This document shows, in pieces, positions 1 to 64,000 of a DNA stretch of 64,000 nucleotides. Each line of letters begins with the position of its first letter. The first letter of the stretch is position 1. The DNA lies in contig CAZDIP010000001.1 in assembly GCA_964505635.1 (NCBI GenBank), forward strand, positions 40,174-104,173. Reading direction: 5' to 3'. The translations under genes and the position numbers were made by a program. The notes beneath the pieces are model-generated. The model did not search any database, was not told where the DNA came from, and saw nothing but the letters and a program-made list of their open reading frames with translations. The DNA is from an uncultured Candidatus Saccharibacteria bacterium (lineage in GTDB: Bacteria; Patescibacteriota; Doudnabacteria; UBA920).

Positions 1-814
1 TTTGGATTGTTACTGTGCGAATACCTCTGTATTCTTTGGTAAAATCTTCAACATAATCCGGCCTTAAGCCGCCCCTAAATGGCAGGCTGCCTACGCCTAT
101 TATTGGGAAAAGTTTAATTTTATGTTTTTTTTCAAATTTTTTAAACCGTGAGAGGGCGATTTTTATGGCCAGAATAGTCGGTACCAGTCCTGAGTTAAGT
201 GCAGGGTCTGAGCGCGCCACGTAAGGCCTTAAATAAACGGGTCTTTTTTTAAACGCGGCATAATAGAGCTTAAGATATTTTTCTAAAATTGAGTCTGAAT
301 TAATTATGGTTTTTACCGATTCAAACAAAGGGATTAGTTCCAAAAACATTTCGCAGTTGTTGTCCCATCGGTTTAGGGGGTGTTTTAAGCAGGCCATTTC
401 GTTAAAAGCTTCCTGTATGCCTATCATTTCCTGGGCCGATTCGCACATTGGCAAAATAACTTCAAACAACGGCGGGGTTTTTAAGCTGAGTTGTTTTGCC
501 AAACCATGTGCCGTTAAAATGCCCATCAGCGCCCTAGACAGCCTGAATTCTTCCTGAACTTTGGGGTTAGGCAGACGGAAAGTTAAAAATTTATTCCGGC
601 CAATTTGCTGTTTTTTAAAGTAGTCGTAGTGCTGGGCCACTAAGCGTTCCATTACTGACTCGTCCACTAACTTACCCTCCCAATCCCACTTATACTCATC
701 AATGCCTAAATCCTGAAAATTTAAAAAGCATTCTTTGGCTTCCTCCATAGTGGGGATAAAGCTTGAAGAATGCCAAAAAGGTTTTTGGGAGTGATCAGGG
801 TGCTGGGTGGCCAT
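1..814 (-). CDS. Phosphoenolpyruvate carboxylase, archaeal type (atPEPC), N-terminal ~270 aa. The gene continues beyond the window start.
   Basis: Minus-strand translation from ATG at 812-814 reads MATQHPDHSQKPFW...MEEAKECFLNFQDLGIDEYKWDWEGKLVDE...GVGSLPFRGGLRPDYVEDF. The MxTQHPD N-terminus and overall sequence fit the archaeal-type PEPC family. It is absent from the ORF track because its stop lies outside the window. Confidence 0.6.
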   Translation of the reverse strand, partial: MATQHPDHSQKPFWHSSSFIPTMEEAKECFLNFQDLGIDEYKWDWEGKLVDESVMERLVAQHYDYFKKQQIGRNKFLTFRLPNPKVQEEFRLSRALMGILTAHGLAKQLSLKTPPLFEVILPMCESAQEMIGIQEAFNEMACLKHPLNRWDNNCEMFLELIPLFESVKTIINSDSILEKYLKLYYAAFKKRPVYLRPYVARSDPALNSGLVPTILAIKIALSRFKKFEKKHKIKLFPIIGVGSLPFRGGLRPDYVEDFTKEYRGIRTVTIQ

Positions 815-956
815 GGTGGCCGGGATTTTTCGGTAAATTTTCATCAATAGTCATTTTTTCACACTCTTTTACATATGTCAAAGTTTTGGTATTATTTAAA
901 AGGTTTAAATTAATAGTAGCATACAACATATTTTCATCCTCCCAAGCAGTGATAGC

Positions 957-1027
957 GCGAGATTAGTACAGTGGTAGTATACTTGCTTCCCAAGCAAGAG
1001 AGGCGGGTTCGCCCCGCAGCATTTGTC
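957..1027 (+). pseudogene. Degenerate tRNA-Gly(CCC)-like copy. The acceptor 5' strand, D-arm and anticodon arm are intact, but the T-arm and 3' acceptor are defective.
   Basis: GCGAGAT-TA-GTAC/GTAT D-arm, anticodon stem CTTGC/GCAAG with loop TTCCCAA (anticodon CCC). The following T-arm cannot form a 5 bp stem with a 7 nt loop, and the 3' end does not pair with the 5' acceptor. Confidence 0.35.
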
Positions 1028-1101
1028 GCGAGCGTAGTACAATGGTAGTATGCGACCTTCCCAAGGTTGAGACGTGGGTCCGATTCCCATCGCTCGCTCC
1101 A
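1028..1101 (+). tRNA. tRNA-Gly (anticodon CCC)
   Basis: Manual fold: acceptor GCGAGCG/CGCTCGC, D stem GTAC/GTAT, anticodon stem CGACC/GGTTG with loop TTCCCAA, T stem GTGGG/CCCAT, discriminator T and encoded CCA. Confidence 0.8.
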
Positions 1102-1107
1102 ATTGCT

Positions 1108-1136
1108 GTGGGGTAAAATTCCCGTATCTCGCTCCA
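1108..1136 (+). other. Orphan tRNA 3' half (T-arm, acceptor 3' strand ATCTCGC, discriminator T and CCA). It is complementary to the orphan 5' acceptor at 957-963.
   Basis: GTGGG-GTAAAATT-CCCGT-ATCTCGC-T-CCA. ATCTCGC pairs 7/7 with GCGAGAT at 957-963. The T loop is 8 nt, one longer than canonical. Confidence 0.4.
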
Positions 1137-1158
1137 CCGAGTCAAACTCGGTTTGATG
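1137..1158 (+). terminator. Intrinsic terminator after the tRNA-Gly cluster
   Basis: Hairpin CCGAG-TCAAA-CTCGG followed by TTTGATG. Confidence 0.45.
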
Positions 1159-1212
1159 AGGTGAGGCCAGTCAGACTGGTCCCAAAAAGTTTGTTAATAT
1201 AAGACGAAAATT

Positions 1213-1608
1213 ATGAAAATTATACTCGTAGACGCGGTAAATACTTTTGTGGTGGAAGAAAATGGCAAATATAAAATATTTACTCCTATGTTTGAGCTGC
1301 TTGAATCTTTCAAAAACAGAAAAATTATTTTAACTAATGCGGACGACGAGCAAATGCAGAAATTCGGTTTACGCCAAATGCCGTACGAAGTTTTTACCTT
1401 AAAGCATGAGCCCGAAAAAACAGATCCTAAGTATTTTAAAATAATGCTGGAGTATTATAATTTAAGCCCGGGCGATGTGGTTTATTTTGAGCATAATCCA
1501 GAGGCGGTTTTGTCGGCACAAAGTTATGGAATTAAAGCTTTTCATTACAATAAAGACATGCGAGATTTAGTTAACCTAAAAAATTTTTTAAACACAAACT
1601 TATGTTAA
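1213..1608 (+). CDS. HAD-like hydrolase family protein (putative). The catalytic motif I is atypical (VDAVNT).
   Basis: 131 aa. ILVDAVNTF...ILTNA...K...FEHNP are spaced like HAD motifs I-IV. The assignment is weak. Confidence 0.4.
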   Translation: MKIILVDAVNTFVVEENGKYKIFTPMFELLESFKNRKIILTNADDEQMQKFGLRQMPYEVFTLKHEPEKTDPKYFKIMLEYYNLSPGDVVYFEHNPEAVLSAQSYGIKAFHYNKDMRDLVNLKNFLNTNLC

Positions 1609-2252
1609 AAGAACGTGGTAGCCAGATTTTAAATACTGAAGATGTCGCGAGGCAGGAATCGGTTGATTGGACAACTTTGCAGGAAAGAATTGCTGAAGAA
1701 AAAACCCGCCAAGCGGCTCAGGAAGAGTTGTATTTGTTTATAAAAAAAATAGTTACAAATAACGGATATAAATTAAACAACTCTCATGACACTGAAGACA
1801 TGATTACCAAAACATTTATTGAAGTAATGGACGCTTTTATAAAAAATAAAGTTAAACATAAAGACAAAATACAGTCTTTTATACACGGTGTTATAAGAAA
1901 TCAGTTTAAAAGTTATTATAGAGAGGTATCGGTACGGGCAAAACGCCACGCGCCTTTAGAAGCTTACGACATAGAAAGCGAAAGAAGAAAAAGCGGACTT
2001 CCTGGCAATGAAGTTCATCAGGCTTTTAACCCTGAACTATGGCTTGCCGATAAAGAAAAAAAAGAGCGATTGATGAGCGTGGTTAATAGGCTCAAAGAAA
2101 AAGATAAAAAAATCATTTTAGATTTTTACTTTAACGAAAAGGACAAAGACACTATTATAAAAGAGATGGGTCTGACTGAAACACAATTTCGCTTACAAAA
2201 AAACAGGGCTTTGGCAAAAATAAAAAACACTTTATTTGCAATAAAGGAATAA
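1602..2252 (+). CDS. RNA polymerase sigma-70 family (ECF-like) sigma factor
   Basis: 216 aa. The C-terminal region-4 HTH pattern KKIILDFYFNEKDKDTIIKEMGLTETQFRLQKNRALAKIK and a region-2-like segment upstream. Confidence 0.5.
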   Translation: MLKERGSQILNTEDVARQESVDWTTLQERIAEEKTRQAAQEELYLFIKKIVTNNGYKLNNSHDTEDMITKTFIEVMDAFIKNKVKHKDKIQSFIHGVIRNQFKSYYREVSVRAKRHAPLEAYDIESERRKSGLPGNEVHQAFNPELWLADKEKKERLMSVVNRLKEKDKKIILDFYFNEKDKDTIIKEMGLTETQFRLQKNRALAKIKNTLFAIKE

Positions 2253-2259
2253 ATTAATT

Positions 2260-2703
2260 ATGAAAATCACTCTTTGCGGCAGTATAGCTTTTATTAACCA
2301 AATGGCCGAACTGCAAAAACAGCTGGAAACTTTGGGTTACGAAGTTAAGATGCCGCCAATAAAATTTACCGACGCTTTGGGCAAGGTGTGGGACGCGAAC
2401 GACTACTACGCTTACAAAAAAACCCAGCCTTTTAACGACCCGCAGTTTGTAGAGAGCCATCACCAGAGAATCCGCGATCATTTTGACAAAGTGGAATGGT
2501 CGGACGCGATTTTGGTGGCTAATTATGACAAGAACGGCGTTATAGGCTACATTGGCCCGAATACTTTAATGGAAATGGGTTTGGCATTTTTCTTGCGCAA
2601 GAAAATATTTTTGTTAAATTCCATCCCGCAAAACGCTTTTATGGAAGAAGTCATAGGGCTGGGTGCTATAGAAACAAAAGGCAATTTAGAATTAATTAAA
2701 TAA
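2260..2703 (+). CDS. Nucleoside 2-deoxyribosyltransferase / Rcl-like N-glycosidase family protein
   Basis: 147 aa. MKITLCGS...DAILVANYDKNGVIGYIGPNTLMEMGLAFFLRKKIFLL matches the NDT/Rcl fold signature. Confidence 0.5.
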   Translation: MKITLCGSIAFINQMAELQKQLETLGYEVKMPPIKFTDALGKVWDANDYYAYKKTQPFNDPQFVESHHQRIRDHFDKVEWSDAILVANYDKNGVIGYIGPNTLMEMGLAFFLRKKIFLLNSIPQNAFMEEVIGLGAIETKGNLELIK

Positions 2704-2704
2704 T

Positions 2705-3133
2705 ATGCCAAAGCCTTTGGTGACAGATTATAACGGCCATAAAATACACCATAGCGTGGGCGCGGTTATAAAGCGGGATAATAAATACTTGCTTATAGAG
2801 CGCCGCGAGTTTCCCTTGGGTTTTGCGGGCCTGGCTGGGCATATAGATGAAGGCGAAGAACCTAAAGCGGCGGTTGTAAGGGAAGTTTTTGAGGAAGGGG
2901 GTTTAGAGGTAACTAATGCCAAGTTGCTTTATAGCGAAATGGTGGAGTGGAATGAATGCAGTTACCATGTTAAAGGGCATTTTTGGCATTTGTATGAGTG
3001 CGAAACCAAGGGTGAGTTAAAAATTGATGCGCATGAGGCCAAAAGCTTTAATTGGTATTCGGCAGAGGAAATAAAACATTTACAACTTGAACTAGTTTGG
3101 AAATATTGGCTTGAAAAAATAGGTATAATTTAA
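2705..3133 (+). CDS. NUDIX hydrolase
   Basis: Nudix box GHIDEGEEPKAAVVREVFEEGGL. Confidence 0.75.
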   Translation: MPKPLVTDYNGHKIHHSVGAVIKRDNKYLLIERREFPLGFAGLAGHIDEGEEPKAAVVREVFEEGGLEVTNAKLLYSEMVEWNECSYHVKGHFWHLYECETKGELKIDAHEAKSFNWYSAEEIKHLQLELVWKYWLEKIGII

Positions 3134-3158
3134 TTTTATGTAAAAACAAATTAAATCT

Positions 3159-3734
3159 TTGATAGATTTTTTTCATAAAGCCGAGAAGTTAAAAACCGTT
3201 ATGCGCCATAGCTGGTTAAGTAATGGACGCAGAGAAAGCGTGGCCGAACATACTTGGCGAATGGGGATAATGGCTTTAATTTTGCATCCTTATCTAAAGA
3301 AGCCGGTTAACTTGGAAAAAGTTTTTAAAATGTTGCTTATACATGATTTGCCCGAGGTATATGCCGGTGATCATTTTGTCTGGAAAGGGGTTTTGAAAGG
3401 CAAGGAAAAAATTGAACGGAAAGCTTTGCTTAAAATCACTCAGAACTTGCCTTTCAAAAATCGTAAAGAGGTGGTCGGGTTGTGGGAGGAGCATGAGGCC
3501 TGGAAAACTCCGGAATCGCATTTTGTAAAAGCTTTAGACAAACTTGAAGTTTTATTGCAGCATTATGAGGCAGACATAAAACATTTAAATAAAAAAGAGT
3601 TTGGTTTTAACTTAACTTATGGGGTTAAATATTGTGAATTTGATCCTTTTATAAGAAGTTTCCGTAAGATTATAAATGAACTTAACTTAGAACATTATAA
3701 AAAACATAAAATAAACCCTAAACTTTATAAGTAA
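3159..3734 (+). CDS. HD-domain phosphohydrolase (YfbR-like 5'-deoxynucleotidase family)
   Basis: SVAEHTWRM...LIHDLPEVYAGD gives the H..HD..D metal ligands. Confidence 0.65.
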   Translation: MIDFFHKAEKLKTVMRHSWLSNGRRESVAEHTWRMGIMALILHPYLKKPVNLEKVFKMLLIHDLPEVYAGDHFVWKGVLKGKEKIERKALLKITQNLPFKNRKEVVGLWEEHEAWKTPESHFVKALDKLEVLLQHYEADIKHLNKKEFGFNLTYGVKYCEFDPFIRSFRKIINELNLEHYKKHKINPKLYK

Positions 3735-3764
3735 ACTACAAGAAAATTAAGATTAGAAAAGTAA

Positions 3765-4208
3765 ATGCAAGATAACGCCAAATTACATATAGTTATGGTT
3801 CAGGGCTGGGTTAAAAAAGACGGAAAGTTTTTAATGGCTCAGCGTTCATTTAAGGAGTTGCAGGCTCCGGGAGCCTGGTCTATTCCGGGCGGAAAAATAG
3901 AAGAAGGCGAAGGTCTTGGCGTAGTTGAACAGACTTTAAAAAAAGAAATTTTGGAAGAAGTCGGCGTAAGTATTAAAGACAACGTTAAATATATAAGCAG
4001 CGATGCTTTTACCCGCGTGGACGGCAAGCATGTGGTGTCTTTGTGTTTTTTGTGCGAGTGGAAAGAAGGCGAGGCTAAGGCTTTACAGGAAACAGAAACC
4101 GTAAAATGGTTTAGTTTGCAAGAACTTAGAGATTTTAAAGAAGCTAAGCCTTTTTTAAAGAATTTAATTAGCGCTTTGGAAACTTTTTTGTTAAAAGACA
4201 GTTCTTGA
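3765..4208 (+). CDS. NUDIX hydrolase
   Basis: Nudix box GGKIEEGEGLGVVEQTLKKEILEEVGV. Confidence 0.75.
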   Translation: MQDNAKLHIVMVQGWVKKDGKFLMAQRSFKELQAPGAWSIPGGKIEEGEGLGVVEQTLKKEILEEVGVSIKDNVKYISSDAFTRVDGKHVVSLCFLCEWKEGEAKALQETETVKWFSLQELRDFKEAKPFLKNLISALETFLLKDSS

Positions 4209-4210
4209 TT

Positions 4211-4239
4211 TTGACTTTTTATTTTTTAAAGAATACTAT
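4211..4239 (+). promoter_or_regulatory. Sigma70-like promoter (TTGACT-N17-TACTAT) for the GC-rich ORF at 4266
   Basis: TTGACT at 4211-4216, a 17 nt spacer and TACTAT at 4234-4239. A strong SD AAGGAGG at 4253-4259 lies 6 nt before the ATG. Confidence 0.45.
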
Positions 4240-4265
4240 TTTAGCAGACCCAAGGAGGCGTAAGT

Positions 4266-4871
4266 ATGAGGGCTTTGACGGCTCTTTTTTTGTTTTTGTT
4301 TTGCGCCTGCTTTTTAGAGGCGCCTCGCATGTTAAGTTTTGAAGAAGAGATTGCTTCCAGGTCTCTTATTTCAAAACAGCCTTTGCCTTCCTCGCTTTTA
4401 GACAACTTGTCTAAGGCGGTGGAGTTTGCCCTGCTTAGCGGGGCGGCAAGGGAGATAAGCCAACAAGATCTATTCCACGCGCATTTACTGTTTGCGCGGG
4501 GCAACAGGAACCTTTTGAGCCCAGACGCCATCCTCCTTCACGCGCAGGAAATGGTTGTTTGGTCGCCGGAGGAATTTAAAAAAAGAAACGTCCTTATTTC
4601 CTTGGCAGGACAGCCGGAAATTTTGGACTGTTCCCGTGGCCTCAGCCGGCGCAGGTTTTTCCCACAGGCAGAATGGCCAACGCTTTGTGTAGTTGATGAA
4701 CACGACCTGGGTCTGACAAATCCGGCGGACGTTTATATTGTCCGCGTTGACAGGATTTCTAAGGCTCTGGCCAGAAGCCTTGGCCACAACACCCGCTCCG
4801 TGCGAGGGCTGAAAGTCTTGTTTGTCGGTTTTGGGCTCACGCTCAAAAACGGCCGTCTCGCTCTACCATGA
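4266..4871 (+). CDS. Hypothetical protein. The ORF is GC-rich and atypical, with a hydrophobic N-terminus (possible signal or lipoprotein). It could be foreign DNA, or the region could be a structured RNA.
   Basis: 201 aa. It has its own promoter, a strong SD and a terminator. Composition is far above the window average. Overlapping ORFs on both strands keep a noncoding-RNA alternative open. Confidence 0.35.
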   Translation: MRALTALFLFLFCACFLEAPRMLSFEEEIASRSLISKQPLPSSLLDNLSKAVEFALLSGAAREISQQDLFHAHLLFARGNRNLLSPDAILLHAQEMVVWSPEEFKKRNVLISLAGQPEILDCSRGLSRRRFFPQAEWPTLCVVDEHDLGLTNPADVYIVRVDRISKALARSLGHNTRSVRGLKVLFVGFGLTLKNGRLALP

Positions 4872-4930
4872 CCCACGAAACCCCAATTAGATGTTTTCGT
4901 GGGTTTCGTTTGTTTAAAAGCGTTTTTTTT
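4871..4930 (+). terminator. Intrinsic terminator (10 bp stem ACCCACGAAA/TTTCGTGGGT followed by a T-run)
   Basis: The hairpin starts at the stop codon of the 4266 ORF and is followed by TTCGTTTGTTTAAAAGCGTTTTTTTT. Confidence 0.5.
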
Positions 4931-4951
4931 GTTAGAATAAAAGTAAATTTT

Positions 4952-6247
4952 ATGCAAAATCAGCAAACAAAACTTTCTTTAGAGCCGTATAAAGGCACGA
5001 GAGATTTTTATCCGAAAGACCAATTCGTGCAGAACTATATTTTTTCCGTTTGGAAAAAAGTTTGTGAAAGTTACGGGTATTTGGAGTACGGCGCTTCTAT
5101 TTTGGAAGAGACCGAGCTTTATAAAAGCAAGTCCGGCGAGGAAATTGTAAACGAGCAAACCTACACTTTTATAGACCGCGGCGGCAGGAATGTGACCATT
5201 CGCCCGGAAATGACGCCTACAGTAGCCAGAATGGTGGCGCAAAAGCGCAAAGAGCTAACTTTTCCTTTGCGGTGGTTTAGCATCCCTAACCTTTTTAGGT
5301 ACGAAAGGCCGCAAAGAGGCAGGCTTAGGGAGCACTGGCAGCTTAACGCGGACATTTTTGGTGTTGACTCAATAGAGGCGGATGTGGAAATAATCTCTTT
5401 AGCTTATAGTATAATGAAAGGCTTCAAAGCTAAAGACGAACAATTTGTTATTCATTTAAACAGCCGAAAGTTTTTAAATTATCTTCTTAGGGAATATTTT
5501 AGGCTTTCCGAAGAACAAGCTTTAAAAACCGGCAAACTTTTAGACAGGATGGCGAAAATGACGCCTGCCGCTTTTGAAGAAAACGGCGTAGAAATTTTAG
5601 GCGCGGCTGAATTTAAAACTTTGCAGAAAATTATCGGCACCAACGATTTAGCAGAGTTGCCCGAGGATTTGCAAAAGCACGATTCAGTTACCCAGCTAAA
5701 ATTGGTATTTGAAAAATTGCGGGGAAATGGAATAGAAAATTTGGTTTTTGATATTGGGCTTGTAAGGGGTTTTGACTATTATACCGGCGCGGTATTTGAA
5801 GTATTTGATACTAGTCCGGAAAACGCCAGGTCGCTTTTCGGCGGCGGCAGGTATGACGACTTAGTTGGAATTTTTGATGTTGAAAAAGTTTCCGGGGTTG
5901 GTTTTGGCGTGGGCGATGTAACCATCCGCGATTTTTTGGAAACCCATAATTTGTTGCCGGAATATGCCTCGCCGGTTAAGCTTTATATTTGCCACCTTGA
6001 AGGCTATGTTGAAGAGGCTAATAAGTTAGCAAACTACTTAAGAGAGCAGGGAGTAAATGCGGCCGTTGATCTATCTGATAGAAAAGTTTCCCAGCAAGTT
6101 AAAACTGCGGATAAAGAAAGCATCCCATATGTTTTGGTTGTTGGGGAAGAAGAAATTAAAAGCGGGAAGTTTAAATTAAAAAATTTAAAGGAGAGCAGGG
6201 AAGAGGAGTTGGAAACAAAAGACATCGCGGCTTATTTAAAAAAATAG
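4952..6247 (+). CDS. hisS: Histidine--tRNA ligase
   Basis: MQNQQTKLSLEPYKGTRDFYP... shows class II aaRS motifs and the HisRS HGGGRYD-like block GGGRYDDL. The ORF track starts at 4868, but that extension overlaps the upstream terminator. Confidence 0.9.
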   Translation: MQNQQTKLSLEPYKGTRDFYPKDQFVQNYIFSVWKKVCESYGYLEYGASILEETELYKSKSGEEIVNEQTYTFIDRGGRNVTIRPEMTPTVARMVAQKRKELTFPLRWFSIPNLFRYERPQRGRLREHWQLNADIFGVDSIEADVEIISLAYSIMKGFKAKDEQFVIHLNSRKFLNYLLREYFRLSEEQALKTGKLLDRMAKMTPAAFEENGVEILGAAEFKTLQKIIGTNDLAELPEDLQKHDSVTQLKLVFEKLRGNGIENLVFDIGLVRGFDYYTGAVFEVFDTSPENARSLFGGGRYDDLVGIFDVEKVSGVGFGVGDVTIRDFLETHNLLPEYASPVKLYICHLEGYVEEANKLANYLREQGVNAAVDLSDRKVSQQVKTADKESIPYVLVVGEEEIKSGKFKLKNLKESREEELETKDIAAYLKK

Positions 6248-6248
6248 C

Positions 6249-6866
6249 ATGCAGCATTTAACCAGGTTATTTAAATTTTTGGAAATCACCAGGGCGCAGC
6301 CGCAATACGGCTATGTTTTAGCCAATATCCCTAAGTCCGAATTAAGCGACTTGGCTCAGCACCATTATTTAGTCACTTTTTTCGGATGGCAGCTGGCAAG
6401 GCTATTGAATAGAAAAGGCGCTAAAATAAACGTGGAAAAAGTTTTGGCCTACTGCCTGGTGCATGATTTGGGAGAGCTTCTGGGCGGTGATATTTCCATG
6501 CCGTATGGCCGGGTTAACCCCAAAGCTAAAAAATTAGCCAGGGCTTTTGAATACGAAAATATAAAATACATTTCAAAGTTTTTTGGGCAAGACGAAGCTT
6601 ATATAAGAGGTTTAGGCCTGGAGGTTAACGAGTTTAAAAACGATGAAAGCATTATTGCCATGATATCCGACGTAATAGAGTGCACCCATTATAAAATTTA
6701 CAAAAACCGCTTTATTCCTTTGGACGTTAAAATGGCAAAGGAAAAAATAGAAAAGCACATTAGCAGACTGAAAGACAAAGCCGCTAAACGGGAATTAAAT
6801 GAGTTTTTGAAAAAATGGTATAAGGAATTGCCAAAAAATAATCAGTTGGATAAGCTTTTAATTTAA
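6249..6866 (+). CDS. HD-domain hydrolase
   Basis: LAQHHYLV...LVHDLGELLGGD. Confidence 0.6.
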   Translation: MQHLTRLFKFLEITRAQPQYGYVLANIPKSELSDLAQHHYLVTFFGWQLARLLNRKGAKINVEKVLAYCLVHDLGELLGGDISMPYGRVNPKAKKLARAFEYENIKYISKFFGQDEAYIRGLGLEVNEFKNDESIIAMISDVIECTHYKIYKNRFIPLDVKMAKEKIEKHISRLKDKAAKRELNEFLKKWYKELPKNNQLDKLLI

Positions 6867-6883
6867 ATTTTCTTTCTAAGTTT

Positions 6884-7651
6884 ATGCCTAGAAAAATTTC
6901 TAAAGAAATTTTTGGAAATGCGAGATCAGTAATTAACGAGCAGAAGCAAAAGTTTGAAGAGGGCTTACAGCATGAACGCGAGGCTTTTAAAAGTGGCTCA
7001 GAAAAAGGTCCTTATTTTATGTATGACGATGATTTAGAGAATATGGAATACAGCTTTAAAGATTTAATTCCTTGGGGTTTTAAATATTACCTTCGCGAAA
7101 GGTTCGGAGAAAACCAAAATTTAGTGGGGGTGGAATTAGGTGGTCCGGGCTCAAATTTTTTTGGAGGACTTAGCGAATTTTTTAAAAAAAGTGCCGGCGT
7201 TACAACACTCGATTTACGCCATAAGTATCAGACGGAGTTTCAAAAAAATTTTGATACAGCCATTAACCATTCCATTATTGCCGGTGATATTTTTAGCAAA
7301 AAAACTTTAGCTGAAGTTGATAAATGGCTAGGAAACCAGAGAGCAGATTTTATTATTGAAAGAATGCAGGCTGGTTGGAATTTTAACACCGACAGCTTGG
7401 TTCTTTTTGGGAAATATTTGGGAGATTGGTACAAGAGACTGAGTCAGGTTGGGGTTATGTTTGTACAAACTCCTTTCGCATCAAGTAAGCCAAAAATGGT
7501 TCAACCAGGTGTAAAAGCGGATTATGAAGCATGGATTAAATTAATGAGGGATAGTTATGGGGATTTTTTAACAATAAACGCCAATAATTACGTACTAAGC
7601 TTAGAAAAGACACCCAAAGCTCCCGAAAAAATAAATACTTTAAAATTTTGA
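6884..7651 (+). CDS. Hypothetical protein
   Basis: 255 aa ORF. The VGVELGGPGSNFFGG stretch is glycine-rich, with weak Rossmann-like character. No firm family assignment. Confidence 0.4.
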   Translation: MPRKISKEIFGNARSVINEQKQKFEEGLQHEREAFKSGSEKGPYFMYDDDLENMEYSFKDLIPWGFKYYLRERFGENQNLVGVELGGPGSNFFGGLSEFFKKSAGVTTLDLRHKYQTEFQKNFDTAINHSIIAGDIFSKKTLAEVDKWLGNQRADFIIERMQAGWNFNTDSLVLFGKYLGDWYKRLSQVGVMFVQTPFASSKPKMVQPGVKADYEAWIKLMRDSYGDFLTINANNYVLSLEKTPKAPEKINTLKF

Positions 7652-8064
7652 TCATGCTCTTACAGGTAGGCGTAAAAGTTTTGTTAAAAAATTCTGAGGG
7701 GAAATTTTTGCTTGTTCGCAGAAATCCCAAAAAATACCCCGAAGTCGGGCCTAAGTGGGACATTGTGGGGGGAAGGATTGAACCTGGAACATCGCTTTTG
7801 GAAAATTTAAAACGGGAAGTCTTGGAAGAAGTCGGTTTAAAATTATCGCTCCCTGTTAGGCTGGTTGGGGCGCAGGATATCCTTTTAGAGGACAAACATG
7901 TTGTGCGGCTAACCTATTTGGGAGAAATAGAAGGCGAGCCAAAAATTGACGAAGACCACACCGAAGCCAGATGGTTTTTAGCGGAGGAGTTAAAAAATTT
8001 GCCAAAAGCGGAGCTCGACAGTTATTTTTTGGAATTATTAAATAACCAAACTGTTAAAATTTAA
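7648..8064 (+). CDS. NUDIX hydrolase
   Basis: Nudix box GGRIEPGTSLLENLKREVLEEVGL. Confidence 0.75.
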   Translation: MIMLLQVGVKVLLKNSEGKFLLVRRNPKKYPEVGPKWDIVGGRIEPGTSLLENLKREVLEEVGLKLSLPVRLVGAQDILLEDKHVVRLTYLGEIEGEPKIDEDHTEARWFLAEELKNLPKAELDSYFLELLNNQTVKI

Positions 8065-8065
8065 T

Positions 8066-8278
8066 ATGCGAAGAAACCTGTTATTTTATATTTTTGTTAT
8101 GGTTTTTTTGGTTGCCATAGTTATATTTTGGTCAAACAAAAAATCCGGCAGCCAAGTTATGGTTAGCAGCTTTGAAGAATGCGTTGCCAAGGGCTTTAAG
8201 GTCATGGAAAGCTATCCCAGGCAGTGCAGTTTGCCTGACGGCAGATTTTTTGTGGAAACCATGGTAGAAAACAGGTGA
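8066..8278 (+). CDS. Small membrane-anchored hypothetical protein
   Basis: 70 aa with an N-terminal TM helix. Confidence 0.3.
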   Translation: MRRNLLFYIFVMVFLVAIVIFWSNKKSGSQVMVSSFEECVAKGFKVMESYPRQCSLPDGRFFVETMVENR

Positions 8279-8318
8279 TATGGTATAATTAATTTAGCAA
8301 GAAAATTAAGAAATAAAT

Positions 8319-8732
8319 ATGAATCATAAAAATTTGGGTTTGTTTTTGTTACGCTTGGGTTTGGCAATTGTTTTTATTGCCCATGGTTATGCCAAGCTTA
8401 CCGGGCTTGAAGGTACGGGTATGTTTTTTGAAAAGTTAGGTATCCCCATGCCAGCGCTTATGGCTTATGTGGTTACTGCGGTTGAATTCTTAGGCGGTAT
8501 TTTAATGCTTTTTGGCGTTTTGGTTAGGTATGTAGGATTGCTTATGTCTGTTACTATGCTGGTTGCGATTTTAACTGCCAAAATGCAGGGGGGCTTGATG
8601 CTTCCTATGGCGGGTAAGTATGAGTTGGAATTAATGCTTTTGTTGTCCGCTTTGGCCGTGGCTTTTTTGGGAGCCGGCGAATGGACGGTTTCAAGATTGT
8701 TTAAAAAAGAACAGAGTCAACCGCAAGTTTAG
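8319..8732 (+). CDS. DoxX family membrane protein
   Basis: LLRLGLAIVFIAHGYAKL and a 4-TM layout. Confidence 0.7.
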   Translation: MNHKNLGLFLLRLGLAIVFIAHGYAKLTGLEGTGMFFEKLGIPMPALMAYVVTAVEFLGGILMLFGVLVRYVGLLMSVTMLVAILTAKMQGGLMLPMAGKYELELMLLLSALAVAFLGAGEWTVSRLFKKEQSQPQV

Positions 8733-8748
8733 TTAATTTATTTTTTTC

Positions 8749-8780
8749 AGGCGGCTCTTTACAGAGCCGCCTCTTTGGTC
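8749..8780 (+). terminator. Intrinsic terminator (10 bp stem AGGCGGCTCT/AGAGCCGCCT)
   Basis: Hairpin followed by CTTTGGTC. Confidence 0.45.
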
Positions 8781-8783
8781 TAT

Positions 8784-9413
8784 ATGGCGGATAACAATCT
8801 AATAGAGAAAATTAACCAAGTTGTCAAAACAAAATTTTCAGGTGAAGGTACGGGTCACGACTGGCATCACATTCAAAGAGTTGTGAAGCTTTCTCGTTAT
8901 ATTGCCGGCCGGGAGAAAGCCGCGGATTTGTTTTTGGTTGAGGTTGTTGCTTTGCTGCATGACTTGGAAGATTGGAAATTTAATTCAAAAAAAGACGCCA
9001 AAGAATTGCCTCAGACCAGAAAATTGTTGGTAAATTTGGGCTTGGAAAATTCAGTTACTCAAAAAGTTTTAAGGAATATTTCTAAAATTTCTTTCAAAGG
9101 TACGGGTAAAAATATTCCGCCTGATTTGGAAGGCAAGATTGTCCAGGACGCGGACAGGCTGGACGCGTTAGGCGCTTTGGGAATAGCCAGAACTTTTGCT
9201 TATGGAGGAAAACTGGGCAGACCGATTTTTGACCCAAAAATTAAGCCCTTTGAATATTTTTCAACCAGCATAAATCATTTTTACGAAAAGCTTTTATTGT
9301 TAAAAAATAGAATGAATACCAAAACCGGCCGGAAGCTTGCAGCAGACAGGCATAAATTTATAATGCTGTTTTTAAAACAGTTTATGAAAGAATGGAAAGG
9401 TAAAATTGTATGA
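8784..9413 (+). CDS. HD-domain phosphohydrolase
   Basis: GHDWHHIQRV...LLHDLEDWKF...QDADRLDALGALGIARTF. The ATG at 8784 is preferred over the TTG at 8775 used in the ORF track. Confidence 0.7.
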   Translation: MADNNLIEKINQVVKTKFSGEGTGHDWHHIQRVVKLSRYIAGREKAADLFLVEVVALLHDLEDWKFNSKKDAKELPQTRKLLVNLGLENSVTQKVLRNISKISFKGTGKNIPPDLEGKIVQDADRLDALGALGIARTFAYGGKLGRPIFDPKIKPFEYFSTSINHFYEKLLLLKNRMNTKTGRKLAADRHKFIMLFLKQFMKEWKGKIV

Positions 9414-9976
9414 ATATAAATAGGCAGCAGGCTTACGGGCTAATGTGCGAATGGGTTGAGTCCGAGGCTTTGCGAAAACATATGCTGTGCGTGGAAGCGG
9501 CCATGCGGGCTTACGCAAAAAAATATGGAGAAAACGAAGAAGAATGGGGAATAGCCGGAATTTTGCATGATTTTGATTACGAAAAATTTCCGGACTATAA
9601 TGCCCAAGAAAAATCCGGACACCCATTTGAAGGCATTAAACACTTGCAAACGTTAAATTATCCCCAAAGCATTATAGACGCGATTTTAGGCCATGCGCTT
9701 TATAGCGGGGTAAAAAGGGAAACAAAAATGGCCAAATGCCTGTTTGCGGTGGATGAGCTTTGCGGGTTTTTGGTTGCCTGCGCTTATTTGCGCCCTGACC
9801 GTTTCGCTTCTTTAAGCGCCGAATCAGTTTTAAAAAAGTTAAAAGATAAAAAGTTTGCGGCTAAAGTAAGCAGGGAAGATATAGATTTGGGCGTGCAGGA
9901 ATTAAATGCGGACAAAAGCGAACATATTAATTTTGTGATTTCGGCTTTGAATAAAATAAGCGACCAAATTTTTTAG
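9410..9976 (+). CDS. HD/HDIG-domain protein
   Basis: EAAMRAY...GILHDFDYEKF...ILGHA. Confidence 0.6.
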   Translation: MNINRQQAYGLMCEWVESEALRKHMLCVEAAMRAYAKKYGENEEEWGIAGILHDFDYEKFPDYNAQEKSGHPFEGIKHLQTLNYPQSIIDAILGHALYSGVKRETKMAKCLFAVDELCGFLVACAYLRPDRFASLSAESVLKKLKDKKFAAKVSREDIDLGVQELNADKSEHINFVISALNKISDQIF

Positions 9977-9977
9977 C

Positions 9978-10886
9978 ATGCAAGAAAACCGGGATTATAA
10001 AAATCAAAATAACGGCGGGGGCGTAAAGAAATTAATTGCCTTGATTGTAATTTTAATTTTGGCTGCCAGCGCTTTTGACTACTACCAGCAGCATAAGGTT
10101 AAAATTAACAGCGTAGCGCAGCAAAGCCTTTCTAAGGCCTCGGAACTGGCGTCCTCGGCCAAAAAGGAAGTTGTTACTCCCGGGGCTTTGCGTTCCAGCA
10201 TCAACGAAACAGGTGCTTATTTAACCAGAGCGGGGACAATTAATTTTACCAATATTGAGAGGCAGCAAAACAATCTTCCGGCTTTGAAAGAAAACAGTTT
10301 GTTAAATAAGGCGGCTCAGGCAAAGGTTAAAGACATGTTCATGGGCCAGTATTTTGAACATATTTCCCCAAACGGTATAGGACCCTCGGGCTTGGCTGAC
10401 GCGGCCGGCTATGCTTATATTGCCGTGGGTGAAAATTTGGCTTTGGGCAATTTTAAAAACGATCAGGCCTTAGTGGAAGCATGGATGAACAGCAAAGGCC
10501 ACAGGGAAAATATTTTAAGCGGAAAATATACGGAAATAGGGGTGGCAGTTATGGAAGGCGTGTTTGAAGGCAAAAAAATCTGGCTGGCGGTTCAGGAATT
10601 TGGGAGGCCGCTTAGCGATTGCCCCTCGGTTGACCAAAACATAAAAAACCAGATAGAGATTATAAAGGCCGAAGCAGAAAGGCTGGAAGCTCAGATTAAC
10701 GCCTTGAAAAGTTATTTGGAAAATACCGAGCCAAAAACCAAACCAGAGGTGGAGGAATATAACCGTAAAGTCGACGAATTTAATAATTTAGTCAGAGCCT
10801 ATAACAATAAAGTGGACTGGCTCAAGAATTTGACCGCTGAATACAATAAACAAGTCCAGGCTTACAATGCCTGCCTGGGACAGTAA
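9978..10886 (+). CDS. CAP (SCP/PR-1-like) domain protein with an N-terminal TM and a C-terminal coiled coil
   Basis: GENLALGNF...WMNSKGHRENILSGKYTEIGVAV is the CAP signature. Confidence 0.6.
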   Translation: MQENRDYKNQNNGGGVKKLIALIVILILAASAFDYYQQHKVKINSVAQQSLSKASELASSAKKEVVTPGALRSSINETGAYLTRAGTINFTNIERQQNNLPALKENSLLNKAAQAKVKDMFMGQYFEHISPNGIGPSGLADAAGYAYIAVGENLALGNFKNDQALVEAWMNSKGHRENILSGKYTEIGVAVMEGVFEGKKIWLAVQEFGRPLSDCPSVDQNIKNQIEIIKAEAERLEAQINALKSYLENTEPKTKPEVEEYNRKVDEFNNLVRAYNNKVDWLKNLTAEYNKQVQAYNACLGQ

Positions 10887-10949
10887 TTTTGATTTTTTGT
10901 AAAATTTTCGTTAAAATATAAAGAGAAAATTGTAAATTAACAAACAAAT

Positions 10950-12098
10950 ATGAAAAAAATAAAAATAGTGTTTTTTGCCTTGCTTTTAAGTTTAAGCGTA
11001 GCGGCTTTAAAAACTGAGGCGGTTAGCCTCGCGGTTCCGGAAAAAGACGACCCAAACGTTGTTGTCGGTTCCGGTCAAAACCCCCGTAATCTTTACGCGG
11101 TTGGCTCTAACGTGACTGTTAATGGCGCTGTGCGTGGAGATTTGGCCTCGGTTGGCGGAATGGTGAGCGTGGTGGGTGACGTAGAACAGGACATTTTAGT
11201 TGTGGGTGGAACATTGACTTTTGGGGGGAAAGTAGGCGGTGACGCGAGAATTTTAGGAGGTAACGTGACTTTTTCTCAAAGCATAGGCGGTGACGTGGCA
11301 GCTTTGGGCGGTAATATTAATTTTACGGAAAAAGCCGAGGTCGGTGGTGATTTGCTGATTGCCGGGGGAAACGTAATTATAGATTCGCCAGTAAAAGGCA
11401 ATGTCACTATTGCCGGCGGCAATGTGACTATAAACAATCAAGTCTACGGGAATGTACAGGTAAAAACTAGCCAAAAGTTGGTTTTTGGATCCAGTGCAGA
11501 GGTTTTTGGAAAAATATCGCACAAAGGTACTAGCCAGGCTTTAATAAAAGACGGAGCAAAAGTTCCGAGCATAAGTTTTGAGCAAATACAGAAACGTGAT
11601 TACAAGGCCGGAATAAAAGCTTTATATACGGCAGGCTTTGTTATTAAATTAATGGCATTGTTTTTTGCCGCTTGGCTGTTTTTAATAATCAGGCCAAAGA
11701 AAGTTTATGACAGACTGCAGTCAATAGTGCAGAAACCGGTTGAATCTTTGGGTTGGGGTTTGGTTGGTTTGGTCGTGTTTCCAATAGGGGTGATTTTGTT
11801 GTTCGTTACTCTGGCGGGTTATTATGTGGGATTAATTGCTTTGGCGGTTTACGTGCTCATGCTCTTAACAGCTTGCGTATACGGAGTTTTGCTTTTAGGC
11901 CATTGGGCTATAAAATATATCAGTAAAAATCAAGGCCAGGCCGCATGGCAGGTGGCTTTACTCGGGGCAGTTTTATATAAGCTTTTGCAGTTAATTCCTT
12001 TTATTGGCTGGCTTTTATTGTTCCTGGTCTTTTTAATGAGCTTGGGCCAGATGGTTGTGGAAATGAAAGAAGCTTTAAAAAACCGGCATAATTTATAA
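10950..12098 (+). CDS. Bactofilin-like beta-helical repeat protein with a signal peptide and a C-terminal multi-TM region
   Basis: Repeated GGDVA/GGNVT/VxGxV units, then 4-5 TM helices. Confidence 0.45.
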   Translation: MKKIKIVFFALLLSLSVAALKTEAVSLAVPEKDDPNVVVGSGQNPRNLYAVGSNVTVNGAVRGDLASVGGMVSVVGDVEQDILVVGGTLTFGGKVGGDARILGGNVTFSQSIGGDVAALGGNINFTEKAEVGGDLLIAGGNVIIDSPVKGNVTIAGGNVTINNQVYGNVQVKTSQKLVFGSSAEVFGKISHKGTSQALIKDGAKVPSISFEQIQKRDYKAGIKALYTAGFVIKLMALFFAAWLFLIIRPKKVYDRLQSIVQKPVESLGWGLVGLVVFPIGVILLFVTLAGYYVGLIALAVYVLMLLTACVYGVLLLGHWAIKYISKNQGQAAWQVALLGAVLYKLLQLIPFIGWLLLFLVFLMSLGQMVVEMKEALKNRHNL

Positions 12099-12111
12099 TT
12101 AAATAGATTGT

Positions 12112-12393
12112 ATGGGGATATTTGATAAACTCAAAGATATTAACGAAATGCGCAAGCAAGCAAATCAAATGCAAGGCTTGCTTGCACAGCAAACCGTAGT
12201 CGGCCAGTCGGGCGGCGGGAAAATAAAAGTTACCATAGACGGCAATATGGACGTAAAAAGCGTAGAGGTTTCGCCGGAAGTAGCAGGAGATAAGTCGGAA
12301 GTGGCCAGACACGTCCGTTCCGCGTTGGAAGATTTGTTCAAACAGCATAAAAAAATGCTACAGAAAAATTTTGGCAACATGCTTCAACAATAA
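12112..12393 (+). CDS. YbaB/EbfC family nucleoid-associated protein
   Basis: 93 aa. MGIFDKLKDINEMRKQANQMQ...GGGKIKVTIDGNMDVKSVEV. Confidence 0.8.
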   Translation: MGIFDKLKDINEMRKQANQMQGLLAQQTVVGQSGGGKIKVTIDGNMDVKSVEVSPEVAGDKSEVARHVRSALEDLFKQHKKMLQKNFGNMLQQ

Positions 12394-13307
12394 TGAAAAA
12401 ATTAGCCATAACCGCAATTACATTGGTTTTCTTTATCGCCGCCAGTCCGGCGCTGGCTTTGCAGTTGCCCTCTACTGCCAATGAATTGGCGCAAACTTTA
12501 AATTTAAATGCCGAAAGTTATATGGTCTCCGATTTTAAAAGCGGAGAAATTTTGTTTTTTAAAGACGCCGACAAACAATGGGTACCCGCTTCTTTAACTA
12601 AACTATTGACGGTTTTAGTCGTGCTTGATACCAAACCCAAATTAAATAAGGCTGTAACCATGTCCAGTGTCGACCAAACGGCCGGTGGTTGCGCGCAGGG
12701 CGGAGCCTGTATTAAATCAAAGCCTGGGGTGAAATTTTCTGTTGACACTCTAATTAAGGCGGCACTGCTTCCTTCGGCCAACAACGCGGCCAATGCTTTG
12801 GCCAGAAGCACTGGGTTTAGCGCTCAAAAATTTGCGGAAAAAATGAACGAAAAAGCTAAAATTTTAGGCGCTAAAAACAGTTATTTTGTAGAACCCACAG
12901 GAATGAGCCCTGAGAACAAAATTACCGCCTCAGACTATGCTAAAATCACTCAGGCAGCCTTTTTAAATCCATATGTAAAAAATATAGCTACAAAAACCAG
13001 CTTGCGGCTTTTGTCTTTAAATAATTCCAAGTACCACCAGACAGTTAAAAATACTAATAAAATGCTGCTGGATCCGGAATCAAAAGTGGTGGCGGCTAAA
13101 ACCGGCTTTATAGATGAATCTAAATATAATTTTTCCAGCTTGGTTAAGACAGAGGGGGGGCGTGAGGTAATTATTACGGTTTTGGGAGAAAAATCTTTAA
13201 ATCAGGCGTTTTCGGAAACCAAGCTTTTAACTTCATTGGTGAAAACGGCCACTGACCTGGCGCTTTTAAAAACTTCCGGCCTAGTTGCCGGCGCTTTAAC
13301 TAATTAA
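12393..13307 (+). CDS. D-alanyl-D-alanine carboxypeptidase (PBP5-type, peptidase S11)
   Basis: SxxK in PASLTKLLT, SxN in LPSANN and KTG in AAKTGF. Confidence 0.75.
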   Translation: MKKLAITAITLVFFIAASPALALQLPSTANELAQTLNLNAESYMVSDFKSGEILFFKDADKQWVPASLTKLLTVLVVLDTKPKLNKAVTMSSVDQTAGGCAQGGACIKSKPGVKFSVDTLIKAALLPSANNAANALARSTGFSAQKFAEKMNEKAKILGAKNSYFVEPTGMSPENKITASDYAKITQAAFLNPYVKNIATKTSLRLLSLNNSKYHQTVKNTNKMLLDPESKVVAAKTGFIDESKYNFSSLVKTEGGREVIITVLGEKSLNQAFSETKLLTSLVKTATDLALLKTSGLVAGALTN

Positions 13308-13323
13308 TGTTTAGAAAAATTTT

Positions 13324-13992
13324 ATGAAGAAGCAAGTCACGGTAAGCATAATAGTTTTATTGGTTTTGGGTTTCGGATTTTTTTTATTCAAGATATCGCC
13401 GCAAACTCAAAACGGAACTAATTCGCAGAATAATTTTAATTTGGGCAATATAGATTCCATGTCCGCGCCTTCGGAAGTCAAAGCTGACGACCATGTTTTA
13501 GGTAATCCGGAAGCAAAAAATACTATTGTGGCTTATGAGGATTTGCAGTGCCCGGCTTGCGCTAATTTTGAACCTATTTTACAAAGTCTTCCCGCAGAGT
13601 TAAAAGACACAAAAGTAGTTTTTAGGCATTTTCCCTTGTTATCTATTCACAAAAATGCTTCTTTGGCCGCCATTGCTTCTGAAGCTGCGGCAGCTCAGGG
13701 GCGTTTTTGGGAATTTGTGAATTTGATGTACAGCGGTCAGGATAAGTGGTCAAACTTGTCTGATCCAAGTCCGGCTATTATAGAAATTGCCAAGCAGTCC
13801 GGAATTGCCAACATAGAGCAGTTTAGTTCGGATTTAAGTTCTCAAAAATACAAAGATAGAGTAGAGAGGGATTTAAGGGAGGCAACAGGCCTTAAGGTAG
13901 GCGGTACCCCGAGTTTATATTTTAACGGCGTACCGCTGGAATTAGGCGGGGTTGAAGCTATTAAACAGCAGGTGGAAAAGCTTTACAAATAA
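13324..13992 (+). CDS. DsbA-like thiol:disulfide oxidoreductase
   Basis: CPAC active site in YEDLQCPACANFEP, with a signal/TM N-terminus. Confidence 0.7.
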   Translation: MKKQVTVSIIVLLVLGFGFFLFKISPQTQNGTNSQNNFNLGNIDSMSAPSEVKADDHVLGNPEAKNTIVAYEDLQCPACANFEPILQSLPAELKDTKVVFRHFPLLSIHKNASLAAIASEAAAAQGRFWEFVNLMYSGQDKWSNLSDPSPAIIEIAKQSGIANIEQFSSDLSSQKYKDRVERDLREATGLKVGGTPSLYFNGVPLELGGVEAIKQQVEKLYK

Positions 13993-14010
13993 AGTATTCA
14001 TAGATCTACC

Positions 14011-14038
14011 AAAACGCGCTTTACTGGCGCGTTTTGAT
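14011..14038 (+). terminator. Intrinsic terminator after the dsbA-like gene
   Basis: AACGCGC-TTTACTG-GCGCGTT followed by TTT. Confidence 0.5.
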
Positions 14039-14039
14039 A

Positions 14040-14068
14040 TTGATTTAGCAGCTGTTTAATGTTATAAT
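14040..14068 (+). promoter_or_regulatory. Sigma70-like promoter (TTGATT-N17-TATAAT) for mnmA
   Basis: Exact hexamer spacing, 9 nt before the mnmA ATG. Confidence 0.45.
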
Positions 14069-14076
14069 CTTTTCCC

Positions 14077-15306
14077 ATGAAAGATAATCAGATAAAAATT
14101 AAAAATAAGGGAAGTGTGCTAATGGCGCTTTCCGGCGGCATAGATAGCGCGGTTTCAGCGTATCTACTAATTAAGCAGGGATATAAAGTACAAGCCGCGT
14201 TTATGAAGAACTGGAGCAGCCAGGAAGGCCTTTTGAAAAATGAATGCCCGTGGCTTTTAGACCGCAGGGAGGCTTTGCGCGTGGCTGCGTTTTTAAACAT
14301 CCCGCTTCATACATTGGATTTTGAAAAGCAGTACCAAAGTACGGTAATGAAATATTTTTTTAACGAATACAAAAAAGGCCGTACGCCAAACCCGGATGTC
14401 ATGTGCAATAAAGAAATCAAATTTAAGCTTTTATATAACTGGGCAATGAAAAACGGGTTTGATTATTTGGCTACGGGACACTACGCGAGAATTAGTAGAA
14501 AGAAGCAAGTAGTAAGTAGCAAGGGAAGGCAAAAAAAATCCATACTACATGCTACTAACTACACGCTACAGCGAAGCCGGGATGAATTCAAAGACCAAAC
14601 TTACTTCATCTATAACATAAAAACAGAGCAGCTGCCGCATGTGCTTTTTCCGATTGGGGGAAAGAAAAAAGAACAGGTGCGCAAAATGGCCAGGAAAATC
14701 GGTCTGCCTAACGCGGAACGCAAAGAAAGCATGGGTCTGTGCTTTGTTGGGAAAATTAGGCTGAAGGATTTTTTAGAGCAAAGGCTAAAAGAAAAAAAGG
14801 GGGAGATAATCTTTTTACCCCCTGCTTCGTCTTTGCGAGGAGTGCGGCCGACGAAGCAATCTTCCCCTAAAGAACAGATTGCTTCGGATGCACTCGCAAT
14901 GACGAAATCAATTATAGGACACCATTACGGCTTACATAACTACACCATTGGCCAGCGTCAGGGTATAAAAGTTGGCGGAAGCGGCCCGTATTATGTAGTA
15001 AGCAAGGATTTAAAAAGCAATACTTTGTTTGTAACTAATAATCCTGAAGACGAGCGTTTGTTTGTAAAAGAAGTACAGATCCATTCTGTAAACTGGATTG
15101 ATTCTAGCTACAAGCTAAAAGCTATAAGCTGTAAGCTTGTCGGAAGGTATAGGCACCAGGGGGAATTGGTTCCGCTAGGCATTTCAAAAATAGACAACAA
15201 GTATTATCGCGTAATTTTTAGAAATCCACAGAAAGCTGTTGCCTCGGGACAAAGTTTGGTATTATATAAAGGTAAGGAATGTGTCGGCGGAGGGGTAATT
15301 GCTTAG
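14077..15306 (+). CDS. mnmA: tRNA-specific 2-thiouridylase MnmA, carrying in-frame insertions
   Basis: PP-loop ALSGGIDSAVSAYLL and the conserved C-terminal domain. Extra segments ISRKKQVVSSKGRQKKSILHATNY and PPASSLRGVRPTKQSSPKEQIASDALAMTK coincide with palindromic DNA. Confidence 0.85.
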   Translation: MKDNQIKIKNKGSVLMALSGGIDSAVSAYLLIKQGYKVQAAFMKNWSSQEGLLKNECPWLLDRREALRVAAFLNIPLHTLDFEKQYQSTVMKYFFNEYKKGRTPNPDVMCNKEIKFKLLYNWAMKNGFDYLATGHYARISRKKQVVSSKGRQKKSILHATNYTLQRSRDEFKDQTYFIYNIKTEQLPHVLFPIGGKKKEQVRKMARKIGLPNAERKESMGLCFVGKIRLKDFLEQRLKEKKGEIIFLPPASSLRGVRPTKQSSPKEQIASDALAMTKSIIGHHYGLHNYTIGQRQGIKVGGSGPYYVVSKDLKSNTLFVTNNPEDERLFVKEVQIHSVNWIDSSYKLKAISCKLVGRYRHQGELVPLGISKIDNKYYRVIFRNPQKAVASGQSLVLYKGKECVGGGVIA

Positions 15307-15335
15307 CTTATAGGATAGACTTGTAATCTTTATAT

Positions 15336-16418
15336 ATGCCCGAGTTTCAAGGTGATATTGACCCGAGTGTTCAAAATCAGGCTTTTACTTCCAAAACTTC
15401 TAAGGTTTCCAGAAGGGAATTTTTTAAGGCAATAGGAGGCGCTGCGGCTTTTTTGACAACCGGAAAAGAAACAGCGGAGGCCCGGCCGCAAAATTATAGA
15501 ACCGGGCCTTTGGCCGGGAAAAAATTTAACGACTTATATAGCGAGTATACCGGAATAAAAGGAGAAGTTCCGGAAGCCGTAACGATTGATTTTAACAGGC
15601 AGCTCAATAATCTTTGGGAGAAAAAGGTCAGGCGTTCCGGCAATAATCCGGTAGTGGTAAAAACCCGCAATGAAGTTTTGGCCGAATATAACCGCACAGG
15701 ACCCGTAAAAACCGATTTAAGCAAGTATTCCGCTGAAATAGGCAGGGTAATTAGTTCCTTAAATTCAACTTTAGATTGGAAGGCTTATGCCCAAAAAAAA
15801 GGTTTAAGCGCGCAAGAAGTTAATTTATTACAGCAACTGTCTTATTCTATTAAAGGTAAGGACTTGGCCGCATATGCCATGACCGAGTTAATGCCTTCTA
15901 AAGACGGGCGGTTAAATCGGGATGTAATGAATTTTTTACTCAGCAACGCGGGAAAAAATTATGTTGAAACCATTCCTGCAATTTATGATAAAAAAACTTC
16001 TTTTGGCCCGTATCAATTTACCGAATACGCGCTTTATGAAGTAGACGGCGTTAGGAGAGGTGCTTCCATTCCCAACCAATTTTTAAGAAGCGGAAAGATT
16101 AGGGATTCCGTAGCCATGCTAAGAGGAACTGACCACCATAAGGCCGCTTATTTGTTTGTTGTAGACAACCTGGCAAATTTGGTAAACCGTTCTACAAAGA
16201 AACAGTTAAATGCCTTGACCCGAGTTTTAAGGGAGAAACACGACGATTTAGTGGCTTACGCGGCGACTGCCCACCATGGTCCGGGAGCTGCCATGAAAAT
16301 AGCCAAAAGGTGGCTAGATAACAACGCCCAATTGCCCTATGAAGTTTCCTGCGGCAGAATCTATAGGCTATACGCGGAAAAAACCAAGGCTAATTTAGGG
16401 GCGCTAAAGAATTTTTAA
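15336..16418 (+). CDS. Hypothetical protein with a twin-arginine-like signal peptide
   Basis: SRREFFKAIGGAAAFLTTG near the N-terminus. Confidence 0.4.
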   Translation: MPEFQGDIDPSVQNQAFTSKTSKVSRREFFKAIGGAAAFLTTGKETAEARPQNYRTGPLAGKKFNDLYSEYTGIKGEVPEAVTIDFNRQLNNLWEKKVRRSGNNPVVVKTRNEVLAEYNRTGPVKTDLSKYSAEIGRVISSLNSTLDWKAYAQKKGLSAQEVNLLQQLSYSIKGKDLAAYAMTELMPSKDGRLNRDVMNFLLSNAGKNYVETIPAIYDKKTSFGPYQFTEYALYEVDGVRRGASIPNQFLRSGKIRDSVAMLRGTDHHKAAYLFVVDNLANLVNRSTKKQLNALTRVLREKHDDLVAYAATAHHGPGAAMKIAKRWLDNNAQLPYEVSCGRIYRLYAEKTKANLGALKNF

Positions 16419-16431
16419 TCACTAAAAATTT

Positions 16432-16593
16432 ATGGTAAAAATTTCGGAAAGCGGCGGAGTGAGTCCCATTCAGGCTATTGAAAAGCCCAGAAACGAGCCT
16501 AAAAATTCAAAACCGCCACAAGAGACAGTAGAAGAAATAAAAGATGTAATTCAGTTGTCCGAAGAAGTTAAAAAAATTTTAGACAAAAAATAA
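16432..16593 (+). CDS. Small hypothetical protein (53 aa)
   Basis: An intact ATG-to-stop ORF, MVKISESGGVSPIQAIEKPRNEPKNSKPPQETVEEIKDVIQLSEEVKKILDKK. It is below the ORF-track length cut-off. Confidence 0.25.
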   Translation: MVKISESGGVSPIQAIEKPRNEPKNSKPPQETVEEIKDVIQLSEEVKKILDKK

Positions 16594-16606
16594 TTAATTA
16601 AAAAAT

Positions 16607-16819
16607 ATGTCACAACCTTTAGAATACAATCCTAATATGGGAGACGAGGAAAGCCACTTGGCAGTAATGGAGAATCGTCTAAATAGCGCAAGGGAAGAAT
16701 TAAGAATTGCGCAGGAATTAGGTAAGCCCACAGAGCAAATATCTGCACTTGAAACTGAGGTTGATAGATTGGCAGAGGAAGTTGAAGAATTTAAAAATAG
16801 TTTGCCAACAGCAGCATAA
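16607..16819 (+). CDS. Hypothetical coiled-coil protein
   Basis: 70 aa ORF followed by a clean terminator. Confidence 0.35.
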   Translation: MSQPLEYNPNMGDEESHLAVMENRLNSAREELRIAQELGKPTEQISALETEVDRLAEEVEEFKNSLPTAA

Positions 16820-16823
16820 AAAA

Positions 16824-16852
16824 TACCCCCTTGAAAAGGGGGTATTTTTTAT
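16824..16852 (+). terminator. Intrinsic terminator (TACCCCCTT-GAAA-AGGGGGTA followed by TTTTT)
   Basis: Seen directly in the sequence. Confidence 0.55.
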
Positions 16853-16947
16853 GCTATAAATATATGTTATTCCTGCCGGTCTAGGGATAGCTGTTGCGCG
16901 CGCGTTGCCGCAATAAAACTTCCGGTAAAGCTCTAAAGGGGGGCTTT

Positions 16948-17445
16948 ATGACAAAGACTGAAGTTGTTTTTATGGCGTGTTTTTGGGTGCTCGGCCTTGC
17001 GGCCTTGAGTACCGAGTGGGGAGGGAGTGCGGAAATGTTCCTTCTGGCTTCGTTCTTGGCTGGCGCGATGTTTGAGATGCTGGGGGAAAATATGCCGCGG
17101 CCCCCGTACTGGAATTTCGTGGGCAGAGGAGCTTTGCGGACTTGGGGGTTTGTTTTTGTCTGCATTCTCGTAATTGTTTTTATGGGTGCGGCAGTGAACG
17201 ACAGGCCTGCGGCCACAGATTTTGTGCGGCAAGCGCTGGGACTCGGAGGTCTGCTGCCCGCCTTCGCGCTGGCTGGCATCGCGTTTTGCTTAGGTCTCGT
17301 AGGGATGGCGGCGGAGGTTCCGAGAAGGATACTTCAGTTAGTGCGAAATCGGTGGCTGGACATACTTTGTTTTGTCTTTGTGTTGACAGCCTTGTACACC
17401 ATCATTCGCGGCGTGTTGTTTTGGCCAGAGCCCGGGCGGCCTTAG
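16948..17445 (+). CDS. Hypothetical GC-rich 4-TM membrane protein (possible foreign origin)
   Basis: MTKTEVVFMACFWVLGLAAL... The longest ORF starts at 16894. An SD-like AAAGGGGGG precedes the ATG at 16948. Composition is markedly GC-rich against an AT-rich genome. Confidence 0.4.
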   Translation: MTKTEVVFMACFWVLGLAALSTEWGGSAEMFLLASFLAGAMFEMLGENMPRPPYWNFVGRGALRTWGFVFVCILVIVFMGAAVNDRPAATDFVRQALGLGGLLPAFALAGIAFCLGLVGMAAEVPRRILQLVRNRWLDILCFVFVLTALYTIIRGVLFWPEPGRP

Positions 17446-17472
17446 AGCCACCCGAACAACCAACTTCAAACT

Positions 17473-17560
17473 ATAAGACCGGCCTTGGGTGCGTCAAGCA
17501 TTCCTACGGCCGGTCTTTGCTATTTTTAAAGGCTCACATGGAGTGAGCCTTTTTGACTAA
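17473..17560 (+). terminator. Two tandem intrinsic terminators (AGACCGGCC...GGCCGGTCT, then AGGCTCAC...GTGAGCCT)
   Basis: Each hairpin is followed by a T-run. Confidence 0.55.
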
Positions 17561-17583
17561 AGGAATTATCAATTGAAATCTGG

Positions 17584-17609
17584 ATCCCGCATCAAGTGCG
17601 GGATGACAG
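17584..17609 (-). terminator. Hairpin (ATCCCGCA/TGCGGGAT) downstream of the hppA 3' end. This is the probable hppA terminator.
   Basis: 8 bp perfect stem immediately 3' of the minus-strand hppA stop. Confidence 0.4.
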
Positions 17610-17620
17610 AACGTAGATAG

Positions 17621-19624
17621 TTAGCCTTTCAAGAATTTTACAAGCAACAAAGCTACAATGTTTATAATTTTGATCATCGGGTTAATTGCCGGGCCGGCTG
17701 TGTCTTTGTAGGGGTCGCCTACGGTGTCGCCGGTAACCGCGGCTTTGTGGGCATCTGAGCCTTTGCCGCCAAAACTGCCTTCCTCAATATATTTTTTAGC
17801 ATTGTCCCAGGCAGCGCCTCCGGTAGTCATGGAAATACCGACAAACAAACCGGTGACTATGGAGCCGACCAAAAGTCCGCCCAAAGCTTCGGCGCCTAAA
17901 ACAAACCCGACTGCCACCGGCACAATTACGGGGATTAAAGCCGGTACCACCATTTCTTTAATTGCGGCTTTAGTAACAATGTCCACGGCTCTGGAATAGT
18001 CGGGTTTGCCCGTGCCTTCCATTATGCCTTTTATTTCCCTAAACTGCCTGCGCACTTCTTCTACCACCGCCTTTGCGGCATTTCCAACCGCAGACATGGC
18101 AATGCTGGCAAAAAGATAGGGGAGGAGTCCGCCTATGAGAAGGCCAACTAAAACGCGGCTGTCGGAAAGGTCAAAAACCGCGCTTATGCCTTCTAACTTT
18201 AATTCCTGGGTGTAAGCGGCAAAAAGTACCATGGCCGCAAGTCCGGCACTGGCAATAGCGTAGCCTTTGGTAACTGCTTTGGTGGTGTTGCCTACGGCGT
18301 CTAACGGGTCGGTAACGTCCCTGACAGATTTATCTAGTCCGGCCATTTCCGCAATGCCTCCCGCGTTGTCGGTTATGGGCCCAAAAGCGTCTATAGCAAC
18401 CACAATGCCGGTTAAGGAAAGCATGGACATAACAGCCAGGGCAATGCCGTACAAACCTGCAAGCTGGTAGGCGGCTAAAATAGCCAGCACAATTACGATT
18501 ACCGGAGCCGCGGTAGACTGCATGCCCACGGCCAGCCCTTTAATAATGTTGGTGCCGTGGCCGGTGGTGGAAGCCTCCGCAATGTCTTTGACCGGAGAGA
18601 AATTTTTGGCCGTGTAGTATTCAGTAATAAACACTACGGCCGCCGTAACAACCAAACCGATTAAAGAGGCGTAATAAAGGTTTATGGGGCTGTAAAGGCC
18701 ATTATTTTGCATTAAGCGCATGGTAATGGGGTAAAAGGCAATAGCGCTTAAAATGCCCGATACCGCAAAGCCTTTGTACATCGCGCCCATAATGTTATTT
18801 GATTTGCCTAAGCGCACGAACCAAGTGCCAATAATGGAAGTAATAATGGAAGCAGCGCCTATTAATAGAGGATAAATTATTGCGTTTGAATTTGAAGAGT
18901 CGGTAAAAATAAACGAGCCTAAAAGCATAACCGCTACAGTGGAGACGGCGTAGGTTTCAAACAAGTCAGCGGCCATGCCGGCGCAGTCGCCCACGTTGTC
19001 GCCCACGTTGTCGGCTATAACGCCTGGGTTTCGCGGGTCGTCTTCAGGGATATTGCTTTCTATTTTACCTACCATGTCTGTTCCTACGTCCGCGCCTTTG
19101 GTAAATATGCCTCCGCCAAGCCTGGCGAATACGGAAATTAAGGAAGAGCCAAAAGCCAGACCCGCTAAGGCAGATAAATCTTTGGTTAAAGCGTAAAAAC
19201 CGGCTACGGACAAAAGTCCCAAGCCTACCACGAACAAGCCGGTTACCGCGCCGCCTTCAAAAGCTAAAGACAGTGCTGCGCCTAGGCCCTTTTTGGCTGC
19301 TTCGGCTGTTCTGACATTTGCGCGCACGGAAATATTCATGCCTATAAAACCGGCAACAGCGGAAAGCGCGGCGCCGATTACAAAAGCGGCCATGGTAGAG
19401 GTGGAAAAGCCTCCAAAAAACATAAGCGCTAAAATAGCCACAGCCACTAAACCCACGGTTTTATATTGCCTGGAAAGATAGGCTTTGGCGCCGGCTTGAA
19501 TAGCTTTTGCTATTTCCAGCATCTTGCCTTCGCCTTGCGGAGATTTTAAGATTTTCCAAATTAAAAACGCCCCGTAAAGTAGCGCTAAAATCGCCGCACC
19601 TAACACATAAGCCATGTAGTTCAT
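17621..19624 (-). CDS. hppA: Membrane-bound proton-translocating pyrophosphatase (H+-PPase)
   Basis: 667 aa multi-TM protein with [15 protein letters not shown] and [14 protein letters not shown] motifs. Confidence 0.9.
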
Positions 19625-19726
19625 ATTTTAAGTTTATAATTATTATGAATAAAATTCAATCAAAATTATAGCCTTTTAAGCCAATTTTGGCAAATTTAAA
19701 AACCCTTTTTAAAGGGCTTAATAAAA

Positions 19727-20302
19727 TTAGTTAAAGCTCGCGCTTAAGACCAGCGCTTTAAATTGCGGCCTTAGGCTCATGGAAAGACCCACGTCAAAAG
19801 TATAAAAATAGGAGCCGCTTTTAATGCCGTACAGGGAGTCAGTCACGTTCAAAGCCGTAAACCCGGCAATAGTTTCTTTTGTGTAAGGCAGCCCGTCAAG
19901 CGCGTAAAATTCGGAGGCGTGAATGTAAATTTTAATATTGTAATACTTTAAGCCCGGATCAATTTCCAAAACATTAAACCCGTTTTTACTTTTGCCCTCC
20001 TTAACTTGCCATTCCGCAGGGTATTTAAAGCTTAAGTTATATTTTTCGCTACGAAAAATTTGCCAGTTTTCCGTGCTTGCCGGTTCTATGGTTTCCAAAG
20101 CCTCGGCAGTTTGAATGTTTAGCGGGTTTAAGGAGTTTTTTGGTTCAGGGTACTTTACGGCTTCGTTTCCGTTTATGTTGTAGTTATATTCTTCGGCATT
20201 TTTTTGCAGGCCCGAATATAAATTAACGCATACAAAAGTGCCGATTATTGCAAACGACAACAGGAAAATAAAACTTTTGGTTTGGGGAGAAATTTTTTGC
20301 AC
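19727..20302 (-). CDS. Hypothetical secreted or membrane-anchored protein
   Basis: 191 aa with an N-terminal TM/signal. A terminator hairpin follows at about 19700-19722. Confidence 0.4.
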   Translation of the reverse strand: MQKISPQTKSFIFLLSFAIIGTFVCVNLYSGLQKNAEEYNYNINGNEAVKYPEPKNSLNPLNIQTAEALETIEPASTENWQIFRSEKYNLSFKYPAEWQVKEGKSKNGFNVLEIDPGLKYYNIKIYIHASEFYALDGLPYTKETIAGFTALNVTDSLYGIKSGSYFYTFDVGLSMSLRPQFKALVLSASFN

Positions 20303-20750
20303 TTTTTTTAGGGCTTTTTTATTTCTAGCTTTGAATTAGTAAGTAGCAAAATTTTAATCTTCGACTTATATGGAGAAGCTAAAATTTTGGCTTAAAAGCT
20401 CAATATTATTCGACCCTGTGGAGAATAATATTGAGTTTCGTAATTCATGGTTCCAACTGATTCCCAGTTCAGTTTTATTAAAGCAAAGTTATTTTGTTTT
20501 GTCAAAAAGTTTATCCAAGCCGGCATTTTGCCCGCAGTAGTAAAGATTTTTGGTCAGGTTAACGCAAAAGCCCGGGTTTTTTTGCAAGTAGGAATACTTG
20601 GGCAAAAACCAGTATAAAAAGGCTGCCACCAGAAATATAACCAGGTAGAAAAAAAGTTTTAGAAGTTTAAACATAAAGTCTATTTCTATTCTACCATACT
20701 TGATAAAATAAGGTAAAAATTTTATAATATTGTTTGTTAAGCATGTATAT

Positions 20751-20825
20751 TGGGGTGTAGCCAAGCGGTAAGGCAAACGGCTCTGAACCGTTCATTCCTA
20801 GGTTCGAATCCTAGCACCCCAGCCA
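20751..20825 (+). tRNA. tRNA-Gln (anticodon CTG)
   Basis: Acceptor TGGGGTG/CACCCCA, anticodon stem AACGG/CCGTT with loop CTCTGAA, T arm GGTTCGAATCC, and discriminator G plus CCA encoded. Confidence 0.85.
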
Positions 20826-22283
20826 CTTCTTATCATCGTGTGCTTTTACGATGCCAGCGAACACGGGTTTGAGCGTGAACATTGGCGTTTTTTGTTTCAA
20901 ACGGCAGTTCTGAAGAATGAAGTTCAGGAATTGCCTTTTTTCATTTGGTTCAGAACTTTCAAAGATTGAAAACGCACGCTTAGAAATATCCAGTATTCTA
21001 GCGGCGATTAAATAATGATTTTCATCAGCCTTGCTATGCTCGGCAATTTGCTGGGCAATGTCGGCCTGTTTTTCTTTATACTCTTTCAACTTTCTGTCAT
21101 ACATTTCGGGAGTAATACTACTGTCCATTTTTTCATCAAACATTTTGCTTATCCGGTCATCAATCTTGTTATACTCGGCTTGTAAGTTAGCAATGGCCTG
21201 CCTGTAAAAGTCCTGTTCGGCTTCAGTAGCCTTTCGTAAGCCCTTAACTACATAATCAATGCCTGCTTGGGGCAATTCTAAGCGTTTGAGCGTGTCATAA
21301 ATAGGCTCTAGCAAGACTTTTTCCGGCACATAGAGCCGTTTGCACTTGCCTCGGTAATTGGTGCAACTGTAATAGGTATATTTGCCCTTAGCTGTTTCGG
21401 GCGTAATTGTGCAGTTGCATACATCGCAACTTACTAGGCCTCTAAAAATAAAAGGTTTGGCCGCATACTGGAATGGTTTTTTATTCCAGCTCTCTCTGAC
21501 CTTTTGGCATTTCAAAAATAATTGTTTGGAAATTAAAGTTTCGTAATGGTGCGGATATTCAATGCCCTTAACCAACATAATGCCATAGTAAAAAGGTTCG
21601 CTTAAAATCTGTTCTATTTGGCTGGTTGATAGAGCCTTGCCTGACTTGGCCGTTAAGCCTAAATTTTTTACCAACTCGGAAATGGTTTTCATTGAGTATT
21701 TGCCGGTAGCATATAGCTCAAAAACTTTAACAACTAAAAAGCCTTTGTCTTGGTCAACAATAACATTGCTTTTGTCTTCATCATCCCTAAAATTTAAGTA
21801 GCCAATAGGGGCTTGGCCAATACATTCGCCTCGCTTTAGTTTTTGCTCAATACTGCGCTTAACATTATCGCTTAATTGCAAAACATAACTTCTTGCAAAC
21901 ATTACGGCCATATCCCATTGCAAAAGTTGCGAGCTGTTTGCGTCTTTGGTTAAAACTAAATTTTCTCTTACAAAGTGCAATTCAACTTTGCCTTGTTTCC
22001 GCAAGTCATCCAATACAACGCTTTCCTTAAAACTTCTTTGCAGCCTATCTACTGTTTCAACAACAAGCGCAAGCGTTTCTTTTGAGTTCTTTATAAGTGT
22101 TAAAACCTTTTCAAATTTTTTTCGGGTATCGTGAGTAGAACTCTCGGCAATTTCAAAAATGACTGGTGCTTCCAGTCCTTTTTTGTTTGCATATTCTTTC
22201 AACCGCCTAACCTGCGCCGGATTGGAATGGTCTTTTTCTTCCTGCTCTTTGGTTGAAACACGAGCTAAAATTATTGCTTTCAT
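20811..22283 (-). CDS. Large serine recombinase (phage-type integrase)
   Basis: N-terminal resolvase domain with the catalytic Ser in ILARVSTKEQ, a recombinase domain, a Cys-rich zinc ribbon CDVCNC...CTNYRGKC and a C-terminal coiled coil. 490 aa. Confidence 0.9.
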   Translation of the reverse strand: MKAIILARVSTKEQEEKDHSNPAQVRRLKEYANKKGLEAPVIFEIAESSTHDTRKKFEKVLTLIKNSKETLALVVETVDRLQRSFKESVVLDDLRKQGKVELHFVRENLVLTKDANSSQLLQWDMAVMFARSYVLQLSDNVKRSIEQKLKRGECIGQAPIGYLNFRDDEDKSNVIVDQDKGFLVVKVFELYATGKYSMKTISELVKNLGLTAKSGKALSTSQIEQILSEPFYYGIMLVKGIEYPHHYETLISKQLFLKCQKVRESWNKKPFQYAAKPFIFRGLVSCDVCNCTITPETAKGKYTYYSCTNYRGKCKRLYVPEKVLLEPIYDTLKRLELPQAGIDYVVKGLRKATEAEQDFYRQAIANLQAEYNKIDDRISKMFDEKMDSSITPEMYDRKLKEYKEKQADIAQQIAEHSKADENHYLIAARILDISKRAFSIFESSEPNEKRQFLNFILQNCRLKQKTPMFTLKPVFAGIVKAHDDKKWLGC

Positions 22284-25200
22284 ACGGATTTGAAGTTATT
22301 AATTAGCTCCAAATCCGAGTTAGAATTTATCCCATACAGATTATAGACAATTTTATCAATTTCAATAAGGCATCTGTTTATTTTTTCCGAAATAAGAATT
22401 AAATTATCCTTTTCTTTCAGAATTAAATTTACAGCAGTAATTTTTTTATCAGTTTCAATTTCCTTAGACGCATACATACCTATGCTGTCGTCCAATTCGG
22501 TTAAATCCTTTATAGTCTTTGGCAGTTCATTAATGTGGAGTTCAAAATTTAATAACTGTAATAATTTTTTTTCTTGATTTTCTTTATTGGTAATTTCTTC
22601 TTTTAATTGGTAATAAAGTTTTTTGAAATTATTTTTTATGTCTGAATTAATTTTGTCTAATTTTAAGGGTATGCTCCTTATTAAATCAGGGGAAAAGTTA
22701 ATGCCTCCGCCCATTCCTGAAGTAGAATGTTTGTTTTTTAGATAATAAGTTATTAGCTTTGAGTTGAGAATGCAAATCAAAGTATATGGGTCTACTGATT
22801 CTTTAAAATTGTTTATTACTGAAGTAGATTTGCCTGCAACAAACTCATTTTTATCGTCTAAAATACATTCAAAATGCCTAATCCCAGCTACTATAATTTT
22901 TACATTATCAAATTTTTGAAACCTTTTAGGGAATTGTTTTTTAAAATCTTCTTTTTGGACGACTGGGTATAAATATTTATTTTTCAGATAAGCTGTTTTT
23001 TGAATACCCCAGAGAGTATAGTATTTTTCTATTGTCCCTGTGTTAATCAATTTTAAATAGTCTGAATTGTCATTAATTTTTAAGTCCTTGATTAAATCAA
23101 TCAATTCGTAAGCTTCACCTGTGGTAAATGCTCCAAATACGTCTGCAAAATCACCAAGCGGCAAGCTCCCATTTTCTACATCCTTAAGCAAGCCCCTGTT
23201 CTCAACAAAAATGTCGCCCCAATTGTCATCCGACAATTCTTCTAGTTTATTAGATTCTTCAGAATACTCTGAACTGCTTGTAAATTTAGAAACGACAAAA
23301 TTATCAAACGACCCTTTTTTTATTGAAAAAATAATTGAGCTAAGGTTTGCATCTTCAAAAACTTTTACAGGCGAGAGGTCGGCCAGTAATACGACATTAT
23401 TTTTAATAAGCTTCCTTAATGATTTGCCATAATCCATTGAAAGCCATTTATTTGGGACAATCATACTTAAGTAGCCATTCTTTTTTAATAGCTCAAAGGA
23501 TTTTTCAATAAATGGGATATACAAGTCCCAGTTGCCTGTGGCTGATTGATACGCTTGTGAAATAAATTTTCTACCTAATGGGTCATTTTTAACCATTGAT
23601 TCTGAATCAACATACGGCGGATTTCCAACTATTACATCAAATCCGCCAGCAGTAATAATCTCTGGAAATTCTTTTGCCCAATCAAAAGCCCGTTCGCCTG
23701 CAAATTCTGGGTTATCAATAAGGCTATTACCGCACTTGATATTATTTTTTAAAGTAGTTAGCTTTTGTCCTTTTTTAGCCGATTTAAACCAAAGAGATAA
23801 TTTGGTAATTTCAACACTTTCGGGGTTTAAATCTACGCCGTAAATATTATTTTGTAGCAAAGATTTTACATAATCTTCGGTATCCCAAAGACTTGTAGCT
23901 CCGACTAAAGAGCCGATAATGTTTGAAATTCTTTTATTTTCAGCTAGCAAATAATCAAAAACTTTCACTAAAAATGCCCCAGAGCCGCAAGCAGGGTCTA
24001 ATACTTTGATATTGAGAATAAGATTCCTATATTCTGTGTATGCCTCAACCATTTTTTTATTATAGGTTTCGTCCTTTTTTATTCTGTTGCTATCAAGCTT
24101 ATGTTTAGCAAAGACATCCTGCTCCATTTTTTCTAAAAATTTTACAAGCGAATTTTTTACAATATAATCTACAATATATTCAGGAGTATAATAAACTCCT
24201 TCCTTTTTGCGCTTCGTTTCATTTTTTTTGACTTCCGGCGTTTCGCTTTCCGAATACTTTTTTAATCTTTCAAGGTCTACGATTGATTGCTCAAAAATAT
24301 GGCCGAGAATGTTTACAGACAAATCCTCTTCAAAATCAAATTTTGAAAGTTCTACAAAGTGTTTACAAATCTCATTGCTTATTTTTAAGTTGTTTATTTC
24401 ATCATCGTGTTTAAATAACTCGCCATTATAGCCGTCCGGCACGCCAAGTTTTTGGCTACCCTCATCTACTGCTTTAAAGAATTTTTTTAGTGTGTCCCAT
24501 ATCGGCTCATCCAATGCGCCTTTTTGGGCGTATTCCACAACCTCGTAAAGTTTACCTTGTGGGAGCAATCCGGCATCCTCAAAAAAACAGATAAAAACTA
24601 TACGGTCTATAATTTTTTGTGCTTTTTCAACAACGTGGTTATAAAAATTACTTCGTTGGATTTTCTCATTATTTTGTATTATGTCCTTAATTAGTTGCTC
24701 TCGTAATTGCTTGTATTCTTTATAAAATTTATTAGTTATTTTTTCCTGTTCAATCCGTATGGCAGACAATAATTTTTCAGTATTAGTTTGCCCTTTTTCA
24801 GTAATAAAATTATTCGCGCAAAATAAGAAGTAAAACTTTTTAAAATTAAAGTAGTCATCGTTAGGGTTAATCAGGTCTTTAAGCGTAAATTTTTCATAAT
24901 CCAATTGGTTATCTCTAAAAATCCGTATTTCAAAAAAATTGGTTGCAATAACAAAACCACAATCCTTATATTGAGGTTTGTATTTAAAAGCTTGTTGAAT
25001 TGGGCTTAGGTTGCCCTCACGCTGTTGAGATTTATCAAGAGATGTATTAGCATCTTTTATCTCAACTACGGCAATAACTCTTTTATCATTTTTGCTAAAA
25101 TATCCGAGAGTTGCATCGGGCATTTGACCACCACCTGTTTCAACATTGTCTTTTGGTTGGATTGAATAAATATTTGCTGGAAATGGGGTGTAGTCTAATA

Positions 25201-25381
25201 CTTTAATAAAAAAATCTGAATTAAATGCTTGCTCGCATTGCGTTTCATTTTTTTTCTGCAGCTCCTTTGTATTATAAGCGTCATACCACGATTGAATAAT
25301 CCCAAGCTTTTGCTCAAGATTAGGAATCTCAAATTTTTCAAGTTCCCCTTTAATCATTTTGTTTTTGAAAAGTCCAGCCAT
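22280..25381 (-). CDS. Type IIG restriction-modification enzyme (fused endonuclease and N6-adenine methyltransferase, MmeI-like)
   Basis: 1033 aa. N-terminal PD-(D/E)xK-like D...VVEIKD. SAM motif I VLDPACGSGAFLV and motif IV VIVGNPPY, then a large C-terminal TRD. Confidence 0.85.
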   Translation of the reverse strand: MAGLFKNKMIKGELEKFEIPNLEQKLGIIQSWYDAYNTKELQKKNETQCEQAFNSDFFIKVLDYTPFPANIYSIQPKDNVETGGGQMPDATLGYFSKNDKRVIAVVEIKDANTSLDKSQQREGNLSPIQQAFKYKPQYKDCGFVIATNFFEIRIFRDNQLDYEKFTLKDLINPNDDYFNFKKFYFLFCANNFITEKGQTNTEKLLSAIRIEQEKITNKFYKEYKQLREQLIKDIIQNNEKIQRSNFYNHVVEKAQKIIDRIVFICFFEDAGLLPQGKLYEVVEYAQKGALDEPIWDTLKKFFKAVDEGSQKLGVPDGYNGELFKHDDEINNLKISNEICKHFVELSKFDFEEDLSVNILGHIFEQSIVDLERLKKYSESETPEVKKNETKRKKEGVYYTPEYIVDYIVKNSLVKFLEKMEQDVFAKHKLDSNRIKKDETYNKKMVEAYTEYRNLILNIKVLDPACGSGAFLVKVFDYLLAENKRISNIIGSLVGATSLWDTEDYVKSLLQNNIYGVDLNPESVEITKLSLWFKSAKKGQKLTTLKNNIKCGNSLIDNPEFAGERAFDWAKEFPEIITAGGFDVIVGNPPYVDSESMVKNDPLGRKFISQAYQSATGNWDLYIPFIEKSFELLKKNGYLSMIVPNKWLSMDYGKSLRKLIKNNVVLLADLSPVKVFEDANLSSIIFSIKKGSFDNFVVSKFTSSSEYSEESNKLEELSDDNWGDIFVENRGLLKDVENGSLPLGDFADVFGAFTTGEAYELIDLIKDLKINDNSDYLKLINTGTIEKYYTLWGIQKTAYLKNKYLYPVVQKEDFKKQFPKRFQKFDNVKIIVAGIRHFECILDDKNEFVAGKSTSVINNFKESVDPYTLICILNSKLITYYLKNKHSTSGMGGGINFSPDLIRSIPLKLDKINSDIKNNFKKLYYQLKEEITNKENQEKKLLQLLNFELHINELPKTIKDLTELDDSIGMYASKEIETDKKITAVNLILKEKDNLILISEKINRCLIEIDKIVYNLYGINSNSDLELINNFKSV

Positions 25382-25382
25382 A

Positions 25383-25558
25383 TTATTTGGTTTTAGCCTT
25401 ATCTAAAAATTTATTAAATTCTATTTTATCAATTCTAAATTCCTTGCCAATTTTATAAGCCTTAAGCTGTTTAGCTTTGATTTTTCGGTATATGGTCATT
25501 ATGTTGACCTTGAGGGCTTTGGCCAGTTCTTCGGCGGTGTAAAAGGGGTCTTGTTGCA
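25383..25558 (-). CDS. Excisionase/AlpA-like HTH DNA-binding protein (58 aa). It is not in the ORF track.
   Basis: Manual translation: MQQDPFYTAEELAKALKVNIMTIYRKIKAKQLKAYKIGKEFRIDKIEFNKFLDKAKTK. This matches the Xis/HTH_17 pattern (LAxxLxVSxxTIYRxIKxGxLPAxKIGxxxRI). Confidence 0.55.
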
Positions 25559-25614
25559 TAGGGGTATTATAGTTTACTATTCTTTACATTGCAAATGACG
25601 GGCTGTGGGTAAGT

Positions 25615-26772
25615 CTAATGCAAACTCATAGGGTCAAAAGCGTCCTTTGGCGGCTCAATTTTAGCGGCCTGCGGCAAGGCATAAGGTTTAAACTGCTGTA
25701 AGGCCGTTTTTATCTGCTTAATGTATTCGTGGCAATTTTCAATGATTGCTGTTTTATTTAGCAGTTTAATTTTAACTCCTATTCTATCCCAGCTACGCTT
25801 GCTTGCCCTTTTGCCCAACATTTGGCGCAAATCTTTAACGCCGCCTTTGTCTTTGCAAGCCATTTTGAGCAGGGCTAATTGAAAAATAGTTGCGGTTCTC
25901 ATTTTAGGATTGTTTTTAAATAGCATTCTTAAAATCTTTTGTGGTGTATCTTCAAAGTCAAAAATAAATAGACTCGGTTCAATGTAAGTTTGAAAATAAT
26001 CTAGCAGTATTTTTTGGCATACTGCCAATTTAAAAATGTCGGAAAAAGTTGGATTTTGAGCAAAGCCAAGTCTTGCTAAAACAGCGTTCATTTTTGGCTT
26101 TTCAGATAGCCTAACTTCCATTCTTAAAATTTCGGGTTTTGCTTTCCTTTCCAAAAAATCAAAAAGACTTTGCCGTTGTATTTTTTGGTCTACGTCAATA
26201 GCCTTGTTTTCGCTTTTCTCTAAATCTTTCATTTTGTCATAAAAAACTAACGAATGGGACTTAGAGTAATACTGCAAGCCGTGTCCGCCATTTCTAAATG
26301 TAGTTTTTTGCAAATCCATTTTTTCGGTTAAGTTTATTTTTTCAAACTCCTTAATAATTCCCGTTGCGGAATAACCGCCAGTTATGAGTATGTTTTTTGA
26401 GGGATGAAAAGAGGCAACTATCGCCCGTCTAATAACATTTTCCGCCACGCTAACTCCCATACTGGAAACTTTTTCTTGCAGCATTGCAACTTCCAAATCA
26501 AAATCATTTTCCGTAATTTCTATCAGATTATTGTTATTGATAACTTTAGCGGCTGAAGCCTCAATCCTTAAAGTCGCCTCTGCTCCACGCTTGTAAATAA
26601 GCAGCTTGGGTTTATATTTGCCGGAGCGTTTATCTTCGGCTGTGGGGTTGTTTACATACTTGCGGTAAAAAGTCCTGTCTAAGTGCATTTTTTCTGTTGA
26701 GGGACTAAACATATCGTGCCGCACAATCCGGTAATAGCCCTTTGGAATATCTAAAATATAAGTATCTAACAT
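25615..26772 (-). CDS. Hypothetical protein, possibly a rolling-circle replication initiator (Rep_trans-like)
   Basis: 385 aa. LVFYDKMKDLEKSE resembles the Rep_trans xIYDKxxE motif. Otherwise unassigned. Confidence 0.35.
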   Translation of the reverse strand: MLDTYILDIPKGYYRIVRHDMFSPSTEKMHLDRTFYRKYVNNPTAEDKRSGKYKPKLLIYKRGAEATLRIEASAAKVINNNNLIEITENDFDLEVAMLQEKVSSMGVSVAENVIRRAIVASFHPSKNILITGGYSATGIIKEFEKINLTEKMDLQKTTFRNGGHGLQYYSKSHSLVFYDKMKDLEKSENKAIDVDQKIQRQSLFDFLERKAKPEILRMEVRLSEKPKMNAVLARLGFAQNPTFSDIFKLAVCQKILLDYFQTYIEPSLFIFDFEDTPQKILRMLFKNNPKMRTATIFQLALLKMACKDKGGVKDLRQMLGKRASKRSWDRIGVKIKLLNKTAIIENCHEYIKQIKTALQQFKPYALPQAAKIEPPKDAFDPMSLH

Positions 26773-26802
26773 TTCATTACTTCTTTAAAAATAAATAGTG
26801 CA

Positions 26803-27060
26803 TTAAAACAAGGTTTTAGCCTTATCTAAAACAGCTTTTTCTATATCTTTTGCCAGCATTTGGTTAATAGGGTGGTAGATATTTAGCCCTCGGTCGCCAA
26901 TCTTTTTAGTAGGATAAGTTAGCCGGTATCCCGTGCCGTCCAGCCGTGTGTAAACGCCGATTGAGCCAAGATACAGGCAATCGTCCAAAACAAGGCTCGC
27001 AAAGGCTACAAGGCCGCCTTGAGGTTTTACCGGTGTTATATTGACCTCGCTAATCTTCAT
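26803..27060 (-). CDS. SpoVG family protein
   Basis: MKISEVNITPVKPQGGLVAFASLVLDDCLYLGSIGVYTRLDGTGYRLTYPTKK...IYHPINQMLAKDIEKAVLDK aligns well to SpoVG. The start is trimmed from the ORF-track start at 27114 to the MKISEV Met. Confidence 0.65.
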   Translation of the reverse strand: MKISEVNITPVKPQGGLVAFASLVLDDCLYLGSIGVYTRLDGTGYRLTYPTKKIGDRGLNIYHPINQMLAKDIEKAVLDKAKTLF

Positions 27061-27211
27061 AAAGTTGCGAGTTATATTTTCTATCCATTTCAACCAGCCA
27101 GCCAAATGCGCCAATCAAATCCTGCTTGGCTTCAAAAACTTCCTGCTCGTTCAACTCCTTGCCGGATAGCTTTTCTAATATTACTTTGTCGTGGCTTGTT
27201 ATTTCGGACAT
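27050..27211 (-). CDS. Small hypothetical protein (53 aa) upstream of SpoVG
   Basis: MSEITSHDKVILEKLSGKELNEQEVFEAKQDLIGAFGWLVEMDRKYNSQLYED. It overlaps the SpoVG start by a few codons. Confidence 0.3.
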   Translation of the reverse strand: MSEITSHDKVILEKLSGKELNEQEVFEAKQDLIGAFGWLVEMDRKYNSQLYED

Positions 27212-27305
27212 AAAAAAACTGGTTATAAAACCAGTCTAAATGTTTATGCCTTTGCCGTATAAGAAATTATTGAACTACGCTAAAAGAAATTAGGAAATTA
27301 TTGAC

Positions 27306-28058
27306 CTACACTAGTTTCCTAAATCTTCTTCTTTTTTCAAGGCTAATTATTTTGCCAATTTCGTTATAGACCAGCCCATTGTTTGGGTGGCTTTTATCAA
27401 GTTCTTTTTTTAGCTCTTTGAGGCTTAAATTTTTATGTTCCCAAATGAAATCGGTAATTTTGCGGTCTAATTTTCTCTGTCTAAAATTGACCTTGTTTTC
27501 TCTGTAATCTTCTATAAAACTAACAATTATATCCCAATTTTTGTTAATGTAATCTAACACATCCCTTTTCGTGGCAAACTTATGAATGTTAATGCTCACG
27601 GGGTAGGCCGATACAAAAGTCTGCAAGCGATGATTTATCATTGGCGGCATCCACGCATCTTCAGGGTGCAGTAGCAAATCAACAGTATCTCTCATTACAG
27701 CCAAATCGCATACTTCGCCCAAGTAATCGCTTTTGCCCATAATATCTTCAAGTAATATACCGTGCATTAATTCATCATCCAGACCGTATTCTTCGGCGAT
27801 TTCATCGTATATTTTCCAATGCGGTATATAATCATCTTCGGGAAAAAGTGTCATAAATTCTTCCGACAAGGCTTTGTATTTATCCAGTATTACCTCAAAC
27901 TGCTTAACCCTCTTATCTTTATCGGAATTTTTGGTTAATTTACGGAGTTGCTTAACTTTGGCCATAAAGTGTTTGTTGCGCTTTAGGTCTGCCAAATACT
28001 GCTGCAACTTTTTATGCCCTTGAGTTTCTTTTCTTATTATTTGCATTACATTTTTCAA
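27306..28058 (-). CDS. Hypothetical protein
   Basis: 250 aa ORF with no recognisable motifs. Confidence 0.5.
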   Translation of the reverse strand: MKNVMQIIRKETQGHKKLQQYLADLKRNKHFMAKVKQLRKLTKNSDKDKRVKQFEVILDKYKALSEEFMTLFPEDDYIPHWKIYDEIAEEYGLDDELMHGILLEDIMGKSDYLGEVCDLAVMRDTVDLLLHPEDAWMPPMINHRLQTFVSAYPVSINIHKFATKRDVLDYINKNWDIIVSFIEDYRENKVNFRQRKLDRKITDFIWEHKNLSLKELKKELDKSHPNNGLVYNEIGKIISLEKRRRFRKLV

Positions 28059-28132
28059 AATTAGCTTTATTCCTTATATTTTATCAATAAGTTCTGATTT
28101 GTGGAAATTCAATAAAAAATGGTATAATATGC

Positions 28133-28771
28133 TTGCATTATTATATGGAGCAAATACCAATGATTACCTCACTTTGTAAAAAAAGTGTTCAGGCAATAAA
28201 CTATTTTGCCCGTAAAAAAGACGGCCCAATAAATAAAATGAAGGCAATTAAGCTCATTTATTTTGCCGATAGATATCATCTTAGGAAATATGGCAGACCT
28301 GTTGTTGGGGATGATTATTGGGCGATGAAATTGGGGCCGGTTGCTTCAAACACTCTAGATACAGCTAATTTAGCTAGTAATAGTCTTGAAAAAGACTGTT
28401 TTCAATATGCCAAAACATTTATTTCACATCCAAAGGGCGATATAAAAATGGAGAATATTATCTCTAAAGAAAATGTTGACTTAAGCATTTTTTCTCAAAC
28501 AGATATAGACGCATTAGAAATAGCATTTAAAGAATTTGGGGACAAAGACCAATTTGAGCTTGCAGACACTTCACATATTTATCCCGAATGGTTAAAGCAT
28601 AAACACGATATTTTGGTTGAGGGTAAAAAAAGGGTTAAAATGGACTACTTAGACTTTTTCTTAAACCCAAGAAGTGGCGGCTCTCATATTTTTGATTTAC
28701 CTGAAGAACATCTTGATTTAGCAAAAAATTCTTACTTAGAAAGCCAAGATGCCGATTTAATTTTGGGATAG
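28133..28771 (+). CDS. Panacea-domain (DUF4065, SocA-like) putative antitoxin
   Basis: KAIKLIYFADRYHLRKYGRPVVGDDYWAMKLGPVASNTLD matches the Panacea/DUF4065 core. Confidence 0.65.
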   Translation: MHYYMEQIPMITSLCKKSVQAINYFARKKDGPINKMKAIKLIYFADRYHLRKYGRPVVGDDYWAMKLGPVASNTLDTANLASNSLEKDCFQYAKTFISHPKGDIKMENIISKENVDLSIFSQTDIDALEIAFKEFGDKDQFELADTSHIYPEWLKHKHDILVEGKKRVKMDYLDFFLNPRSGGSHIFDLPEEHLDLAKNSYLESQDADLILG

Positions 28772-28782
28772 AAATACCGCCT

Positions 28783-29235
28783 ATGCAGATTAACCCTGAA
28801 ATTTCTATCCCTATTTGTATTGAACAAGGCTCAATATATCTTTACCAATTAGATACTGTGAATAAGGACGGGACGCCATATAGCGGAAACCGTTTTTTTA
28901 TAGTTCTTAACCTAAACCCTCAAACCGATGAGATTTTGATACTTTCCACAATCACAACGAAAATTGATAAACAAAAAGAATTTATTAAAAAAATCGGCGA
29001 AGACCCAAGCACATTAGTTTCTATTACTGTATCCGATTTCCCTAACCTATCTCAAGACAGTGCCGTAAATTGCAACCGTATTTACGAAACAACGCTTAAA
29101 GAGTTAGTAGAAAAGGTTAAGAATGGTGGCAAAATTTTTAATCACAATTTACCTAAAACCGTTATGAGCGCCTTGATTAGCGGAGTGTTAAAAAGTAAAC
29201 AGGTATCTCCTGAAGTCAAACAGAGATTAATTTAA
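28783..29235 (+). CDS. Hypothetical protein, a candidate cognate toxin (PanT) of the upstream Panacea antitoxin
   Basis: 150 aa. It begins 12 nt after the antitoxin stop on the same strand. No known domain recognised. Confidence 0.4.
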   Translation: MQINPEISIPICIEQGSIYLYQLDTVNKDGTPYSGNRFFIVLNLNPQTDEILILSTITTKIDKQKEFIKKIGEDPSTLVSITVSDFPNLSQDSAVNCNRIYETTLKELVEKVKNGGKIFNHNLPKTVMSALISGVLKSKQVSPEVKQRLI

Positions 29236-29312
29236 TAAGCTGGCTGCAAGTTTAACAAGCTTAAATCCTGCTCCAGTTCTGCCCAGTTCAAAGTTCTAAA
29301 CATATTCAATAA

Positions 29313-29373
29313 GGGCAGCCACGTCGCTCGCGAGCGACGTGGCCAGCCTGCCCTGTCGTTCGAGAACGACAGG
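29313..29373. repeat. Nested perfect palindromes. The first is GCCACGTCGCTCGCGAGCGACGTGGC (26 bp) enclosed by GGGCAG/CTGCCC, and the second is CCTGTCGTTCGAGAACGACAGG (22 bp).
   Basis: Read directly from the sequence. GC-rich in an AT-rich intergenic region upstream of a GIY-YIG gene. Confidence 0.8.
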
Positions 29374-29415
29374 ACCACAGAATAAGGTTGGCCATGTTTC
29401 TATCGTTCTTGTACG

Positions 29416-29676
29416 ATGTGGTATTTTTACGTTTTGCAAAGTAAAAACAAACCTGACTACTTTTATAAAGGATCAACAAACGACTTAAAGCGTCGTTTAG
29501 AGCAGCATAATAAAGGTGATGTAGATTCTACCCGCCCATACAAGCCTTTTAAGCTGGTATATTATGAGGCTTATGTTTCCGAGCATGCTGTGCGCTTTAG
29601 AGAATCATCCGTAAAAACCAGCGGGTCTGTTTCAACGCCTTTGATGAAACGAATAAAAGAAAGTTTAAAAGATTGA
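29416..29676 (+). CDS. GIY-YIG nuclease family protein (YhbQ/UPF0213-like)
   Basis: WYFYVLQSKNKPDYFYKGSTNDLKRRLEQHNKG...YKPFKLVYYEAY. Confidence 0.75.
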   Translation: MWYFYVLQSKNKPDYFYKGSTNDLKRRLEQHNKGDVDSTRPYKPFKLVYYEAYVSEHAVRFRESSVKTSGSVSTPLMKRIKESLKD

Positions 29677-29724
29677 GCAGCCATCAAGGCTTAGTATCGT
29701 AGAGGCCGAGGAGAGTTTATTGAG

Positions 29725-30240
29725 ATGAATATTCCAAAGTTTACAAAAAATCAGTGGATTGCAATTGCAGCAATAGTCGTGCCGGCTATTTTAGGATTTA
29801 TTTACTTTATTTTCCAAAAATCTAGCCTTATCCAATCAGGTAAAATTAATACAATTGGGCAATCTGGCGGTACTAATTTAGTCATAAATGATGAAGCAAC
29901 ATATACTTGGGTGAATGAAACAAATTGGAAACCAGATGGAAAACAGGTCAACTTGTTATTTATTGCAAATGGACCTGTTATACCAGTAAGTCCCTGTTTA
30001 TATATTGATTCTGATGCAGAAGTCAAAAATGCTGGTCCAATTGGCTATTCTGTGCGTTGGCAAAAAATCGATCCCCCAAAGAACTATGTTGGATGTTTTA
30101 GCGGTCTTAACAATACAACTACATTCCAAGTATTTTTTGACAAGACACCAACTAAAATTAAGGCAAGCTTGATACAGGAAGATACAGGAATTAACAATAA
30201 TAAAACAGAAACACATTTTACAGCTCCTGTATTTCAATGA
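29725..30240 (+). CDS. Hypothetical membrane-anchored protein
   Basis: 171 aa with an N-terminal TM helix. Confidence 0.45.
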   Translation: MNIPKFTKNQWIAIAAIVVPAILGFIYFIFQKSSLIQSGKINTIGQSGGTNLVINDEATYTWVNETNWKPDGKQVNLLFIANGPVIPVSPCLYIDSDAEVKNAGPIGYSVRWQKIDPPKNYVGCFSGLNNTTTFQVFFDKTPTKIKASLIQEDTGINNNKTETHFTAPVFQ

Positions 30241-30474
30241 AAACGACCCTAACCGGGGCGCATCAAAGAAAAACCTCAAAAAACCCTTACAATATCCCTA
30301 AAGGCTTGGTTCTAAACCGAGTCACACAGCTACGAAAAATCACTAATAAACATCGGTGGTTTTTTGTTGAATAGTCAGTAGCTTACTAACTTTTTTGGAT
30401 GATATATAATTTATTTATAAAGATTAACGTTCGCTAAAAAGAATTATAAAAATAATAATTCTATTAACTGAATT

Positions 30475-30903
30475 ATGTTACCTGACGAAAAATCTCAACG
30501 TTTTGTAGCTATTTTGAATAAAAAAATTGAAACAGGCAAACTTATGAATGCCTTAGGTCATATGACAGCTGGCTTGGCCGGTGGTTTTGGCAAAGGTCAG
30601 GAAATGCACTTTTTGGAGTACAAAGATAAAGATGGCGGTGTTCACCCGTATATATCGCACTTTCCTTTTATAGTTCTCAAAGCGGAAAATTCTAATCAAA
30701 TTCGAAAGATCAGGAATGAAGCCTTATCGCGTAATGTAATGTTTACAGACTTCACTAGCACAATGACTGTTGGAACTTCGGCAGAGCAGCGGGAACGAAC
30801 AAAAAATACGCCGGAATTAGAATTGGAGTATTATGGCATTTGTTTGTTTGGCCAGACCGATACTTTAAAAGAGTTTACAGGGAAATTTTCCTTATTTAAT
30901 TAA
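30475..30903 (+). CDS. Hypothetical protein (DUF2000-like)
   Basis: 142 aa. The MLPDEKSQRFVAILNKK...NALGHMTAGLAGG pattern is reminiscent of DUF2000. Confidence 0.4.
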   Translation: MLPDEKSQRFVAILNKKIETGKLMNALGHMTAGLAGGFGKGQEMHFLEYKDKDGGVHPYISHFPFIVLKAENSNQIRKIRNEALSRNVMFTDFTSTMTVGTSAEQRERTKNTPELELEYYGICLFGQTDTLKEFTGKFSLFN

Positions 30904-30963
30904 GTATTTAAATAATTTTTTATTAAAAACGCCACCCTTCAAGTTTATAATTTATATTAAAAC

Positions 30964-30990
30964 AAACCGCCAAAAAGGCGGTTTTGTGTT
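30964..30990 (+). terminator. Intrinsic terminator (AAACCGCC-AAAAA-GGCGGTTT followed by TG)
   Basis: Seen directly in the sequence. Confidence 0.55.
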
Positions 30991-31003
30991 AAAATTAACT
31001 CAT

Positions 31004-31867
31004 ATGGAATATGAGCAGAATATAAGAGTAAATAGCCGGAATTTTTCATTGTTAGAGGCGCAAAGGGGTGGCTGCGCTATTTATGCTGGCGATGACTGTT
31101 TTTTAAGAATGGGCCTGCCGCAAAAGCTTTTAAAAGATTTAAAATTGCATAAGCAAATGGAGGGATTGGGTTTTCCGGTCGCCAGGCTGTTAGAAGAGGG
31201 GAAGTTTAAAGATTTTTCGTATTTTATAGAAGAATCTTTGGGACAAGAACATTTTGGGCGAATATTTAAAAATGACACCCAAAAGTTAGGTCATGTTTCA
31301 GACGAATTTTTTGCTAAATTTCTGGATGTTTGTTTAAAATTTGCCAAGGCTCAGCTTAAAAGTGTTGTTACCGGCAAAGACTGGCCTGGGTTTGAATATG
31401 GTATTCATTTGGACATTTTAGTTCAGGAATTGCCAAAAGAAAAAAAAGCTATTTTGATTAAATACGAAGCTTGCAGGGAGAAATTAAAAGTGTTTCCTTT
31501 TGGTATTTTGCACGGCGATTTCACCCCGTTTAATATTTGTCCAAAAGGCGTAATGGATTTGGAGGATTCTTTTTTAGGTCCCGTCGCTTTTGACATAAGC
31601 TCTCTTATGAGACTTCAGGATTGGTTTCCAGACACCTCAAACGACGAGTATCATAAAGTTTATAGGTTAACGCTTGAACAAAAAAATAATTTTATTTCAG
31701 CAGTGGATGATTTGTATGCAATAAATAATTTACCCAAACCTTCTTTGTTTGAAGAAGAATTCAATTTTTTAAAGGGAGTTTGGTTTTGTGTGCGCATGCA
31801 ACATATGCCGGAATTGCAAAGTTTTAGGTATAAAAAATTGTTAAGCTTGCTTTATGCCCAAAGTTAG
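31004..31867 (+). CDS. Phosphotransferase enzyme family (APH / choline-kinase-like) protein
   Basis: Brenner motif ILHGDFTPFNI and DLEDSFLGP. The ATG at 31004 is preferred over the GTG at 30986. Confidence 0.6.
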   Translation: MEYEQNIRVNSRNFSLLEAQRGGCAIYAGDDCFLRMGLPQKLLKDLKLHKQMEGLGFPVARLLEEGKFKDFSYFIEESLGQEHFGRIFKNDTQKLGHVSDEFFAKFLDVCLKFAKAQLKSVVTGKDWPGFEYGIHLDILVQELPKEKKAILIKYEACREKLKVFPFGILHGDFTPFNICPKGVMDLEDSFLGPVAFDISSLMRLQDWFPDTSNDEYHKVYRLTLEQKNNFISAVDDLYAINNLPKPSLFEEEFNFLKGVWFCVRMQHMPELQSFRYKKLLSLLYAQS

Positions 31868-32435
31868 GCTGAAAAAAATATTCAAATGGTTTTTTATATG
31901 TTTAGCCTCGCTGTTTTTGCTAAACGCGCTTACCATCGCGTTTTTTGCCAACTTCAGGCCGCAAATTAAGCAGGCCGACGCCATAATAGTTTTGGGCGCG
32001 GCCATAAACACGCCCGCGCTTTACAACCGCAGTCTTAAGGCTTTGGAGCTTTATGAGCAAAAAAAAGCGCCTTTACTGCTTTTGTCCGGAGGAAGAATAT
32101 CGCCCAAATTTATTTCCGAGGCTACCTACATGCAAAGAACCATGCAGTCCAAAGCCACCGCCCCTTTGAATTTGGTTTTAGAGGAAGAATCTTCCAATAC
32201 CTTTGAAAATTTTAAATTTACCAAGGAAAAGTCCGGAGAGGTAAAAAGCCTAATTGTGGTAAGCGATGAGTTCCATTTGGCCAGGGCGGTTTTGGTTGCT
32301 TTAAAAAGCGGTTTTTATCCGGTTTACTGGGACGCGCCAGAGCCTAATTACTACAAGAACAAAGAGTTAACGTTTTATTATATTCGTGAATTTTTTGCCA
32401 TGTTTTCCTATTTGCCGAAATTTGTTTGGAAATAG
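31854..32435 (+). CDS. YdcF/SanA/ElyC (DUF218) family protein
   Basis: N-terminal TM, then DAIIVLGAAIN...LLLLSGG and VVSDEFHLARA. Confidence 0.65.
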   Translation: MPKVRLKKIFKWFFICLASLFLLNALTIAFFANFRPQIKQADAIIVLGAAINTPALYNRSLKALELYEQKKAPLLLLSGGRISPKFISEATYMQRTMQSKATAPLNLVLEEESSNTFENFKFTKEKSGEVKSLIVVSDEFHLARAVLVALKSGFYPVYWDAPEPNYYKNKELTFYYIREFFAMFSYLPKFVWK

Positions 32436-32440
32436 GAAAA

Positions 32441-32482
32441 GCCGGCGGTTCGCTTACGTGATGCGTGCCGCCGGCTCTTAGT
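32441..32482. terminator. Bidirectional terminator hairpin (GCCGGCGG...CCGCCGGC) between convergent ydcF-like and xylA genes
   Basis: 8 bp GC stem flanked by A/T runs on both sides. Confidence 0.5.
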
Positions 32483-32520
32483 TAGTTTGCCTATTGTTTT
32501 GCCGCTATTCGGCGGCAGAA

Positions 32521-33756
32521 CTAAATCGAGTAGGTGCGACCTTTGTGTTGGTCGATCAGGATCTGGAAGAGTCGGTGGCCGATCAATTCATGCAGCGTCA
32601 GTAGTTCCTTGTGCGCTTCCGTGATGGCCGCAACATCGCGCGGGTCAGAAACTTCGCCGCCTGCTTTCAATGCATCGGTGGCTTCGCGGATGACGGGATC
32701 TTCCAGGACTTCTCCCGCCATCTCCCAAAGAGTAATGAAGCGATCGACGGCGGTGGGGAAGCTGACAGCAAATACTCCCCAGTTGCTGGTGGTGCGCGGC
32801 GGCTTGTAGTCAAGGTTGAACGGTCCGTTGTAGCCGTGGCTGCGAAGCAGGATAAGCACATTTAGCCAATCGAGAGGATTCACCAACCCGACGGCGATGT
32901 CGACGTCGTGTTTGAGGCGATAGCCGTCATTGATGTCGAAGTGCCACAGCTTACCTGCGCTGATAGCGCGGGCAAGGGCTGCGCGCGGGGCGCCGCCCCA
33001 CATCAGTTCGTGCAAATATTCCGGGTTGAGCCCCACCATTTCGGGATGCTTCAGCAGGCCACTGCCGATGAAAGCGAGCATGGAGTCGGAAGTGGGCAGC
33101 AGAATTTCGGCCTGGGGTTCAAACGGCTTGGCCTCCATGCAGTGCTTCAGTGTGGGTTGCCCCAATTTGCCGGCGAGTTCAATATCGGCTTCGCAGGCGG
33201 CATTGAGACCCTCGGCGTACCACTGCAATGCTTGGGTCTCTTCCACGGCTCCCTGGATCTGGTAGCCGAAGGAGCCGGGCCAGTAAACAGCGAATCGCGC
33301 GCCCAACTCGTGGCCGATTTTGACAGTATTCTTGAGGCGCTCGGCGGCGTATTGGCGAACGTAGGGGGATTCCGCGGCGGGTCCGGCGGAAAACACGGCG
33401 TGGTAGAAAGTTTCGGTGGTGACCATGGAGCAGGCGAGTCCGTTGGCCTTAAGTGTGTCGCCGATGCGTCCGACGATTTCATCCTGCTTGCTGGTGAAGA
33501 GATTGCCCGCTGGGATGACGTCCGTGTCATGGGTGGCCCAGTAGCCAATGCCGATTTCGGCATAGTGGCGGATGACTTCTTCGAAGGTGACGGGCTTGCG
33601 GGTGGGGGCGTGAAAGAGAGCTTGGCCTTCATAGGCGCCGGCCCATTGGGGCCCCGTGATGAAGTACTTGCGGCGCTGGTCCGGAGAGTAAGAACCGCCG
33701 CACGAACGCACTAGGCGTTCGACCAGCGGAAGCTGGTACTCTAATTTAATAGGCAT
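32521..33756 (-). CDS. xylA: Xylose isomerase. The gene is GC-rich and its composition is foreign to this genome.
   Basis: MPIKLEYQLP...FITGPQWAGAY...WATHDTDVIP...AVYWPGSFG...MEAKPFEPQAEILLPT...LNPEYLHELMWGG...WHFDINDG...LDYKPPRT aligns motif-for-motif with class I xylose isomerases. A perfect SD AGGAGGA precedes the ATG at 33756. The ORF track extends to 33852. Confidence 0.85.
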   Translation of the reverse strand: MPIKLEYQLPLVERLVRSCGGSYSPDQRRKYFITGPQWAGAYEGQALFHAPTRKPVTFEEVIRHYAEIGIGYWATHDTDVIPAGNLFTSKQDEIVGRIGDTLKANGLACSMVTTETFYHAVFSAGPAAESPYVRQYAAERLKNTVKIGHELGARFAVYWPGSFGYQIQGAVEETQALQWYAEGLNAACEADIELAGKLGQPTLKHCMEAKPFEPQAEILLPTSDSMLAFIGSGLLKHPEMVGLNPEYLHELMWGGAPRAALARAISAGKLWHFDINDGYRLKHDVDIAVGLVNPLDWLNVLILLRSHGYNGPFNLDYKPPRTTSNWGVFAVSFPTAVDRFITLWEMAGEVLEDPVIREATDALKAGGEVSDPRDVAAITEAHKELLTLHELIGHRLFQILIDQHKGRTYSI

Positions 33757-33959
33757 AGTTTTCCTCCTATGCTTTTTGTTTTCCGTCTGTCTTCGGAAAG
33801 TAAATAAATTGCCTGAAAATAGGGAGACAGACCCCTTTAAGCAAAAAATCAAGCCAATGCTTGACCTTTTATCTTAATGGTTTTTTCGTGCCTTTGTCAA
33901 TTATGGTTTTTAATTGTGAGTAAAAATGTAGTTGACGATTTTGTATTAAAGTGTTAAAC

Positions 33960-34268
33960 TATATTTAGTTTCTCACAGAAGCGGTTTCCGCCTCTGGAGG
34001 ATAATAAATATCCAATGACAGTTGGTCCCCGCCCCTCGTTGAGAGGCGGAGTTAATTCCCATTAAGGGAGCCCACCGAGGAATCTAATTAGCGTTTAGCG
34101 CAAAAGCGCCTAGCGTTTAGAATTTCACTCGGCTTGCCCGAGTTTTTTATTAGGATATTTAACTCAAAGGTCGATTTATAGAAACTTGTAACAAGTAATT
34201 AATAACTTATAACAGATTTCGGAGCAGGTTACTTGTTATAAATTATTAGTTACAAGTTAATTCAAATT
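33960..34268 (+). promoter_or_regulatory. Candidate rplJ (L10) leader: structured 5' UTR with a terminator/attenuator hairpin at 34128-34150 and AT-rich inverted repeats before the start codon
   Basis: GCGGTTTCCGCCTC...GAGAGGCGGAG helices, the repeat TTAGCGTTTAG twice, and CTCGG-CTTGC-CCGAG followed by TTTTTTATT. Confidence 0.4.
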
Positions 34269-34784
34269 ATGTCAAAATCTAAATCTCAAAAACAGACCGA
34301 TTTGCAGGAACTGACCGACAAGGTCAAGGCTGCCAAGTCAATAGTGTTTACCGACTATCGCGGTACCACGGTTAAAGACATGGACAAATTGCGCAAAGCT
34401 TTGCGCAAAGAAAATGTTTTTTCCAAAGTCTATAAAATTACCTTGGTAAAAAAAGCTTTGGAAGCCAACCAAATTGACGCAAAAAGCATAGACTACAAAA
34501 CCCCGGTCATTTTGTCAGTTTCCCAAGACGACGAAACCACGCCGGCCCGGGTTATTAAAAATCTTTTAAAGGATTTAAAAACCGTCTCTATTATAGAGGG
34601 TGTGGTGGACGGAAAAATAATTTCCAAAAGCCAGGTTACGGCTTTGGCCGACTTGCCTTCCAAGGACCAGTTAAGGGCTCAGGTAGTAGGAACAATTAAC
34701 GCTCCTATTAGCGGCTTTGTTAACGTTTTGGCCGGCAACATTAGAGGCTTGGTAAATGTGCTTAATGCAATAGCAACCAAATAG
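34269..34784 (+). CDS. rplJ: 50S ribosomal protein L10
   Basis: MSKSKSQKQTDLQELTDKVKAAKSIVFTDYRGTTVKDMDKLRKALR... Confidence 0.9.
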   Translation: MSKSKSQKQTDLQELTDKVKAAKSIVFTDYRGTTVKDMDKLRKALRKENVFSKVYKITLVKKALEANQIDAKSIDYKTPVILSVSQDDETTPARVIKNLLKDLKTVSIIEGVVDGKIISKSQVTALADLPSKDQLRAQVVGTINAPISGFVNVLAGNIRGLVNVLNAIATK

Positions 34785-34866
34785 CAGCAAGGGTTTAGTA
34801 GCTAGTATAAAGCTTAATACTTACTTCTTGCTACTTAATACTAATTAATATTTTGAAAGGAAATTT

Positions 34867-35274
34867 ATGTCAGAAGAAAATAAAGTAGAAGTTCCGGAAA
34901 AGTTCAAAGCTTTGGTGGAACAAATTGAAAAATTATCGGTTTTGGAACTCTCCGAACTGGTAAAAGTTTTGGAAGGTAAGTTTGGCGTTTCAGCCGCTGC
35001 TCCTATGATGATGGGCGCCATGCCTGCCGGAGCTGGCGCAGCTGCCCCGGCTGCCGAAGAAAAGACCGAATTCACAGTTGAATTGGCCGATGCCGGCGCA
35101 AACAAAATAAACGTGATTAAAGTTGTTCGCGAAGTAACCGGTCTTGGACTTAAAGAAGCCAAAGATATTGTGGACGCCGCTCCAAAAGTAGTTAAAGAAA
35201 ATATGCCGAAAGCCGACGCTGAAGGCTTAAAAAAGAAATTGGAAGAAGCCGGCGCAAAAGTGAATTTAAAATAA
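34867..35274 (+). CDS. rplL: 50S ribosomal protein L7/L12
   Basis: Ala-rich hinge [24 protein letters not shown] and [24 protein letters not shown]. Confidence 0.9.
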
Positions 35275-35338
35275 TTTTTAGAATAAAATTATTTTAAATT
35301 CATCCTGAGCGAGCGCTAGCGAGCGAAGGATCTTTATA

Positions 35339-35370
35339 AAACCACCCGTCAAAACGGGTGGTTTTATGTT
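35339..35370. terminator. Terminator hairpin (AACCACCCG-TCAAAA-CGGGTGGTT followed by TTATGTT) between rplL and a convergent gene
   Basis: Seen directly in the sequence. Confidence 0.55.
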
Positions 35371-36251
35371 GTCTGCTTGTCAGGTCTTGTCAAAAAATAA
35401 ACCCCGCACAGCATGGGCGCGATTGCGGCTAGCTGCCAAAATTGAGGAAGCTCTTTTATTATTAAATAGGAAAAAAGCATGGTTAAAAAAGGGCGAATGC
35501 TTGCCAGGGCATTGGCTTTGGTCACTGAAATCCGTAAAATTGATTCCAGCCAGAAAATTTTGGAAACGCCCAAAATCACCACCCCGTTAAAAATTAAAAA
35601 TAAAAGCAGGCTTAAATTTACGGCAGGCAAATTAAAACCGTGAAAAATAAAAGCCAGCAAGAAAATAAACGGCAGGGACATGGCTGTTCGCATCAGCATA
35701 AGGCTTTCACCGCTGATTTGCCGGCGGATTTTGCGCTGTAAAAAATTGCCCATGGGCGGGAGCGCGGTACAGAGCAAGATGAGCAAGTCGCCTTTATTAA
35801 AATCCAATTTTTGCATCTGCGGGTAAAAAATTAACAAAGTGCTCAGCAGCATCAATCCGGCTCCAAACAGATGCGCTTTAGTCAGGGACTCTTTTTTCCA
35901 GACATTGAAAAATAGGAAACTGAAAAAAAGTTCCATTTGCAGAATAATACCCGAGTTGTTGGCCGAAGTATAATTAAGCCCCCAAAAGTAAAGCCCATAG
36001 TAACCAACGCCAATTAATAACGCAACACCCAGCGCGTCTTTTATGATTTGGCGATTTTTCAGCTCGCCGAATTTATTTTTTAAAAATACCCAGAAAGCGA
36101 AAAATAGGGCGCTAAGCGCCAGGCTGTAAGCGAGGGAAAACAGGGGTTTTAAAATGGAAAATGAAAGCAGGGTTACAATGGGTAAAAGGCTGTTTATAAG
36201 AGATTCTGCCAAAATGGCCAGTTCGCCTTTGCGGGTTTCGGTTAAGTTCAT
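35364..36251 (-). CDS. DMT-superfamily (EamA-like) membrane transporter
   Basis: 295 aa with about 10 TM helices in two halves. Confidence 0.45.
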   Translation of the reverse strand: MNLTETRKGELAILAESLINSLLPIVTLLSFSILKPLFSLAYSLALSALFFAFWVFLKNKFGELKNRQIIKDALGVALLIGVGYYGLYFWGLNYTSANNSGIILQMELFFSFLFFNVWKKESLTKAHLFGAGLMLLSTLLIFYPQMQKLDFNKGDLLILLCTALPPMGNFLQRKIRRQISGESLMLMRTAMSLPFIFLLAFIFHGFNLPAVNLSLLLFLIFNGVVILGVSKIFWLESILRISVTKANALASIRPFLTMLFSYLIIKELPQFWQLAAIAPMLCGVYFLTRPDKQTT

Positions 36252-36320
36252 ATTTTAAAATTATAACACAAGCCTTGAAAAAATAAGTGAAAAATGGGAA
36301 AATACATAGGCTAAAAAATT

Positions 36321-37610
36321 ATGGCAAAAGAATTAATTGATCTAAATAAAACCATAAACTTAGGGTTTTGGCAGAAGTTGCCTAAACCGGTTTTTTGCCT
36401 TGCGCCTATGGAAGAGGTAACAGACGTGGTGTTTAGGGAAATGTTTGCGAGGTATAGTGGCGGTAGAGAAAAAAATGTTCTTCGACCTAACGGAGAAGAT
36501 ATTTTTTCTGATGAAAATAAAAATATTAGATTCTCCACAAGAGCCTGTCCTGAGCCTGCCGAAGGGTCGAATATTAACATTTTAAATAACTTTGTCATGT
36601 TTACGGAATTTATAAACGTAGACGGAATACTACATCCCACGGGTTTTGAGCGTTTAAAAATTGACTTGGAATATACAGAAAACCAAAGGCCAATTGTCGT
36701 ACAAATTTGGGGCACTGACCCGGAAAAGTTTTTTAAGGCCGCGCAGTTAATGGTTAAAATGGGTTTTGATGGCATAGATATAAATATGGGTTGTCCGCAG
36801 GACAAAGAAATTGGCATTGGCGCGTGCGCAGCTTTAATACGCAACCCAAAATTAGCATCGCAAATTATTGAAGCAACCATAAAGGGTGCCCGCCTGCAGT
36901 CGCCTTCGGCTCCAGCAAATGGCGGGCAGGCCGGCAGTTTGCCGGTTTCCGTTAAAACCCGTACCGGATATTCTAAACCTGAAACCGAAGCATGGATTGC
37001 TCATTTGCTTAAGCATGGCTTAGCCGCAATAACTTTACACGCCAGGACAAAACTGGAAAAAAGTAAAGTGCCGGCGCAGTGGGAAGAAGTTAAAAAAGCG
37101 GTTGATGTCAGAAATGCTATGCAATCGCAAACCTTAATTATTGGCAATGGCGATGTAAAAAACAGAGAGGAAGGTTTAAAAAGAATAGAGGAGACCGGCT
37201 GCGACGGGGTTATGATAGCGCGTGGAGCTTTTGGGCACCCATGGATATTTAGAACTATTGAGAGGGAAAACCCAAAAGAGGGTTTTTCCCTCTCAACGTC
37301 CCAGACTTCGTCTGGGACTGCTCTCCCTTTCCAAAGTTTTAATAGCCCCGAAGTAAATTCGACGGCTATTAAGTCAACAAAAAGTTATCAACCCTCAGCA
37401 AAAGAACGCCTTATGGTAATGCTTGAGCATGCCAGGCTGTTTGACGCAAAATTAGGCAAAGAAAAATCTTTTGTGATTATGCGAAAACATTTTAAATCGT
37501 ATTTAAGCGGGTTTGACGGCGCGGCTGAGCTTAGGGCAAAGCTTCTAGAAACAAAAAACCTTCAGGAAACAGAAGGTATTTTGGCAGAGTTTTTAAAAAG
37601 TTTTAGTTAG
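36321..37610 (+). CDS. tRNA-dihydrouridine synthase (Dus family), carrying in-frame low-complexity insertions
   Basis: CLAPMEEVTD..., IDINMGCPQDK and GCDGVMIARGAFGHPWIF. Extra segments ARLQSPSAPANGGQAGSLP and ENPKEGFSLSTSQTSSGTALPFQSF correspond to DNA hairpins. Confidence 0.8.
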   Translation: MAKELIDLNKTINLGFWQKLPKPVFCLAPMEEVTDVVFREMFARYSGGREKNVLRPNGEDIFSDENKNIRFSTRACPEPAEGSNINILNNFVMFTEFINVDGILHPTGFERLKIDLEYTENQRPIVVQIWGTDPEKFFKAAQLMVKMGFDGIDINMGCPQDKEIGIGACAALIRNPKLASQIIEATIKGARLQSPSAPANGGQAGSLPVSVKTRTGYSKPETEAWIAHLLKHGLAAITLHARTKLEKSKVPAQWEEVKKAVDVRNAMQSQTLIIGNGDVKNREEGLKRIEETGCDGVMIARGAFGHPWIFRTIERENPKEGFSLSTSQTSSGTALPFQSFNSPEVNSTAIKSTKSYQPSAKERLMVMLEHARLFDAKLGKEKSFVIMRKHFKSYLSGFDGAAELRAKLLETKNLQETEGILAEFLKSFS

Positions 37611-39625
37611 GGCAGGGTTGCTTTTAAAAGGCTGGAGTCATTTAAAATATAAACAGTTTTTGAAGGTTCATCCACGTAAAAATCTTTTAAATTGTTAAAC
37701 GCGGGATTTTTGTAGGTGGCAACAAGGTTGGCTTTTTTGTCTATAACCACAAGCCTGTTGTTTTGTATATCTAACAAGTAAATATTTTTCCAGTCTTTTA
37801 AAGTTTGAATTTTTCCGGGGCCGGAAAATTTATCAAATAAAAAAGGCAGGTTAAAGTCCGCCAGTTTGCCGGATTGAAATTTTAAAATATTATTTTGGGT
37901 AAGCACGTAAATACTGCCGTCAATTGCTAAATCCTGGGCACTTTCTAAAGTCTCATATTTTACAGAAATAACCGGTTTGGAAATTTCGCTGCCGACTAAA
38001 AAGCTGGTTATTTGTTTTTGCAGCTTATCAATTACATAAACCCTGGAGTTGGTGGAATAAAATTTAATTCCTCCGAAATCAGCTTCAGCCGGAACATTCT
38101 GGGTAAAAGCCTTGGAAAAGAATTTTTTTTCAAACTCCCAAACCAAAAGCGCGCTTTTGTTATAAATCACGGCTGTCTGGTCTTTTATATACACCGCATC
38201 CGCAATACTTTCCGAAGACATTAAAACCCCATCCTGAACGGTTTTATCCGATAAATTATAACTGACAATACTGTTGCCGGATTGGGCTCCCAGGAAATTA
38301 TTAAGCTTAAAAAGTTTTTGTCCCGAACCTAAATTACCCAAGTTGTTAACGGCAATCTCAGACTCTTTTTGGTAGCCTGAAGTTAAGTCGGTAAACTGTT
38401 TTTTTAAGGCATTTAAATTTTCTTTACCCTGCTCGCTTAGGCTCTCTTCCGGCATGGCCAGAAGAGTTTGGGCTTTTTGCAGCGCGTCCACCGCATTTTT
38501 TTCTTCTTTATACAAAACATAGGTTTCGGCATCGGACAAAAGTTTTTGGATTTCATTTAAAGACTGTTCTACCTCTGTCTGGGAAATTTTTGTTTTTTTG
38601 GTTTTTGCCGCCAAATAAATATTAACTATCCCGGCTAACAGCAGCAAAAAAATGGAGATAAACAAAAATTTTTTCCAGGGCGAGTAGGCCTTAAATTCAG
38701 CCAGGTTAACTTTTCTTTTTCCGGCTTCGTAGGTTTTTTCTACGGCTCGCTGGCTTTTGCCGAGCATGCTTCTGGCCTGGTCGTTTAAGCGTTTTAAGCG
38801 GTCAGTTATTTTGATTTTAGGCAGCTCAGTAGCCGGTTTGCGTTTGTTTTTGGCTAATGCCAGGGTATCTTTAAAAAAATTCATTGCCGAACTGAAAACC
38901 GCTAAACTTTTGCTCGGCGGTTCAACAACATAATTCTCCAAATCAATTTCTTCGTCCTGAATTTTGCCTAAAGGCACCTGCTGGTTTAAAAGTGTTGCGA
39001 AAGCAACTTCCGGTCCCGCGTTGTTTTTTAAAATCTCAATTATTTTTTGAGTTGCGGTTAAAAACTGATTTTCTTCCAAAATTTTTTTAAGCCTGTCCAG
39101 GGAAACGTGATTTAAAAGCTGCGAGGTAGAAAAAATTATAATGTCGTCAAGTTTAATTTTTCCAGTAGCCAGGTTTTCAAAAGTTTTTAGCGGGTGAGGA
39201 TCTTTGCTTGAGCAGGAAATGTCGGTGAATTCCCCGTTCCTGAACAAGAAAGCGGCAATTTTGCCCGCGGTGGCAATGTGCAAAACCCCATTTTCTTTTA
39301 CCGCAATAACCGCGCCCAGCTTTTCCAGCCAGTTGCCTTGCCCAAGACTAACCAGCTTGCCGACTTCCTCGTTAATTTCCGAGACCGCATTTTCAAAACC
39401 GGCCTTCGGGTTTTTTTTGTAGGCTCGTTTTAATGTTGCGCTTAGGCTTTGGCAGATTTGTTCGCATGACTCCAAGGCGGCTGGATTTAGCATCGGCAAT
39501 TCTGCCACTGAGTAAAGCTCAGCTTCGCTGCCAGGCGCTTTTTCTGCCGAGCAATGCACATAACTGCTGGTTTTTTTAAAGTTCCCCAGTTGGATTTTCG
39601 CAATTTGGCTTTCAGTTTTTTCCAT
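37607..39625 (-). CDS. Hypothetical membrane protein (672 aa; central TM, C-terminal beta-rich region)
   Basis: Large ORF. The N-terminal domain has weak PPM-phosphatase-like character. No firm assignment. Confidence 0.5.
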   Translation of the reverse strand: MEKTESQIAKIQLGNFKKTSSYVHCSAEKAPGSEAELYSVAELPMLNPAALESCEQICQSLSATLKRAYKKNPKAGFENAVSEINEEVGKLVSLGQGNWLEKLGAVIAVKENGVLHIATAGKIAAFLFRNGEFTDISCSSKDPHPLKTFENLATGKIKLDDIIIFSTSQLLNHVSLDRLKKILEENQFLTATQKIIEILKNNAGPEVAFATLLNQQVPLGKIQDEEIDLENYVVEPPSKSLAVFSSAMNFFKDTLALAKNKRKPATELPKIKITDRLKRLNDQARSMLGKSQRAVEKTYEAGKRKVNLAEFKAYSPWKKFLFISIFLLLLAGIVNIYLAAKTKKTKISQTEVEQSLNEIQKLLSDAETYVLYKEEKNAVDALQKAQTLLAMPEESLSEQGKENLNALKKQFTDLTSGYQKESEIAVNNLGNLGSGQKLFKLNNFLGAQSGNSIVSYNLSDKTVQDGVLMSSESIADAVYIKDQTAVIYNKSALLVWEFEKKFFSKAFTQNVPAEADFGGIKFYSTNSRVYVIDKLQKQITSFLVGSEISKPVISVKYETLESAQDLAIDGSIYVLTQNNILKFQSGKLADFNLPFLFDKFSGPGKIQTLKDWKNIYLLDIQNNRLVVIDKKANLVATYKNPAFNNLKDFYVDEPSKTVYILNDSSLLKATLP

Positions 39626-39737
39626 TATATTCTGGAGTTATTGCGTTCATAAATGTTTATGCTTACAATCTTTATTATTATACAACATTTTTGATGAAAA
39701 GAAAAATATGTTATACTTTTAAGGTAATATTCTTTAA

Positions 39738-40298
39738 ATGCTAGAAGATATAGTAGATTCAAAAATAGATTCCTCAATTTTGGCCTTCTTTTTGGCTGCG
39801 CCGGTAAGAAGTTACGGGGTTTTGGAAGTTTCCAGACGCTTAGGCTTTCCAATTCAAAAGACAGCCCGAGCCTTAAGCAGCATGTCCAAAAGTTCGCAAA
39901 TCAAAATTTTTCATAAAAAAGGGAAAAGCTATTATTTGCTGAATGAAAAGTACAAGCTGCTGCCCGCTTTGTCTTCCGCGCTTTTAAAGAACGCGCCTAA
40001 ATACCAAGACGAACTTTTTATTGCCATAAAAAAATTGGGCACTGTAAAGGCCGCCTTTCTTTCCGGCTTGTTTACCGGCTACGCAAATTTACCAGTTGAT
40101 ATTTTACTGGTGGGCAAAATTAACTTAAAGAAACTGGATATATTTTTAACCCAATTACAGAAGCTTATGGGCCAGGAAATTAATTACAGCATTATGTCGG
40201 AAGATGAATTTTTATTGAGACGCGATACTTTTGACCGGTTTATAAAAGATATTTTTGACTACCGCCATTTGGTTGTATGCGATAATTTAAAAAAGTAA
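39738..40298 (+). CDS. Hypothetical protein
   Basis: 186 aa ORF. Confidence 0.45.
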   Translation: MLEDIVDSKIDSSILAFFLAAPVRSYGVLEVSRRLGFPIQKTARALSSMSKSSQIKIFHKKGKSYYLLNEKYKLLPALSSALLKNAPKYQDELFIAIKKLGTVKAAFLSGLFTGYANLPVDILLVGKINLKKLDIFLTQLQKLMGQEINYSIMSEDEFLLRRDTFDRFIKDIFDYRHLVVCDNLKK

Positions 40299-40310
40299 CT
40301 TAAACAGATT

Positions 40311-40547
40311 ATGTCTGAAATCCAAAATTTGTATTTACAATTTTTAGGAAATTTTCCGGAAAATTTACGTCCTGTTGTTTCCGTTGTTTTGGCTGTGCTG
40401 GTAGTGTATTCGGCTTTTAAAGTTATAAAAAAAGATTTTATTTTTTTGATTGTGCTGATAATTTTATTGCCGGCATCAGTACCTATTTTAAAAGGTGTTT
40501 GGCAGGGGATAGTCGCGGTGGTTAAATTTCTCCTAAATACGAAATAG
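40311..40547 (+). CDS. Small membrane protein (78 aa, 2 TM)
   Basis: Hydrophobic ORF. Confidence 0.3.
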   Translation: MSEIQNLYLQFLGNFPENLRPVVSVVLAVLVVYSAFKVIKKDFIFLIVLIILLPASVPILKGVWQGIVAVVKFLLNTK

Positions 40548-40576
40548 TTGACTAACCTATAACTCGCAATTTATAA
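40548..40576 (+). promoter_or_regulatory. Sigma70-like promoter P1 (TTGACT-N17-TTATAA) upstream of lexA
   Basis: Hexamers with 17 nt spacing. Confidence 0.4.
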
Positions 40577-40635
40577 CTAGTAACAAAAAGCATCTCAGTT
40601 ATGAGTTATTAGTTACTATAAGTGTGGATAACTTT

Positions 40636-40657
40636 AAGGTAAACGTAGGTTTACCTT
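40636..40657 (+). promoter_or_regulatory. Perfect palindrome AAGGTAAAC-GTA-GGTTTACCTT (9 bp arms). It is a candidate LexA operator, or alternatively a terminator.
   Basis: Lies 14 nt upstream of the -35 of promoter P2 and is followed by a T-run. Confidence 0.3.
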
Positions 40658-40671
40658 GTTTTTATTATATT

Positions 40672-40700
40672 TTGACGTAAGGTGAACGAAAGTATACAAT
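40672..40700 (+). promoter_or_regulatory. Sigma70-like promoter P2 (TTGACG-N17-TACAAT) for lexA
   Basis: 30 nt upstream of the lexA ATG. Confidence 0.45.
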
Positions 40701-40729
40701 CAAAATATAAAGATTAAACACAAAGTATT

Positions 40730-41347
40730 ATGAGTAGCGAAATTACCAAACGCCAAAAAGAGCTTTTAAGGTTTATAGTCAGGCAAGTCCGTGAATACAA
40801 TTTGCCGCCCAGCATTTCCGAAATGGCGGAATATTTAAAAGTCAGATCCAAAAACGCGGTGGCTAAGTTGTTAAAAGCCCTGGAGGAAGGCAAGTATATT
40901 AAAACCAGCGGAAAGGCACGCGGCATAGAAGTTTTAAATACTTTAGGAGAGAGTTTAGAAAAAGGCTTTGTGTCCGTACCTTTGCTCGGACATATCCAGG
41001 CCGGAAGCCCGCATTTGGCTGAAGAACATATAGAGGAATGGATAAATCTGCCTCAAAGTTTAATTAAGGGACGCAGGGACGTATTTTTGCTCAAAGTTCG
41101 GGGCGACAGCATGATTAATGCCGGAATTTTTGAAGGGGATTTGGTCATAGTCAAGCCTACCAAAGACGTAAAAAACAATGACATCGTAGTTGCCCTTTTG
41201 CACGACGAAGCTACGGTCAAGCGGTTTATACAAATTAAAAACAGAGCTTACTTAAAAGCCGAAAACCCTGACTATAAAAATATTTACCCAAAAGAAGAGT
41301 GGATGGTGCAGGGGAAGGTGGTAGGAGTTATAAGGAATTTGGAATAA
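40730..41347 (+). CDS. lexA: LexA repressor (S24 peptidase)
   Basis: N-terminal wHTH, cleavage site Ala-Gly in HIQAGSP, Ser in GDSMINAGI and Lys in ATVKRF. Confidence 0.85.
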   Translation: MSSEITKRQKELLRFIVRQVREYNLPPSISEMAEYLKVRSKNAVAKLLKALEEGKYIKTSGKARGIEVLNTLGESLEKGFVSVPLLGHIQAGSPHLAEEHIEEWINLPQSLIKGRRDVFLLKVRGDSMINAGIFEGDLVIVKPTKDVKNNDIVVALLHDEATVKRFIQIKNRAYLKAENPDYKNIYPKEEWMVQGKVVGVIRNLE

Positions 41348-41381
41348 GTAGTATCAAGTAGTTAGTATTAAGCGAAAATCC

Positions 41382-41771
41382 ATGAATGAGTCATCTAATA
41401 AAATTAAATCATTTACTGATTTAATAGCTTGGCAAGAAGGTCATAAGCTAGTTTTAATGACTTATCAGATGACAAAAAATTGGCCAAACGAAGAACAGTT
41501 TGGACTTATTAGCCAAATTCGCAGAGCAGCGGTTTCTATTACTTCCAATATTGCCGAAGGCTTTAGTAGGAGTTCTTGGAGGGACAAGGTACACTTTTAT
41601 TCTATATCCGTAGCATCAGTGTCGGAGTTACAAAACCAGTCCTTGGTTTCTAAAGATTTAGGCTATACCGCAAAAGACATTTTTCAAATCTACGCAGGCT
41701 TGACAGTAAAAGTAAATAAGTTAATAAATGGATTAATAAAAAGTTTAAAGCAAAATAATAAAGATGCTTAA
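41382..41771 (+). CDS. Four-helix-bundle protein (TIGR02436 / 23S rRNA IVS protein family)
   Basis: LIAWQEGHKLVLMTYQMTKNWPNEEQFGLISQIRRAAVSITSNIAEGFSR. Confidence 0.7.
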   Translation: MNESSNKIKSFTDLIAWQEGHKLVLMTYQMTKNWPNEEQFGLISQIRRAAVSITSNIAEGFSRSSWRDKVHFYSISVASVSELQNQSLVSKDLGYTAKDIFQIYAGLTVKVNKLINGLIKSLKQNNKDA

Positions 41772-41803
41772 TACCAGCTACTTGCTACATTATACTAACT
41801 GAC

Positions 41804-41989
41804 ATGAACGAAGCAATAAAAATAAAACAAAATATTTTAAAACAGCTCCAGGGTTTATGCGCGCACTGTGTCACTAATTCAGTTAAGCCTCACAATTGTC
41901 CCGTTAAGCAGATTTCCTTGCGCATTCAGTCCCTTCGCGGCGTGCCTTTGGTGGTCAACAGCCAGTTTAAAGGCATGCTTTGGACATAA
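41804..41989 (+). CDS. Small Cys/His-containing hypothetical protein (61 aa)
   Basis: CAHC...HNCP could bind metal. Weak. Confidence 0.25.
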   Translation: MNEAIKIKQNILKQLQGLCAHCVTNSVKPHNCPVKQISLRIQSLRGVPLVVNSQFKGMLWT

Positions 41990-42039
41990 AAAGAGGGCTG
42001 CCTTCGTTCCTGGTGGGAAACTTGGGCAGCCCTGAGGGA

Positions 42040-42335
42040 AGCGTTCCATTGGGCAAATATTATTCCAACCCGCTTTCGCGCGGCTCAGTATGGCTGCTCC
42101 ATAGAGCGACAATCCGTCATGCGACGGGAAAGTCTTGCCATAAGGCCAGTTTTTGAAAGCGGGTCGCTCGCGGGAGCAAGCTTATAAGCTTAATGAGAAC
42201 GTTATGGATCCCCCTTTTATTGGCGGGTTGCCACTGCTTGTTAGGCAGCTCTCTACGGCAACCCGCCCTCTCGTCGGAGTACATATATTTTATTCTAAGG
42301 TGATTTTTTAGTCAAACAAATTAAAACCCCCTAAA
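42040..42335 (+). ncRNA. GC-rich structured segment with an RNase P RNA CR-I-like motif, a possible 5' part of an RNase P RNA gene
   Basis: CGTCATGCGACG hairpin, then GGGAAAGTC-TTG-CCATAAGGCCAG at 42126-42149, compared with the consensus P3-GGAAAGUCCGGGCUCCAUAGGGCAG. Also GGAGCAAG. A terminator hairpin follows at 42323-42352. Confidence 0.3.
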
Positions 42336-42352
42336 TTTTAGGGGGTTTTAAG
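42323..42352. terminator. Hairpin AAAACCCCCTAAA-TTT-TAGGGGGTTTT. It is the terminator for the minus-strand GIY-YIG gene and possibly for the plus-strand RNA.
   Basis: The stop codon of the GIY-YIG gene lies inside the hairpin. T-runs on both sides. Confidence 0.55.
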
Positions 42353-42580
42353 TAACTTTTGTTTTTTTGTTTTAGGCCATTTTTTTATTTCAGCCTCACG
42401 TTTTAAGGCCTTTATTTTGGTTTTGAATTTTTCAAAGTAGATTATTTTTCCGCCGCCGCGGCTTTTTACATATTTAGACCCCTTGCCTTGGTTATGAGCC
42501 AGTTCCCGTTTTTTAAGGTCATTGGTAATGCCGGCATAAAGGGACTTGTCTTTGCATAAAAAAAGGTAAAAGTAGTACAT
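42338..42580 (-). CDS. GIY-YIG nuclease family protein (YhbQ/UPF0213-like), 80 aa
   Basis: MYYFYLFLCKDKSLYAGITNDLKKRELAHNQGKGSKYVKSRGG. The ORF-track N-terminal extension (42581-42853, TTG start) is GC-rich and not protein-like, so it was trimmed. Confidence 0.75.
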   Translation of the reverse strand: MYYFYLFLCKDKSLYAGITNDLKKRELAHNQGKGSKYVKSRGGGKIIYFEKFKTKIKALKREAEIKKWPKTKKQKLLKTP

Positions 42581-42905
42581 ACAGGTATTATAACAATTTT
42601 TAAATTCAGTATTGTTTAAAATAGGAAGGCGCGCGTTTGCTTTGTGGGGCAAAACGCGCGCCGGAATGTGGCATACATCGCACGGGCATGTGCCCTTGTT
42701 TTTGTTACGACCGGGGAGTTTACCCGTGTAATGTATACCTTGGAGGAGACTATGAATCCTCTTTATAAAAAATGCGGGTTTGCGGCCAAGACAGGCTCTT
42801 GATTCCCCTTGCAAAGGAACTTGGTAGAAACCGCAAACCCGCTTCTCTCTCAAACGAACAGGAATAAAATGACTTTAGCATAGTTTTTGTAAATGGTAAA
42901 GAAGT
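42581..42905. ncRNA. GC-rich structured segment with RNase P-like motifs. Orientation unresolved.
   Basis: Read on the minus strand, CACGGGTAAACTCCCCGG (rc of 42709-42728) resembles the P15/L15 motif CACGGUAAACUCCACCCGG. Read on the plus strand, ACAGGAATAAAATGACTTTAGC (about 42857-42878) resembles the P4 3' strand ACAGAA..GGCUUA and can pair with GAAAGTC at 42126. Confidence 0.25.
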
Positions 42906-42914
42906 TTAAAAAGC

Positions 42915-42950
42915 AAAAAACCCCACATTGCAATGGGGATTGAAGAAATT
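42915..42950 (-). terminator. Intrinsic terminator for the minus-strand gene 43025..43537
   Basis: rc: CCCCATTGCAATGTGGGG hairpin followed by TTTTTTGCTTTTT. Confidence 0.5.
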
Positions 42951-43024
42951 TTTTATCTACAAAACCTTGAACTGCCAAAATCTAACTAAGGTAAGGAGGT
43001 TTATAAGAAAAGGTTATTTAAGTT

Positions 43025-43537
43025 TTACAAATAGCGAGCTAACAGCAAAAACACCACAGCCAACACCAATCCGCTAACATAAGATTTTGGCAAGTAATTG
43101 TTTTTGGAAATTTTTATCCATTTTTGATGCCACCAAATATTGCCATTAGGACCTTTCAGAAGCTGTTTTAGGGAGTCAAAATACCAATTAAAAACAAACC
43201 AGGAAAAATCCTCAACAAAACAAACAGCAGCAAAAATAGCCAGTAACAAAAAAATATTTTGGGTCAAAAGGAAATATTCAGCTATTAAAATTATTGGAAT
43301 AATAACCCCGTACATTACCAGTCCATAACCAAAAATATAGGGCACATTAATGGCTTTACAGATTGCCACCATGACTGGATTATTTTGACCAATGATTTTT
43401 CCATACCACTTGTCTTTAGGGTGACCCGCGCCCCAGCCTTTGTCTTTCTCAATAATAATTTCTAACAAAGCTACCGGCCAGGCAATTAGTAGCACGTTGA
43501 TAATAAAAAATAGGTAGATGTTCATTTGGATATCCAA
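43025..43537 (-). CDS. Hypothetical multi-TM membrane protein
   Basis: 170 aa with 4-5 TM helices. Confidence 0.5.
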   Translation of the reverse strand: MDIQMNIYLFFIINVLLIAWPVALLEIIIEKDKGWGAGHPKDKWYGKIIGQNNPVMVAICKAINVPYIFGYGLVMYGVIIPIILIAEYFLLTQNIFLLLAIFAAVCFVEDFSWFVFNWYFDSLKQLLKGPNGNIWWHQKWIKISKNNYLPKSYVSGLVLAVVFLLLARYL

Positions 43538-43572
43538 CTGAATTGGAAAGCTGAATTTAAAATTTTAAATAT

Positions 43573-44625
43573 TTATGGTCTTCCTTTATCCCGTTTATTT
43601 TTTAAATAATCAACCGCAAAAAGTGCAAAGGGTAACTCTTTGGTGTTTAGGTGCAAGAGGCTAGATCGACTGCCCTCCGCAACAAAATCGAAAGGAATAA
43701 AATCTGCGGAGCCGGGTTCTTTTACAGCCTGTTTGCGAAGCCATTCCATAGTTTTTTCAAATACTTCCTTGGTCAATCCGCCTTCCCCAGTCCTTCTAAT
43801 AAGCTCAGCTGCTATTAGCGAGGTTTTTAAGAAGAATAGATTACGTTTGTATTCCTGACCTTTTCTAATATAATCGGGCTGCATTCTCATTCGTTTTTCA
43901 GACTCAAATAGTGAGTTTACATTCCTATCCGGGTGATGGGTTCTGGATTTTTCTAGATCAAAACCCCAGCTCGCTAATTTATGTGGATAATAATTTGCGG
44001 TTGCAGTAATCAATCCTTGAAACTTTGAATCATTGGCAATGATGCCTCTACGGCTTCTGACTTTTGTTAAAGTGTTTATTACTGCGGCCGGACCATGTAA
44101 AAATTTAAAAGCATGTTCTTTGTATACTTTTTGTAAATCGCCGCTAGAGGCCGCATCCTCATAAATGTTCGGTAATGGTCGCGTGCTATCTCTGCCAAGG
44201 TTGGGACTGGCTTTTGTATCTTTTATTTTTCTGGTTCTTTGTAAGAAACTTTTTTCTCTTCCCGAAAAAATCTTGGCTACATCTTCACTACTCGGTACTT
44301 CCAAACAAGAAGTCCAGTCACCTTTATAAAACCAATCTTCAATTAACCGAATAGCCGTGTTAATAAACCTCTGATCTTCTTTAGTTTCTATATCTACCTC
44401 GCCAAAGCTTTCGTATCTAAAAAAATATTTTATCCTATCCCAAATGTGGGCTTCTAAAGCATTAATATCCAAATTATCTTTTGGAAACGCCTTGACTACG
44501 TTGGCTAGAGAGGTTGCATAATTTCGAATAAAACTGCGCAAATCCAATTTTTCTGGCTCCCCTTTAGACTTAGTGTCGTTTTCAAGAAGATTTTGGTAAG
44601 CTTTGAAAATTTCAGGTCTTTTCAT
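43573..44625 (-). CDS. Hypothetical protein
   Basis: 350 aa ORF. No motif recognised. Confidence 0.5.
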   Translation of the reverse strand: MKRPEIFKAYQNLLENDTKSKGEPEKLDLRSFIRNYATSLANVVKAFPKDNLDINALEAHIWDRIKYFFRYESFGEVDIETKEDQRFINTAIRLIEDWFYKGDWTSCLEVPSSEDVAKIFSGREKSFLQRTRKIKDTKASPNLGRDSTRPLPNIYEDAASSGDLQKVYKEHAFKFLHGPAAVINTLTKVRSRRGIIANDSKFQGLITATANYYPHKLASWGFDLEKSRTHHPDRNVNSLFESEKRMRMQPDYIRKGQEYKRNLFFLKTSLIAAELIRRTGEGGLTKEVFEKTMEWLRKQAVKEPGSADFIPFDFVAEGSRSSLLHLNTKELPFALFAVDYLKNKRDKGRP

Positions 44626-44872
44626 ATGTTTTTATAAGTATAGCGTATAGTTTGAATTTCTGAAAATTTTGGCAAAAGTAGAATACCAACAGAGATTTAA
44701 ATGATTTTTGCGGCAGTTTCATCCCACAGGGTATGATGAAAAAAGTCGGGGAATCTAAGTAGTAAAGCCTGAAGGGTCTACTACGGGATGCAGTTAAACC
44801 CCAATCGGGCTTCTCAGCTCCGGTGTCATTACTTAAACAAAACACTTCCACCATTAAGGTGAAAGTTTTTTT

Positions 44873-44948
44873 GGTAGCGCTACCCCGCACAACTTTCCGC
44901 CAGTTGGCGGAAAGTTGTGCGGGGCGCAGCGGGGAATTCCCCGAACCC
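44873..44948 (-). other. Partial duplicate of the tRNA-Glu 3' end interrupted by a perfect 19 bp-stem palindrome (candidate att remnant)
   Basis: Plus-strand TGGTAGCGCTAC + [CCCCGCACAACTTTCCGCC-AGTT-GGCGGAAAGTTGTGCGGGG] + GGGGAATTCCCCGAACCC, compared with the tRNA-Glu plus-strand TGGTAGCGCTACGGGGAATCGAACCCCGA at 46774. Confidence 0.4.
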
Positions 44949-44989
44949 AAAACCATGAAAAAGACCCGACGCAAGGTCGGGTACTTTTC

Positions 44990-45022
44990 ATGGTAGACCA
45001 AGTCGAGACAGGTGGAAAACTT
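44990..45022. repeat. Left copy of a perfect 33 bp inverted repeat (ATGGTAGACCAAGTCGAGACAGGTGGAAAACTT)
   Basis: Exact reverse complement of 48617-48649. Verified base by base over 29 nt, with about 2 nt more on each side. Confidence 0.8.
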
Positions 45023-45089
45023 TTCTCGCATTGGTAAAAGAGATTTATAATTTGTTTGTTACCAAGCCTATTGTCCCTAATGCTACTTT

Positions 45090-45686
45090 TTAGGTTTTGT
45101 TTTTTTGTTTATTTAATATGTCTGAAATTTGATAGCCTTTATAAATTATATGGCTATTTTCTCGTTCATAAATTTCTTTTTTCTCTTTTGAAGTAGAAAT
45201 CTCTCCGTCTAAGTATAAAGGATGGATGCCTATAGTAAACCAAATGGCTTTATATAACTCATCAATTTCATATAAGGTTAGGCTGTATTCTTTATGAACA
45301 CCAGAAGGTCGGTCATAATAAATTATCCAGCCATCATTTATTTTCATACTTTCATTTATATCCTCATTGTTATCTGGATAGCGAATTTCTTCCCATTGAT
45401 GCAATCTTTCTATAGTTTTTCGTTCGTCATATAGACTTAAATCCGCCTTTGGATACATTTCTTTAAATTTTTCCCAAATAGCTGGCAAATTATGACCAAG
45501 CTTTTCTTTTATAACTTTTTTTAGCAACATTTCAATAGCGTGATGAAAAAGATTTGCAGCTATAGGAATTAAACCGCCAAAAGTTGCCCATCTGGCTGCT
45601 AAATAGTATTGCACAGATATAGTCATATGCCGGTCTCGTGTAGTTTTGTCGTCCATAAATTTGTAATTACACCTTAAGACTTTCAT
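45090..45686 (-). CDS. HEPN-like domain protein (putative)
   Basis: LFHHAIEMLLKKVIKE and ERKTIERLHQ (Rx6H-like). The start may be M21 at 45626 (MTISV), which would avoid overlapping the kinase gene. Confidence 0.4.
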   Translation of the reverse strand: MKVLRCNYKFMDDKTTRDRHMTISVQYYLAARWATFGGLIPIAANLFHHAIEMLLKKVIKEKLGHNLPAIWEKFKEMYPKADLSLYDERKTIERLHQWEEIRYPDNNEDINESMKINDGWIIYYDRPSGVHKEYSLTLYEIDELYKAIWFTIGIHPLYLDGEISTSKEKKEIYERENSHIIYKGYQISDILNKQKNKT

Positions 45687-46650
45687 CTAACCAAGAGTTC
45701 TCATAAAAGTCAGAAATTTTATCTGCTGCTTTTTTTAAAGCACGCCCTTCCCATAAACCATTTTGGTGGTCAATTAAAGTCTCTAAAAATGGATCTAGGT
45801 AATAAAGCCTTACTCTGTTCGCTAAGTTAGGAACTTGAAATAGTGTCGGGTAATACTTTTTTAGCCAACCAAGTTCTTTAGTCATTTGGTAATCGCCGTA
45901 TAGGTGTTCTATTTTTTCTTCTACTGTAAATTTTGGGCGATGAAAGGTGTCCATAATTTTCCAAAGTTCGTAGTCCCTTGGTGCTTGGCAAGCCCAGTCT
46001 AAATCTATAATTCCGGTAAGCTGACCGTTTTTATGGAAAATATTTTCTAAATGTATATCTTGGTGAACCATTACGGCCGTGCCAGCTTCATCTAAGCTGG
46101 AAATGTTATTTTTGTAAAATTGCACTAACATATCGATTTTGTCAGCAATTTCCTTTGGAAGCTTGTCTTTTTGGATTAACTTAATTTCTTTTTCCGTTAA
46201 CCTTTCTACTGCATACTTTAAGTTGTTAAAAGAAGTATAGGAAACAATAGGCATACTATAACTGTCGCAGCTAATAGAGTGCCAAAGTTGTAGCTGTTCG
46301 GCTAGTTGTTCTATAAGGCTTTCTTTTTGACTATTGCTAAATGACATCCAATCGTAGACTAAATTATTACCTACTACCATTTCCATTAATATATAACGAT
46401 TGTCTTCAAATGAACCAAAGTCAATTATTTTAGGAACTTTTGCTCCTTTGCTTAAAAGTTTAGCTGTTATTTCTTGTGCTGGTTTTAAAATTTCATGTTC
46501 ACCTTTACCTTCCACCTTTAAAGCATATTTACCGCCTAGATTGTAGACACGATTAATAGAACCGCTTGAGAAACGTTTGGTTTCAAGCGATTGGTCTAAG
46601 TTATTTTTGTTAATTACAGACTGAATAATTTTAGAATATATGTCGTCCAT
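45667..46650 (-). CDS. Phosphotransferase enzyme family (APH / protein-kinase-like) protein
   Basis: VMVHQDIHLENIF (Brenner motif), IIDLDWA and a Gly-rich N-lobe. 327 aa. Confidence 0.6.
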   Translation of the reverse strand: MDDIYSKIIQSVINKNNLDQSLETKRFSSGSINRVYNLGGKYALKVEGKGEHEILKPAQEITAKLLSKGAKVPKIIDFGSFEDNRYILMEMVVGNNLVYDWMSFSNSQKESLIEQLAEQLQLWHSISCDSYSMPIVSYTSFNNLKYAVERLTEKEIKLIQKDKLPKEIADKIDMLVQFYKNNISSLDEAGTAVMVHQDIHLENIFHKNGQLTGIIDLDWACQAPRDYELWKIMDTFHRPKFTVEEKIEHLYGDYQMTKELGWLKKYYPTLFQVPNLANRVRLYYLDPFLETLIDHQNGLWEGRALKKAADKISDFYENSWLDESLKV

Positions 46651-46773
46651 TTATAAATTATAGCCCAAATTACTAATAAATAAAACAAAAAAGTTCTCCA
46701 CTTGTAGCATTGGAAAACTCTTGTGAATCAATATTGATAGTCAAAATTGTAACTTTTTAAACAAAAATTCATT

Positions 46774-46848
46774 TGGTAGCGCTACGGGGAATCGAACCCC
46801 GATTTGGTGGATGAGAACCACCTGTCCTAACCATTAGACGATAGCGCC
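46774..46848 (-). tRNA. tRNA-Glu (anticodon CTC)
   Basis: rc: GGCGCTA-TC-GTCTAATGGTTAGGACA-GGTGG-TTCTCAT-CCACC-AAAT-CGGGGTTCGATTCCCCG-TAGCGCT-A-CCA. Confidence 0.85.
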
Positions 46849-46976
46849 AAATTCCTAACAATTCTAGCAGTTATGAAAAAAATACTCAATAAACGAAAAT
46901 AAGTTGTTTTTTTAAAAAGCCTATTGCTCAAGCAAAGGAAAATGGAAAACTTTTTTGTTTAAAACAAAAGCAAATT

Positions 46977-47005
46977 TTGACAAAAGCTTAAAAATCGGCT
47001 ATACT
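46977..47005 (+). promoter_or_regulatory. Near-consensus sigma70 promoter (TTGACA-N17-TATACT) driving the RT leader
   Basis: TTGACA at 46977-46982, a 17 nt spacer and TATACT at 47000-47005. Confidence 0.55.
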
Positions 47006-47011
47006 GTGGTC

Positions 47012-47298
47012 ATCGGGGTGGAAACCGAATAGGTTTTAACACCGACCAAAGGAATTTAACCTTTATAACAAATCGGAGAGCCAGAGCGCCCTAGCCATAA
47101 GGCAGACAGATATGAGCAGATATGCTATAATAAAGTTAGAGACCTTCCGCTTTGAGACAAACATTAAAATGTTCGCCGACAAAGTGGGAAATGCCTTTAA
47201 AAGAATACCAAGTAAAGTTGGAGCTATTAAAGAGCACTCCATTTGGAAGCTGATTAGGCGCTTGAGTTATGTAATCAGCCTCCTCCCAAATTAAAAAT
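47012..47298 (+). ncRNA. Candidate RT-associated noncoding RNA / structured leader (~285 nt) between the promoter and the RT start codon
   Basis: No SD before the RT. Contains a 12 bp hairpin GGAAGCTGATTA...TAATCAGCCTCC at 47245-47283, ending 15 nt before the RT ATG. Only a weak 60 aa ORF lies inside. Confidence 0.35.
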
Positions 47299-48609
47299 AT
47301 GGAAAATTTATTGAGCCGGCTTGGCTCTTTTATTTTGCTTGAGAAACAGGCAAAAAACGTTAATAAGCAAATTAAACGGAATGCGAAAAAGAATAAAATC
47401 GCCAATCCGCGCTTTTTTAACTTGGAAGAACTTAAGACATTACCAGAAAAAATATTAAATAAAAGTTTTACATTTGATTTACTCCGTGCCAAGACTATAC
47501 CAAAGCCTGGCAAAACCAAACGAAGACCGCTCTCAATACCAACGCCGAGAGACAGGGTCGTTTATGGTGTATTAAACAGACTGCTAAAACCTGCTCTTAT
47601 TGGGTATTTAAATCAAGCGCCTTCTTATGGAATATTAAAAAAACGCGGCGTGCATGGAGCGTATACTGAGATAAAAAAGCATTTAGCAGATGGTTGTCAT
47701 TATGTTCTAAAAGTTGATATCCAAGATTTTTTTAATAAAATTGACAAGGGAATTTTATCATTTATTTTATTTCCAAGAATTGCCAATACCGCTGACTCCT
47801 CAATTAACCATTTAATTAGGGACTGCTTAAAATTTGAATATAAGTCTTTACCGGAAGAGGAGGAGTTAAGAAAACTTTTTCCTACAAAATATTATGGCAT
47901 CGCACAAGGCAACGCTTTATCTCCACTATTTGCTGATGTCTACCTAAAGCTATTTGACTCGGAACTTAAACGTTCCGGTTTTAAAGTTGTTAGGTATGTT
48001 GATGATTTAATTGTTTTTACAAAAACAAAAAAGGAACTTTATCCAGCTTACATAAAAATTAAAAACTGTCTTAAGCCTCTAAAGCTAACTATAGATAAAT
48101 ACAATACGGGTAAATGTATAGCAACTGATATTACTCGGCATGTTGAATTTTTAGGCGTAGACATTGGACCGGGACAGATTTTAACAATACAGGGAAATAG
48201 GGTGCAAGCACTTAGGAGTAAGCTCTCGGCTTTATTAGATAGATTCTATAACAAGCGCTTTGTTCATATTTCCTATAAAGAAAAAATGGACGGTATTAAT
48301 GGACTGATTGAAGGTTGGGCTGGCGCGTATAGTATGTGTGACCGTGCTTATTTAGCAGATTTGTATGAGAAGCTAAATAAAATGATAAATAGTAATATTG
48401 ACAGCCTTTTAAATCGCGGGCTTATTGTCCAAAAAGAGCACGATTATCTATTTAATAATGTAAGACGTTTCCATTTACCTACTGGCAAAAAACGAAAGAT
48501 TACGAGGAAGAAAAAATCTCGCTATAGTTACGGAGTCAAGCCATCAAAAGGCCAATTGAAGATTTGGAGTGGCGGTATTTATAATTTAAGAGTAAATGTC
48601 CTTTACTAG
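47299..48609 (+). CDS. Reverse transcriptase (retron/group-II-like RT domain with a thumb; no endonuclease domain)
   Basis: RT motifs: RRPLSIPTPRDRVVYGVL (1/2), SYGILKKRGVHGAY (2a), YVLKVDIQDFFNKI (A), GIAQGNALSPLFADVYL (B'), RYVDDLIVF (C) and EFLGVDI (7), then a GLIEGWAGAYS thumb motif. 436 aa. Confidence 0.85.
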   Translation: MENLLSRLGSFILLEKQAKNVNKQIKRNAKKNKIANPRFFNLEELKTLPEKILNKSFTFDLLRAKTIPKPGKTKRRPLSIPTPRDRVVYGVLNRLLKPALIGYLNQAPSYGILKKRGVHGAYTEIKKHLADGCHYVLKVDIQDFFNKIDKGILSFILFPRIANTADSSINHLIRDCLKFEYKSLPEEEELRKLFPTKYYGIAQGNALSPLFADVYLKLFDSELKRSGFKVVRYVDDLIVFTKTKKELYPAYIKIKNCLKPLKLTIDKYNTGKCIATDITRHVEFLGVDIGPGQILTIQGNRVQALRSKLSALLDRFYNKRFVHISYKEKMDGINGLIEGWAGAYSMCDRAYLADLYEKLNKMINSNIDSLLNRGLIVQKEHDYLFNNVRRFHLPTGKKRKITRKKKSRYSYGVKPSKGQLKIWSGGIYNLRVNVLY

Positions 48610-48616
48610 AGCCAAA

Positions 48617-48649
48617 TAAGTTTTCCACCTGTCTCGACTTGGTCTACCA
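48617..48649. repeat. Right copy of the perfect 33 bp inverted repeat, 8 nt after the RT stop and before the RT terminator
   Basis: AAGTTTTCCACCTGTCTCGACTTGGTCTACCAT is the rc of 44990-45022. Confidence 0.8.
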
Positions 48650-48669
48650 TCATTTAGATAATCCCTTCT

Positions 48670-48695
48670 AAACCGCTAATTTGGCGGTTTTTGTA
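48670..48695 (+). terminator. Intrinsic terminator after the RT (AACCGC-TAATTT-GCGGTT followed by TTTTGTAATTT)
   Basis: Seen directly in the sequence. Confidence 0.5.
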
Positions 48696-48867
48696 ATTTA
48701 TTGTATAATTAACCAGTAAAAAGTGAAAAGTCTAGGTAAAATTGAAACAAAAATACCATTAAACATAAATGGGTAAACCCGCCTAAAATATATTTATATC
48801 TATTACAAGTTTTAAAAGTATAAAGGGGTTAAAATGTTAGGAGCTATCAAATTTCAAACAAATATTT

Positions 48868-50082
48868 ATGGCGGGTAAACAAATTTTAAAATTCCCGCAA
48901 GGGTTTTTATGGGGCGCGGCTACCGCGGCTCATCAGGTAGAAGGCAATAACAAAAATTCCGACTGGTGGATTTGGGAATATTCTCTAAGGCGCGCTAACG
49001 GCTTAAAAGCTTTGGGTTTAAATCCTTCCGATTTCCAAAGCGGGATTGCCTGCGACTCCTATAACCGCTATGAGGAAGATTTTTCATTGGCTCAAAAGCT
49101 CGGTCATAATGCGCACCGTTTAAGCATAGAATGGGCAAGAATAGAGCCTAAGGCGGGGATTTACGACGAAGCCGAACTTTCTCATTATGAAAAAGTTTTG
49201 CGGGCAGCCAAGTTTTACGGCCTTGCCACATTCGTAACCCTGCATCATTTTACAAACCCTAAATGGTTTTCTGACCAGGGCGGCTTTACCCGGAGCGAAA
49301 ATCTTATTTTCTATCAAAATTATATTGAGCTAGTCACTAAGAGATTGGGGGAATATGTTGACTTTTGGTTAACTTTTAACGAACCGGAATTGTATGCCAC
49401 GTCCAGCTATTCAGCCAGCCTTCCCAAATATTTTACCCTAAGGGAAAAATGGAAGGTGGTTAATAATTTAATAAAGGCGCACAATAACGCCGCGAATTTC
49501 ATAAGGCATTATATCCGTAAGCCCGTAAGCATGGCCTACCATCTTTCCGACTGGCAGCCCATAGGCCTTTTGGGTTTTTTTGCTTCCAATATAGCGCACT
49601 ATTTTGCCAATGAATTTTTTATAAGCAGAACCATTAAACAATGCGACTTTATAGGAGTAAATTATTATTTCCACCACCACATCGGGCTTTTTGGAACCCG
49701 CAGCCGCAGCCACAGCGGGCATAAAAAAACAGACGTGGGTTTTGGCATCCACCCCGAGGGTTTACAGCGGGTTTTGCTGAATTTAAAGAAACACAACAAA
49801 CCCATATATGTGACCGAGAATGGCTTGGCCGACTCCAAAGACGAAAAAAGAGAAAAGTTTATTGTTGACCATTTGTACTATCTTCATAAGGCAATTGAGC
49901 AGGGCGCTGACGTAAAAGGCTATTTGCATTGGAGCTTAATAGATAATTTTGAATGGGGTTATGGTTTCAAACCCCGTTTTGGGCTTATAGAAATTGACCG
50001 CGAAGACTTGTTAAGGCGCAAGGTGCGTTACAGCGCCGTAAAATATGCCGAAATATGCCGAAAGAATTATTTGGAAATTTAA
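48868..50082 (+). CDS. Beta-glucosidase, glycoside hydrolase family 1
   Basis: FLWGAATAAHQVEGN, acid/base LTFNEPE and nucleophile YVTENGLAD. Confidence 0.85.
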   Translation: MAGKQILKFPQGFLWGAATAAHQVEGNNKNSDWWIWEYSLRRANGLKALGLNPSDFQSGIACDSYNRYEEDFSLAQKLGHNAHRLSIEWARIEPKAGIYDEAELSHYEKVLRAAKFYGLATFVTLHHFTNPKWFSDQGGFTRSENLIFYQNYIELVTKRLGEYVDFWLTFNEPELYATSSYSASLPKYFTLREKWKVVNNLIKAHNNAANFIRHYIRKPVSMAYHLSDWQPIGLLGFFASNIAHYFANEFFISRTIKQCDFIGVNYYFHHHIGLFGTRSRSHSGHKKTDVGFGIHPEGLQRVLLNLKKHNKPIYVTENGLADSKDEKREKFIVDHLYYLHKAIEQGADVKGYLHWSLIDNFEWGYGFKPRFGLIEIDREDLLRRKVRYSAVKYAEICRKNYLEI

Positions 50083-50105
50083 AACAGTTTAAATTATAGT
50101 TTGTA

Positions 50106-50990
50106 ATGGTTATTTTTTTAAGCATAATCCAATATTTTGTAGCCGCCGCAGTTGACGTAATGGATAAATTTTTAATTTCCCGAGAAAAAGTCCAGGCCGT
50201 CAACTATACTTTTTTTACTGTGGTGACCGGCGCGGCGCTGCTGGTACTCTGGCCGTGGGTTTATAGTCCTTTGCCGGCTAAATTTATAGCTTTAAATTTA
50301 CTTTCCGGGGTTTTATTTTCCGGAGCCATGTATTTATTTTTTAAGGCTTTGTCGCAGGGCGAGGTCAGCAGGGTAATTCCGTTTATTTTTGGCCTGGTGC
50401 CGGTTTTTGATTTGCTCTTGGCAAAAATATTCGGCCGCGGCCAACCCCAAATGCTGGAAATGGCTGCGATTTTTTTGTTGGTTCCGGGCGCGTTAATAAT
50501 TTCCCATTCTCCAAAAGCGGATTGGGGCAGGCATATTGGACTTAAGCTTTTAAGCGCCGTCAGTTTCAGCCTTTATTTTTTATTTTGGCAATATTCCGCT
50601 CAGGAGGGGCCGGTTTTAAATAACTTGATGTGGAACCGCCTGGGAGCGGCTTTAATACTGCTTGTTTTGTTGCTTGCAAGGCCTTTTAGGCAAAAGGTGT
50701 TTGAAGTTAAGCAGGCTAAAAACAAAAAACAGACCGGTTGGCTTTTTTTGCTTAAGCAAGCCGTAGGCGGGGCTAATTTTATTTTTTACAGCGTGCTTTT
50801 AGCTAAAGGTAAAATTTCGGTCATAAACTCTTTACAGGGTTTTAGGTACGCGTTTGTGTTTTTATTGGCAATTTTTCTAAGCCGCAAATTTAAGAAAATT
50901 TTAAACGAAGAAGTAAGCAAGAAAACAATTAACCAAAAATTATTCGGCCTGTGCTTGATATTTTTTGGAGCTTTAATTTTATTTTTATGA
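50106..50990 (+). CDS. EamA-like/DMT membrane protein (about 10 TM)
   Basis: Hydrophobic 294 aa with two-fold TM repeat architecture. Confidence 0.4.
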   Translation: MVIFLSIIQYFVAAAVDVMDKFLISREKVQAVNYTFFTVVTGAALLVLWPWVYSPLPAKFIALNLLSGVLFSGAMYLFFKALSQGEVSRVIPFIFGLVPVFDLLLAKIFGRGQPQMLEMAAIFLLVPGALIISHSPKADWGRHIGLKLLSAVSFSLYFLFWQYSAQEGPVLNNLMWNRLGAALILLVLLLARPFRQKVFEVKQAKNKKQTGWLFLLKQAVGGANFIFYSVLLAKGKISVINSLQGFRYAFVFLLAIFLSRKFKKILNEEVSKKTINQKLFGLCLIFFGALILFL

Positions 50991-51976
50991 AGAAAAGATA
51001 TAAAGTTTTGTTTTTTTTAGCCGTGCTCGTATTGTTGGGATTTTTACTTTCTTTAAACGCCGGCAAAAAACCCAAAAAATTTGAATACGGGGCGACCTTT
51101 AGCCCGGCTTATGCGCAAAGTTTAGGACTTGACTGGAAACAGGTTTATACCTTGGCTCTCTCAGACCTTGGCGTGAAAAGATTAAGAATTTCGGCTTACT
51201 GGAATCAGGTAGAAAAAAGCAAAGGACAGTATGATTTTACTGATTTAGACTATCAGGTTAAAGAGGCAGAGCGGTATAATGCAAAATTAGTTCTCGCGGT
51301 CGGAAGGCGATTGCCTCGCTGGCCGGAATGCCATGACCCCGAGTGGCTTAAAGATTTGGATATAAAAGAACAGCAAAATAGCCAATTAGCATATGTTGAA
51401 GCGGTCATTTTAAGATATATGGCTTCCCCGGCGGTAGAAATTTGGCAAGTGGAAAACGAGCCTTTTTTATCGTCGTTCGGCGAATGTCCTGACTTGGATG
51501 TAAAATTTTTTGACACGGAAATCGCGCTGGTTAAAAAATTTGACCCCTCCAGGCCTGTTTTAATTTCCGACAGCGGCGAACTTTCTTTGTGGCTTAGTTC
51601 CGGCAAGCGGGGAGATATGTTTGGTACGACTCTTTACCGCTATGTTTTTTCCGACGTTTTTGACCGTTATTGGGTAAACTATATACCTTTTTGGTTTTAC
51701 CGTGTTAAAGGCGGATTTTTAAGGCTTTTGAATCCAAATAAACCGCTTGTTATAATTGAATTGCAGGCAGAACCCTGGACTACCAAGGGTATAACCCAAA
51801 CTCCCATAGATGAGCAGTTTAAAACCATGAGTATTCAAAAATTTGAAAGTATTTTGGGTGTGGCTAGGGCTACCGGATTTAACCCGCAGTATTTGTGGGG
51901 CATTGAATGGTGGTATTGGATGAAGCAGCAAGGTTACCCGGAATTTTGGGAAAAATTTAGAAAATTAAATAATTAG
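50987..51976 (+). CDS. Clan GH-A glycoside hydrolase (GH5/GH113-like) with a signal peptide
   Basis: WQVENEPF acid/base motif, (beta/alpha)8-like spacing, and the MKKRYKVLFFLAVLVLLGF signal. The ORF-track start at 50951 was trimmed to this Met. Confidence 0.5.
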   Translation: MKKRYKVLFFLAVLVLLGFLLSLNAGKKPKKFEYGATFSPAYAQSLGLDWKQVYTLALSDLGVKRLRISAYWNQVEKSKGQYDFTDLDYQVKEAERYNAKLVLAVGRRLPRWPECHDPEWLKDLDIKEQQNSQLAYVEAVILRYMASPAVEIWQVENEPFLSSFGECPDLDVKFFDTEIALVKKFDPSRPVLISDSGELSLWLSSGKRGDMFGTTLYRYVFSDVFDRYWVNYIPFWFYRVKGGFLRLLNPNKPLVIIELQAEPWTTKGITQTPIDEQFKTMSIQKFESILGVARATGFNPQYLWGIEWWYWMKQQGYPEFWEKFRKLNN

Positions 51977-52004
51977 GCTAATAGTTTATTATTAAGCGCC
52001 TGCT

Positions 52005-52778
52005 ATGAATATTATTGGTTTGGATATAGGTGGGACTAAAATCACGGCCTTAAGATTAATGCAAGGAAGGCCGGTAAAAGTTTTAACAATTTTAACCCCG
52101 AAAAATTTAACCGATTTTAAAGCGGCTGTTTTAAGTCTGGTTAACGAGCTTTCTGAAAACAAGTCATACGTTTTAGGTATTGGGGCGGCGGGATTGGTTG
52201 ACCGCAAAAAAAAGATTCTCTTACATTCACCCAACCTTAAATTTATTAAAAATTTGCACTTTCAAAAACTTTTCTCAAAAACAAAGACTCTGAAACTTGA
52301 CAACGATGCCAACTGTTTTGCCCGGGCGGAAGCCGCCTTGGGTCAGGGAAGGAGTTTTCATAATTTTGCGGGATTGACTTTGGGTACCGGAATTGGCGGC
52401 GGATTAGTTTTAAATAAAGAAGTTTACACTGGCGCGCATGGCTGGGCGGGTGAGCCGGGGGGTATGTTGCTTGGTTTGAACATAAAATTGGAACAGGCTT
52501 ACCAACAAGCAAAAAATAGTTCCGATTACAAAAAGCTGGCTCAAGTTGTCGGCATCCTTCTGGTTAATGTCTGCAAATTGTTTGACCCCGAAGCTGTAAT
52601 TTTAGGCGGGGGAATTGCGCAAAATATTCATGGTAAATTTTTGCCGCAGGCTTTAAAAATATTTAACAGCCGCTACTCAAGCCGTAGTTTAAAAAAGTTT
52701 AAAATTATTGTTTCAAAATTAAAAAATGCCGGCGCGTTAGGCGCGGCATTAATGTGTCAACAGAAACAGAAAGAGTAA
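52005..52778 (+). CDS. ROK family glucokinase/sugar kinase
   Basis: IIGLDIGGTKITA, LDNDANCFARAEA and GLTLGTGIGGG. Confidence 0.8.
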   Translation: MNIIGLDIGGTKITALRLMQGRPVKVLTILTPKNLTDFKAAVLSLVNELSENKSYVLGIGAAGLVDRKKKILLHSPNLKFIKNLHFQKLFSKTKTLKLDNDANCFARAEAALGQGRSFHNFAGLTLGTGIGGGLVLNKEVYTGAHGWAGEPGGMLLGLNIKLEQAYQQAKNSSDYKKLAQVVGILLVNVCKLFDPEAVILGGGIAQNIHGKFLPQALKIFNSRYSSRSLKKFKIIVSKLKNAGALGAALMCQQKQKE

Positions 52779-52785
52779 AAGTTTT

Positions 52786-52908
52786 ATGAAAAAAATTTTT
52801 TTAATTTTTATGTCCGCGGCTTTGCTTTCGGCAGGCTGCGCCAAAATTACTTTAAAACAGGAAGTACCCTCAAGCCCCAGGGAATCCTACGAACAGCTGC
52901 CCAGGTAA
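52786..52908 (+). CDS. Small lipoprotein (40 aa)
   Basis: MKKIFLIFMSAALLSAGC lipobox. Below the ORF-track cut-off. Confidence 0.3.
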   Translation: MKKIFLIFMSAALLSAGCAKITLKQEVPSSPRESYEQLPR

Positions 52909-52946
52909 ATTAAGGAAAAAAATTAATTTATTTCCGCCGTTTTTTG

Positions 52947-53579
52947 CTAAGGGTTTGCTTCTAGACCGCTGTTAAACTTTTCGGCTGGCCCGTTTTGAAG
53001 CTTTGTGTCAACTTTTTGTGGATTTTCTTCGGAAGAAGCTAAACTAGGCGAGGCAGCCGGCAATTTTATTTGAGAAACCAGTTTTTCAAATTCCGGCAAA
53101 TCTTTAAACCCGTTTAATCCCAGATGCTGCAAAAATTCCGTCGTTGTCCTGTACAAGGCGCTTCTTTGGTCGTCCGGATTGTGTATTTTTTCTATCAACC
53201 CCCTCATAAGCAGGGCTCGCAGGCTGTATTGGGAATTAACTCCCCTTATGGCCTCAATTTCCGCTTTGGAAATTGGCTGTCTGTAAGTTATGATTGCTAA
53301 AACTTCAACTGTGGCATCGGTTAGCTTTTCCCTCAACTCCGAGTTTAAAAAGTTTTTTACGAGCGAGGAATTTTCGCTGTTGGTGGCAAATTGGTATTCA
53401 CCCTGGTTATTTAAAAGAACAACCCCTGAGTTTTTACGAGAATTCTCGAGATTTTCCAAAGCCTGTAAAATTTCTGTTTCGGGCCGTTCTAAAATTTTAA
53501 CAAGTTCCTTAAGCTTGAGCGGCTTTTCGGAAACAAATAAAATACTTTCCAGGGCTGAGATTAAGTTTGATAGTTCCAT
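52947..53579 (-). CDS. scpB: Segregation and condensation protein B
   Basis: LESILFVSEKPLKLKELVKIL..., a tandem wHTH pattern. Confidence 0.8.
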   Translation of the reverse strand: MELSNLISALESILFVSEKPLKLKELVKILERPETEILQALENLENSRKNSGVVLLNNQGEYQFATNSENSSLVKNFLNSELREKLTDATVEVLAIITYRQPISKAEIEAIRGVNSQYSLRALLMRGLIEKIHNPDDQRSALYRTTTEFLQHLGLNGFKDLPEFEKLVSQIKLPAASPSLASSEENPQKVDTKLQNGPAEKFNSGLEANP

Positions 53580-53797
53580 AATAAAAATAATCCTAAGCTT
53601 ATTAAAATTAAACTATAAAAAATTATAGTGGTTTTTCTGCCCAATGCCGGCCTATAGCCTTTGGCCGAAGGCGGCAGCTTAATAAAGCCTTTTTCAACCA
53701 AAAAACCCAAAGTGCGTTCATATATAAAATCTACAGCTAAACTCCCGTACAGAAAACCTACTATAATAAAAGTCAATCCAATTGAAAATTTGCTCAT
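53561..53797 (-). CDS. Small membrane protein (78 aa) between scpA and scpB
   Basis: 2 TM helices. Confidence 0.35.
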   Translation of the reverse strand: MSKFSIGLTFIIVGFLYGSLAVDFIYERTLGFLVEKGFIKLPPSAKGYRPALGRKTTIIFYSLILISLGLFLLWNYQT

Positions 53798-53798
53798 T

Positions 53799-54512
53799 TT
53801 AAGCTCCTTGATCCGGATGCTTTATGATTGTGACGTCGGCAAACAAAGCTTCCTGGTTGGCGACAAAAATTTTCTGCTTGATTAATTCCAGCAAGGCTAA
53901 AAAGGTTACAATAACTTCAGTTTTATTTTTCGCGCTTTGTAAAAGTTCGTTTAAGCTTGTTTGGACGCGGCCTGACAAGTGCTCCCTTAAATGGTCAATT
54001 TTTTCTTGGATAGAAATAGCTTCTTTAACTTTGGCTTTGGGCAAATTATCTAATTCTTTTAACCCAAATAAAACTTTTAAAATAGCCGCGTGGATCTCCT
54101 TGGCGCTTACTGAATTGTCGGGAAAAAAATTAATACGCTGTTCAAAAGTTAATGCTCGCGTGAAGCTTTGGCTTCTTTTAGCATCCAAAACTTTTAAATA
54201 TTTAGAAACTTCCTTAAATTGCCTGTATAAAAGCAACATGCTTTCTAGGTCCTGAGCCGAATCTTCCTCTTCTTTTTCCAGTTCCAAAGTGGGTAAAATA
54301 GCCTTAGATTTAATAACCAAAAGTTTGGCGGCAATGGCTAAATAATCAGCCAGCACCGTCGGGTCAATTTTTTCAAGCTCCTTTAAATATTTTAGAAATT
54401 GTTCGGTAACCTCGGCCAGGGCGATTTGGGTAATATCTAAATGCCGCTGTTCTATTAAAGAAAGCAGTAAATCAAGCGGTCCTTCGAACTGTGAGATTTT
54501 GACTTTTTGCAT
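53799..54512 (-). CDS. scpA: Segregation and condensation protein A
   Basis: FEGPLDLLLSLIEQRHLDITQIALAEVTEQFL. Confidence 0.8.
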   Translation of the reverse strand: MQKVKISQFEGPLDLLLSLIEQRHLDITQIALAEVTEQFLKYLKELEKIDPTVLADYLAIAAKLLVIKSKAILPTLELEKEEEDSAQDLESMLLLYRQFKEVSKYLKVLDAKRSQSFTRALTFEQRINFFPDNSVSAKEIHAAILKVLFGLKELDNLPKAKVKEAISIQEKIDHLREHLSGRVQTSLNELLQSAKNKTEVIVTFLALLELIKQKIFVANQEALFADVTIIKHPDQGA

Positions 54513-54618
54513 TAAGCGAGCTAATGAAGCTTATAGGACTAATAATGCAGATATGACCTATATGTCATAAAAACAAATAGCATGTATAAGACCTGTAAGA
54601 CTTATTAGGTTCATAAAG

Positions 54619-55230
54619 TTACTTTTTTGCTTTACTAAAAGCCCCTTTAATCGGTTTTACCAACTTTTCAAAATCTTTAACAGCCAATTCCACGCTGTGG
54701 GTATAGGTTCCGGCGGAGGCTATTATTTTCTTCGCCTTGCTCATTCCTTTGTCCATCAGCGTCTGTAAATTGTAATGAATCCCGAATGGGTGAAGCAGGC
54801 CGACTTTGGTTTTTAGGTGTTTAGTTATGTCTTTTTCACTGGCCATGCTGACTTTTTTTGCTTTTAAAGCTTTTTTAATACCGTTGAAATCAACGTATTT
54901 GGCAGCCGGCAGGACAATTAGCGCAAAATAGTTATTTTTCGTCATTGCGAGTGCAGCCGAAGCAATCTTTTTCCGCGGTGAGATTGTTTTGTCGGATGCG
55001 CTCCTCGCAATGACAGCAGACGGGGAACCCTCCACTTTGACTAATACCACTTTCGCGATTTCGGAAAGTTTTTTCTTGGTTGTCGCGCCTACGTCATGCG
55101 CTGTAAAAACCACTTTATGCTCCAAGACTTTGTATTTAACCTTAGCCTGGTCTAACAATTTGGTTATCTGGTTTGAAAGGTGTTTTATTTGCTTTTTTGT
55201 TTTGTTATTAAATTTATGTTTCTTTTTCAT
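54619..55230 (-). CDS. YbaK/ProX-type aminoacyl-tRNA deacylase domain protein with an in-frame palindromic insertion
   Basis: KVLEH..VFTA.D..., IAKVVLVK, ALIVLPAAKYVDFNGIKK and GLLHPFG. The insertion is SAVIARSASDKTISPRKKIASAALAMTK. Confidence 0.6.
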   Translation of the reverse strand: MKKKHKFNNKTKKQIKHLSNQITKLLDQAKVKYKVLEHKVVFTAHDVGATTKKKLSEIAKVVLVKVEGSPSAVIARSASDKTISPRKKIASAALAMTKNNYFALIVLPAAKYVDFNGIKKALKAKKVSMASEKDITKHLKTKVGLLHPFGIHYNLQTLMDKGMSKAKKIIASAGTYTHSVELAVKDFEKLVKPIKGAFSKAKK

Positions 55231-55433
55231 AACATTTTGAGTTAAGAAGCTTTTTTTCCGGCTAGCATGTCTTCCAGCTGTTTTATATCTTTTTCCAACC
55301 CTTCAATTATAGCCGGGTTTTCTGGGTCGCTCCCCGGATTTGATCGCAAATCTTCTATTTGCTTTTTGTGGCCTGATATGGCTTTTTCTAATTCTTCAAT
55401 AGAAGCATGTTTCCAAGCCTCGGGATTAATTTG

Positions 55434-57347
55434 CTATTTATTTTTTTCCACAGGTAGATTCAACTTAATATGCAACTCCTTTAGTTGTTTTTCTTCTACA
55501 GTGCCTGGGGCTGACATCATTACGTCTTCGGCCGAACCGTTTTTAGGAAAAGCGATTACTTCACGGATGTTTGGCTCGTTTTCAAGAAGCATTAAAAGCC
55601 TGTCTATGCCAGGAGCAAAACCACCATGTGGGGGAGCGCCATATTCAAATGCGCGAATCATAGCTCCAAATTTTTCATCTACAGTTTCTTTACTGTATCC
55701 GACTAATTCAAATGCTTTATACATTATTTCCGGATTATAGTTTCTAATTGCCCCACTGGAGAGCTCTAGCCCATTAGCAATAATGTCGTATTGGTAGGCG
55801 CGAATGGTAAGGGGGTCCTGGTTGTTTAAAGCATCTAGCCCACCTTGCGGCATTGAAAATGGATTATGCATAAAGTCGAGTTTTCCTTCTTTGTTAAGCT
55901 CATACATAGGAAAGTCGGTAATCCACGCCCAGGCTACAATAGTAGGATCCTTAAGTCCAAATATGTCGCCCATTTTGTCTCTTAGCTTTCCTAATACTTT
56001 GTTTACGAGCGTTTTATCATCCGCGCCAAAGAAAATAATGTCACCGGATTGGGCTTTAAGTTTGTCAATTAGCGCTTTCTTTTCTGCGTCAGAAAATTTG
56101 TTTACTATTGTGCCTGATAAATCACTAATATCGACTGTTTCTAAAGAATGGCCGCTTGATGACATTCCTTTTCCAGCAAATAAGTGCTCTTTTTTTCCAC
56201 ATATTACATATGGTAATCCACCAGCACCTTCTTTTTTTACCATTTCTGTTAATTCATCAATCTGGCTTCGGGTAAGTTTGGCGCCTCCTTGCACGCAAAT
56301 GGCTTTTACAGAGCCGCTATTTTCTATAGCATTGTAAAAAATTTTAAATTCGGTTCCTCTAAAAATATCTGTTAAATCCACCAGCTTCATTTCAAACCTT
56401 AAGTCTGGTCTGTCAGAACCATATTCCTCTAAAGCCTGTAAATAGGGGATTCGTGGAAATGGTTTTTGCATGCATTTTTTGCCTGCAAATTTTTCTGTTA
56501 GTTCTATAAATAAAGGTTCTAGTTCCTGGAAAACTGTTTCGTCACGGTCTGCAAAACTAATTTCAAGGTCTAACTGATAAAATTCGCCAGGAGATCTGTC
56601 GGCTCTCGGGTCTTCGTCACGGAAACATGGGGCTATTTGAAAATATTTTGGAACTCCGCCAACCATTAATAATTGTTTAAATTGCTGGGGAGCTTGTGGA
56701 AGCGCGTAAAATTTACCCGGATGTAAACGGGACGGCACTAAAAAGTCGCGAGCGCCTTCAGGCGAGCTGGAAGTTAGAATTGGAGTGTTTATTTCTATAA
56801 ATCCTTTGTCATCCATCCAGTCGCGGATGTATTTTATCATTTTATGCCTCTTAAGAAGCATGCGCTGCATTTTTTCACGTCGTAAATCTAAGAAACGGTA
56901 TTTAAGGCGAATATCCTCGCCAATGCTTGCTTCTTCACCGTGGCCGTGGGCTATGGGAAAGGGAAGGGGCTTGGAAGAGTTTAAAAGTTGTAAGTTGTAA
57001 GTTGTAAGTTCTACGTTGCCGGTGGGTAAGTTAGGATTTTTTGTGGAATCGCTTCGTTCAACAACTTGGCCGGTGACCGTAATTACAAATTCATCCCTGC
57101 ATTTATCGGCAGCGCTAAAAGCCTCAGCCTGATCGGGGTGGATTGCTAGTTGGACTATGCCGGTGTGGTCGCGGAGGTCAATAAAAATCACGCCGCCATG
57201 GTCGCGTCGTGAATTAACCCAGCCGGACAAACTGACGGTTTGACCAATGCTTTGGGGTGTATGGATTGCTAGTGTTCTTTGCATATGTTTGATGCTGTAT
57301 TTCCCGGTCAAATAATATAAATTTGACGGGATAAATCCGATAGACAA
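55434..57347 (-). CDS. aspS: Aspartate--tRNA ligase
   Basis: OB-fold N-terminus, class II motifs FRDE, GGG.R and the QLDLE-type core. 637 aa. Confidence 0.9.
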
Positions 57348-57429
57348 TCGGCACAGCAGTTATTAATTGTGTTTGAATTTTAACACTTTTTGCCACTTTT
57401 GCCAAGGAGATGTTAAACTTTGTTTATGA

Positions 57430-57918
57430 ACGACTTTTGTCGTTTACGTGTAGCTTTTGCGGCAGTAACGTCGTTGGGGCGACCAGCTTTGCAAACGGTA
57501 ACGCATGTTGCCACGCCACTCTCGGTTCGCCTTCAAAACAACGGTATTGTTGGGTTCCGGATACCCGGAACCCTTACGCAGGTAATTCCTTTTAACCCCG
57601 CCCTGGGGCGGAACAGTTCAACTTCTACAAGGAGAGGGAAATGTCAGATTTTCGCAAGCTGTTGATTAGCCTGTTGCAGGGCTTTTGAACAAAGGAGGAA
57701 GGTCAAGGGACTTTGGTAATGTTCTTCGCATCATGAACTAGTAAGTGAAAACCAATTTTCGCATGCGTAGTCTGCGGAGGTTGGAATTCAGACTCTAGTT
57801 TTCGGCCCGCCGCCCCAAGCCGGCCTACCACGCGAGCGATACGCTGCGATGTTTGAATTACAGTATACGCAACTTCGTAGCGTCCCCCCGACTATCTTGG
57901 GTAAGTCGGGGTTTTTAT
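57430..57918 (+). ncRNA. Unassigned structured GC-rich noncoding region ending in an intrinsic terminator (57886-57918)
   Basis: No credible ORF. Many stable hairpins, for example GGTTCCGG-ATAC-CCGGAACC, CCGCC-CTG-GGCGG and the terminator CCCCGAC...GTCGGGG followed by TTTTT. GC is well above the flanks. Confidence 0.35.
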
Positions 57919-58180
57919 TGTGCCTTTTTGGCTACAAAAAATAAATCTGATACACTAAGCTACAGAAGAAGCCTATATACCACTACATAAAACTATAAAA
58001 ATTAAGAAACAAACTTTTGCTGGATTTTGTAGTTTTATGTAGATTTGCATAATTAGTAATTCTGTAGAAATAAAATGACATTAAAAAAATAGTTTTAGAT
58101 TTAGAAACCCATCCATCTTCGCCAAGGCTTCGATGGACTTAGGCGCTATACAAAATATAAAATTAATTTTGTAACATAAA

Positions 58181-58759
58181 ATGTTGAAAAAAATAGTTTT
58201 AGATCTTGAAACCCAGAAGTCTTTTCAGGAAGTCGGGGGGCGGGGAAAAAACAATGTTTTAAAAATCAGCGTTTGTGGAATTTATGATTTTAGCACAGAT
58301 AAGTATTCTATTTATGAAGAATATGAAATTCCCAAACTTAGTTCGCTTTTGCAAACCGCGGATCAAATAATCGGTTTTAACATTAAAGACTTTGACTTTG
58401 AAGTACTGCAGCCATATTTGAATTTTCAGGTTTCCCAAACCCCGTATTTGGATTTGCTAGAGGAAATAGAAAAAACTTTGGGGCACAGAATTAAACTGGA
58501 AGATGTGGCTCAGGGAACTTTAGGCAAGGGTAAAAGCGGGACAGGCCTGGAAGCGATTATGTATTATAAAAACGGGCGCATGGATTTGCTAAAAAAGTAC
58601 TGCCTGGACGATGTTAAGGTTACCAAGCAAATTTACGATTACGCCTTAAAAAATCAAAAAGTGCTTTACAGGGATTTTTTTAAGACCAAAGAAATTGCTT
58701 TAAAAATCAGCGAGCCCAAAGCCCGAGTGGGGGTATTGCACCAGGCAGCGCTTTTTTAG
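58181..58759 (+). CDS. DEDD-family 3'-5' exonuclease (DnaQ-like fold)
   Basis: Exo I VLDLETQ, Exo II IGFNIKDFDFEVL and Exo III YCLDDVKVT. Confidence 0.6.
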   Translation: MLKKIVLDLETQKSFQEVGGRGKNNVLKISVCGIYDFSTDKYSIYEEYEIPKLSSLLQTADQIIGFNIKDFDFEVLQPYLNFQVSQTPYLDLLEEIEKTLGHRIKLEDVAQGTLGKGKSGTGLEAIMYYKNGRMDLLKKYCLDDVKVTKQIYDYALKNQKVLYRDFFKTKEIALKISEPKARVGVLHQAALF

Positions 58760-58809
58760 GTATTAGGCACTAGGTATTAGGTATTAGGCGAAAGCCTTTT
58801 ATTTGCTGC

Positions 58810-59850
58810 GTGTTTCCTAATACAAAAAAAACTTTTTCTTATTTAAGGTGGGCTGTTTTTGCATTGACTTTATACTTTATATTTTATCTTTTATACCGGG
58901 TTTTTTCGGGTTCGTTAATTCTTTCCCAATTTTTTTCTTTAGGGTTTTTAAATATTCGATTTTACGGTATATTTATTGCCCTGGCAGCGGCAGCGGGTTT
59001 TTATCTGGCTTTAGCACGCGCGGAAAAATTTGGAATAGAAAAAAAACAGGCCGAAGATATTTTATTTTGGACGATTATCGCCGGATTTATCGGCGCGCGT
59101 ATCTACCACATATTTTCTTCGTGGCAATTTTATTTAAACCACCCCGCTGATATTTTAAAAGTATGGAACGGCGGCCTCTCTATTTACGGTGCTGTGTTTG
59201 GAGGCGTGCTTTCTTTGGTTTTGTGTCGCAAGCTCTTCACTTTTCACTTTCCGCTTTTCACTTTGTTTAATTGGCTGACCCCGTCTTTAATAGTTGGGCA
59301 AATTATCGGCCGCTTCGGTAATTTTTTTAACTACGAGCTTTTTGGTTATCCGACCACTCTGCCATGGGGTATGTTTGTTCCAAGGCATTTTAGGCCGGTT
59401 GGTTTTGCCGACCAGGTTTTTTTTCACCCTCTTTTTCTGTATGAACAATTAGGACTTGTAGTTATTTTATTTTTTATTTTTTACTTAGAAAAAAAAGCAA
59501 CCAGTGCAGGAACAAATACCCGGTCAGTGGCTTTGAGTCAGCCCGGGGCAAGCCCGGCAGATTTTTTTAAAGGTAATAATGAGGTATTTATAAAAACCGT
59601 GGATGTTTCTCAGAATATTAACATGCAGAACAATGCTCAAAAGTCCAGTTGGGCAAGCTTGTTTTTAAGCTATCTTTTATTGTATAATATATTGAGGTTT
59701 GGACTGGAGTTTTTGCGAATAGACACGGTTTATTTGGGAAATATCAGGCAGAACGCGCTAGTGAGTTTGGTTTTAGCCGTTGTTTCGTTGCTGCTAATTT
59801 ACTCAAGTTTAAGCGCCAAGCAAAGCTTTAGAGAAATAAATGGGCAATAG
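58810..59850 (+). CDS. lgt: Prolipoprotein diacylglyceryl transferase with an inserted ~55 aa low-complexity segment
   Basis: GFIGARIYH, GGLSIYGAVFGG and GRFGNFFNYELFGYPTTLPWGM. Confidence 0.8.
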   Translation: MFPNTKKTFSYLRWAVFALTLYFIFYLLYRVFSGSLILSQFFSLGFLNIRFYGIFIALAAAAGFYLALARAEKFGIEKKQAEDILFWTIIAGFIGARIYHIFSSWQFYLNHPADILKVWNGGLSIYGAVFGGVLSLVLCRKLFTFHFPLFTLFNWLTPSLIVGQIIGRFGNFFNYELFGYPTTLPWGMFVPRHFRPVGFADQVFFHPLFLYEQLGLVVILFFIFYLEKKATSAGTNTRSVALSQPGASPADFFKGNNEVFIKTVDVSQNINMQNNAQKSSWASLFLSYLLLYNILRFGLEFLRIDTVYLGNIRQNALVSLVLAVVSLLLIYSSLSAKQSFREINGQ

Positions 59851-60601
59851 ACGCCACAATTTTATAAGTTTGGGAATAGGGGTTTTGTATTTGGCTGTTT
59901 TGCAAACTTTTTCAACACCGCAGCCGGCGTTTGGGCCGCTAATCATTGGCCTGCTTTTTTTTTCAGGACTACTGTATTCGTATAACCGTTGGTATTTAAG
60001 GCAAAACGAAAAGTGGAATTTATGGCTTGGGCTTCGCGCAATTTTACCTTTGTGGTCTGGATTTGGGATTTTTTTGCTTTTACCCACGCCCTTTTTACGA
60101 GCCGTGTTTTTGTTTTTAAGTATCGGTGTCATTTATCTCCATGAAGTTTTTATAGACAACACCTCGGAAAACGTAACAATTAATTTGTCCACATTGTCGT
60201 TATTTGGTTTTTTCCTGGGCATTTTTGGCCTTAAGCATTATTTTCCGCCAGTAAATTCTTCCTGGTTGTATGTAATTTATCTTTTTTTGATTTGTACAAT
60301 CAGCTATCTAACAAGCAGGATATTTTATGAGTTTACTCCTTTATCTACTGCCCGGAAAAACGCCGCCTCCATAATTATTGCCTTTTTTTCTTCCCAATTG
60401 TTCTGGGCTTTTAGTTTTTTACCCTTTCATTTTTCGGCTTTGGCCGCATTATTTTTTAACATCGTGCTATTGCTGCTCGTGCTTAATTACTATTTTTATT
60501 TCCAAAATTTAACCTACAAAAAATTTCAGTTTACTTTAATGTTAATTTTTATTACCAGCAGCGTGGTTTTGCTAGCCACGCCATGGAGAATTATTAAGTA
60601 A
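59840..60601 (+). CDS. Hypothetical multi-TM membrane protein
   Basis: 253 aa with 7-8 TM helices. Confidence 0.4.
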   Translation: MGNRRHNFISLGIGVLYLAVLQTFSTPQPAFGPLIIGLLFFSGLLYSYNRWYLRQNEKWNLWLGLRAILPLWSGFGIFLLLPTPFLRAVFLFLSIGVIYLHEVFIDNTSENVTINLSTLSLFGFFLGIFGLKHYFPPVNSSWLYVIYLFLICTISYLTSRIFYEFTPLSTARKNAASIIIAFFSSQLFWAFSFLPFHFSALAALFFNIVLLLLVLNYYFYFQNLTYKKFQFTLMLIFITSSVVLLATPWRIIK

Positions 60602-60602
60602 T

Positions 60603-61670
60603 ATGATAAAAAATCGAGACGTCAAACTGGTGCTTATTGCGTGCATTATGGCATTTTTCCTGAATTTATTTTTTGGCAGATACTTGACCGCCAAGTTTTC
60701 TACTTTGCCAATTTTAAATAGGTTTAAAATTATTAATCCTCAGACGCCGATAGTAATAAACACTCGCGAGGAGGTTCGTGTAAATGACAACTCCGATATA
60801 TTAAACGCCAATTCCCAGCTCAGGCAAAAAATTGGGGCGCTTTTTTTGGCCAAAGACAGCAATGCCGAATATTTGGGAACGGTTATTAACTTAACCGACA
60901 ACGGCTTGGTTGTGGGCATGCCGCTAAATTTGCCGACTCAAAAAAAGGACCAGGAGCAATTGTATGTCAAGTTTTATGACGGCAGCTTTGCCAAGGCAAA
61001 AATTATGTCACTTGATCCTTATACCCGTTTGAGTATACTTCAGACAGAGGCTAAAAATTTGCCCGTGGCACATTTTAGCGACTTAAAGCAGTTGCAGCTC
61101 GGGCAAAAGTTAGGGCTCATGTCGGCCGGGCTCAAAGACCAGTCGTCAGAATTTTATACTGTTGAAATTTCGTCTTTTCCAGACCAAAATTTAAGATCGG
61201 ATTATCCAAACTCTCCTTTTTTGTTTAGCACACACGAAAACGCGGCCGTGGGCGCGGTTCTTTTTAACAGCAATGCCGAAGTGGTAGGGCTGTGGGACGG
61301 TAAACAGGTTATTTCCTCAAAAAATTTAAAAACTCTTTTTCAAATTTACACCAAGGATAAAAAACTACAGCGTCCTTTTTTCGGATTTACTTATAAAGTT
61401 TTACAGCCCTGGGAAAAAACTTTGTTTGCTTTCAAAGATTCCGGAATTATAATTTTATCCATCCCGGACACGCAGAATCCGTCCCCCGCTGCAGTTTCCG
61501 GCCTCAAGTCGGGAGATATAATAACCTCAATTGAAGGCGTTTCGTTTTCTGACCCTTGGGCAACGGAAGAGTTTTTACAAAAACTCAGCCCGGGGCAGAA
61601 AGTTTCGTTGAGTGTTTTAAGGGGCGAGCAAAAATTGAACCTAACCTTAACCGCGGGGACTTTAAAATAA
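60603..61670 (+). CDS. PDZ-domain protein with a degenerate trypsin-like (HtrA-like) domain
   Basis: The C-terminal PDZ is GLKSGDIITSIEGVSFSD. The protease-like region lacks the GNSGGP serine motif. Confidence 0.45.
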   Translation: MIKNRDVKLVLIACIMAFFLNLFFGRYLTAKFSTLPILNRFKIINPQTPIVINTREEVRVNDNSDILNANSQLRQKIGALFLAKDSNAEYLGTVINLTDNGLVVGMPLNLPTQKKDQEQLYVKFYDGSFAKAKIMSLDPYTRLSILQTEAKNLPVAHFSDLKQLQLGQKLGLMSAGLKDQSSEFYTVEISSFPDQNLRSDYPNSPFLFSTHENAAVGAVLFNSNAEVVGLWDGKQVISSKNLKTLFQIYTKDKKLQRPFFGFTYKVLQPWEKTLFAFKDSGIIILSIPDTQNPSPAAVSGLKSGDIITSIEGVSFSDPWATEEFLQKLSPGQKVSLSVLRGEQKLNLTLTAGTLK

Positions 61671-61675
61671 GTTGA

Positions 61676-62698
61676 ATGAAAGAACCAGAAAACAAGAAAA
61701 TATTGGTAACAGGAGGAGCCGGTTTTATAGGCTCTAACTTCGTACATTATTGGGTTAATAAGTATCCTAACGACAAGGTAATAGTTTTAGACAAATTAAC
61801 TTATGCGGGCAACCTTTCTAATTTAGAAAGCATAAAAGACAAAGTCAGGTTCGTAAAAGGCGATATTTGCGACCCTAAAATTGTGGATGAAGTAATGAGT
61901 AATTCTGAAATAGTCGTGCACTTTGCCGCGGAAACTCATGTGGATAGGTCAATTGAGGGGCCGGATGAATTTATCCGAACCAATGTCCTGGGAACTCAAA
62001 ATTTATTGGCCTTTGCCCTAAAATACCAAGTAAAAAGGTTTCATCATGTTTCTACCGATGAAGTTTTTGGACAACTGCCCTTAGACAGCAAAGAAAAATG
62101 GACTGAAAGTACCCCTTATAATCCAAGAAGCCCTTATTCGGCCTCAAAAGCAAGTTCCGACCATCTTGTCCGGGCTTACTATCATACCTACGGTTTGCCA
62201 ATAAGCATCACTAACTGTGCAAATAACCTGGGTCCTTTTATGTATCCGGAAAAACTTTTGCCTTTGGCAATCACGAACTTGCTTGAAGGCAAAAAAATCC
62301 CAATTTATGGCAAGGGTAATCAGATAAGGGAATGGCTAAATGTGCGAGACCACTGCACTGCCATAGATTTAATTTTGCAAAAAGGCAAGGCGGGGGAAAC
62401 TTATTTTGTCAGTCCGGATAACCAGGAACTGACAAATTTAGAGGTAGTGAGAATGTTGCTAAAAGTTATGGGCAAAGGGGAAGAAAGTTTGGAGTTTGTA
62501 AAAGATCGCCCCGGACACGATCAAAAATATGCAAATGATCACGGCAAAATTACAGCCGAGCTTGGTTGGAAGCCGAAATACAGTTTAGAGCAGACATTAG
62601 AAGAGCTGGTGGATTGGTATAAGAATAATGTACAGTGGTGGAAAAGCATTAAGTCAGGCGAGTATTTAAAATATTATGAAAAACAGTACGGTAAATAA
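61676..62698 (+). CDS. rfbB: dTDP-glucose 4,6-dehydratase
   Basis: ILVTGGAGFIGSNFV, YSASKASSDHL (YxxxK) and the extended SDR fold. Confidence 0.9.
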   Translation: MKEPENKKILVTGGAGFIGSNFVHYWVNKYPNDKVIVLDKLTYAGNLSNLESIKDKVRFVKGDICDPKIVDEVMSNSEIVVHFAAETHVDRSIEGPDEFIRTNVLGTQNLLAFALKYQVKRFHHVSTDEVFGQLPLDSKEKWTESTPYNPRSPYSASKASSDHLVRAYYHTYGLPISITNCANNLGPFMYPEKLLPLAITNLLEGKKIPIYGKGNQIREWLNVRDHCTAIDLILQKGKAGETYFVSPDNQELTNLEVVRMLLKVMGKGEESLEFVKDRPGHDQKYANDHGKITAELGWKPKYSLEQTLEELVDWYKNNVQWWKSIKSGEYLKYYEKQYGK

Positions 62699-62709
62699 AT
62701 TAAATTTTT

Positions 62710-63552
62710 ATGCAATCTGTACTAATTTTGGGTAACAAGGGCATGCTTGGAGGGGAATTCATGAGGCAGTTTGGCTTAGTGGCTTTGGGCTGGGACAGGG
62801 AGGAAGCCGATGTAACCGACATAGCTGGACTTAGATTAAAAATTTTAAATTTAAATCCCTTGCCCGAGGCCATAGTCAATTGCGTGGCTTATAATGACGT
62901 TGATGGGGCTGAATCAAAAAAAGATTTGGCTTTCTTGCTGAATGCCAAAGTGCCGCAGGATTTGTCCCAAATTAGCAACGAGCTTAATATACCTTTGGTG
63001 CATTTTTCCAGCAACTATGTGTTTGACGGAAAAAAAGAAAGTTACGAAGAGGCTGATTTACCAAATCCTCTTTCAACCTATGGCAGGTCTAAGTTTTCGG
63101 GCGAACAGGCCGTTGCAAGCACGGCCAAAAAATATTATTTAATAAGAACTTCGGTATTATTTGGCCCGAAGGCTCAAAGCGCAGGTAGCAAAAGAAGTTT
63201 TATTGAGCTTATGCAGGATGCCTCTTATAAGCAGGATTTTGTATCTGCTGTAGAAGATGAAGTAAACAGTTTAACCTATGTGGCGGATTTGGTGAAATCT
63301 GTTAGAATTTTACTTGAGACTTCAGCTGAATACGGTATTTATCACATAACTAATTCCGGTCGGGCCAGTTGGTATGATTTTGCAAAAGAAATTTTTAAAA
63401 TTACCAGGCCGGGTTTTCTGGTTAAGCCGGTTAAAGCTGACTTTTTTAAGCGCCCGGCGCAAAGGCCGCAAACCGCAGTCTTGGTGAGTAGAAAACTGCC
63501 GGCATTAAGACCTTGGCAGGAAGCTCTAAGAGAGTTTTTGATAAGCACCTGA
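62710..63552 (+). CDS. rfbD: dTDP-4-dehydrorhamnose reductase
   Basis: N-terminal [12 protein letters not shown] Rossmann motif and YGRSKFSGE (YxxxK). 280 aa. Confidence 0.7.
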
Positions 63553-63608
63553 TAATTAGCAGTATTTTAGTTCTAATTATAGTAATTACTAATAATAATT
63601 TAAAAAAA

Positions 63609-64000
63609 ATGAAAGGCATTATACTTTCGGGGGGCAGCGGAACCAGGTTAAGCCCTTTAACTAAGGTTACCTCCAAGCAGCTTTTACCGGTTTACAACAA
63701 ACCGATGATTTTTTATCCGCTGGAAACTTTACTGAAGGCAGGCATAAGAGATATTTTAATAATTGTTGCGCCGGAAAGAGCGGGTGATTATTTAAGGCTT
63801 TTAGGCAGCGGCAGGGAATTTGGGGCAAAATTTACTTATGAAATTCAGGATAAGCCCGAAGGTCTTGCCCAGGCATTTATAATAGCCGAGAATTTTATAG
63901 ACGAAGACAATGTTTGTATGATTTTAGGCGACAATATTTTTGAAGACGACTTTTCTCAAACTATAAGTGATTTTAAGTCCGGGGCTTTAATTTTTGCTAA
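63609..64000 (+). CDS. rfbA: Glucose-1-phosphate thymidylyltransferase (partial; continues past the window end)
   Basis: [41 protein letters not shown]... Confidence 0.85.

Follow-up and report, generated by a model that had tools for sequence, protein, structure and literature searches.

A tRNA-dihydrouridine synthase (Dus) gene at positions 36321-37610 of the window (plus strand), the window being the whole 64-kb stretch of DNA that we analysed, probably carries dispersed palindromic repeats that are tolerated in frame, as are the palindromic elements of Rickettsia (RPEs). The gene would have acquired short palindromic repeats at three places that tolerate extra residues, two of them in helix-to-strand loops on the side of the TIM barrel that faces away from the active site, and the third where a linker joins the barrel to the helical domain. 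This third insert, at 37254-37385, appears to be a complete copy of a ~125-nt three-hairpin element that is dispersed among Patescibacteria and is normally non-coding. A preliminary description of this DNA had held that palindromic DNA colonised the gene without breaking its frame, and this is borne out: every hairpin that it placed inside the Dus open reading frame (ORF) was found there, the gene is intact, and the two segments concerned, an in-frame insert of 42 nt and a linker insert of net 123 nt, are both missing from the insert-free reference, P0002 (locus L026), which is its closest homologue and syntenic.

The Dus gene and its insert regions

The intact ORF encodes 429 amino acids and in a family profile search matched PF01207 with 197.1 bits against a cut-off of 20.4 (E = 4.9e-58). 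Among NCBIfam profiles it is DusB-like, with a TIGR00737 score of 201.3 bits, which is below the equivalog cut-off of 293.3. Its best homologues are proteins of Patescibacteria and Candidatus Doudnabacteria, and all columns that are invariant in 30 homologues are kept, including the NMGCPQ motif. The genome belongs to Patescibacteria and is probably Doudnabacteria-like. In the AlphaFold model (pTM 0.80) strands alternate with helices and then give way to a helical domain at residues 360-428, and the protein aligns in two blocks to the solved Dus 1vhn. Within the model the conserved core has pLDDT > 90, and values < 50 are found only at residues 1-10 and in three insert regions, at residues 49-84, 200-203 and 321-352. 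Dus homologues are 303 to 462 aa long with four insertion hot spots, at which many other inserts are present, and repeats of the kind described here would offer a concrete cause for these highly variable loop lengths. That the inserts reflect an assembly artefact or a decaying pseudogene is scarcely credible: nothing specific speaks in its favour, the ORF is full length with its invariant residues intact, the core of the model is confident, and the linker element was assembled independently at the same site in at least seven unrelated samples.

Two insert regions had been proposed previously and we found three, the additional one being the N-terminal variable loop (36456-36584, plus strand; residues 46-88), a nest of inserts that corresponds to gaps or unrelated sequence in homologues and spans the low-confidence residues 49-84. 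An inverted-repeat search placed an AT-rich inverted repeat at 36492-36536 of this loop, and at 36549-36566 it holds a half-palindrome, CCTGAGCCTGCCGAAGGG, that occurs once in the window; L001 has the complete form with both arms in the same loop, and L026 has one arm outside Dus.

The second region, site A (36888-36929, plus strand), is the 42-nt insert of 14 codons, ARLQSPSAPANGGQ, and lies in the loop between helix 176-191 and strand 209-216, which is a gap in the alignment to 1vhn and where pLDDT goes down to 59 at residues 191-200 before the stretch < 50 at 200-203. Its 42 nt make up a GC-rich palindrome (arms TGCCCGCC and GGCGGGCA) that is flanked by the partial repeat GCC(C)GCC..CAG / GCCGGCAG; the arms of the semi-palindrome at 36887-36897 and 36926-36936 are 11 nt long and 91% complementary. 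Codon alignment showed the insert to be missing from L026, L003 and L027, while the same 42 nt are present in the close relative P0005, and related ARLRQGFGGQAG inserts occupy this position in P0033, P0039 and P0098. The semi-palindrome reported here earlier is real, yet statistically the weaker feature, with the fold of 36885-36955 giving z = -2.3 and 2 of 200 shuffles as good, and its second hairpin (GCCGGCAGTTTGCCGG) is partly native sequence that codes for AGSLPV and aligns to the AGSLPV of the insert-free L026.

A three-hairpin element in the domain linker

Site B (37254-37385, plus strand) is ~130 nt long and comprises 44 codons (TIERENPK...STKS) with three hairpins, which together form one element. 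In the codon alignment these 44 codons stand in place of the three codons GAA GAC AAC of L026, so that the net insertion of 123 nt is clean and in frame. The site is the linker that joins the TIM barrel to the helical domain and is left unaligned between the two domains of 1vhn, and the low-confidence residues 321-352 lie within the insert. The insert is accordingly modelled as a disordered loop, predicted to be read through by translation, and repeat-derived disordered segments of this kind can distort gene and domain annotation of such genomes. Reading through is indicated by a window copy that is stop-free in the frame used and by length changes that keep the frame; in this copy the frame used is the only stop-free sense-strand frame of the element, whereas the consensus core of the element has no stop codon in any of the six frames. 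A covariance model of the element, R1, scored 76.8 bits at 37254-37336.

Hairpin 1 (37258-37296, plus strand) has arms at 37258-37273, TTGAGAGGGAAAACCC, and 37281-37296, GGTTTTTCCCTCTCAA, of 16 nt that are 94% complementary with one bulged T, making the stem slightly longer than the ~14 bp at 37260-37294 first assigned to it. Its family consensus is TTGGAGGGGAAAACCC...GGGTTTTCCCCTTCCAA, and compensatory changes are seen across copies. Hairpin 2 (37298-37318, plus strand), GTCCCAGAC-TTC-GTCTGGGAC, with arms at 37298-37306 and 37310-37318, is the perfect 9-bp stem with a 3-nt loop that had been described. This is the variable hairpin of the family, and other copies have a different self-complementary sequence in the same place (GTCCCGC/GCGGGAC, GTCCGCC/GGCGGAC or GTCCCCGCC/GGCGGGGAC). 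Hairpins 1 and 2 together fold at -40.9 kcal/mol against a shuffle mean of -19 (z = -7.1; 0 of 200 shuffles as good), and within the ORF they encode ...ENPKEGFSLSTSQTSSGTALPFQSF..., in agreement with the low-complexity loop noted before. They had been taken for separate adjacent insertions, but both belong to one element that also includes an unpaired, conserved C/T-rich linker (37319-37332, plus strand; TGCTCTCCCTTTCC, family consensus TGCCTCCCCTTTCC) and a third hairpin (37339-37372, plus strand; TTAATAGCC-CCGAAGTAAATTCGACG-GGCTATTAA) with perfect 9-bp outer arms. The TGCCTCCCCTTTCC block and CCAACGTC make up the best-conserved block of alignments A3 and A4, and in hairpin 3 the seven Dus copies and L009 show double compensatory changes at 9 of 14 pairs. 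The GC-richness ascribed to the inserts holds for the site A palindrome but not strongly for site B, where G+C is only 49% in the window (51-63% in other copies).

It is highly improbable that the insert is an intervening sequence, either intron-like or an intein, that is excised ahead of translation or after it. That it is structured and occupies a conserved site in a conserved gene would agree with this, but the seven Dus copies whose DNA was read are all frame-keeping and stop-free, and length differences in the codon alignment of four of the copies are whole codons, which would be needless if the insert were excised from RNA. Group I introns, group II introns and inteins are also all far longer than this insert, and Rfam gave no match to an intron or ribozyme at the Dus insert. 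Size, stem lengths and the strict maintenance of frame ruled out a tRNA-like fold as well as an intein or intron.

Of 120 Dus homologues at least 10 carry the linker insert, with site and frame identical in each of them, and those that bear it are scattered over the neighbour-joining tree of Dus. Orthologous proteins do therefore share these segments, which the preliminary description took to speak against insertion, but only a minority does so (the above at site B, P0005 at site A) and the distribution is patchy. Furthermore, L003 and L027 are 86% identical in nucleotide sequence, yet have unrelated hairpin inserts at site B. The element core is also found in non-coding DNA, which argues for a dispersed element and not a Dus-specific domain. 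None-the-less, because site, frame and orientation are the same in all Dus copies, one old insertion followed by losses fits better than repeated insertion, and one old insertion would mean that the hairpins were retained over deep divergence, pointing to a function rather than to passive selfish DNA.

Nucleotide constraint and copies outside Dus

Pairwise identity at first, second and third codon positions was 0.60, 0.68 and 0.63 in the insert and 0.72, 0.82 and 0.43 in the rest of the gene, giving the insert an excess in third-position identity of 0.20 (95% CI 0.115-0.284), while amino-acid identity was 0.46 in the insert vs 0.68 in the rest of the protein. In the insert alignment 93% of cells were paired, compared with only 29-62% in slid controls, and both sides had changed at 13 of 27 pairs, with covariation in all three hairpins. 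None of 500 shuffles reached the observed percentage paired, either of the double-change counts or the covariation score, although the count of further pair types was reached by 448 of the 500. Compensation was nearly all Watson-Crick, with 24 double-change cells vs 3 G-U cells. As there is no codon periodicity and compensatory changes are strong, it is the nucleic-acid structure and not the peptide that is conserved: within Dus, nucleic-acid sequence and base pairing are conserved rather than the encoded peptide. The pattern of codon positions together with Watson-Crick-only covariation makes this a clean case of nucleotide-level constraint within an ORF.

We consider it very unlikely that the inserts are lineage-specific peptide extensions with a function of their own, such as an additional loop for binding tRNA or a partner, with hairpins that are incidental. 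The peptide motif GGENPxEGFPLPTSP..ASPFQSF..REVNS does recur at the same site in at least 10 homologues, but the lower amino-acid identity, the lack of codon periodicity and the more conserved third positions all speak against selection on the peptide, as do the same nucleotide sequence in non-coding DNA, the predicted disorder of the insert and its absence from the nearest relatives. No second protein family was found with the element in frame, although the peptide searches are weak and this is not evidence of absence: a search of a 5.8-billion-protein set with a six-frame concatenated query and with the insert alignment returned nothing, with little power for a 40-aa low-complexity query, and the insert peptide, again a low-power query, recovered only one Dus fragment and one spurious ORF from a representative protein library.

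Outside Dus the same core lies in non-coding DNA of Saccharibacteria and other contigs, with neighbouring genes confirmed by Pfam or Rfam. Copies adjoin mraZ (L005; L007, identical to L022 and L024; L015, identical to L017), nusA (the second copy of L011; L018, identical to L025), rpsB (L009), a methyltransferase gene (L011) and tmRNA (L031), one lies between groEL and metK (L020) and one upstream of dnaE (L012), while for L008 and L014 no neighbour was identified. In eight distinct non-Dus contexts the conserved TTGG is 7-9 nt from the 5' end of a gene on the other strand, this end being the start codon of mraZ, nusA, rpsB or the methyltransferase gene, or the mature 5' end of tmRNA; L012 and L020 have no fixed spacing, and there the sense strand is the other one. 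At least three copies are found in one Saccharibacteria MAG (L005 and two in L011), and the two in L011 have the same type of hairpin 3, from which the orthologous nusA copy of L018 differs. In the sense of the gene, the element at either nusA locus comes after a strong promoter-like site and a terminator-like hairpin. Seven further pattern matches (L006, L010, L013, L016, L019, L021 and L023) were chance matches that had no hairpins and R1 scores ≤ 17.2 bits; those in L010 and L006 lie inside a conserved cyanobacterial ORF.

R1 gave no convincing second copy in the window: with filters off, site B was the only strong (>21-bit) plus-strand match, and no extra copy was found in the related loci L003 (20 kb) and L026 (21 kb), so that copy number looks low, at one in 64 kb. 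A weak match at 39097-39168 is AT-rich with no hairpin and was put down to chance, and the other strong hairpins of the window had no R1 match. Those that we inspected at 29318-29373 and 44883-44924 lie in non-coding DNA or a doubtful ORF.

The tight spacing of 7-9 nt to gene 5' ends outside Dus suggests a functional or targeted element. Tentatively, we entertain the possibility of an undescribed three-hairpin module that is deeply conserved across Patescibacteria and normally sits 7-9 nt upstream of the 5' ends of core genes (mraZ, nusA, rpsB, tmRNA) as a leader, promoter-proximal or integration-target signal, of which the Dus copy is held in frame and selected for its nucleic-acid structure, and would hence be dual-coding, for a disordered peptide and for a conserved DNA or RNA structure. 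A related alternative, that the element is a selected functional nucleic-acid module and the Dus copy is kept for what its structure does, strikes us as rather doubtful. Such a module, with its orientation opposite to Dus, could be a leader, promoter-proximal or processing element upstream of housekeeping genes and tmRNA, and in Dus could serve as a regulatory signal, antisense or internal, as a site that affects mRNA stability or processing, or as a pause in translation where the two domains meet. The fixed distance of TTGG in the eight contexts argues for it, together with the covariation in all three hairpins, the far higher conservation of third codon positions in the insert than elsewhere in the gene, the promoter-like and terminator-like features at both nusA loci, the position of the Dus insert exactly at a domain boundary, and the unpaired CCAACGTC and TGCCTCCCCTTTCC being most conserved and near-identical between Dus copies and Saccharibacteria contigs. 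However, orientation to neighbouring genes is not uniform and spacing is not fixed at L012 and L020, the closest Dus relatives lack the element, an unrelated hairpin replaces it in a sister gene, the near-pure Watson-Crick compensation is unusual for a one-strand RNA, no Rfam family matches, and no -10 or Shine-Dalgarno reading fits all copies. The fixed position by the 5' ends of mraZ, nusA, rpsB and tmRNA is directly testable in cultivable Saccharibacteria.

A Shine-Dalgarno sequence was rejected as the cause of the spacing on three grounds: the gene-facing strand reads CCTCC and not GGAGG, most genes of those loci have no Shine-Dalgarno sequence, and the spacing is the same at tmRNA, whose 5' end bears no start codon. 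Some copies, but not L031 or L015, allow the end of the element to be read as a -10 box (CAAAGT or CAAAAT); inspection of the copies showed no consistent -35, and promoter prediction near the mraZ copy in L007 gave nothing. Rfam scans covered the gene, the whole window and nine loci (L005, L007-L009, L011, L012, L014, L020 and L031). In the window (E up to 10) and the L005-L011 loci (E up to 1), matches that overlap the element scored ≤ 19.6 bits, where gathering scores are 39-80, and in L012, L014, L020 and L031 (E up to 0.1) no match to the element was obtained. With R1 there is now a covariance model for this structured element, which Rfam lacks and which is conserved between distant Patescibacteria.

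On the reading that we prefer, of dispersed repeats tolerated in frame, the element would spread, or would once have spread, as a non-autonomous mobile or recombining repeat, of which only copies that landed in permissive loops may have survived, and the hairpins may be kept by the needs of the element itself or by self-templated correction of near-palindromes. Mobility is something that we infer, since no transposase, terminal inverted repeats or target-site duplication was identified for the element: terminal inverted repeats were not convincing by eye in the window, L009 or L011, where the 3' boundary of the element is undefined, and alignment by codons to the empty site showed no evident direct repeat at the junctions of site B. 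A pattern scan of viral contigs and blastn against phage records returned nothing, giving no sign of a phage origin.

Comparison with known systems

Putative mobile promoters and conserved 5' leader RNA motifs are homologous non-coding sequences directly upstream of non-homologous genes. The element resembles these in lying upstream of the non-homologous mraZ, nusA, rpsB and tmRNA, but it has no consistent -35/-10 or Shine-Dalgarno signal and is also found in the opposite orientation and inside an ORF. REP sequences are single palindromes of 20-40 nt that are extragenic, usually at gene 3' ends, and high in copy number. With REP/BIME systems (RAYT, Y1 HUH) the element shares dispersed hairpins that are GC-rich relative to the genome, and recognition as hairpins of single-stranded DNA would be in keeping with its maintenance as perfect Watson-Crick palindromes; it differs as a ~125-nt three-hairpin unit that lies mostly by 5' ends and once inside an ORF.

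Miniature inverted-repeat elements (MITEs) can carry promoter, terminator or processing signals. Such small mobile sequences (Correia/NEMIS, ERIC, BOX, RUP; reviews PMC10969869 and PMC2229807) are short, structured, non-autonomous and intergenic or sometimes intragenic, like the element described here, and the former review adds that they can create in-frame fusions. MITEs are marked by multiple copies per genome and by a presence that varies between close relatives; the element varies in presence among Dus genes, and there are at least three copies in the one Saccharibacteria MAG and a single copy in the window. By eye we recognised neither terminal inverted repeats nor target-site duplications. 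The element differs from MITEs in having no known parent insertion sequence and in being conserved across classes of a phylum, not within a species or genus.

A close likeness by description is to RPEs, whose in-frame insertion into ORFs (Ogata et al. 2000) is summarised in the review PMC10969869. From what the relevant part of that review relates, RPEs and the element have in common palindromic repeats of ~100-150 bp in a small, host-dependent bacterial genome, intergenic copies alongside in-frame copies inside ORFs (for RPEs, unrelated housekeeping ORFs), an added peptide that is compatible with the protein fold, and insertions of which some are common to orthologues and others are not. The likeness is by description and spans phyla, with no sequence resemblance recognised. 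The element is in frame in one protein family so far (Dus) and at low observed copy number, has three hairpins in a fixed order, joined by unpaired linkers that are highly conserved, and keeps a spacing of 7-9 nt to gene 5' ends that the same part of PMC10969869 does not mention for RPEs. As a palindromic unit of ~100-150 bp that is found both in frame within an ORF and in non-coding DNA, the site B element answers to the RPE type in functional resemblance only, and would carry the Rickettsia finding of selfish palindromic DNA in protein-coding genes over to the candidate phyla radiation, for which a full-text search of the literature returned no description of such elements in Patescibacteria.

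Palindromic inserts in the Dus reading frame

The ORF at 36321-37610 (+) encodes a 429-aa protein of the tRNA-dihydrouridine synthase (Dus) family (PF01207, E = 4.9e-58), with top homologues in Patescibacteria and Candidatus Doudnabacteria assemblies. Its nearest homologue, at locus L026, is syntenic, the common gene order being L10 - L12 - Dus - 674-aa gene - LexA. We set insert boundaries by alignment of 30 homologues and then by codon alignment against L026, which bore out the in-frame insertions proposed in the preliminary description and revealed three extra segments in the window Dus. Site A (36888-36929, +) is an insert of 42 nt, or 14 codons, site B (37254-37385, +) has 44 codons in place of the three codons GAA GAC AAC, and a third insert region, defined by alignment with homologues, occupies an N-terminal loop (residues 46-88, + strand). 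Every column invariant among the 30 homologues is kept in the window Dus. Its AlphaFold model has a confident core (pTM 0.80), with pLDDT below 50 at residues 49-84, 200-203 and 321-352, which fall in the three insert regions, and at residues 1-10.

Both hairpins previously reported within site B are present, the first with 16-nt arms at 37258-37273/37281-37296 (94% complementary) and the second with arms at 37298-37306/37310-37318 forming a perfect 9-bp stem, and their joint folding energy of -40.9 kcal/mol (z = -7.1) was equalled by 0 of 200 shuffles. Site B also has a hairpin that had been missed, at 37339-37372, whose 9-bp outer arms pair perfectly, and all three hairpins belong to a single element. 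The semi-palindrome described further upstream is also real (arms 36887-36897/36926-36936), although its fold is weaker (z = -2.3). Site A holds GTCGCCTTCGGCTCC (36899-36913), identical at 14 of 15 positions to GTCGCCTTTGGCTCC in the hairpin-2 region of the L002 site B element; this similarity may reflect a relationship between the two inserts or only chance. The N-terminal loop insert contains an AT-rich inverted repeat and the half-palindrome CCTGAGCCTGCCGAAGGG; homologue L001 has the full two-armed palindrome in its corresponding loop, and L026 has one of the arms outside Dus. A half-palindrome of the same type, CCTGAGCCTGTCGAAGG, lies at L026 20311-20327 within non-coding sequence ending in ...GGTCGATTCCCCGTAGCGCTACCA, by appearance a putative tmRNA gene.

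When aligned to the solved Dus structure 1vhn, site A appears as a gap ahead of the VKTR strand, while site B falls between the barrel and helical-domain blocks and is the inter-domain linker. Judged from the secondary structure of the model, helix-to-next-strand loops hold the N-terminal insert, site A and a fourth hot spot, the last found in homologues only; in TIM barrels, helix-to-strand loops face away from the active site. The fourth hot spot spans about columns 405-445 of the homologue alignment, between RN and TLIIGNGD and after window residue 265, with inserts in P0042, P0050, P0101 and P0107 whose peptides resemble translated repeat elements of a kind that we take to be common. Together, the inserts would explain why these Dus proteins vary so extremely in length.

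Patchy sharing among Dus homologues

The preliminary description had counted sharing of the segments by orthologous Dus proteins against insertion. Such sharing does occur, literally for a minority, as a recognisably related insert is present at the site B position in at least 10 of the best 120 Dus homologues, but the overall pattern is patchy. The same three hairpins were found in the DNA of six carriers (L001, L002, L003, L028, L029 and L030), and an assembly artefact is an unlikely source of the insert. Carriers are scattered over a neighbour-joining tree built from conserved columns, and the insert is missing in the nearest relatives of the window Dus. L003, which has the element, and L027 (P0088) share 86% nucleotide identity, and L027 has at site B an unrelated perfect 8-bp hairpin, GTCCCGAT-AGCA-ATCGGGAC, with still other repeat-like peptides at this position in further homologues. 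At site A, an almost identical insert is found in the close relative P0005, related ARLRQGFGGQAG forms in P0033, P0039 and P0098, and unrelated inserts in many other homologues.

Judged from these comparisons, the insert sites are apparent hot spots with turnover and not a conserved domain. The interpretation with most support has palindromic repeats, drawn from dispersed families, colonising Dus in frame where its loops are permissive. Its main rival gives the three-hairpin unit a function of its own, as a processing signal, a leader or a promoter-proximal signal, for which Dus would have kept it. Against the rival, the nearest relatives lack the unit, and a sister gene has an unrelated hairpin in its place.

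Element copies outside Dus and their spacing to gene 5' ends

A search of genome assemblies with a pattern comprising hairpin 1 and the block after it yielded five true copies, four on Saccharibacteria contigs (two of them from one MAG) and one in Patescibacteria UBA926. A covariance model (R1), built from nine copies that it scores at 77-94 bits, found an additional copy in L011 (69 bits), and scanning metagenomes with a second pattern added nine matches (59-92 bits) from six distinct loci. Searching with a profile of the insert peptides led to a spurious ORF at L031, on a contig of roughly 60% G+C that also carries the element (63 bits). Non-Dus neighbours identified by Pfam or Rfam were MraZ, NusA (two loci), ribosomal protein S2, a methyltransferase, GroEL with MetK, DNA polymerase III alpha, and tmRNA with SmpB. 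Two copies of one genome have a common hairpin-3 type whereas the orthologous nusA copy of another genome differs, which suggests, at sequence level, within-genome spread or gene conversion. No second convincing copy was found in the 64-kb window, including by R1 search with filters off, and no extra copy in the related loci L003 and L026.

Other features of the window were also recorded. Two tandem perfect GC-rich hairpins of 11 and 9 bp (29318-29373, non-coding) have no R1 match and precede a small ORF starting near 29417 that reads as GIY-YIG-like. A doubtful 139-aa ORF (44612-45031, minus strand), flanked by two minus-strand genes, contains a perfect 19-bp GC-rich hairpin at 44883-44924, CCCCGCACAACTTTCCGCC-AGTT-GGCGGAAAGTTGTGCGGGG. 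A 443-aa ORF at 32521-33852 (-) has about 61-63% G+C against a window average of 39.6% and may be horizontally acquired. Rfam and ARAGORN both called a tRNA-Gly(CCC) at 1028-1101, with a weaker adjacent Rfam tRNA match at 957-1021 that ARAGORN did not call.

At its 5' end (Dus sense) the element has a conserved TTGG, which in eight distinct contexts outside Dus lies 7-9 nt from the 5' end of an opposite-strand gene, taken as the start codon or, for tmRNA, as the mature 5' end. These contexts are mraZ in three lineages, nusA in two, and rpsB, a methyltransferase gene and tmRNA in one each (L005, L007, L009, two copies in L011, L015, L018 and L031). Because tmRNA has the same geometry (7 nt in L031), the regularity does not concern translation initiation as such. 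A Shine-Dalgarno sequence is missing from most genes of the non-Dus loci, and no single -10 reading suits every copy. In reverse complement the linker reads GGAAAGGGGAGG, similar to an extended Shine-Dalgarno sequence, yet some 65 nt separate it from the start codon. At both nusA loci (L011 6461-6536, +; L018 3790-3715, -), the order in gene sense is a near-consensus promoter-like TTGACA-16-TAAAAT (11/12 matches), then a terminator-like hairpin, then the element. Fixed spacing to gene 5' ends favours a functional unit, while mixed orientations speak against one, the element being reversed and its spacing not fixed in L012 and L020.

Nucleotide-level conservation and comparison with known repeats

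Pairwise comparison of seven Dus copies gave identities at codon positions 1, 2 and 3 of 0.60, 0.68 and 0.63 in the site B insert and 0.72, 0.82 and 0.43 in the rest of the gene. Codon periodicity is absent from the insert, its third-position excess is 0.20 (bootstrap 95% CI 0.115-0.284), and amino-acid identity is 0.46 against 0.68 for the remaining protein. A functional peptide extension is unlikely, as is an excised intervening sequence. The consensus core is stop-free in all six frames, and the frame used in the window element is its sole stop-free sense-strand frame.

When the non-coding copy L009 was added to the seven Dus copies, 93% of cells were paired, with two-sided changes in 13 of 27 pairs, while slid controls reached only 29-62%. 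The percentage paired, double-change counts and covariation score were each reached by 0 of 500 shuffles, and the count of further pair types by 448 of 500. Hairpin 2 varies in sequence among copies with its self-complementarity kept. Compensation is almost wholly Watson-Crick (24 double-change cells versus 3 G-U cells), which fits a palindrome preserved as DNA or one that can serve on either strand, and would also fit self-templated correction of near-palindromes. Pairing kept across deeply diverged Dus genes and highly conserved unpaired linkers again favour a functional unit.

Comparing element ends by eye in the window, L009 and L011 gave no convincing terminal inverted repeats, the 3' boundary being undefined, and no target-site duplications were found at the site B junctions in codon alignment with the empty site. 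There was no matching Rfam family, the element was not found in viral contigs (pattern scan) or phage records (blastn), and a full-text literature search found no description of such elements in Patescibacteria. Phenomena of this kind are known, but there appears to be no earlier description of this three-hairpin family or of its occurrence in the candidate phyla radiation. R1 provides a searchable model for the structured element, whose association with gene 5' ends is testable. We do not claim membership in the Rickettsia palindromic element (RPE), MITE or REP families. With RPEs the likeness is one of description, not of RPE sequence, and sequence kinship is not recognised. RPEs, described as inserting in frame into housekeeping ORFs (PMC10969869), are the closest analogue of the Dus inserts.

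Follow-up and report, generated by a model that had tools for sequence, protein, structure and literature searches.

The repeat pair and its surroundings

Do the two perfect inverted repeats that bracket a kinase gene, a tRNA-Glu gene and a reverse transcriptase (RT) gene in a Candidatus Saccharibacteria contig work together, or does each belong to something else? The window, that is, the whole 64,000-nucleotide stretch of DNA that was analyzed, contains two exact copies of the 33-mer AAGTTTTCCACCTGTCTCGACTTGGTCTACCAT, at 44990-45022 on the minus strand and at 48618-48650 on the plus strand. None is expected by chance, and the 33-mer was matched in 0 of 100 shuffles, so the pair described in the original prediction is real. 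The left copy had been placed correctly, while the right one, given as 48617-48649, was one base off. As had been noted, 8 nt separate the RT stop codon (TAG at 48607-48609) from the right copy, and each copy is followed by a terminator-like hairpin, at 44982-44964 (minus strand) and 48670-48690 (plus strand). The left 33-mer starts 67 nt past the stop codon (45090-45092) of an ORF of 198 aa.

The claim that identity is lost right outside the 33 bp is wrong on the inner side, where the two arms remain homologous over 58 nt (44990-45047 and 48593-48650), with 86% identity overall and 17 of 25 identical positions in the part beyond the 33-mer. Since the homology extends inward to 58 nt, the final 17 nt of the RT gene lie within the right arm. 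The extra inner part is a piece of a family-wide consensus. We call the 58-nt block E and its two copies in the window E1 and E2. The features of the region are as follows.

44872..44943, minus strand: tRNA-Glu 3'-end remnant, consisting of GTAGCGCTACCA (44872-44883) and the T-arm-like GGGGAATTCCCC (44930-44943)
44953..44989, minus strand: hairpin and T-run right after E1, intrinsic-terminator-like (stem 44982-44964; dG -16.7)
44990..45047, minus strand: E1, 58 nt, with the 33-mer at 44990-45022 and the 3' end ...GGTCTACCA at 44991; closes the cassette of the kinase and the 198-aa ORF
45090..45686, minus strand: 198-aa ORF, cargo of the left cassette
45667..46650, minus strand: APH-family phosphotransferase, 327 aa (Pfam APH, 1.5e-17), cargo of the left cassette
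46651..46773, minus strand: Block B, a conserved leader after tRNA-Glu, with AGTTTTCCA at 46711-46719 and the hairpin AGTTTTCCA...TGGAGAACTTTTTT
46774..46848, minus strand: tRNA-Glu (CUC), 3' end ...GTAGCGCTACCA; proposed chromosomal entry site of cassettes
46919..46960, plus strand: Block D-like cassette 5' module, a TTGCTCAAGCAA hairpin and TGGAAAACTTTTTTG
46977..47298, plus strand: promoter-like site (TTGACA-17-TATACT at 46977-47005) and approximately 300 nt of noncoding sequence upstream of the RT
47299..48609, plus strand: RT, 436 aa, related to group II intron RTs, cargo of the right cassette
48593..48650, plus strand: E2, 58 nt, with the 33-mer at 48618-48650; closes the cassette of the ncRNA and the RT
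48670..48695, plus strand: terminator after E2, aaaccgctaatttggcggttttt

The 198-aa ORF had been labeled HEPN, a label for which there is no match in Pfam, PADLOC, NCBIfam or PDB; its single-sequence AlphaFold model has a pLDDT of 38. Homologs of the APH kinase occur in unrelated contexts, and the noncoding sequence upstream of the RT is conserved with the loci of RT homologs. Several of the noncoding features recur at loci outside the window (numbered with L). Block B is common to the window, L016 and L017 (84-89% identity over approximately 98 nt), and the Block D-like module, which has AGTTTTCCA on its minus strand at 46943-46951, is also found ahead of cassette promoters in L022 and L023. 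The tRNA-Glu remnant at 44872..44943 is interrupted by a perfect palindrome of 42 nt (44883-44924) and shows where an island integrated in tRNA-Glu once had a distal boundary. The terminator past this remnant (44866-44844) is homologous to the terminator after E in L011, and the L009 homolog of the terminator after E2 stands directly after a tRNA-Glu remnant, ahead of a GH1 gene.

E is a dispersed element that closes unrelated cassettes

E has the form TAAAT...AAGTTTTCC...GGTCTACCA, with the consensus TAAATCTCyCTTACCAAAGCCAArwAAGTTTTCC-ACCTGTCTCGACTTGGTCTACCA of approximately 58 bp, and the 33-bp arms of the window are the invariant 3' halves of its copies. The exact central 24-mer was found in 15 stretches outside the window, 12 from GTDB CPR genomes and three from metagenome contigs, all of which have the full 58-nt block. 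A profile search brought the total to 26 copies, more diverged ones included. The loci were sampled from CPR genomes and metagenomes with the exact 24-mer as a seed, so the invariant variant of E is over-represented among them. Between genomes whose GH1 proteins are only about 60% identical, 24-33 nt of E are invariant, and the perfect 33-bp identity of E1 and E2 reflects family-wide invariance, not local duplication. Their 5' halves are identical at only 18 of 26 positions, and each is nearer to copies from other genomes than to the other: that of E1 equals the copy in L015 (26/26), whereas that of E2 is nearest to the copies in L019, L016 and L022 (22/26). Because both the 5' halves and the flanks differ, and each copy is closer to one from another genome than to its partner, it is very unlikely that one of them is an assembly artefact.

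The surroundings of E follow a common plan. For 22 of the 26 copies, a same-strand ORF ends between -17 and +80 nt from the start of E. The ORFs that E follows include ABC-transporter, aminotransferase, deoxyribosyltransferase-like and TrmB-like ones, and many have no known function; three further copies are preceded by genes on the opposite strand (Fic, a HEPN-MNT pair and a 131-aa ORF). After the terminal CTACCA, a hairpin and a T-run are present at 30 of 34 junctions, including both copies of the window. In Saccharibacteria-like CPR genomes, the cassette has the order terminator hairpin, then often a leader with AGTTTTCCA and a promoter, then one or two cargo ORFs, then E. Same-strand arrays consist of four copies of E in L020, three in L022 and two each in L010, L016, L017 and L018. 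The copies are arranged head-to-tail at distances of 0.66-2.1 kb, with up to four copies per 3.7 kb, and this stacking of cassettes is most visible downstream of tRNA-Glu.

E and tRNA-Glu share an exchangeable junction

A tRNA-Glu gene, with no other tRNA gene, lies 0.8-3.8 kb from E in the window and in seven of the 15 outside loci; for half of the E copies, tRNA-Glu is absent from the DNA at hand. Both E and tRNA-Glu end in CTACCA, the only six nucleotides that they have in common. The DNA following CTACCA of E is interchangeable with the DNA following CTACCA of tRNA-Glu or of its remnants, and the homology starts at base +1. The sequence after tRNA-Glu in L012 corresponds to that after E in L020 (87% over 321 nt); the sequence after the remnant in L011 to that after E in L016 (97% over 34 nt); the sequence after the remnant in the window to that after E in L011 (86% over 36 nt); and the terminator and GH1 gene after the remnant in L009 to those after E2 of the window, there with an offset of +20.

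Cargo begins right after the ACCA of tRNA-Glu in the window, L011, L012, L013, L016, L017 and L022. Remnants of the tRNA-Glu 3' end are located just past E in the window, L009 and L011: the segment repeated past E1 comprises 12 nt and a relic of the T-arm and is also found in L011, and the remnant in L009 (24 nt) is inverted relative to the intact tRNA gene. Arrays such as L020 have no tRNA remnants between their cassettes. In L017, a GH1 gene (60% amino-acid identity) is directly beside tRNA-Glu, with 148 nt between them, so that the RT cassette of the window is an insertion relative to this locus. A tyrosine integrase was found between tRNA-Glu and E in one of the 16 loci only (L013), and its family is rare (five matches). 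No tyrosine recombinase was found among the ORFs of the window that were tested, and the island in the window contains only the kinase and the 198-aa ORF and no integrase.

E as a candidate recombination site

The two inverted repeats were acquired independently of each other. Both are copies of a 58-base element found at the end of many unrelated cassettes near tRNA-Glu, and the place they mark is therefore a hotspot of cassette shuffling; they are not the two ends of an RT/kinase device. E looks like a recombination site, because CTACCA is common to E and tRNA-Glu and the DNA to its right swaps between them. The chances are about even that E is a recombination site borne by cassettes, that the 3' end of tRNA-Glu is their entry site, and that the window holds two separate, opposed cassettes. 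E would then be an attC- or attP-like site carried by the cassette; cassettes would enter the chromosome at the tRNA-Glu 3' end, new ones beside the tRNA gene with the older ones displaced outward, and the recombining enzyme would probably act in trans. One cassette of the window (APH kinase, 198-aa ORF and E1) would lie downstream of tRNA-Glu and the other (ncRNA, RT and E2) on its other side in the opposite orientation. With the cassettes flanking tRNA-Glu in this way, E1 and E2 face outward and mimic terminal inverted repeats. The general intuition of the original prediction, a mobility or recombination signal just ahead of a terminator, is borne out.

The dispersal of E, the cassette architecture, the linkage to tRNA-Glu and the exchangeable junction are observations; site-specific DNA recombination at CTACCA as the mechanism of the exchange, and the direction of the exchange, are what we infer from them. 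No recombinase is consistently linked to E at these loci, and no conserved sequence was found to the right of the crossover at E junctions, so that a classical two-armed core site of a tyrosine or serine recombinase is not evident. No circular cassette, within-species empty-site polymorphism or inversion was observed, which counts against a recombination site. A role at RNA 3' ends would account equally well for the terminator that almost always adjoins E and for the short distance between stop codons and E.

It is possible, though we propose it tentatively and with some doubt, that E and the tRNA-Glu 3' end form an integron-like cassette capture system specific to CPR/Saccharibacteria. E would imitate the terminus of a tRNA gene (a small hairpin and CTACCA), and cassettes would be inserted beside tRNA-Glu and beside earlier cassettes by a recombinase or transposase whose gene lies elsewhere; the cassettes would carry promoters, terminators and cargo such as toxins, kinases and the RT. 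If this is true, these tiny genomes have a dedicated, previously unrecognised locus for the turnover of accessory genes.

Alternative explanations

The alternative that survives best, which we consider rather unlikely, is that E acts as RNA: either a small RNA or a module of the 3' UTR or 3' end with little structure, made as part of the upstream gene's transcript, which would run to the adjacent intrinsic terminator, the shuffling being a by-product of recombination between conserved copies. Possible roles would be binding of a protein or RNA partner, stabilization, or processing to a tRNA-like ...ACCA 3' end. That 22 of 26 copies lie no more than 80 nt past the stop of an ORF on their own strand, and that a hairpin and a T-run follow 30 of 34 junctions, agree with this explanation, as do the orientation of arrayed copies, always that of the tRNA, and the terminal ACCA, as in mature tRNA. 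Two diverged copies, L017b and L022c, each contain an additional GC hairpin after TTCC, at the same point in both, an insertion of a kind that structured RNAs tolerate, and the invariance over 33 nt exceeds what arm sites of recombinases usually show. On the other hand, the RNAalifold consensus structure has 0 pairs, two helices proposed by hand have no double-sided changes and pair counts not above those of shuffles, and there is no Rfam match at either the gathering or the E-value threshold. Moreover, for at least 3-4 copies the preceding gene is on the opposite strand and the copy itself has no convincing promoter, and an RNA function leaves the exact exchange at CTACCA between E and tRNA-Glu, with only 6 nt in common, unexplained.

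It is improbable that the loci are only ordinary tRNA-targeted islands in which E, the decaying attP P-arm of one integrase-bearing family, is now functionless and was left in several copies by tandem accretion. The tRNA-Glu remnants past E in the window, L009 and L011, the integrase adjoining tRNA-Glu in L013, and AGTTTTCC motifs resembling arm-type sites on both sides of the junction could be explained in this way. However, 24-33 nt would not have stayed invariant in a decaying relic where GH1 proteins are only about 60% identical, the integrase family is rare, and L020-type arrays lack tRNA remnants between cassettes.

Least of all do we expect that E1 and E2 work as a pair, either as terminal inverted repeats of a 3.7-kb non-autonomous element or as crossover sites of an invertible segment, with the RT tied to the kinase and the 198-aa ORF. 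Their perfect 33-bp inverted identity at a distance of 3.6 kb suggests such a pair, and inverted recombination sites, if E is one, are formal substrates for inversion; the divergent tRNA-Glu with outward-facing E also occurs in L009, so this layout is old or recurring. Nevertheless, there is no target-site duplication, the outer flanks containing no direct repeat (ggtacttttc at 44980-44989 vs catttagata at 48651-48660); in the 15 other loci E is single or in head-to-tail direct arrays, never in a bracketing inverted pair; and E1 and E2 are of different subtypes, all of which speaks against terminal inverted repeats of one cassette. A recognition site linking the RT to the HEPN/kinase genes, as had also been suggested, is not supported either, as E follows unrelated ORFs. 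The RT homologs in L001-L008 (30-46% identity) pair with AAA_21 ATPase and RloB and have no E nearby by nhmmer, no RT homolog is present in the 15 outside loci with E, the kinase homologs in L024-L028 have neither E nor RT nor the 198-aa ORF, and the RT side is wholly missing from L017. Judged by the refuting condition given with the original prediction, wide dispersal of the 33-mer independently of these genes, the module-specific reading fails. The template and variable repeats of a diversity-generating retroelement were also considered for the 58-nt arms and rejected, since their eight mismatches (C/G, T/C, C/T, A/G, T/A, G/C, G/A and A/T) are not adenine-specific.

Comparison with known systems

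E-closed cassettes resemble integron cassettes in forming co-oriented arrays of short units, in which one or two ORFs are followed within tens of bases by a site of approximately 58 nt. As with attC (the '59-base element'), the cassette boundary is at the 3' edge of the site, so the first bases past it travel with the next cassette; cargo is diverse and mostly of unknown function, with toxin-antitoxin-type genes among opposite-strand cassettes. Unlike attC, which is conserved in structure and variable in sequence, E is conserved in primary sequence, has no conserved structure and lacks the imperfect R''-L''/L'-R' palindrome. No GTTRRRY core was found in the alignment of E, and no IntI integrase, attI or common Pc promoter was found beside its arrays; the anchor is the tRNA-Glu 3' end, and the cassettes bring terminators, and often promoters, of their own. 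A non-exhaustive literature search found no report of integrons in CPR.

Tycheposons of Prochlorococcus integrate at the 3' part of tRNA genes in a streamlined genome, and successive integrations push older elements further in; their islands contain scattered partial tRNA remnants, degenerate elements and adaptive or defence cargo (bioRxiv 10.1101/2020.12.28.424599). The tRNA-Glu remnants in the window, L009 and L011 and the integrase in L013 are reminiscent of tycheposons and of CIME/IME accretion. However, tycheposon boundaries are partial-tRNA repeats of approximately 40 nt and the elements have their own tyrosine recombinase, whereas most boundaries here are E, and the E-closed units are 0.7-2 kb long, almost all without an integrase.

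In pdif modules of Acinetobacter plasmids, small cargo, often toxin-antitoxin or resistance genes, is flanked by 28-bp dyad XerC/XerD sites in alternating orientation, and the enzyme is encoded elsewhere. E likewise delimits small cargo modules as a short conserved site, but it lacks dyad symmetry, and within its arrays all copies point the same way.

REP/BIME elements and right ends of the IS200/IS605 type have a hairpin, a short linker and a cleavage tetranucleotide. No Y1/RAYT transposase was seen at the E loci, and, in contrast to these elements, the left-end hairpins of the cassettes are not conserved in sequence and the copy number of E is low. Like REP/BIME, E is intergenic, just downstream of genes and beside terminators, and its 3' part can be read in an IS200/IS605-like manner as a small hairpin, 2-4 nt and CTACCA. 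The insertion point appears to lie 3' of a short target, and the end of E itself restores this target.

A repeated element with two copies in the window

Two exact copies of the 33-mer AAGTTTTCCACCTGTCTCGACTTGGTCTACCAT, inverted relative to each other, are present in the 64-kb window, as the original prediction had stated, and no shuffle yielded such a match. The left occurrence is at 44990-45022 (-); the right one lies one base further right than predicted, at 48618-48650 (+), and starts 8 nt past the stop codon of a reverse transcriptase (RT) gene. Terminator-like hairpins were found downstream of both, in agreement with the claim that each motif is followed by a terminator. Identity had also been expected to fall to background immediately outside the 33 bp, which holds on the outer side only: inward, the arms reach 58 nt (44990-45047 and 48593-48650, copies 1 and 2 below; 86% identity overall), and the right arm therefore overlaps the final 17 nt of the RT gene. 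The following features lie between the arms.

Features between the two arms
45090-45686, minus strand: ORF of 198 aa
45667-46650, minus strand: phosphotransferase of the APH family, the cassette kinase
46774-46848, minus strand: tRNA-Glu(CUC)
upstream of the RT gene: promoter-like site followed by about 300 nt of noncoding DNA
47299-48609, plus strand: reverse transcriptase, 436 aa, with a group II intron RT/maturase model as its best curated match

A dispersed family in CPR genomes

Exact matches to the central 24-mer of this element (E, about 58 nt long and ending in CTACCA), CACCTGTCTCGACTTGGTCTACCA, came from 12 stretches of GTDB species-representative genomes, which bear the labels Candidatus Saccharibacteria, Doudnabacteria or Patescibacteria, and from three metagenome contigs (together the outside loci L009-L023). 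It had no match in the viral contigs of IMG/VR (two scans), the INPHARED phages or the PLSDB plasmids, and a phage or plasmid origin of E was rejected on these searches. Every 24-mer forms the 3' part of a sharply bounded block of about 58 nt, which opens with TAAAT and closes with ACCA, and the DNA flanking these blocks is unrelated between copies. A profile built from the exact-core copies also picked up members of greater divergence within these loci and brought the total to 26 copies in 16 loci including the window, a sample seeded on the exact 24-mer. E matches no Rfam family, and no description of it was found in the literature by sequence string or keyword.

The glycosidase (GH1) encoded beside the right arm shares only 60-61% of its amino acids with the L009 and L017 orthologues, so the carriers are not near-identical strains, and the preservation of 24-33 noncoding nucleotides among them is thus selective. 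In the variable 5' half of E, copy 1 is identical to the copy in L015 (26/26), copy 2 is nearest to copies in L019, L016 and L022 (22/26), and the two window copies agree with each other at 18/26 positions. Judging from these sequences, they are not a pair made in place, and their perfect 33-bp identity reflects the invariance of the whole family. Inversion of the 3.6 kb via the two inverted copies is a formal possibility. The template and variable repeats of a diversity-generating retroelement (DGR) were rejected as an explanation, the mismatches between the arms not being adenine-specific.

E closes unrelated cassettes

In 22 of the 26 copies a same-strand ORF terminates close to the start of E, from 80 nt ahead of it to 17 nt within E. 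These ORFs are mutually unrelated and include an ABC transporter, an aminotransferase, a nucleoside deoxyribosyltransferase-like protein, a TrmB-like regulator, a methyltransferase-like protein and many unknowns. Three copies are preceded by genes on the opposite strand: a Fic protein, a HEPN(DUF86)-MNT pair (assigned from the translations) and an uncharacterised 131-aa ORF. A hairpin with a T-run follows the terminal CTACCA within about 40 nt at 30 of 34 junctions (E ends plus tRNA-Glu ends and remnants), and its sequence is different at every site. Same-strand arrays were observed as well, with four copies over 3.7 kb in L020, three in L022 and two each in L010, L016, L017 and L018, spaced 0.66-2.1 kb apart.

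The short motif TTTGATTTGGTTTTATTG recurs just past the hairpins at cassette 5' ends in several loci (L010, about 7770-7800; L011, about 2445-2475; L016, about 6610-6640; L022, about 6020-6050; L023, about 6330-6345), with a 100% match over 30 nt among L010, L011 and L022; its counterpart in the window is TTTTCATGGTTTTGGGTT at 44943-44962 (-).

Association with tRNA-Glu

A tRNA-Glu (CUC or UUC), and no other tRNA, was called by ARAGORN 0.8-3.8 kb from E in seven of the 15 outside loci. With one or two tRNA-Glu genes per CPR genome of about 1 Mb, chance nearness within 4 kb would be about 1-2% per copy, and the association is thus far beyond chance. In six of these seven loci and for window copy 1, E shares the strand of tRNA-Glu and lies downstream, separated from it by one or two variable ORFs; in L009 and for window copy 2, E lies on the opposite side of tRNA-Glu and points away. 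Degenerate tRNA-Glu 3' ends (...CCCCGTAGCGCTACCA) are present 40-200 nt past E and its hairpin at window copy 1, in L009 (24 nt, T-loop included) and in L011. The remnant in the window (44872-44943) is interrupted by a perfect 42-nt palindrome. This palindrome (44883-44924; 20+20 bp with a 2-nt loop, CCCCGCACAACTTTCCGCCA / TGGCGGAAAGTTGTGCGGGG) is GC-rich, unlike its surroundings.

The left unit of the window reads tRNA-Glu / leader - kinase - 198-aa ORF - copy 1 / hairpin - tRNA remnant, the canonical form of a cassette that lies downstream of tRNA-Glu. The right unit (leader - promoter - ncRNA - RT - copy 2 / terminator - GH1) is a second cassette in the opposite orientation, in a layout common to L009. 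In L013 the order is tRNA-Glu, a tyrosine integrase directly after it, a 209-aa ORF and E; this integrase was rejected as the general recombinase, since a set of 5.8 billion proteins holds only five members of its family.

In L001, the RT-homologue locus from Buchananbacteria, the region 5176-5842 has a tRNA-Glu (5540-5613) within a perfect 24-bp inverted repeat (5522-5545 / 5607-5630), and duplicated tRNA-Glu 5' pieces with an inserted hairpin flank a GIY-YIG ORF (5275-5535). This tRNA-Glu looks like a split or invaded gene.

Exchangeable junctions

The 3' ends of E (GGTCTACCA) and tRNA-Glu (GCGCTACCA) have six bases in common. Comparison of the 400 nt downstream of each of the 34 E and tRNA-Glu ends revealed four clear cases in which the two kinds of end are followed by matching DNA. 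The DNA after the L012 tRNA-Glu and that after an L020 copy of E are 87% identical over 321 nt, a stretch that takes in a hairpin, a leader whose GTTTTCC is at +56, and an ORF of 78 aa; the homology begins at base +1 in both, and the sequences left of TACCA are unrelated. The DNA after the L011 tRNA remnant matches that after an L016 copy of E (97% over 34 nt), and the terminator after the window tRNA remnant (44866-44844) matches the one after E in L011 (86% over 36 nt). In L009, the terminator and GH1 promoter after the tRNA remnant are those found after window copy 2, with a 20-nt spacer.

Since E and tRNA-Glu share only six bases, homologous recombination cannot place such breakpoints, and a process treating the E end and the tRNA end as equivalent is required. 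Successive insertion next to tRNA-Glu would give tRNA/X in one genome and tRNA ... E/X in another. In L017 only 148 nt separate tRNA-Glu from GH1, so that 46849-48700 of the window (leader, ncRNA, RT and E) is an insertion relative to L017. Within any one species, neither a circular form nor a polymorphic junction was seen.

DNA site or RNA

On balance, we favour the reading of E as a DNA-level recombination site. E could also function at RNA 3' ends, and the two roles could coexist. The diverged variants of the 3' half each retain a short dyad (CCACCTGTTCCGAGATGG, CCAGCCGTACAGAGCGGG and CCAGCCGTTCAGACGGTA) and an additional GC hairpin follows TTCC in two copies, and a hairpin-like feature beside CTACCA is hence possible. 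Against an RNA role, RNAalifold gave no consensus structure for the 26 copies, and two helices proposed by eye (ACCAA/UUGGU and a small hairpin in the 3' half) had no double-sided changes and did not exceed shuffled controls.

A tRNA-like gene was rejected, as E is not called by ARAGORN or the Rfam tRNA models; only about 5 bp of acceptor-like pairing are possible, and these do not covary. An independent sRNA driven by a promoter of its own was dismissed because no consistent -35/-10 precedes the copies that follow opposite-strand genes. The start codon of a reverse-strand micro-ORF of 15 codons (NTG-VDQVETGGKLFWLW) is present in 17/17 exact-core copies; the micro-ORF was rejected, as its peptide varies freely among the diverged variants, one of which is interrupted by a stop codon in frame. 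The complementarity of CCACCUGUC in E to GACAGGUGG in tRNA-Glu does not covary with the local tRNA-Glu in other loci and is probably a coincidence.

The 9-mer AGTTTTCCA of E recurs in the leaders after tRNA-Glu and in the hairpin module before cassette promoters; it occurs six times in the window (1.3 expected), four of these within 45013-48627, and could be a protein-binding motif.

RT, kinase and the 198-aa ORF as separate cargo

The match of the RT to the group II intron RT/maturase model (161 bits) is under that model's cut-off of 300, and weaker PADLOC matches were to UG17, UG26 and UG4. With 10 hits in a set of 5.8 billion proteins, the RT family is very small; its nearest member, at 45% identity, is from a Candidatus Buchananbacteria genome and sits after an AAA_21 ATPase and RloB. 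The ATPase and RloB, which precede the RT homologue in Candidatus Buchananbacteria contigs (L001, 7784-11257), form a defence-like partner set not present in the window. The RT-homologue loci have the upstream noncoding region, but not the E repeat, in common with the window. Together with the promoter-like TTGACA-17-TATACT before it, this region is at 46977-47298 (+). Its blockwise conservation extends to the two nearest RT-homologue loci (L001, 9655-10000; L007, 40-406), the blocks including AAACC..AGGTTT, ATCAGAGAGCC(C/A)GAGC(A/G)CC and GCTGA..AGG.GCT..TCAGC; it has no Rfam match and is likely to be an ncRNA associated with the RT. The boundaries of a group II intron or retron were rejected as an explanation, as no Rfam intron or retron RNA was found and the RT-homologue loci lack E. 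The leader module at 46919-46942, located before the RT promoter, forms a 24-nt inverted repeat of 83% complementarity with 47328-47351, codons 10-18 of the RT ORF.

The label HEPN, given to the 198-aa ORF in the original prediction, finds some agreement in a GHNL...RYPD motif, read by eye only, and none in Pfam, PADLOC, NCBIfam or PDB sequences, which gave zero matches; a single-sequence AlphaFold model was unusable (pLDDT 38). The 37 kinase homologues found have unrelated neighbourhoods with no RT, no E and no homologue of the 198-aa ORF, and there is hence nothing to connect the RT in function with either the kinase or that ORF, contrary to the proposed tie. In the annotation of the window the three are better treated as separate cargo than as one RT-kinase-HEPN system. 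A second APH-family ORF (293 aa, 30986-31867, +) lies 14 kb from the cassette kinase, and tandem APH pairs were also seen among kinase homologues elsewhere (L024 and L028).

Relation to known systems

We class the E system as putative site-specific cassette or island accretion. In architecture it is nearest to integron cassettes with attC sites; however, E has neither the palindromic R/L boxes nor the GTTRRRY core that define attC, and IntI is absent. In anchoring it is nearest to tandem-accreting tRNA-anchored islands, for example tycheposons, which bear an integrase and partial-tRNA flanks and in which newer insertions push older ones inward (bioRxiv 10.1101/2020.12.28.424599), whereas here the boundary that repeats is something other than a partial tRNA, and an integrase is absent from nearly all units.

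Little is known of how CPR bacteria, whose genomes are very small, acquire and shed accessory and defence genes. Here a conserved 58-bp tag closes unrelated cassettes, forms arrays and has its terminal bases and junction behaviour in common with tRNA-Glu. Scanning for such a tag and then reading the cargo would open the variable gene pool of CPR to direct search, and the suggested site-specific mechanism could serve the genetics of Saccharibacteria.

Other features of the window

Rfam detects a weak second tRNA (38 bits) at 957-1021 (+), directly upstream of tRNA-Gly (1028-1101), which ARAGORN does not call. GC-rich, structured-looking blocks (41830-42290 and 42620-42850) flank a small GIY-YIG nuclease ORF (42338-42853, -) in AT-rich surroundings; the blocks match no Rfam family at E<=0.01, and the region could represent an unrecognised RNA gene into which an intron or homing endonuclease has inserted. 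A large serine recombinase of 490 aa (Resolvase, Recombinase and Zn_ribbon_recom; 20811-22283, -) overlaps the 3' end of tRNA-Gln (20751-20825, +) and is followed by a 1033-aa ORF; this is probably a separate element integrated at tRNA-Gln.

What the first reader, a model, noticed from the sequence alone, without database searches (positions are those of the whole stretch)
45090..46650. HEPN-like protein plus APH/protein-kinase-like gene pair beside the RT: a possible effector and sensor pair of a defence island
Two co-directional overlapping genes read divergently from the RT. One is a putative HEPN-fold protein (LFHHAIEMLLKK, Rx6H) and the other a kinase-fold phosphotransferase. Both lie inside the IR-bracketed segment. 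HEPN RNases and kinases recur as effectors or regulators in abortive-infection and RT-associated defence systems. Together with the ncRNA-RT this looks like a composite, possibly novel, defence locus.
Basis: inference. Interest (0 to 1): 0.5.

Follow-up and report, generated by a model that had tools for sequence, protein, structure and literature searches.

The report
Unlinked kinase and solo HEPN genes
Both genes are real, a small-molecule kinase of the APH family followed by a stand-alone HEPN-fold protein, but they are never found together or beside a reverse transcriptase anywhere else, so this looks like a chance juxtaposition in a small variable islet next to a tRNA gene, not a defence system.

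Summary
ORFs 45090-45686(-) and 45667-46650(-) are real, co-directional genes that read away from the RT gene (47299-48609,+). They lie inside a 58-nt inverted repeat with a 33-nt perfect core.

The family instead carries the AF0298-type variant signature: E52x3K56, H65 and R102, with no His after the Arg.

The system-level interpretation fails its own test:
- None of 104 loci with HEPN-like homologues (511 kb) holds an APH or an RT, and no neighbour recurs.
- Six independent contexts of APH orthologues (62-82% identity) hold no HEPN or RT.
- The closest RT homologue (45%) sits beside AAA_21/RloB genes instead.
- The flanking genes in the window are housekeeping.

The pair lies in a low-GC 1.9-kb stretch between tRNA-Glu and a 14-nt copy of that tRNA's 3' end, which looks like an integration scar. 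Verdict: ordinary, with new members of known families.

The parts
45090..45686 (-). Stand-alone HEPN-fold protein, 198 aa (188 aa if it starts at ATG 45656). It is a divergent branch of the classical HEPN family PF05168 (HEPN-T, AF0298-like variant).
45667..46650 (-). APH/choline-kinase-family phosphotransferase, 327 aa, with a complete catalytic site.
   Evidence: PF01636 at 1.5e-17, 64.6 bits. K45, H196, D198, N203, D216 and D218 are invariant in 20 orthologues. Orthologues reach 85% identity in related uncultured bacteria. Scores are far below the cut-offs for named resistance APHs.
46774..46848 (-). tRNA-Glu(CUC) gene lying between the kinase gene and the RT leader. Its 3' end faces the kinase gene.
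   Evidence: ARAGORN and Rfam at 62.6 bits.
44870..44883 (-). 14-nt direct copy of the tRNA-Glu 3' end (TTTGGTAGCGCTAC on the + strand). It is a putative integration scar closing a 1.9-kb islet (44884-46771) that holds just the two genes.
   Evidence: This 14-mer occurs only at 44870 and 46772 in the 64-kb window. The repeat is 19 of 22 nt with its flank. A possible T-arm continuation follows a 42-nt palindrome (shuffle p about 0.08). The pair has GC 0.33, in the lowest 4% of same-sized windows.
44964..44982 (.). Bidirectional terminator-like hairpin. It is the likely end of the kinase-HEPN transcript.
   Evidence: Terminator scan, found on both strands. It forms part of a long stem in the minus-strand fold.
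44990..45047 (.). Left arm of the inverted repeat, in the 3' untranslated stretch after the HEPN-like gene.
   Evidence: the repeat finder I1; blastn.
48593..48650 (.). Right arm of the inverted repeat. It overlaps the last 17 nt of the RT gene and lies 20 nt before the RT terminator (48670-48690).
47299..48609 (+). Free-standing group-II-intron-like reverse transcriptase. It is context only, with no evidence of linkage to the pair.
   Evidence: RVT_1 at 3.8e-24. Group II RT/maturase model at 161.6 bits, below its 300-bit cut-off. PADLOC generic RT at 3.5e-43 and RT_UG17 at 9.1e-35. Only four homologues were found.

Best explanation
These are two unrelated genes that sit side by side, and are probably co-transcribed, in a small low-GC variable islet at the 3' end of tRNA-Glu. 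They are not parts of one system and are not partners of the RT.

(1) The upstream gene encodes an APH/choline-kinase-family enzyme. It uses ATP to phosphorylate a small molecule whose identity is unknown. Its orthologues in related bacteria sit among other small-molecule-modifying genes: a second APH, NUDIX hydrolases, an aminoglycoside-nucleotidyltransferase-like gene, P-loop kinases and an MFS transporter.

(2) The downstream gene belongs to a widespread but sparsely distributed family of ~190-aa stand-alone HEPN proteins. It has the classical HEPN four-helix core and the AF0298/AbiV-type variant site: Ex3K on helix 2, an invariant His in the helix-2/helix-3 insert, and an invariant Arg at the end of helix 3 with no His after it. 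By inference it binds RNA, and probably cleaves it, as a solitary stress- or conflict-related protein.

Shown here: gene reality, folds, motifs, absence of co-occurrence, the tRNA-end repeat and low GC. Inferred: the kinase substrate class, HEPN RNase activity, co-transcription and the integration history.
For: Kinase: PF01636 at 64.6 bits, with catalytic residues invariant in 20 orthologues. Orthologue neighbourhoods are a second APH (L025, L027), an RNase_T protein (L026, L116, L117), NUDIX/His_Phos (L113, L114), and Aminoglyc_resit NTase plus AAA kinases plus MFS (L115).

No linkage: APH and RT profiles gave 0 hits in six-frame ORFs of 104 HEPN-homologue loci totalling 511 kb, 43 of them at least 4 kb long. 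The only recurrent 'neighbours' are shadow ORFs of the gene itself. HEPN, APH and RT profiles never co-occur in the APH or RT loci. The closest HEPN relative has a different upstream gene. DNA similarity to APH orthologue loci stops at the APH stop codon. In L025 the APH orthologue lies 0.9 kb from a DUF2000 gene, whereas that gene's 77% homologue in the window is 15 kb away.

Islet: the tRNA 3'-end 14-mer occurs only twice, in direct orientation, and brackets exactly these genes. GC is 0.33 against a window mean of 0.395. Flanking genes are housekeeping.
Against: - The two genes are tightly packed (a 20-nt overlap or a 10-nt gap), which often marks functional operons.
- Neighbours of some HEPN-like homologues are conflict-type genes: a NotI endonuclease, a weak Apea-HEPN hit, DUF2971, Schlafen/AlbA_2 and transposases. 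A defence role for the HEPN gene alone therefore remains open.
- Both divergent transcription units end with the same 33-nt element. This explanation leaves that fact unexplained.
- Only two close (Patescibacteria-type) relatives of the HEPN gene were available, so linkage within the immediate lineage is thinly sampled.
- The islet contains no integrase, and the direct repeat is short.
Confidence: 0.7

Rival explanations
1. A lineage-specific two-gene module in which the kinase regulates the HEPN protein. For example, phosphorylation could keep an RNase inactive, by analogy with MntA AMPylation of HepT in type VII toxin-antitoxin pairs.
For: The genes are tightly juxtaposed and co-oriented, with one likely terminator after both. 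In other systems HEPN toxins are controlled by covalent modification (PMC7641770, abstract). The HEPN family has no recurrent protein partner elsewhere, so any control would have to be recruited locally.
Against: The pairing occurs only in this organism; L024 is the same sequence. APH orthologues at 62-82% identity live without the HEPN gene, and the 69% HEPN relative lives without the kinase. The kinase has the small-molecule APH/ChoK signature and small-molecule-type neighbourhoods. More than 1,000 family clusters are solo proteins, which argues against an obligately toxic protein needing an antidote.
Confidence: 0.1
2. One reading: a composite defence locus in which the RT, with its upstream RNA, works together with the HEPN protein as effector and the kinase as sensor or regulator.
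Against: No co-occurrence was found from any of the three sides. A tRNA gene separates the units. The RT homologue's locus lacks both genes and lacks the inverted repeat. PADLOC has no model hit for the HEPN protein and only weak partial PD-T4-6 hits for the kinase.
Confidence: 0.05
3. The HEPN-like protein is non-catalytic: an RNA- or nucleotide-binding protein, or the toxin of an RNA-antitoxin (type III, AbiV-like) pair that uses the strongly structured RNA just downstream.
For: The canonical His of Rx4-6H is absent. Some HEPN domains lacking the motif are proposed to be non-catalytic binders (PMC3710099). AbiV is a ~200-aa HEPN RNase neutralised by an adjacent hairpin RNA (10.1101/2024.05.05.592566). 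The 250 nt after the gene fold with z -9.8.
Against: The invariant H65, R102, E52 and K56 constellation matches the proposed alternative active site. In 68 non-redundant homologue loci the 200 nt downstream are no more structured than control regions, with median z 0.05, so the structured RNA is not a family feature. The AbiV models in Pfam and PADLOC give no hit. The AbiV antitoxin lies upstream of its toxin, where this locus has coding sequence.
Confidence: 0.12

Closest known systems
Classical HEPN family PF05168 (HEPN-T), AF0298-like subgroup (PDB 2hsb; also TT1696 1ufb and the sacsin HEPN 3o10)
   Different: The window protein does not reach any Pfam threshold; only some family members do. 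The family carries a ~70-aa C-terminal extension (a beta-hairpin plus extra helices) and an invariant HH pair (H48, H49). No nucleotidyltransferase partner is present.
HepT/MntA (HEPN/MNT) type VII toxin-antitoxin pairs
   Same: A HEPN-fold protein encoded directly next to an enzyme that could in principle modify it.
   Different: The neighbour is an APH-type kinase, not a minimal nucleotidyltransferase. The canonical Rx4-6H motif is absent, and the pairing is not conserved.
AbiV (lactococcal stand-alone HEPN RNase with an RNA antitoxin)
   Same: Similar size (~200 aa), no protein partner, and a HEPN fold. [quoted passage not shown]
   Different: There is no sequence-model match to AbiV. This locus has no non-coding stretch upstream, and the family as a whole has no structured RNA downstream.
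Aminoglycoside/choline-kinase phosphotransferases (PF01636; APH(3') and APH(2'') structures 3ham and 3uzr)
   Same: The same fold and the same catalytic motifs: the beta-3 Lys, HxDxxxxN and DxD.
   Different: The relationship to any characterised enzyme is only distant (E about 3e-6 to solved APHs; 50.7 bits against a 205-bit cut-off for APH(3')). The substrate is unknown.
RT-associated HEPN or effector systems (AbiA RT-HEPN fusion, retron type IX, DRT10/UG17 with a SLATT protein)
   Same: An RT gene with a leader RNA lies within 1.7 kb of a HEPN gene. The RT scores 118 bits on the UG17 model.
   Different: There is no fusion, no conserved adjacency and no SLATT gene. The RT scores better on generic and group-II-type models.

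Membership tests
HEPN superfamily | All-alpha four-helix up-and-down bundle of the HEPN type | tested here: met
HEPN superfamily | Canonical Rx4-6H motif at the end of helix 3 | tested here: not met
R102 is invariant, but positions +4 to +6 are never His.
HEPN-T, AF0298-like variant (PF05168) | Ex3[KR] on helix 2, a basic residue at the motif position, and an alternative conserved His in the helix-2/helix-3 insert (PMC3710099) | tested here: met
   E52, K56, H65 and R102 are each present in 42 of 42 members. Helix positions come from the model. The published description was read.
HEPN-T (PF05168) | Score at or above the Pfam gathering threshold (22 bits) | tested here: inconclusive
   The window protein gives no hit at E<=0.1. 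Family members P0017 (25.0 bits) and P0016 (22.1 bits) pass, and 8 of 42 reach E<0.01.
HepT/MntA type VII toxin-antitoxin | An adjacent minimal nucleotidyltransferase gene | tested here: not met
   The neighbours are the APH gene and a non-coding stretch. ORFs 43573-44625 and 44612-45031 have no Pfam hit. No neighbour recurs in 104 loci.
AbiV | Match to AbiV models, and an upstream RNA antitoxin | tested here: not met
   No Pfam or PADLOC hit. The upstream sequence is the kinase coding region. Downstream structure is not a family feature.
APH / choline-kinase phosphotransferase family (PF01636) | Pfam gathering score, and catalytic Lys, HxDxxxxN and DxD motifs | tested here: met
   64.6 bits against a 23.2-bit cut-off. 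K45, H196, D198, N203, D216 and D218 are invariant in 20 orthologues.
Named aminoglycoside-resistance APH enzymes | NCBIfam family cut-offs | tested here: not met
   The best score is APH(3') at 50.7 bits against a 205-bit cut-off.
PD-T4-6 defence kinases (PADLOC) | Full-length match to a PD-T4-6 model | tested here: not met
   Only 60-85-residue partial matches were found, at no more than 24 bits.
RT-associated defence systems with a HEPN or kinase partner (AbiA, retron type IX, DRTs) | Conserved adjacency or fusion of the RT with the partner gene across genomes | tested here: not met
   0 RT hits in 104 HEPN-homologue loci. No HEPN or APH hit in RT-homologue loci L028-L031, and no RT hit in the APH loci.
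DRT10 / UG17 | A tripartite ncRNA + SLATT-5 protein + RT arrangement, with the SLATT gene adjacent to the RT | tested here: not met
   Definition read. No SLATT hit among the neighbouring ORFs tested. The RT scores higher on generic and group-II models.
KEN-type kinase-HEPN proteins (RNase L, Ire1) | A protein kinase domain and a HEPN domain in one polypeptide | tested here: not met
   These are separate genes, and the kinase is APH-type.
tRNA-flanking integrated islet | A direct repeat of the tRNA 3' end at the far boundary | tested here: met
   The 14-mer occurs only at 44870 and 46772, in direct orientation. The repeat with its flank is 19 of 22 nt.
tRNA-flanking integrated islet | An integrase or recombinase gene inside the islet | tested here: not met
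   The 1.9-kb stretch holds only the two genes and non-coding hairpins.

The most novel reading that the evidence does not exclude
The identical 33-nt element placed just before the terminators of both divergent transcription units (RT on the + strand, kinase-HEPN on the - strand) is a functional tag. It could be a shared 3' recognition or priming site that makes both mRNAs substrates of the RT. Alternatively, the two arms could be recombination sites of an invertible 3.6-kb segment. Either way the RT, kinase and HEPN genes would form a lineage-specific unit that comparative genomics cannot detect, because it is unique to this organism.
Probability: 0.05. Interest if true: 0.55.

Novelty: new member of a known kind. 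Interest (0 to 1): 0.15.

Why it matters
Mainly as a caution. A HEPN gene, a kinase gene and an RT within 3.5 kb look like a defence system, but the co-occurrence tests show that they are independent genes. This keeps the locus out of lists of candidate new RT-linked systems.

A minor positive result is that the HEPN-like gene belongs to a sizeable family without a dedicated Pfam, NCBIfam or PADLOC model. The family has about 1,340 clusters at 50% identity and consists of stand-alone ~190-aa HEPN-T-type proteins with an invariant HH-E-K...H...RYPD signature. It could merit its own family model and a biochemical test of the proposed alternative HEPN active site.

Tried and rejected
- **Direct profile hits for the HEPN-like protein.** Pfam, NCBIfam, PADLOC and PHROGs gave none. 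The assignment needed family-level hits and structure.
- **Sequence profile of the family against PDB.** No HEPN hit even at E<=10.
- **AFDB50 fold search.** The library was unavailable.
- **Conserved neighbours of HEPN homologues.** Clustering of flanking ORFs produced only shadow ORFs.
- **APH or RT near HEPN homologues.** None by tblastn or by profile search.
- **HEPN/MNT pair.** Rejected, because there is no nucleotidyltransferase.
- **AbiV-like type III pair using the downstream hairpins.** Rejected as a family trait.
- **DRT10/UG17.** Rejected, because there is no SLATT gene.
- **Group II intron.** No intron RNA in Rfam, even at E<=1.
- **Known ncRNA in 44626-45089 or in the RT leader.** None in Rfam, and neither is conserved at the DNA level in the RT-homologue locus.
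- **Inverted repeat around the RT homologue in L028.** Absent.
- **Rare longer family members as clues from fusions.** Uninformative: one looks like read-through from a MetRS gene and the others have no domain hit.
- **Source organism.** It could not be named: the exact look-ups returned no record name.

Full report
**Observation.** The window has two co-directional minus-strand ORFs at 45090-45686 (198 aa) and 45667-46650 (327 aa). Both have many homologues in public data, so they are real genes. The 20-nt overlap depends on the start codon. The public gene call for the identical protein (P0001, 188 aa) uses ATG 45656, 10 nt after the kinase stop codon, and homologues align only from about residue 12 onward.

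The RT gene (47299-48609) is on the plus strand. Between it and the kinase gene lie a tRNA-Glu(CUC) gene (46774-46848, minus strand) and a promoter-like site (11 of 12 matches, 46977-47005) followed by a ~290-nt leader.

**The kinase.** The 327-aa protein matches Pfam APH (PF01636) at 1.5e-17, 64.6 bits against a cut-off of 23.2. It has weaker hits to choline kinase, protein kinase and fructosamine kinase. It is far below the NCBIfam cut-offs of named resistance enzymes (best APH(3') at 50.7 against 205). It is only distantly related to solved APH(2'') structures (E about 3e-6).

Orthologues at 62-85% identity are common in uncultured, Patescibacteria-type assemblies. In an alignment of 20 of them, the ATP-binding Lys (K45), the HxDxxxxN catalytic loop (H196, D198, N203) and the DxD metal site (D216, D218) are invariant. 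It is therefore an active phosphotransferase of the small-molecule (APH/ChoK) type. PADLOC gives only short partial matches to PD-T4-6 kinase models, at no more than 24 bits.

**The HEPN-like protein.** The protein itself hits nothing in Pfam, NCBIfam, PADLOC or PHROGs. A homologue search found 50 relatives. In an alignment of 42 of them, the invariant residues are H48, H49, E52, K56, H65, W71, L95, I101, R102, Y103 and P104.

R89 lies in an insertion absent from 41 of 42 members, and H96 is His in only 14 of 42. The conserved Arg is R102, which follows the helix at 91-97, and no His occurs 4-6 residues after it.

This pattern matches what Anantharaman et al. (PMC3710099) describe for the AF0298-like HEPN-T group and for AbiV:
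- The His of Rx4-6H is absent, but the basic residue is kept.
- An alternative conserved His comes from the insert between helices 2 and 3. Here that is H65, between helix 40-56 and helix 67-77.
- An Ex3[KR] motif sits on helix 2. Here that is E52-x3-K56.

A full profile search of 1.84 billion representatives found 1,340 clusters at E<=0.001 and 507 at E<=1e-30. Almost all are 175-205 aa and matched end to end. This is thus a distinct family of stand-alone proteins without its own family model. Rare longer members gave no informative fused domain.

(a) HEPN side. I fetched 22 genome loci, 80 metagenome loci, one viral locus and the contig of the closest relative. Profiles of the APH orthologue group and of the RT group, searched over all six-frame ORFs of these 104 loci (511 kb; 43 loci at least 4 kb long), gave zero hits. 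The APH profile does detect distant APH paralogues at 32-34 bits, so it is reasonably sensitive. All-against-all clustering of ORFs within 2.5 kb of the gene found no recurrent neighbour, only alternative-frame shadows of the gene itself.

Immediate neighbours are heterogeneous. They include a NotI endonuclease, a weak Apea-type HEPN hit, DUF2971, Schlafen/AlbA_2, an FHA-trypsin protein, ABC transporters and transposases. The closest relative (P0002, 69% identity) follows an unrelated predicted membrane protein.

(b) Kinase side. Six independent contexts of orthologues (62-82% identity) show other neighbours:
- a second APH paralogue (L025, L027);
- a 780-790-aa RNase_T-domain protein (L026, L116, L117);
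- NUDIX and histidine-phosphatase genes (L113, L114);
- an aminoglycoside-nucleotidyltransferase-like gene, two P-loop kinases and an MFS transporter (L115).

None has a HEPN-family or RT-family hit. DNA similarity to these loci stops at the kinase stop codon. In L025 the orthologue lies 0.9 kb from a DUF2000 gene, whereas that gene's 77%-identical homologue in the window is 15 kb away at 30475-30897.

(c) RT side. The RT has only four homologues. The best one (P0101, 45% identity, Candidatus Buchananbacteria) is preceded by an ABC ATPase, an AAA_21 ATPase and an RloB protein. It has no APH or HEPN gene within 8 kb and no bracketing inverted repeat.

**Local setting.** The genes on both sides of the 41.4-48.7 kb stretch are housekeeping: Dus, LexA, GH1, EamA, a ROK kinase, ScpB and ribosomal protein L10. 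There is therefore no extended defence island.

The two genes have GC 0.31 and 0.34. Together they are at 0.33, in the lowest 4% of same-sized windows, against a window mean of 0.395. The 14-mer TTTGGTAGCGCTAC, which is the 3' end of tRNA-Glu on the plus strand, occurs exactly twice in the 64-kb window: at the tRNA (46772) and at 44870, in direct orientation. With flanks the match is 19 of 22 nt. A possible T-arm continuation (GGGGAAT..CGAACCC) follows a 42-nt palindrome, with a shuffle p of about 0.08 on its own.

The two copies bracket 44884-46771, which contains just the kinase gene, the HEPN-like gene and their 3' untranslated hairpins. This is the usual signature of an element integrated at a tRNA 3' end, although no integrase is present. 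In the Buchananbacteria locus the homologous tRNA-Glu is likewise followed by variable genes.

A terminator-like hairpin at 44964-44982 is the probable end of the kinase-HEPN transcript, and 48670-48690 is that of the RT.

**Interpretation.** The best-supported reading is a lineage-specific juxtaposition of two independent genes in a small tRNA-flanking variable islet (confidence about 0.7). The kinase most likely phosphorylates a small molecule. This is inferred from its family signature and from the neighbourhoods of its orthologues. The HEPN-like protein most likely binds RNA, and probably cleaves it, through the alternative H65/R102/E52/K56 site proposed for AF0298-like HEPN-T proteins. 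This too is inference, since no activity was tested.

The scattered occurrence of the HEPN-like gene across many phyla, its lack of a fixed partner, and its occasional restriction-modification, HEPN or transposase neighbours fit a solitary conflict- or stress-related protein. They do not tie it to the kinase or to the RT.

**Rivals.**
- A local kinase-HEPN regulatory pair (0.10) rests only on the tight spacing.
- The RT + HEPN + kinase composite (0.05) fails the linkage test.
- A non-catalytic or RNA-antitoxin (AbiV-like) version of the HEPN protein (0.12) was considered because the 250 nt downstream fold with z -9.8, and because AbiV is neutralised by a hairpin RNA. However, in 68 non-redundant homologue loci the downstream 200 nt are no more structured than controls, with medians of 0.05 and -0.13.

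**What remains unexplained.** Because the repeat is inverted and the two units are divergent, both transcripts would carry the same 33-nt sequence (AAGUUUUCCACCUGUCUCGACUUGGUCUACCAU). It lies 7 nt before the kinase-HEPN terminator stem and 20 nt before the RT terminator stem. No other copy was found in the window or in any fetched locus. This could be a recombination scar, the arms of an invertible segment, or a shared RNA element. I give the functional readings about 5%.

**Novelty and score.** Both proteins are new members of known families, and the proposed system is not supported. Interest is 0.15. The only mildly useful product is the delineation of a ~1,300-cluster stand-alone HEPN-T-like family that lacks its own model.

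Noticed in passing
window 44990-45022 and 48618-48650: The 33-nt perfect inverted repeat sits just upstream of the terminators of two divergent transcription units. Both RNAs (kinase-HEPN and RT) would therefore end with the same 33-nt sequence. No further copy exists in the window or in the fetched loci.
   Followed up: partly
window 44626-45089: A 464-nt intergenic stretch that is GC-richer (0.43) than its surroundings. The minus-strand fold of 44840-45089 has z -9.8. It contains a perfect 20-bp palindrome (44883-44924), GGGGAATTCCCC, a bidirectional terminator-like hairpin (44964-44982) and a second terminator-like hairpin (44844-44866). There is no Rfam match. The 139-aa ORF across it (44612-45031) has no Pfam hit.
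   Followed up: partly
window 46683-46703 / 46940-46960; also 45014, 46712, 48619: A 21-nt inverted repeat (90%) flanks the tRNA-Glu gene. Its core motif GGAAAACTT / AAGTTYTCC recurs in the large inverted-repeat arms and once more next to the tRNA. It may be a protein-binding or recombination motif.
   Followed up: no
window 46977-47298: A near-consensus promoter (TTGACA-17-TATACT) is followed by a ~290-nt leader before the RT start. The fold z is -3.0. The sequence is not conserved in the locus of the 45%-identical RT homologue, and there is no Rfam hit.
   Followed up: partly
L028 5784-9257: The closest RT homologue (Candidatus Buchananbacteria, 45% identity) lies directly downstream of AAA_21 ATPase and RloB genes (an AbiL-like pair) and an ABC ATPase. 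The whole block follows a tRNA-Glu homologous to the one in the window. The RT lineage may therefore live in tRNA-Glu-flanking variable regions.
   Followed up: partly
window 41772-43024; L028 3176-3700: About 1 kb around a short GIY-YIG ORF (42338-42613) has no convincing ORFs. In L028 a GIY-YIG ORF sits between a tRNA-Glu-like 5' fragment and the intact tRNA-Glu, with 21-37-nt repeats on both sides. This suggests a homing-endonuclease or intron-like insertion.
   Followed up: no
window 41382-41771: A 23S rRNA-intervening-sequence protein (PF05635, 3.9e-32; weak bAvd-like hit) is flanked by a 23-nt inverted repeat (41351-41373 / 41766-41788). It lies 5.5 kb from the RT. The RT's best model matches are generic and group-II-type.
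   Followed up: no
window 43025-44625: Two minus-strand genes lie downstream of the islet: a 350-aa protein and a 170-aa predicted multi-pass membrane protein. Neither has a hit in Pfam, NCBIfam, PADLOC or PHROGs.
   Followed up: partly
window 17000-19000 and 32000-34000: Two stretches with GC 0.50-0.53 stand out in a ~0.39 GC window. Neither has an rRNA or other Rfam hit at gathering thresholds.
   Followed up: no
window 30475-30897: This DUF2000 gene is 77% identical to the one that lies 0.9 kb from the APH orthologue in L025 (GCA_038203095.1). In the window the two genes are 15 kb apart, which indicates rearrangement or relocation of the kinase gene.
   Followed up: partly
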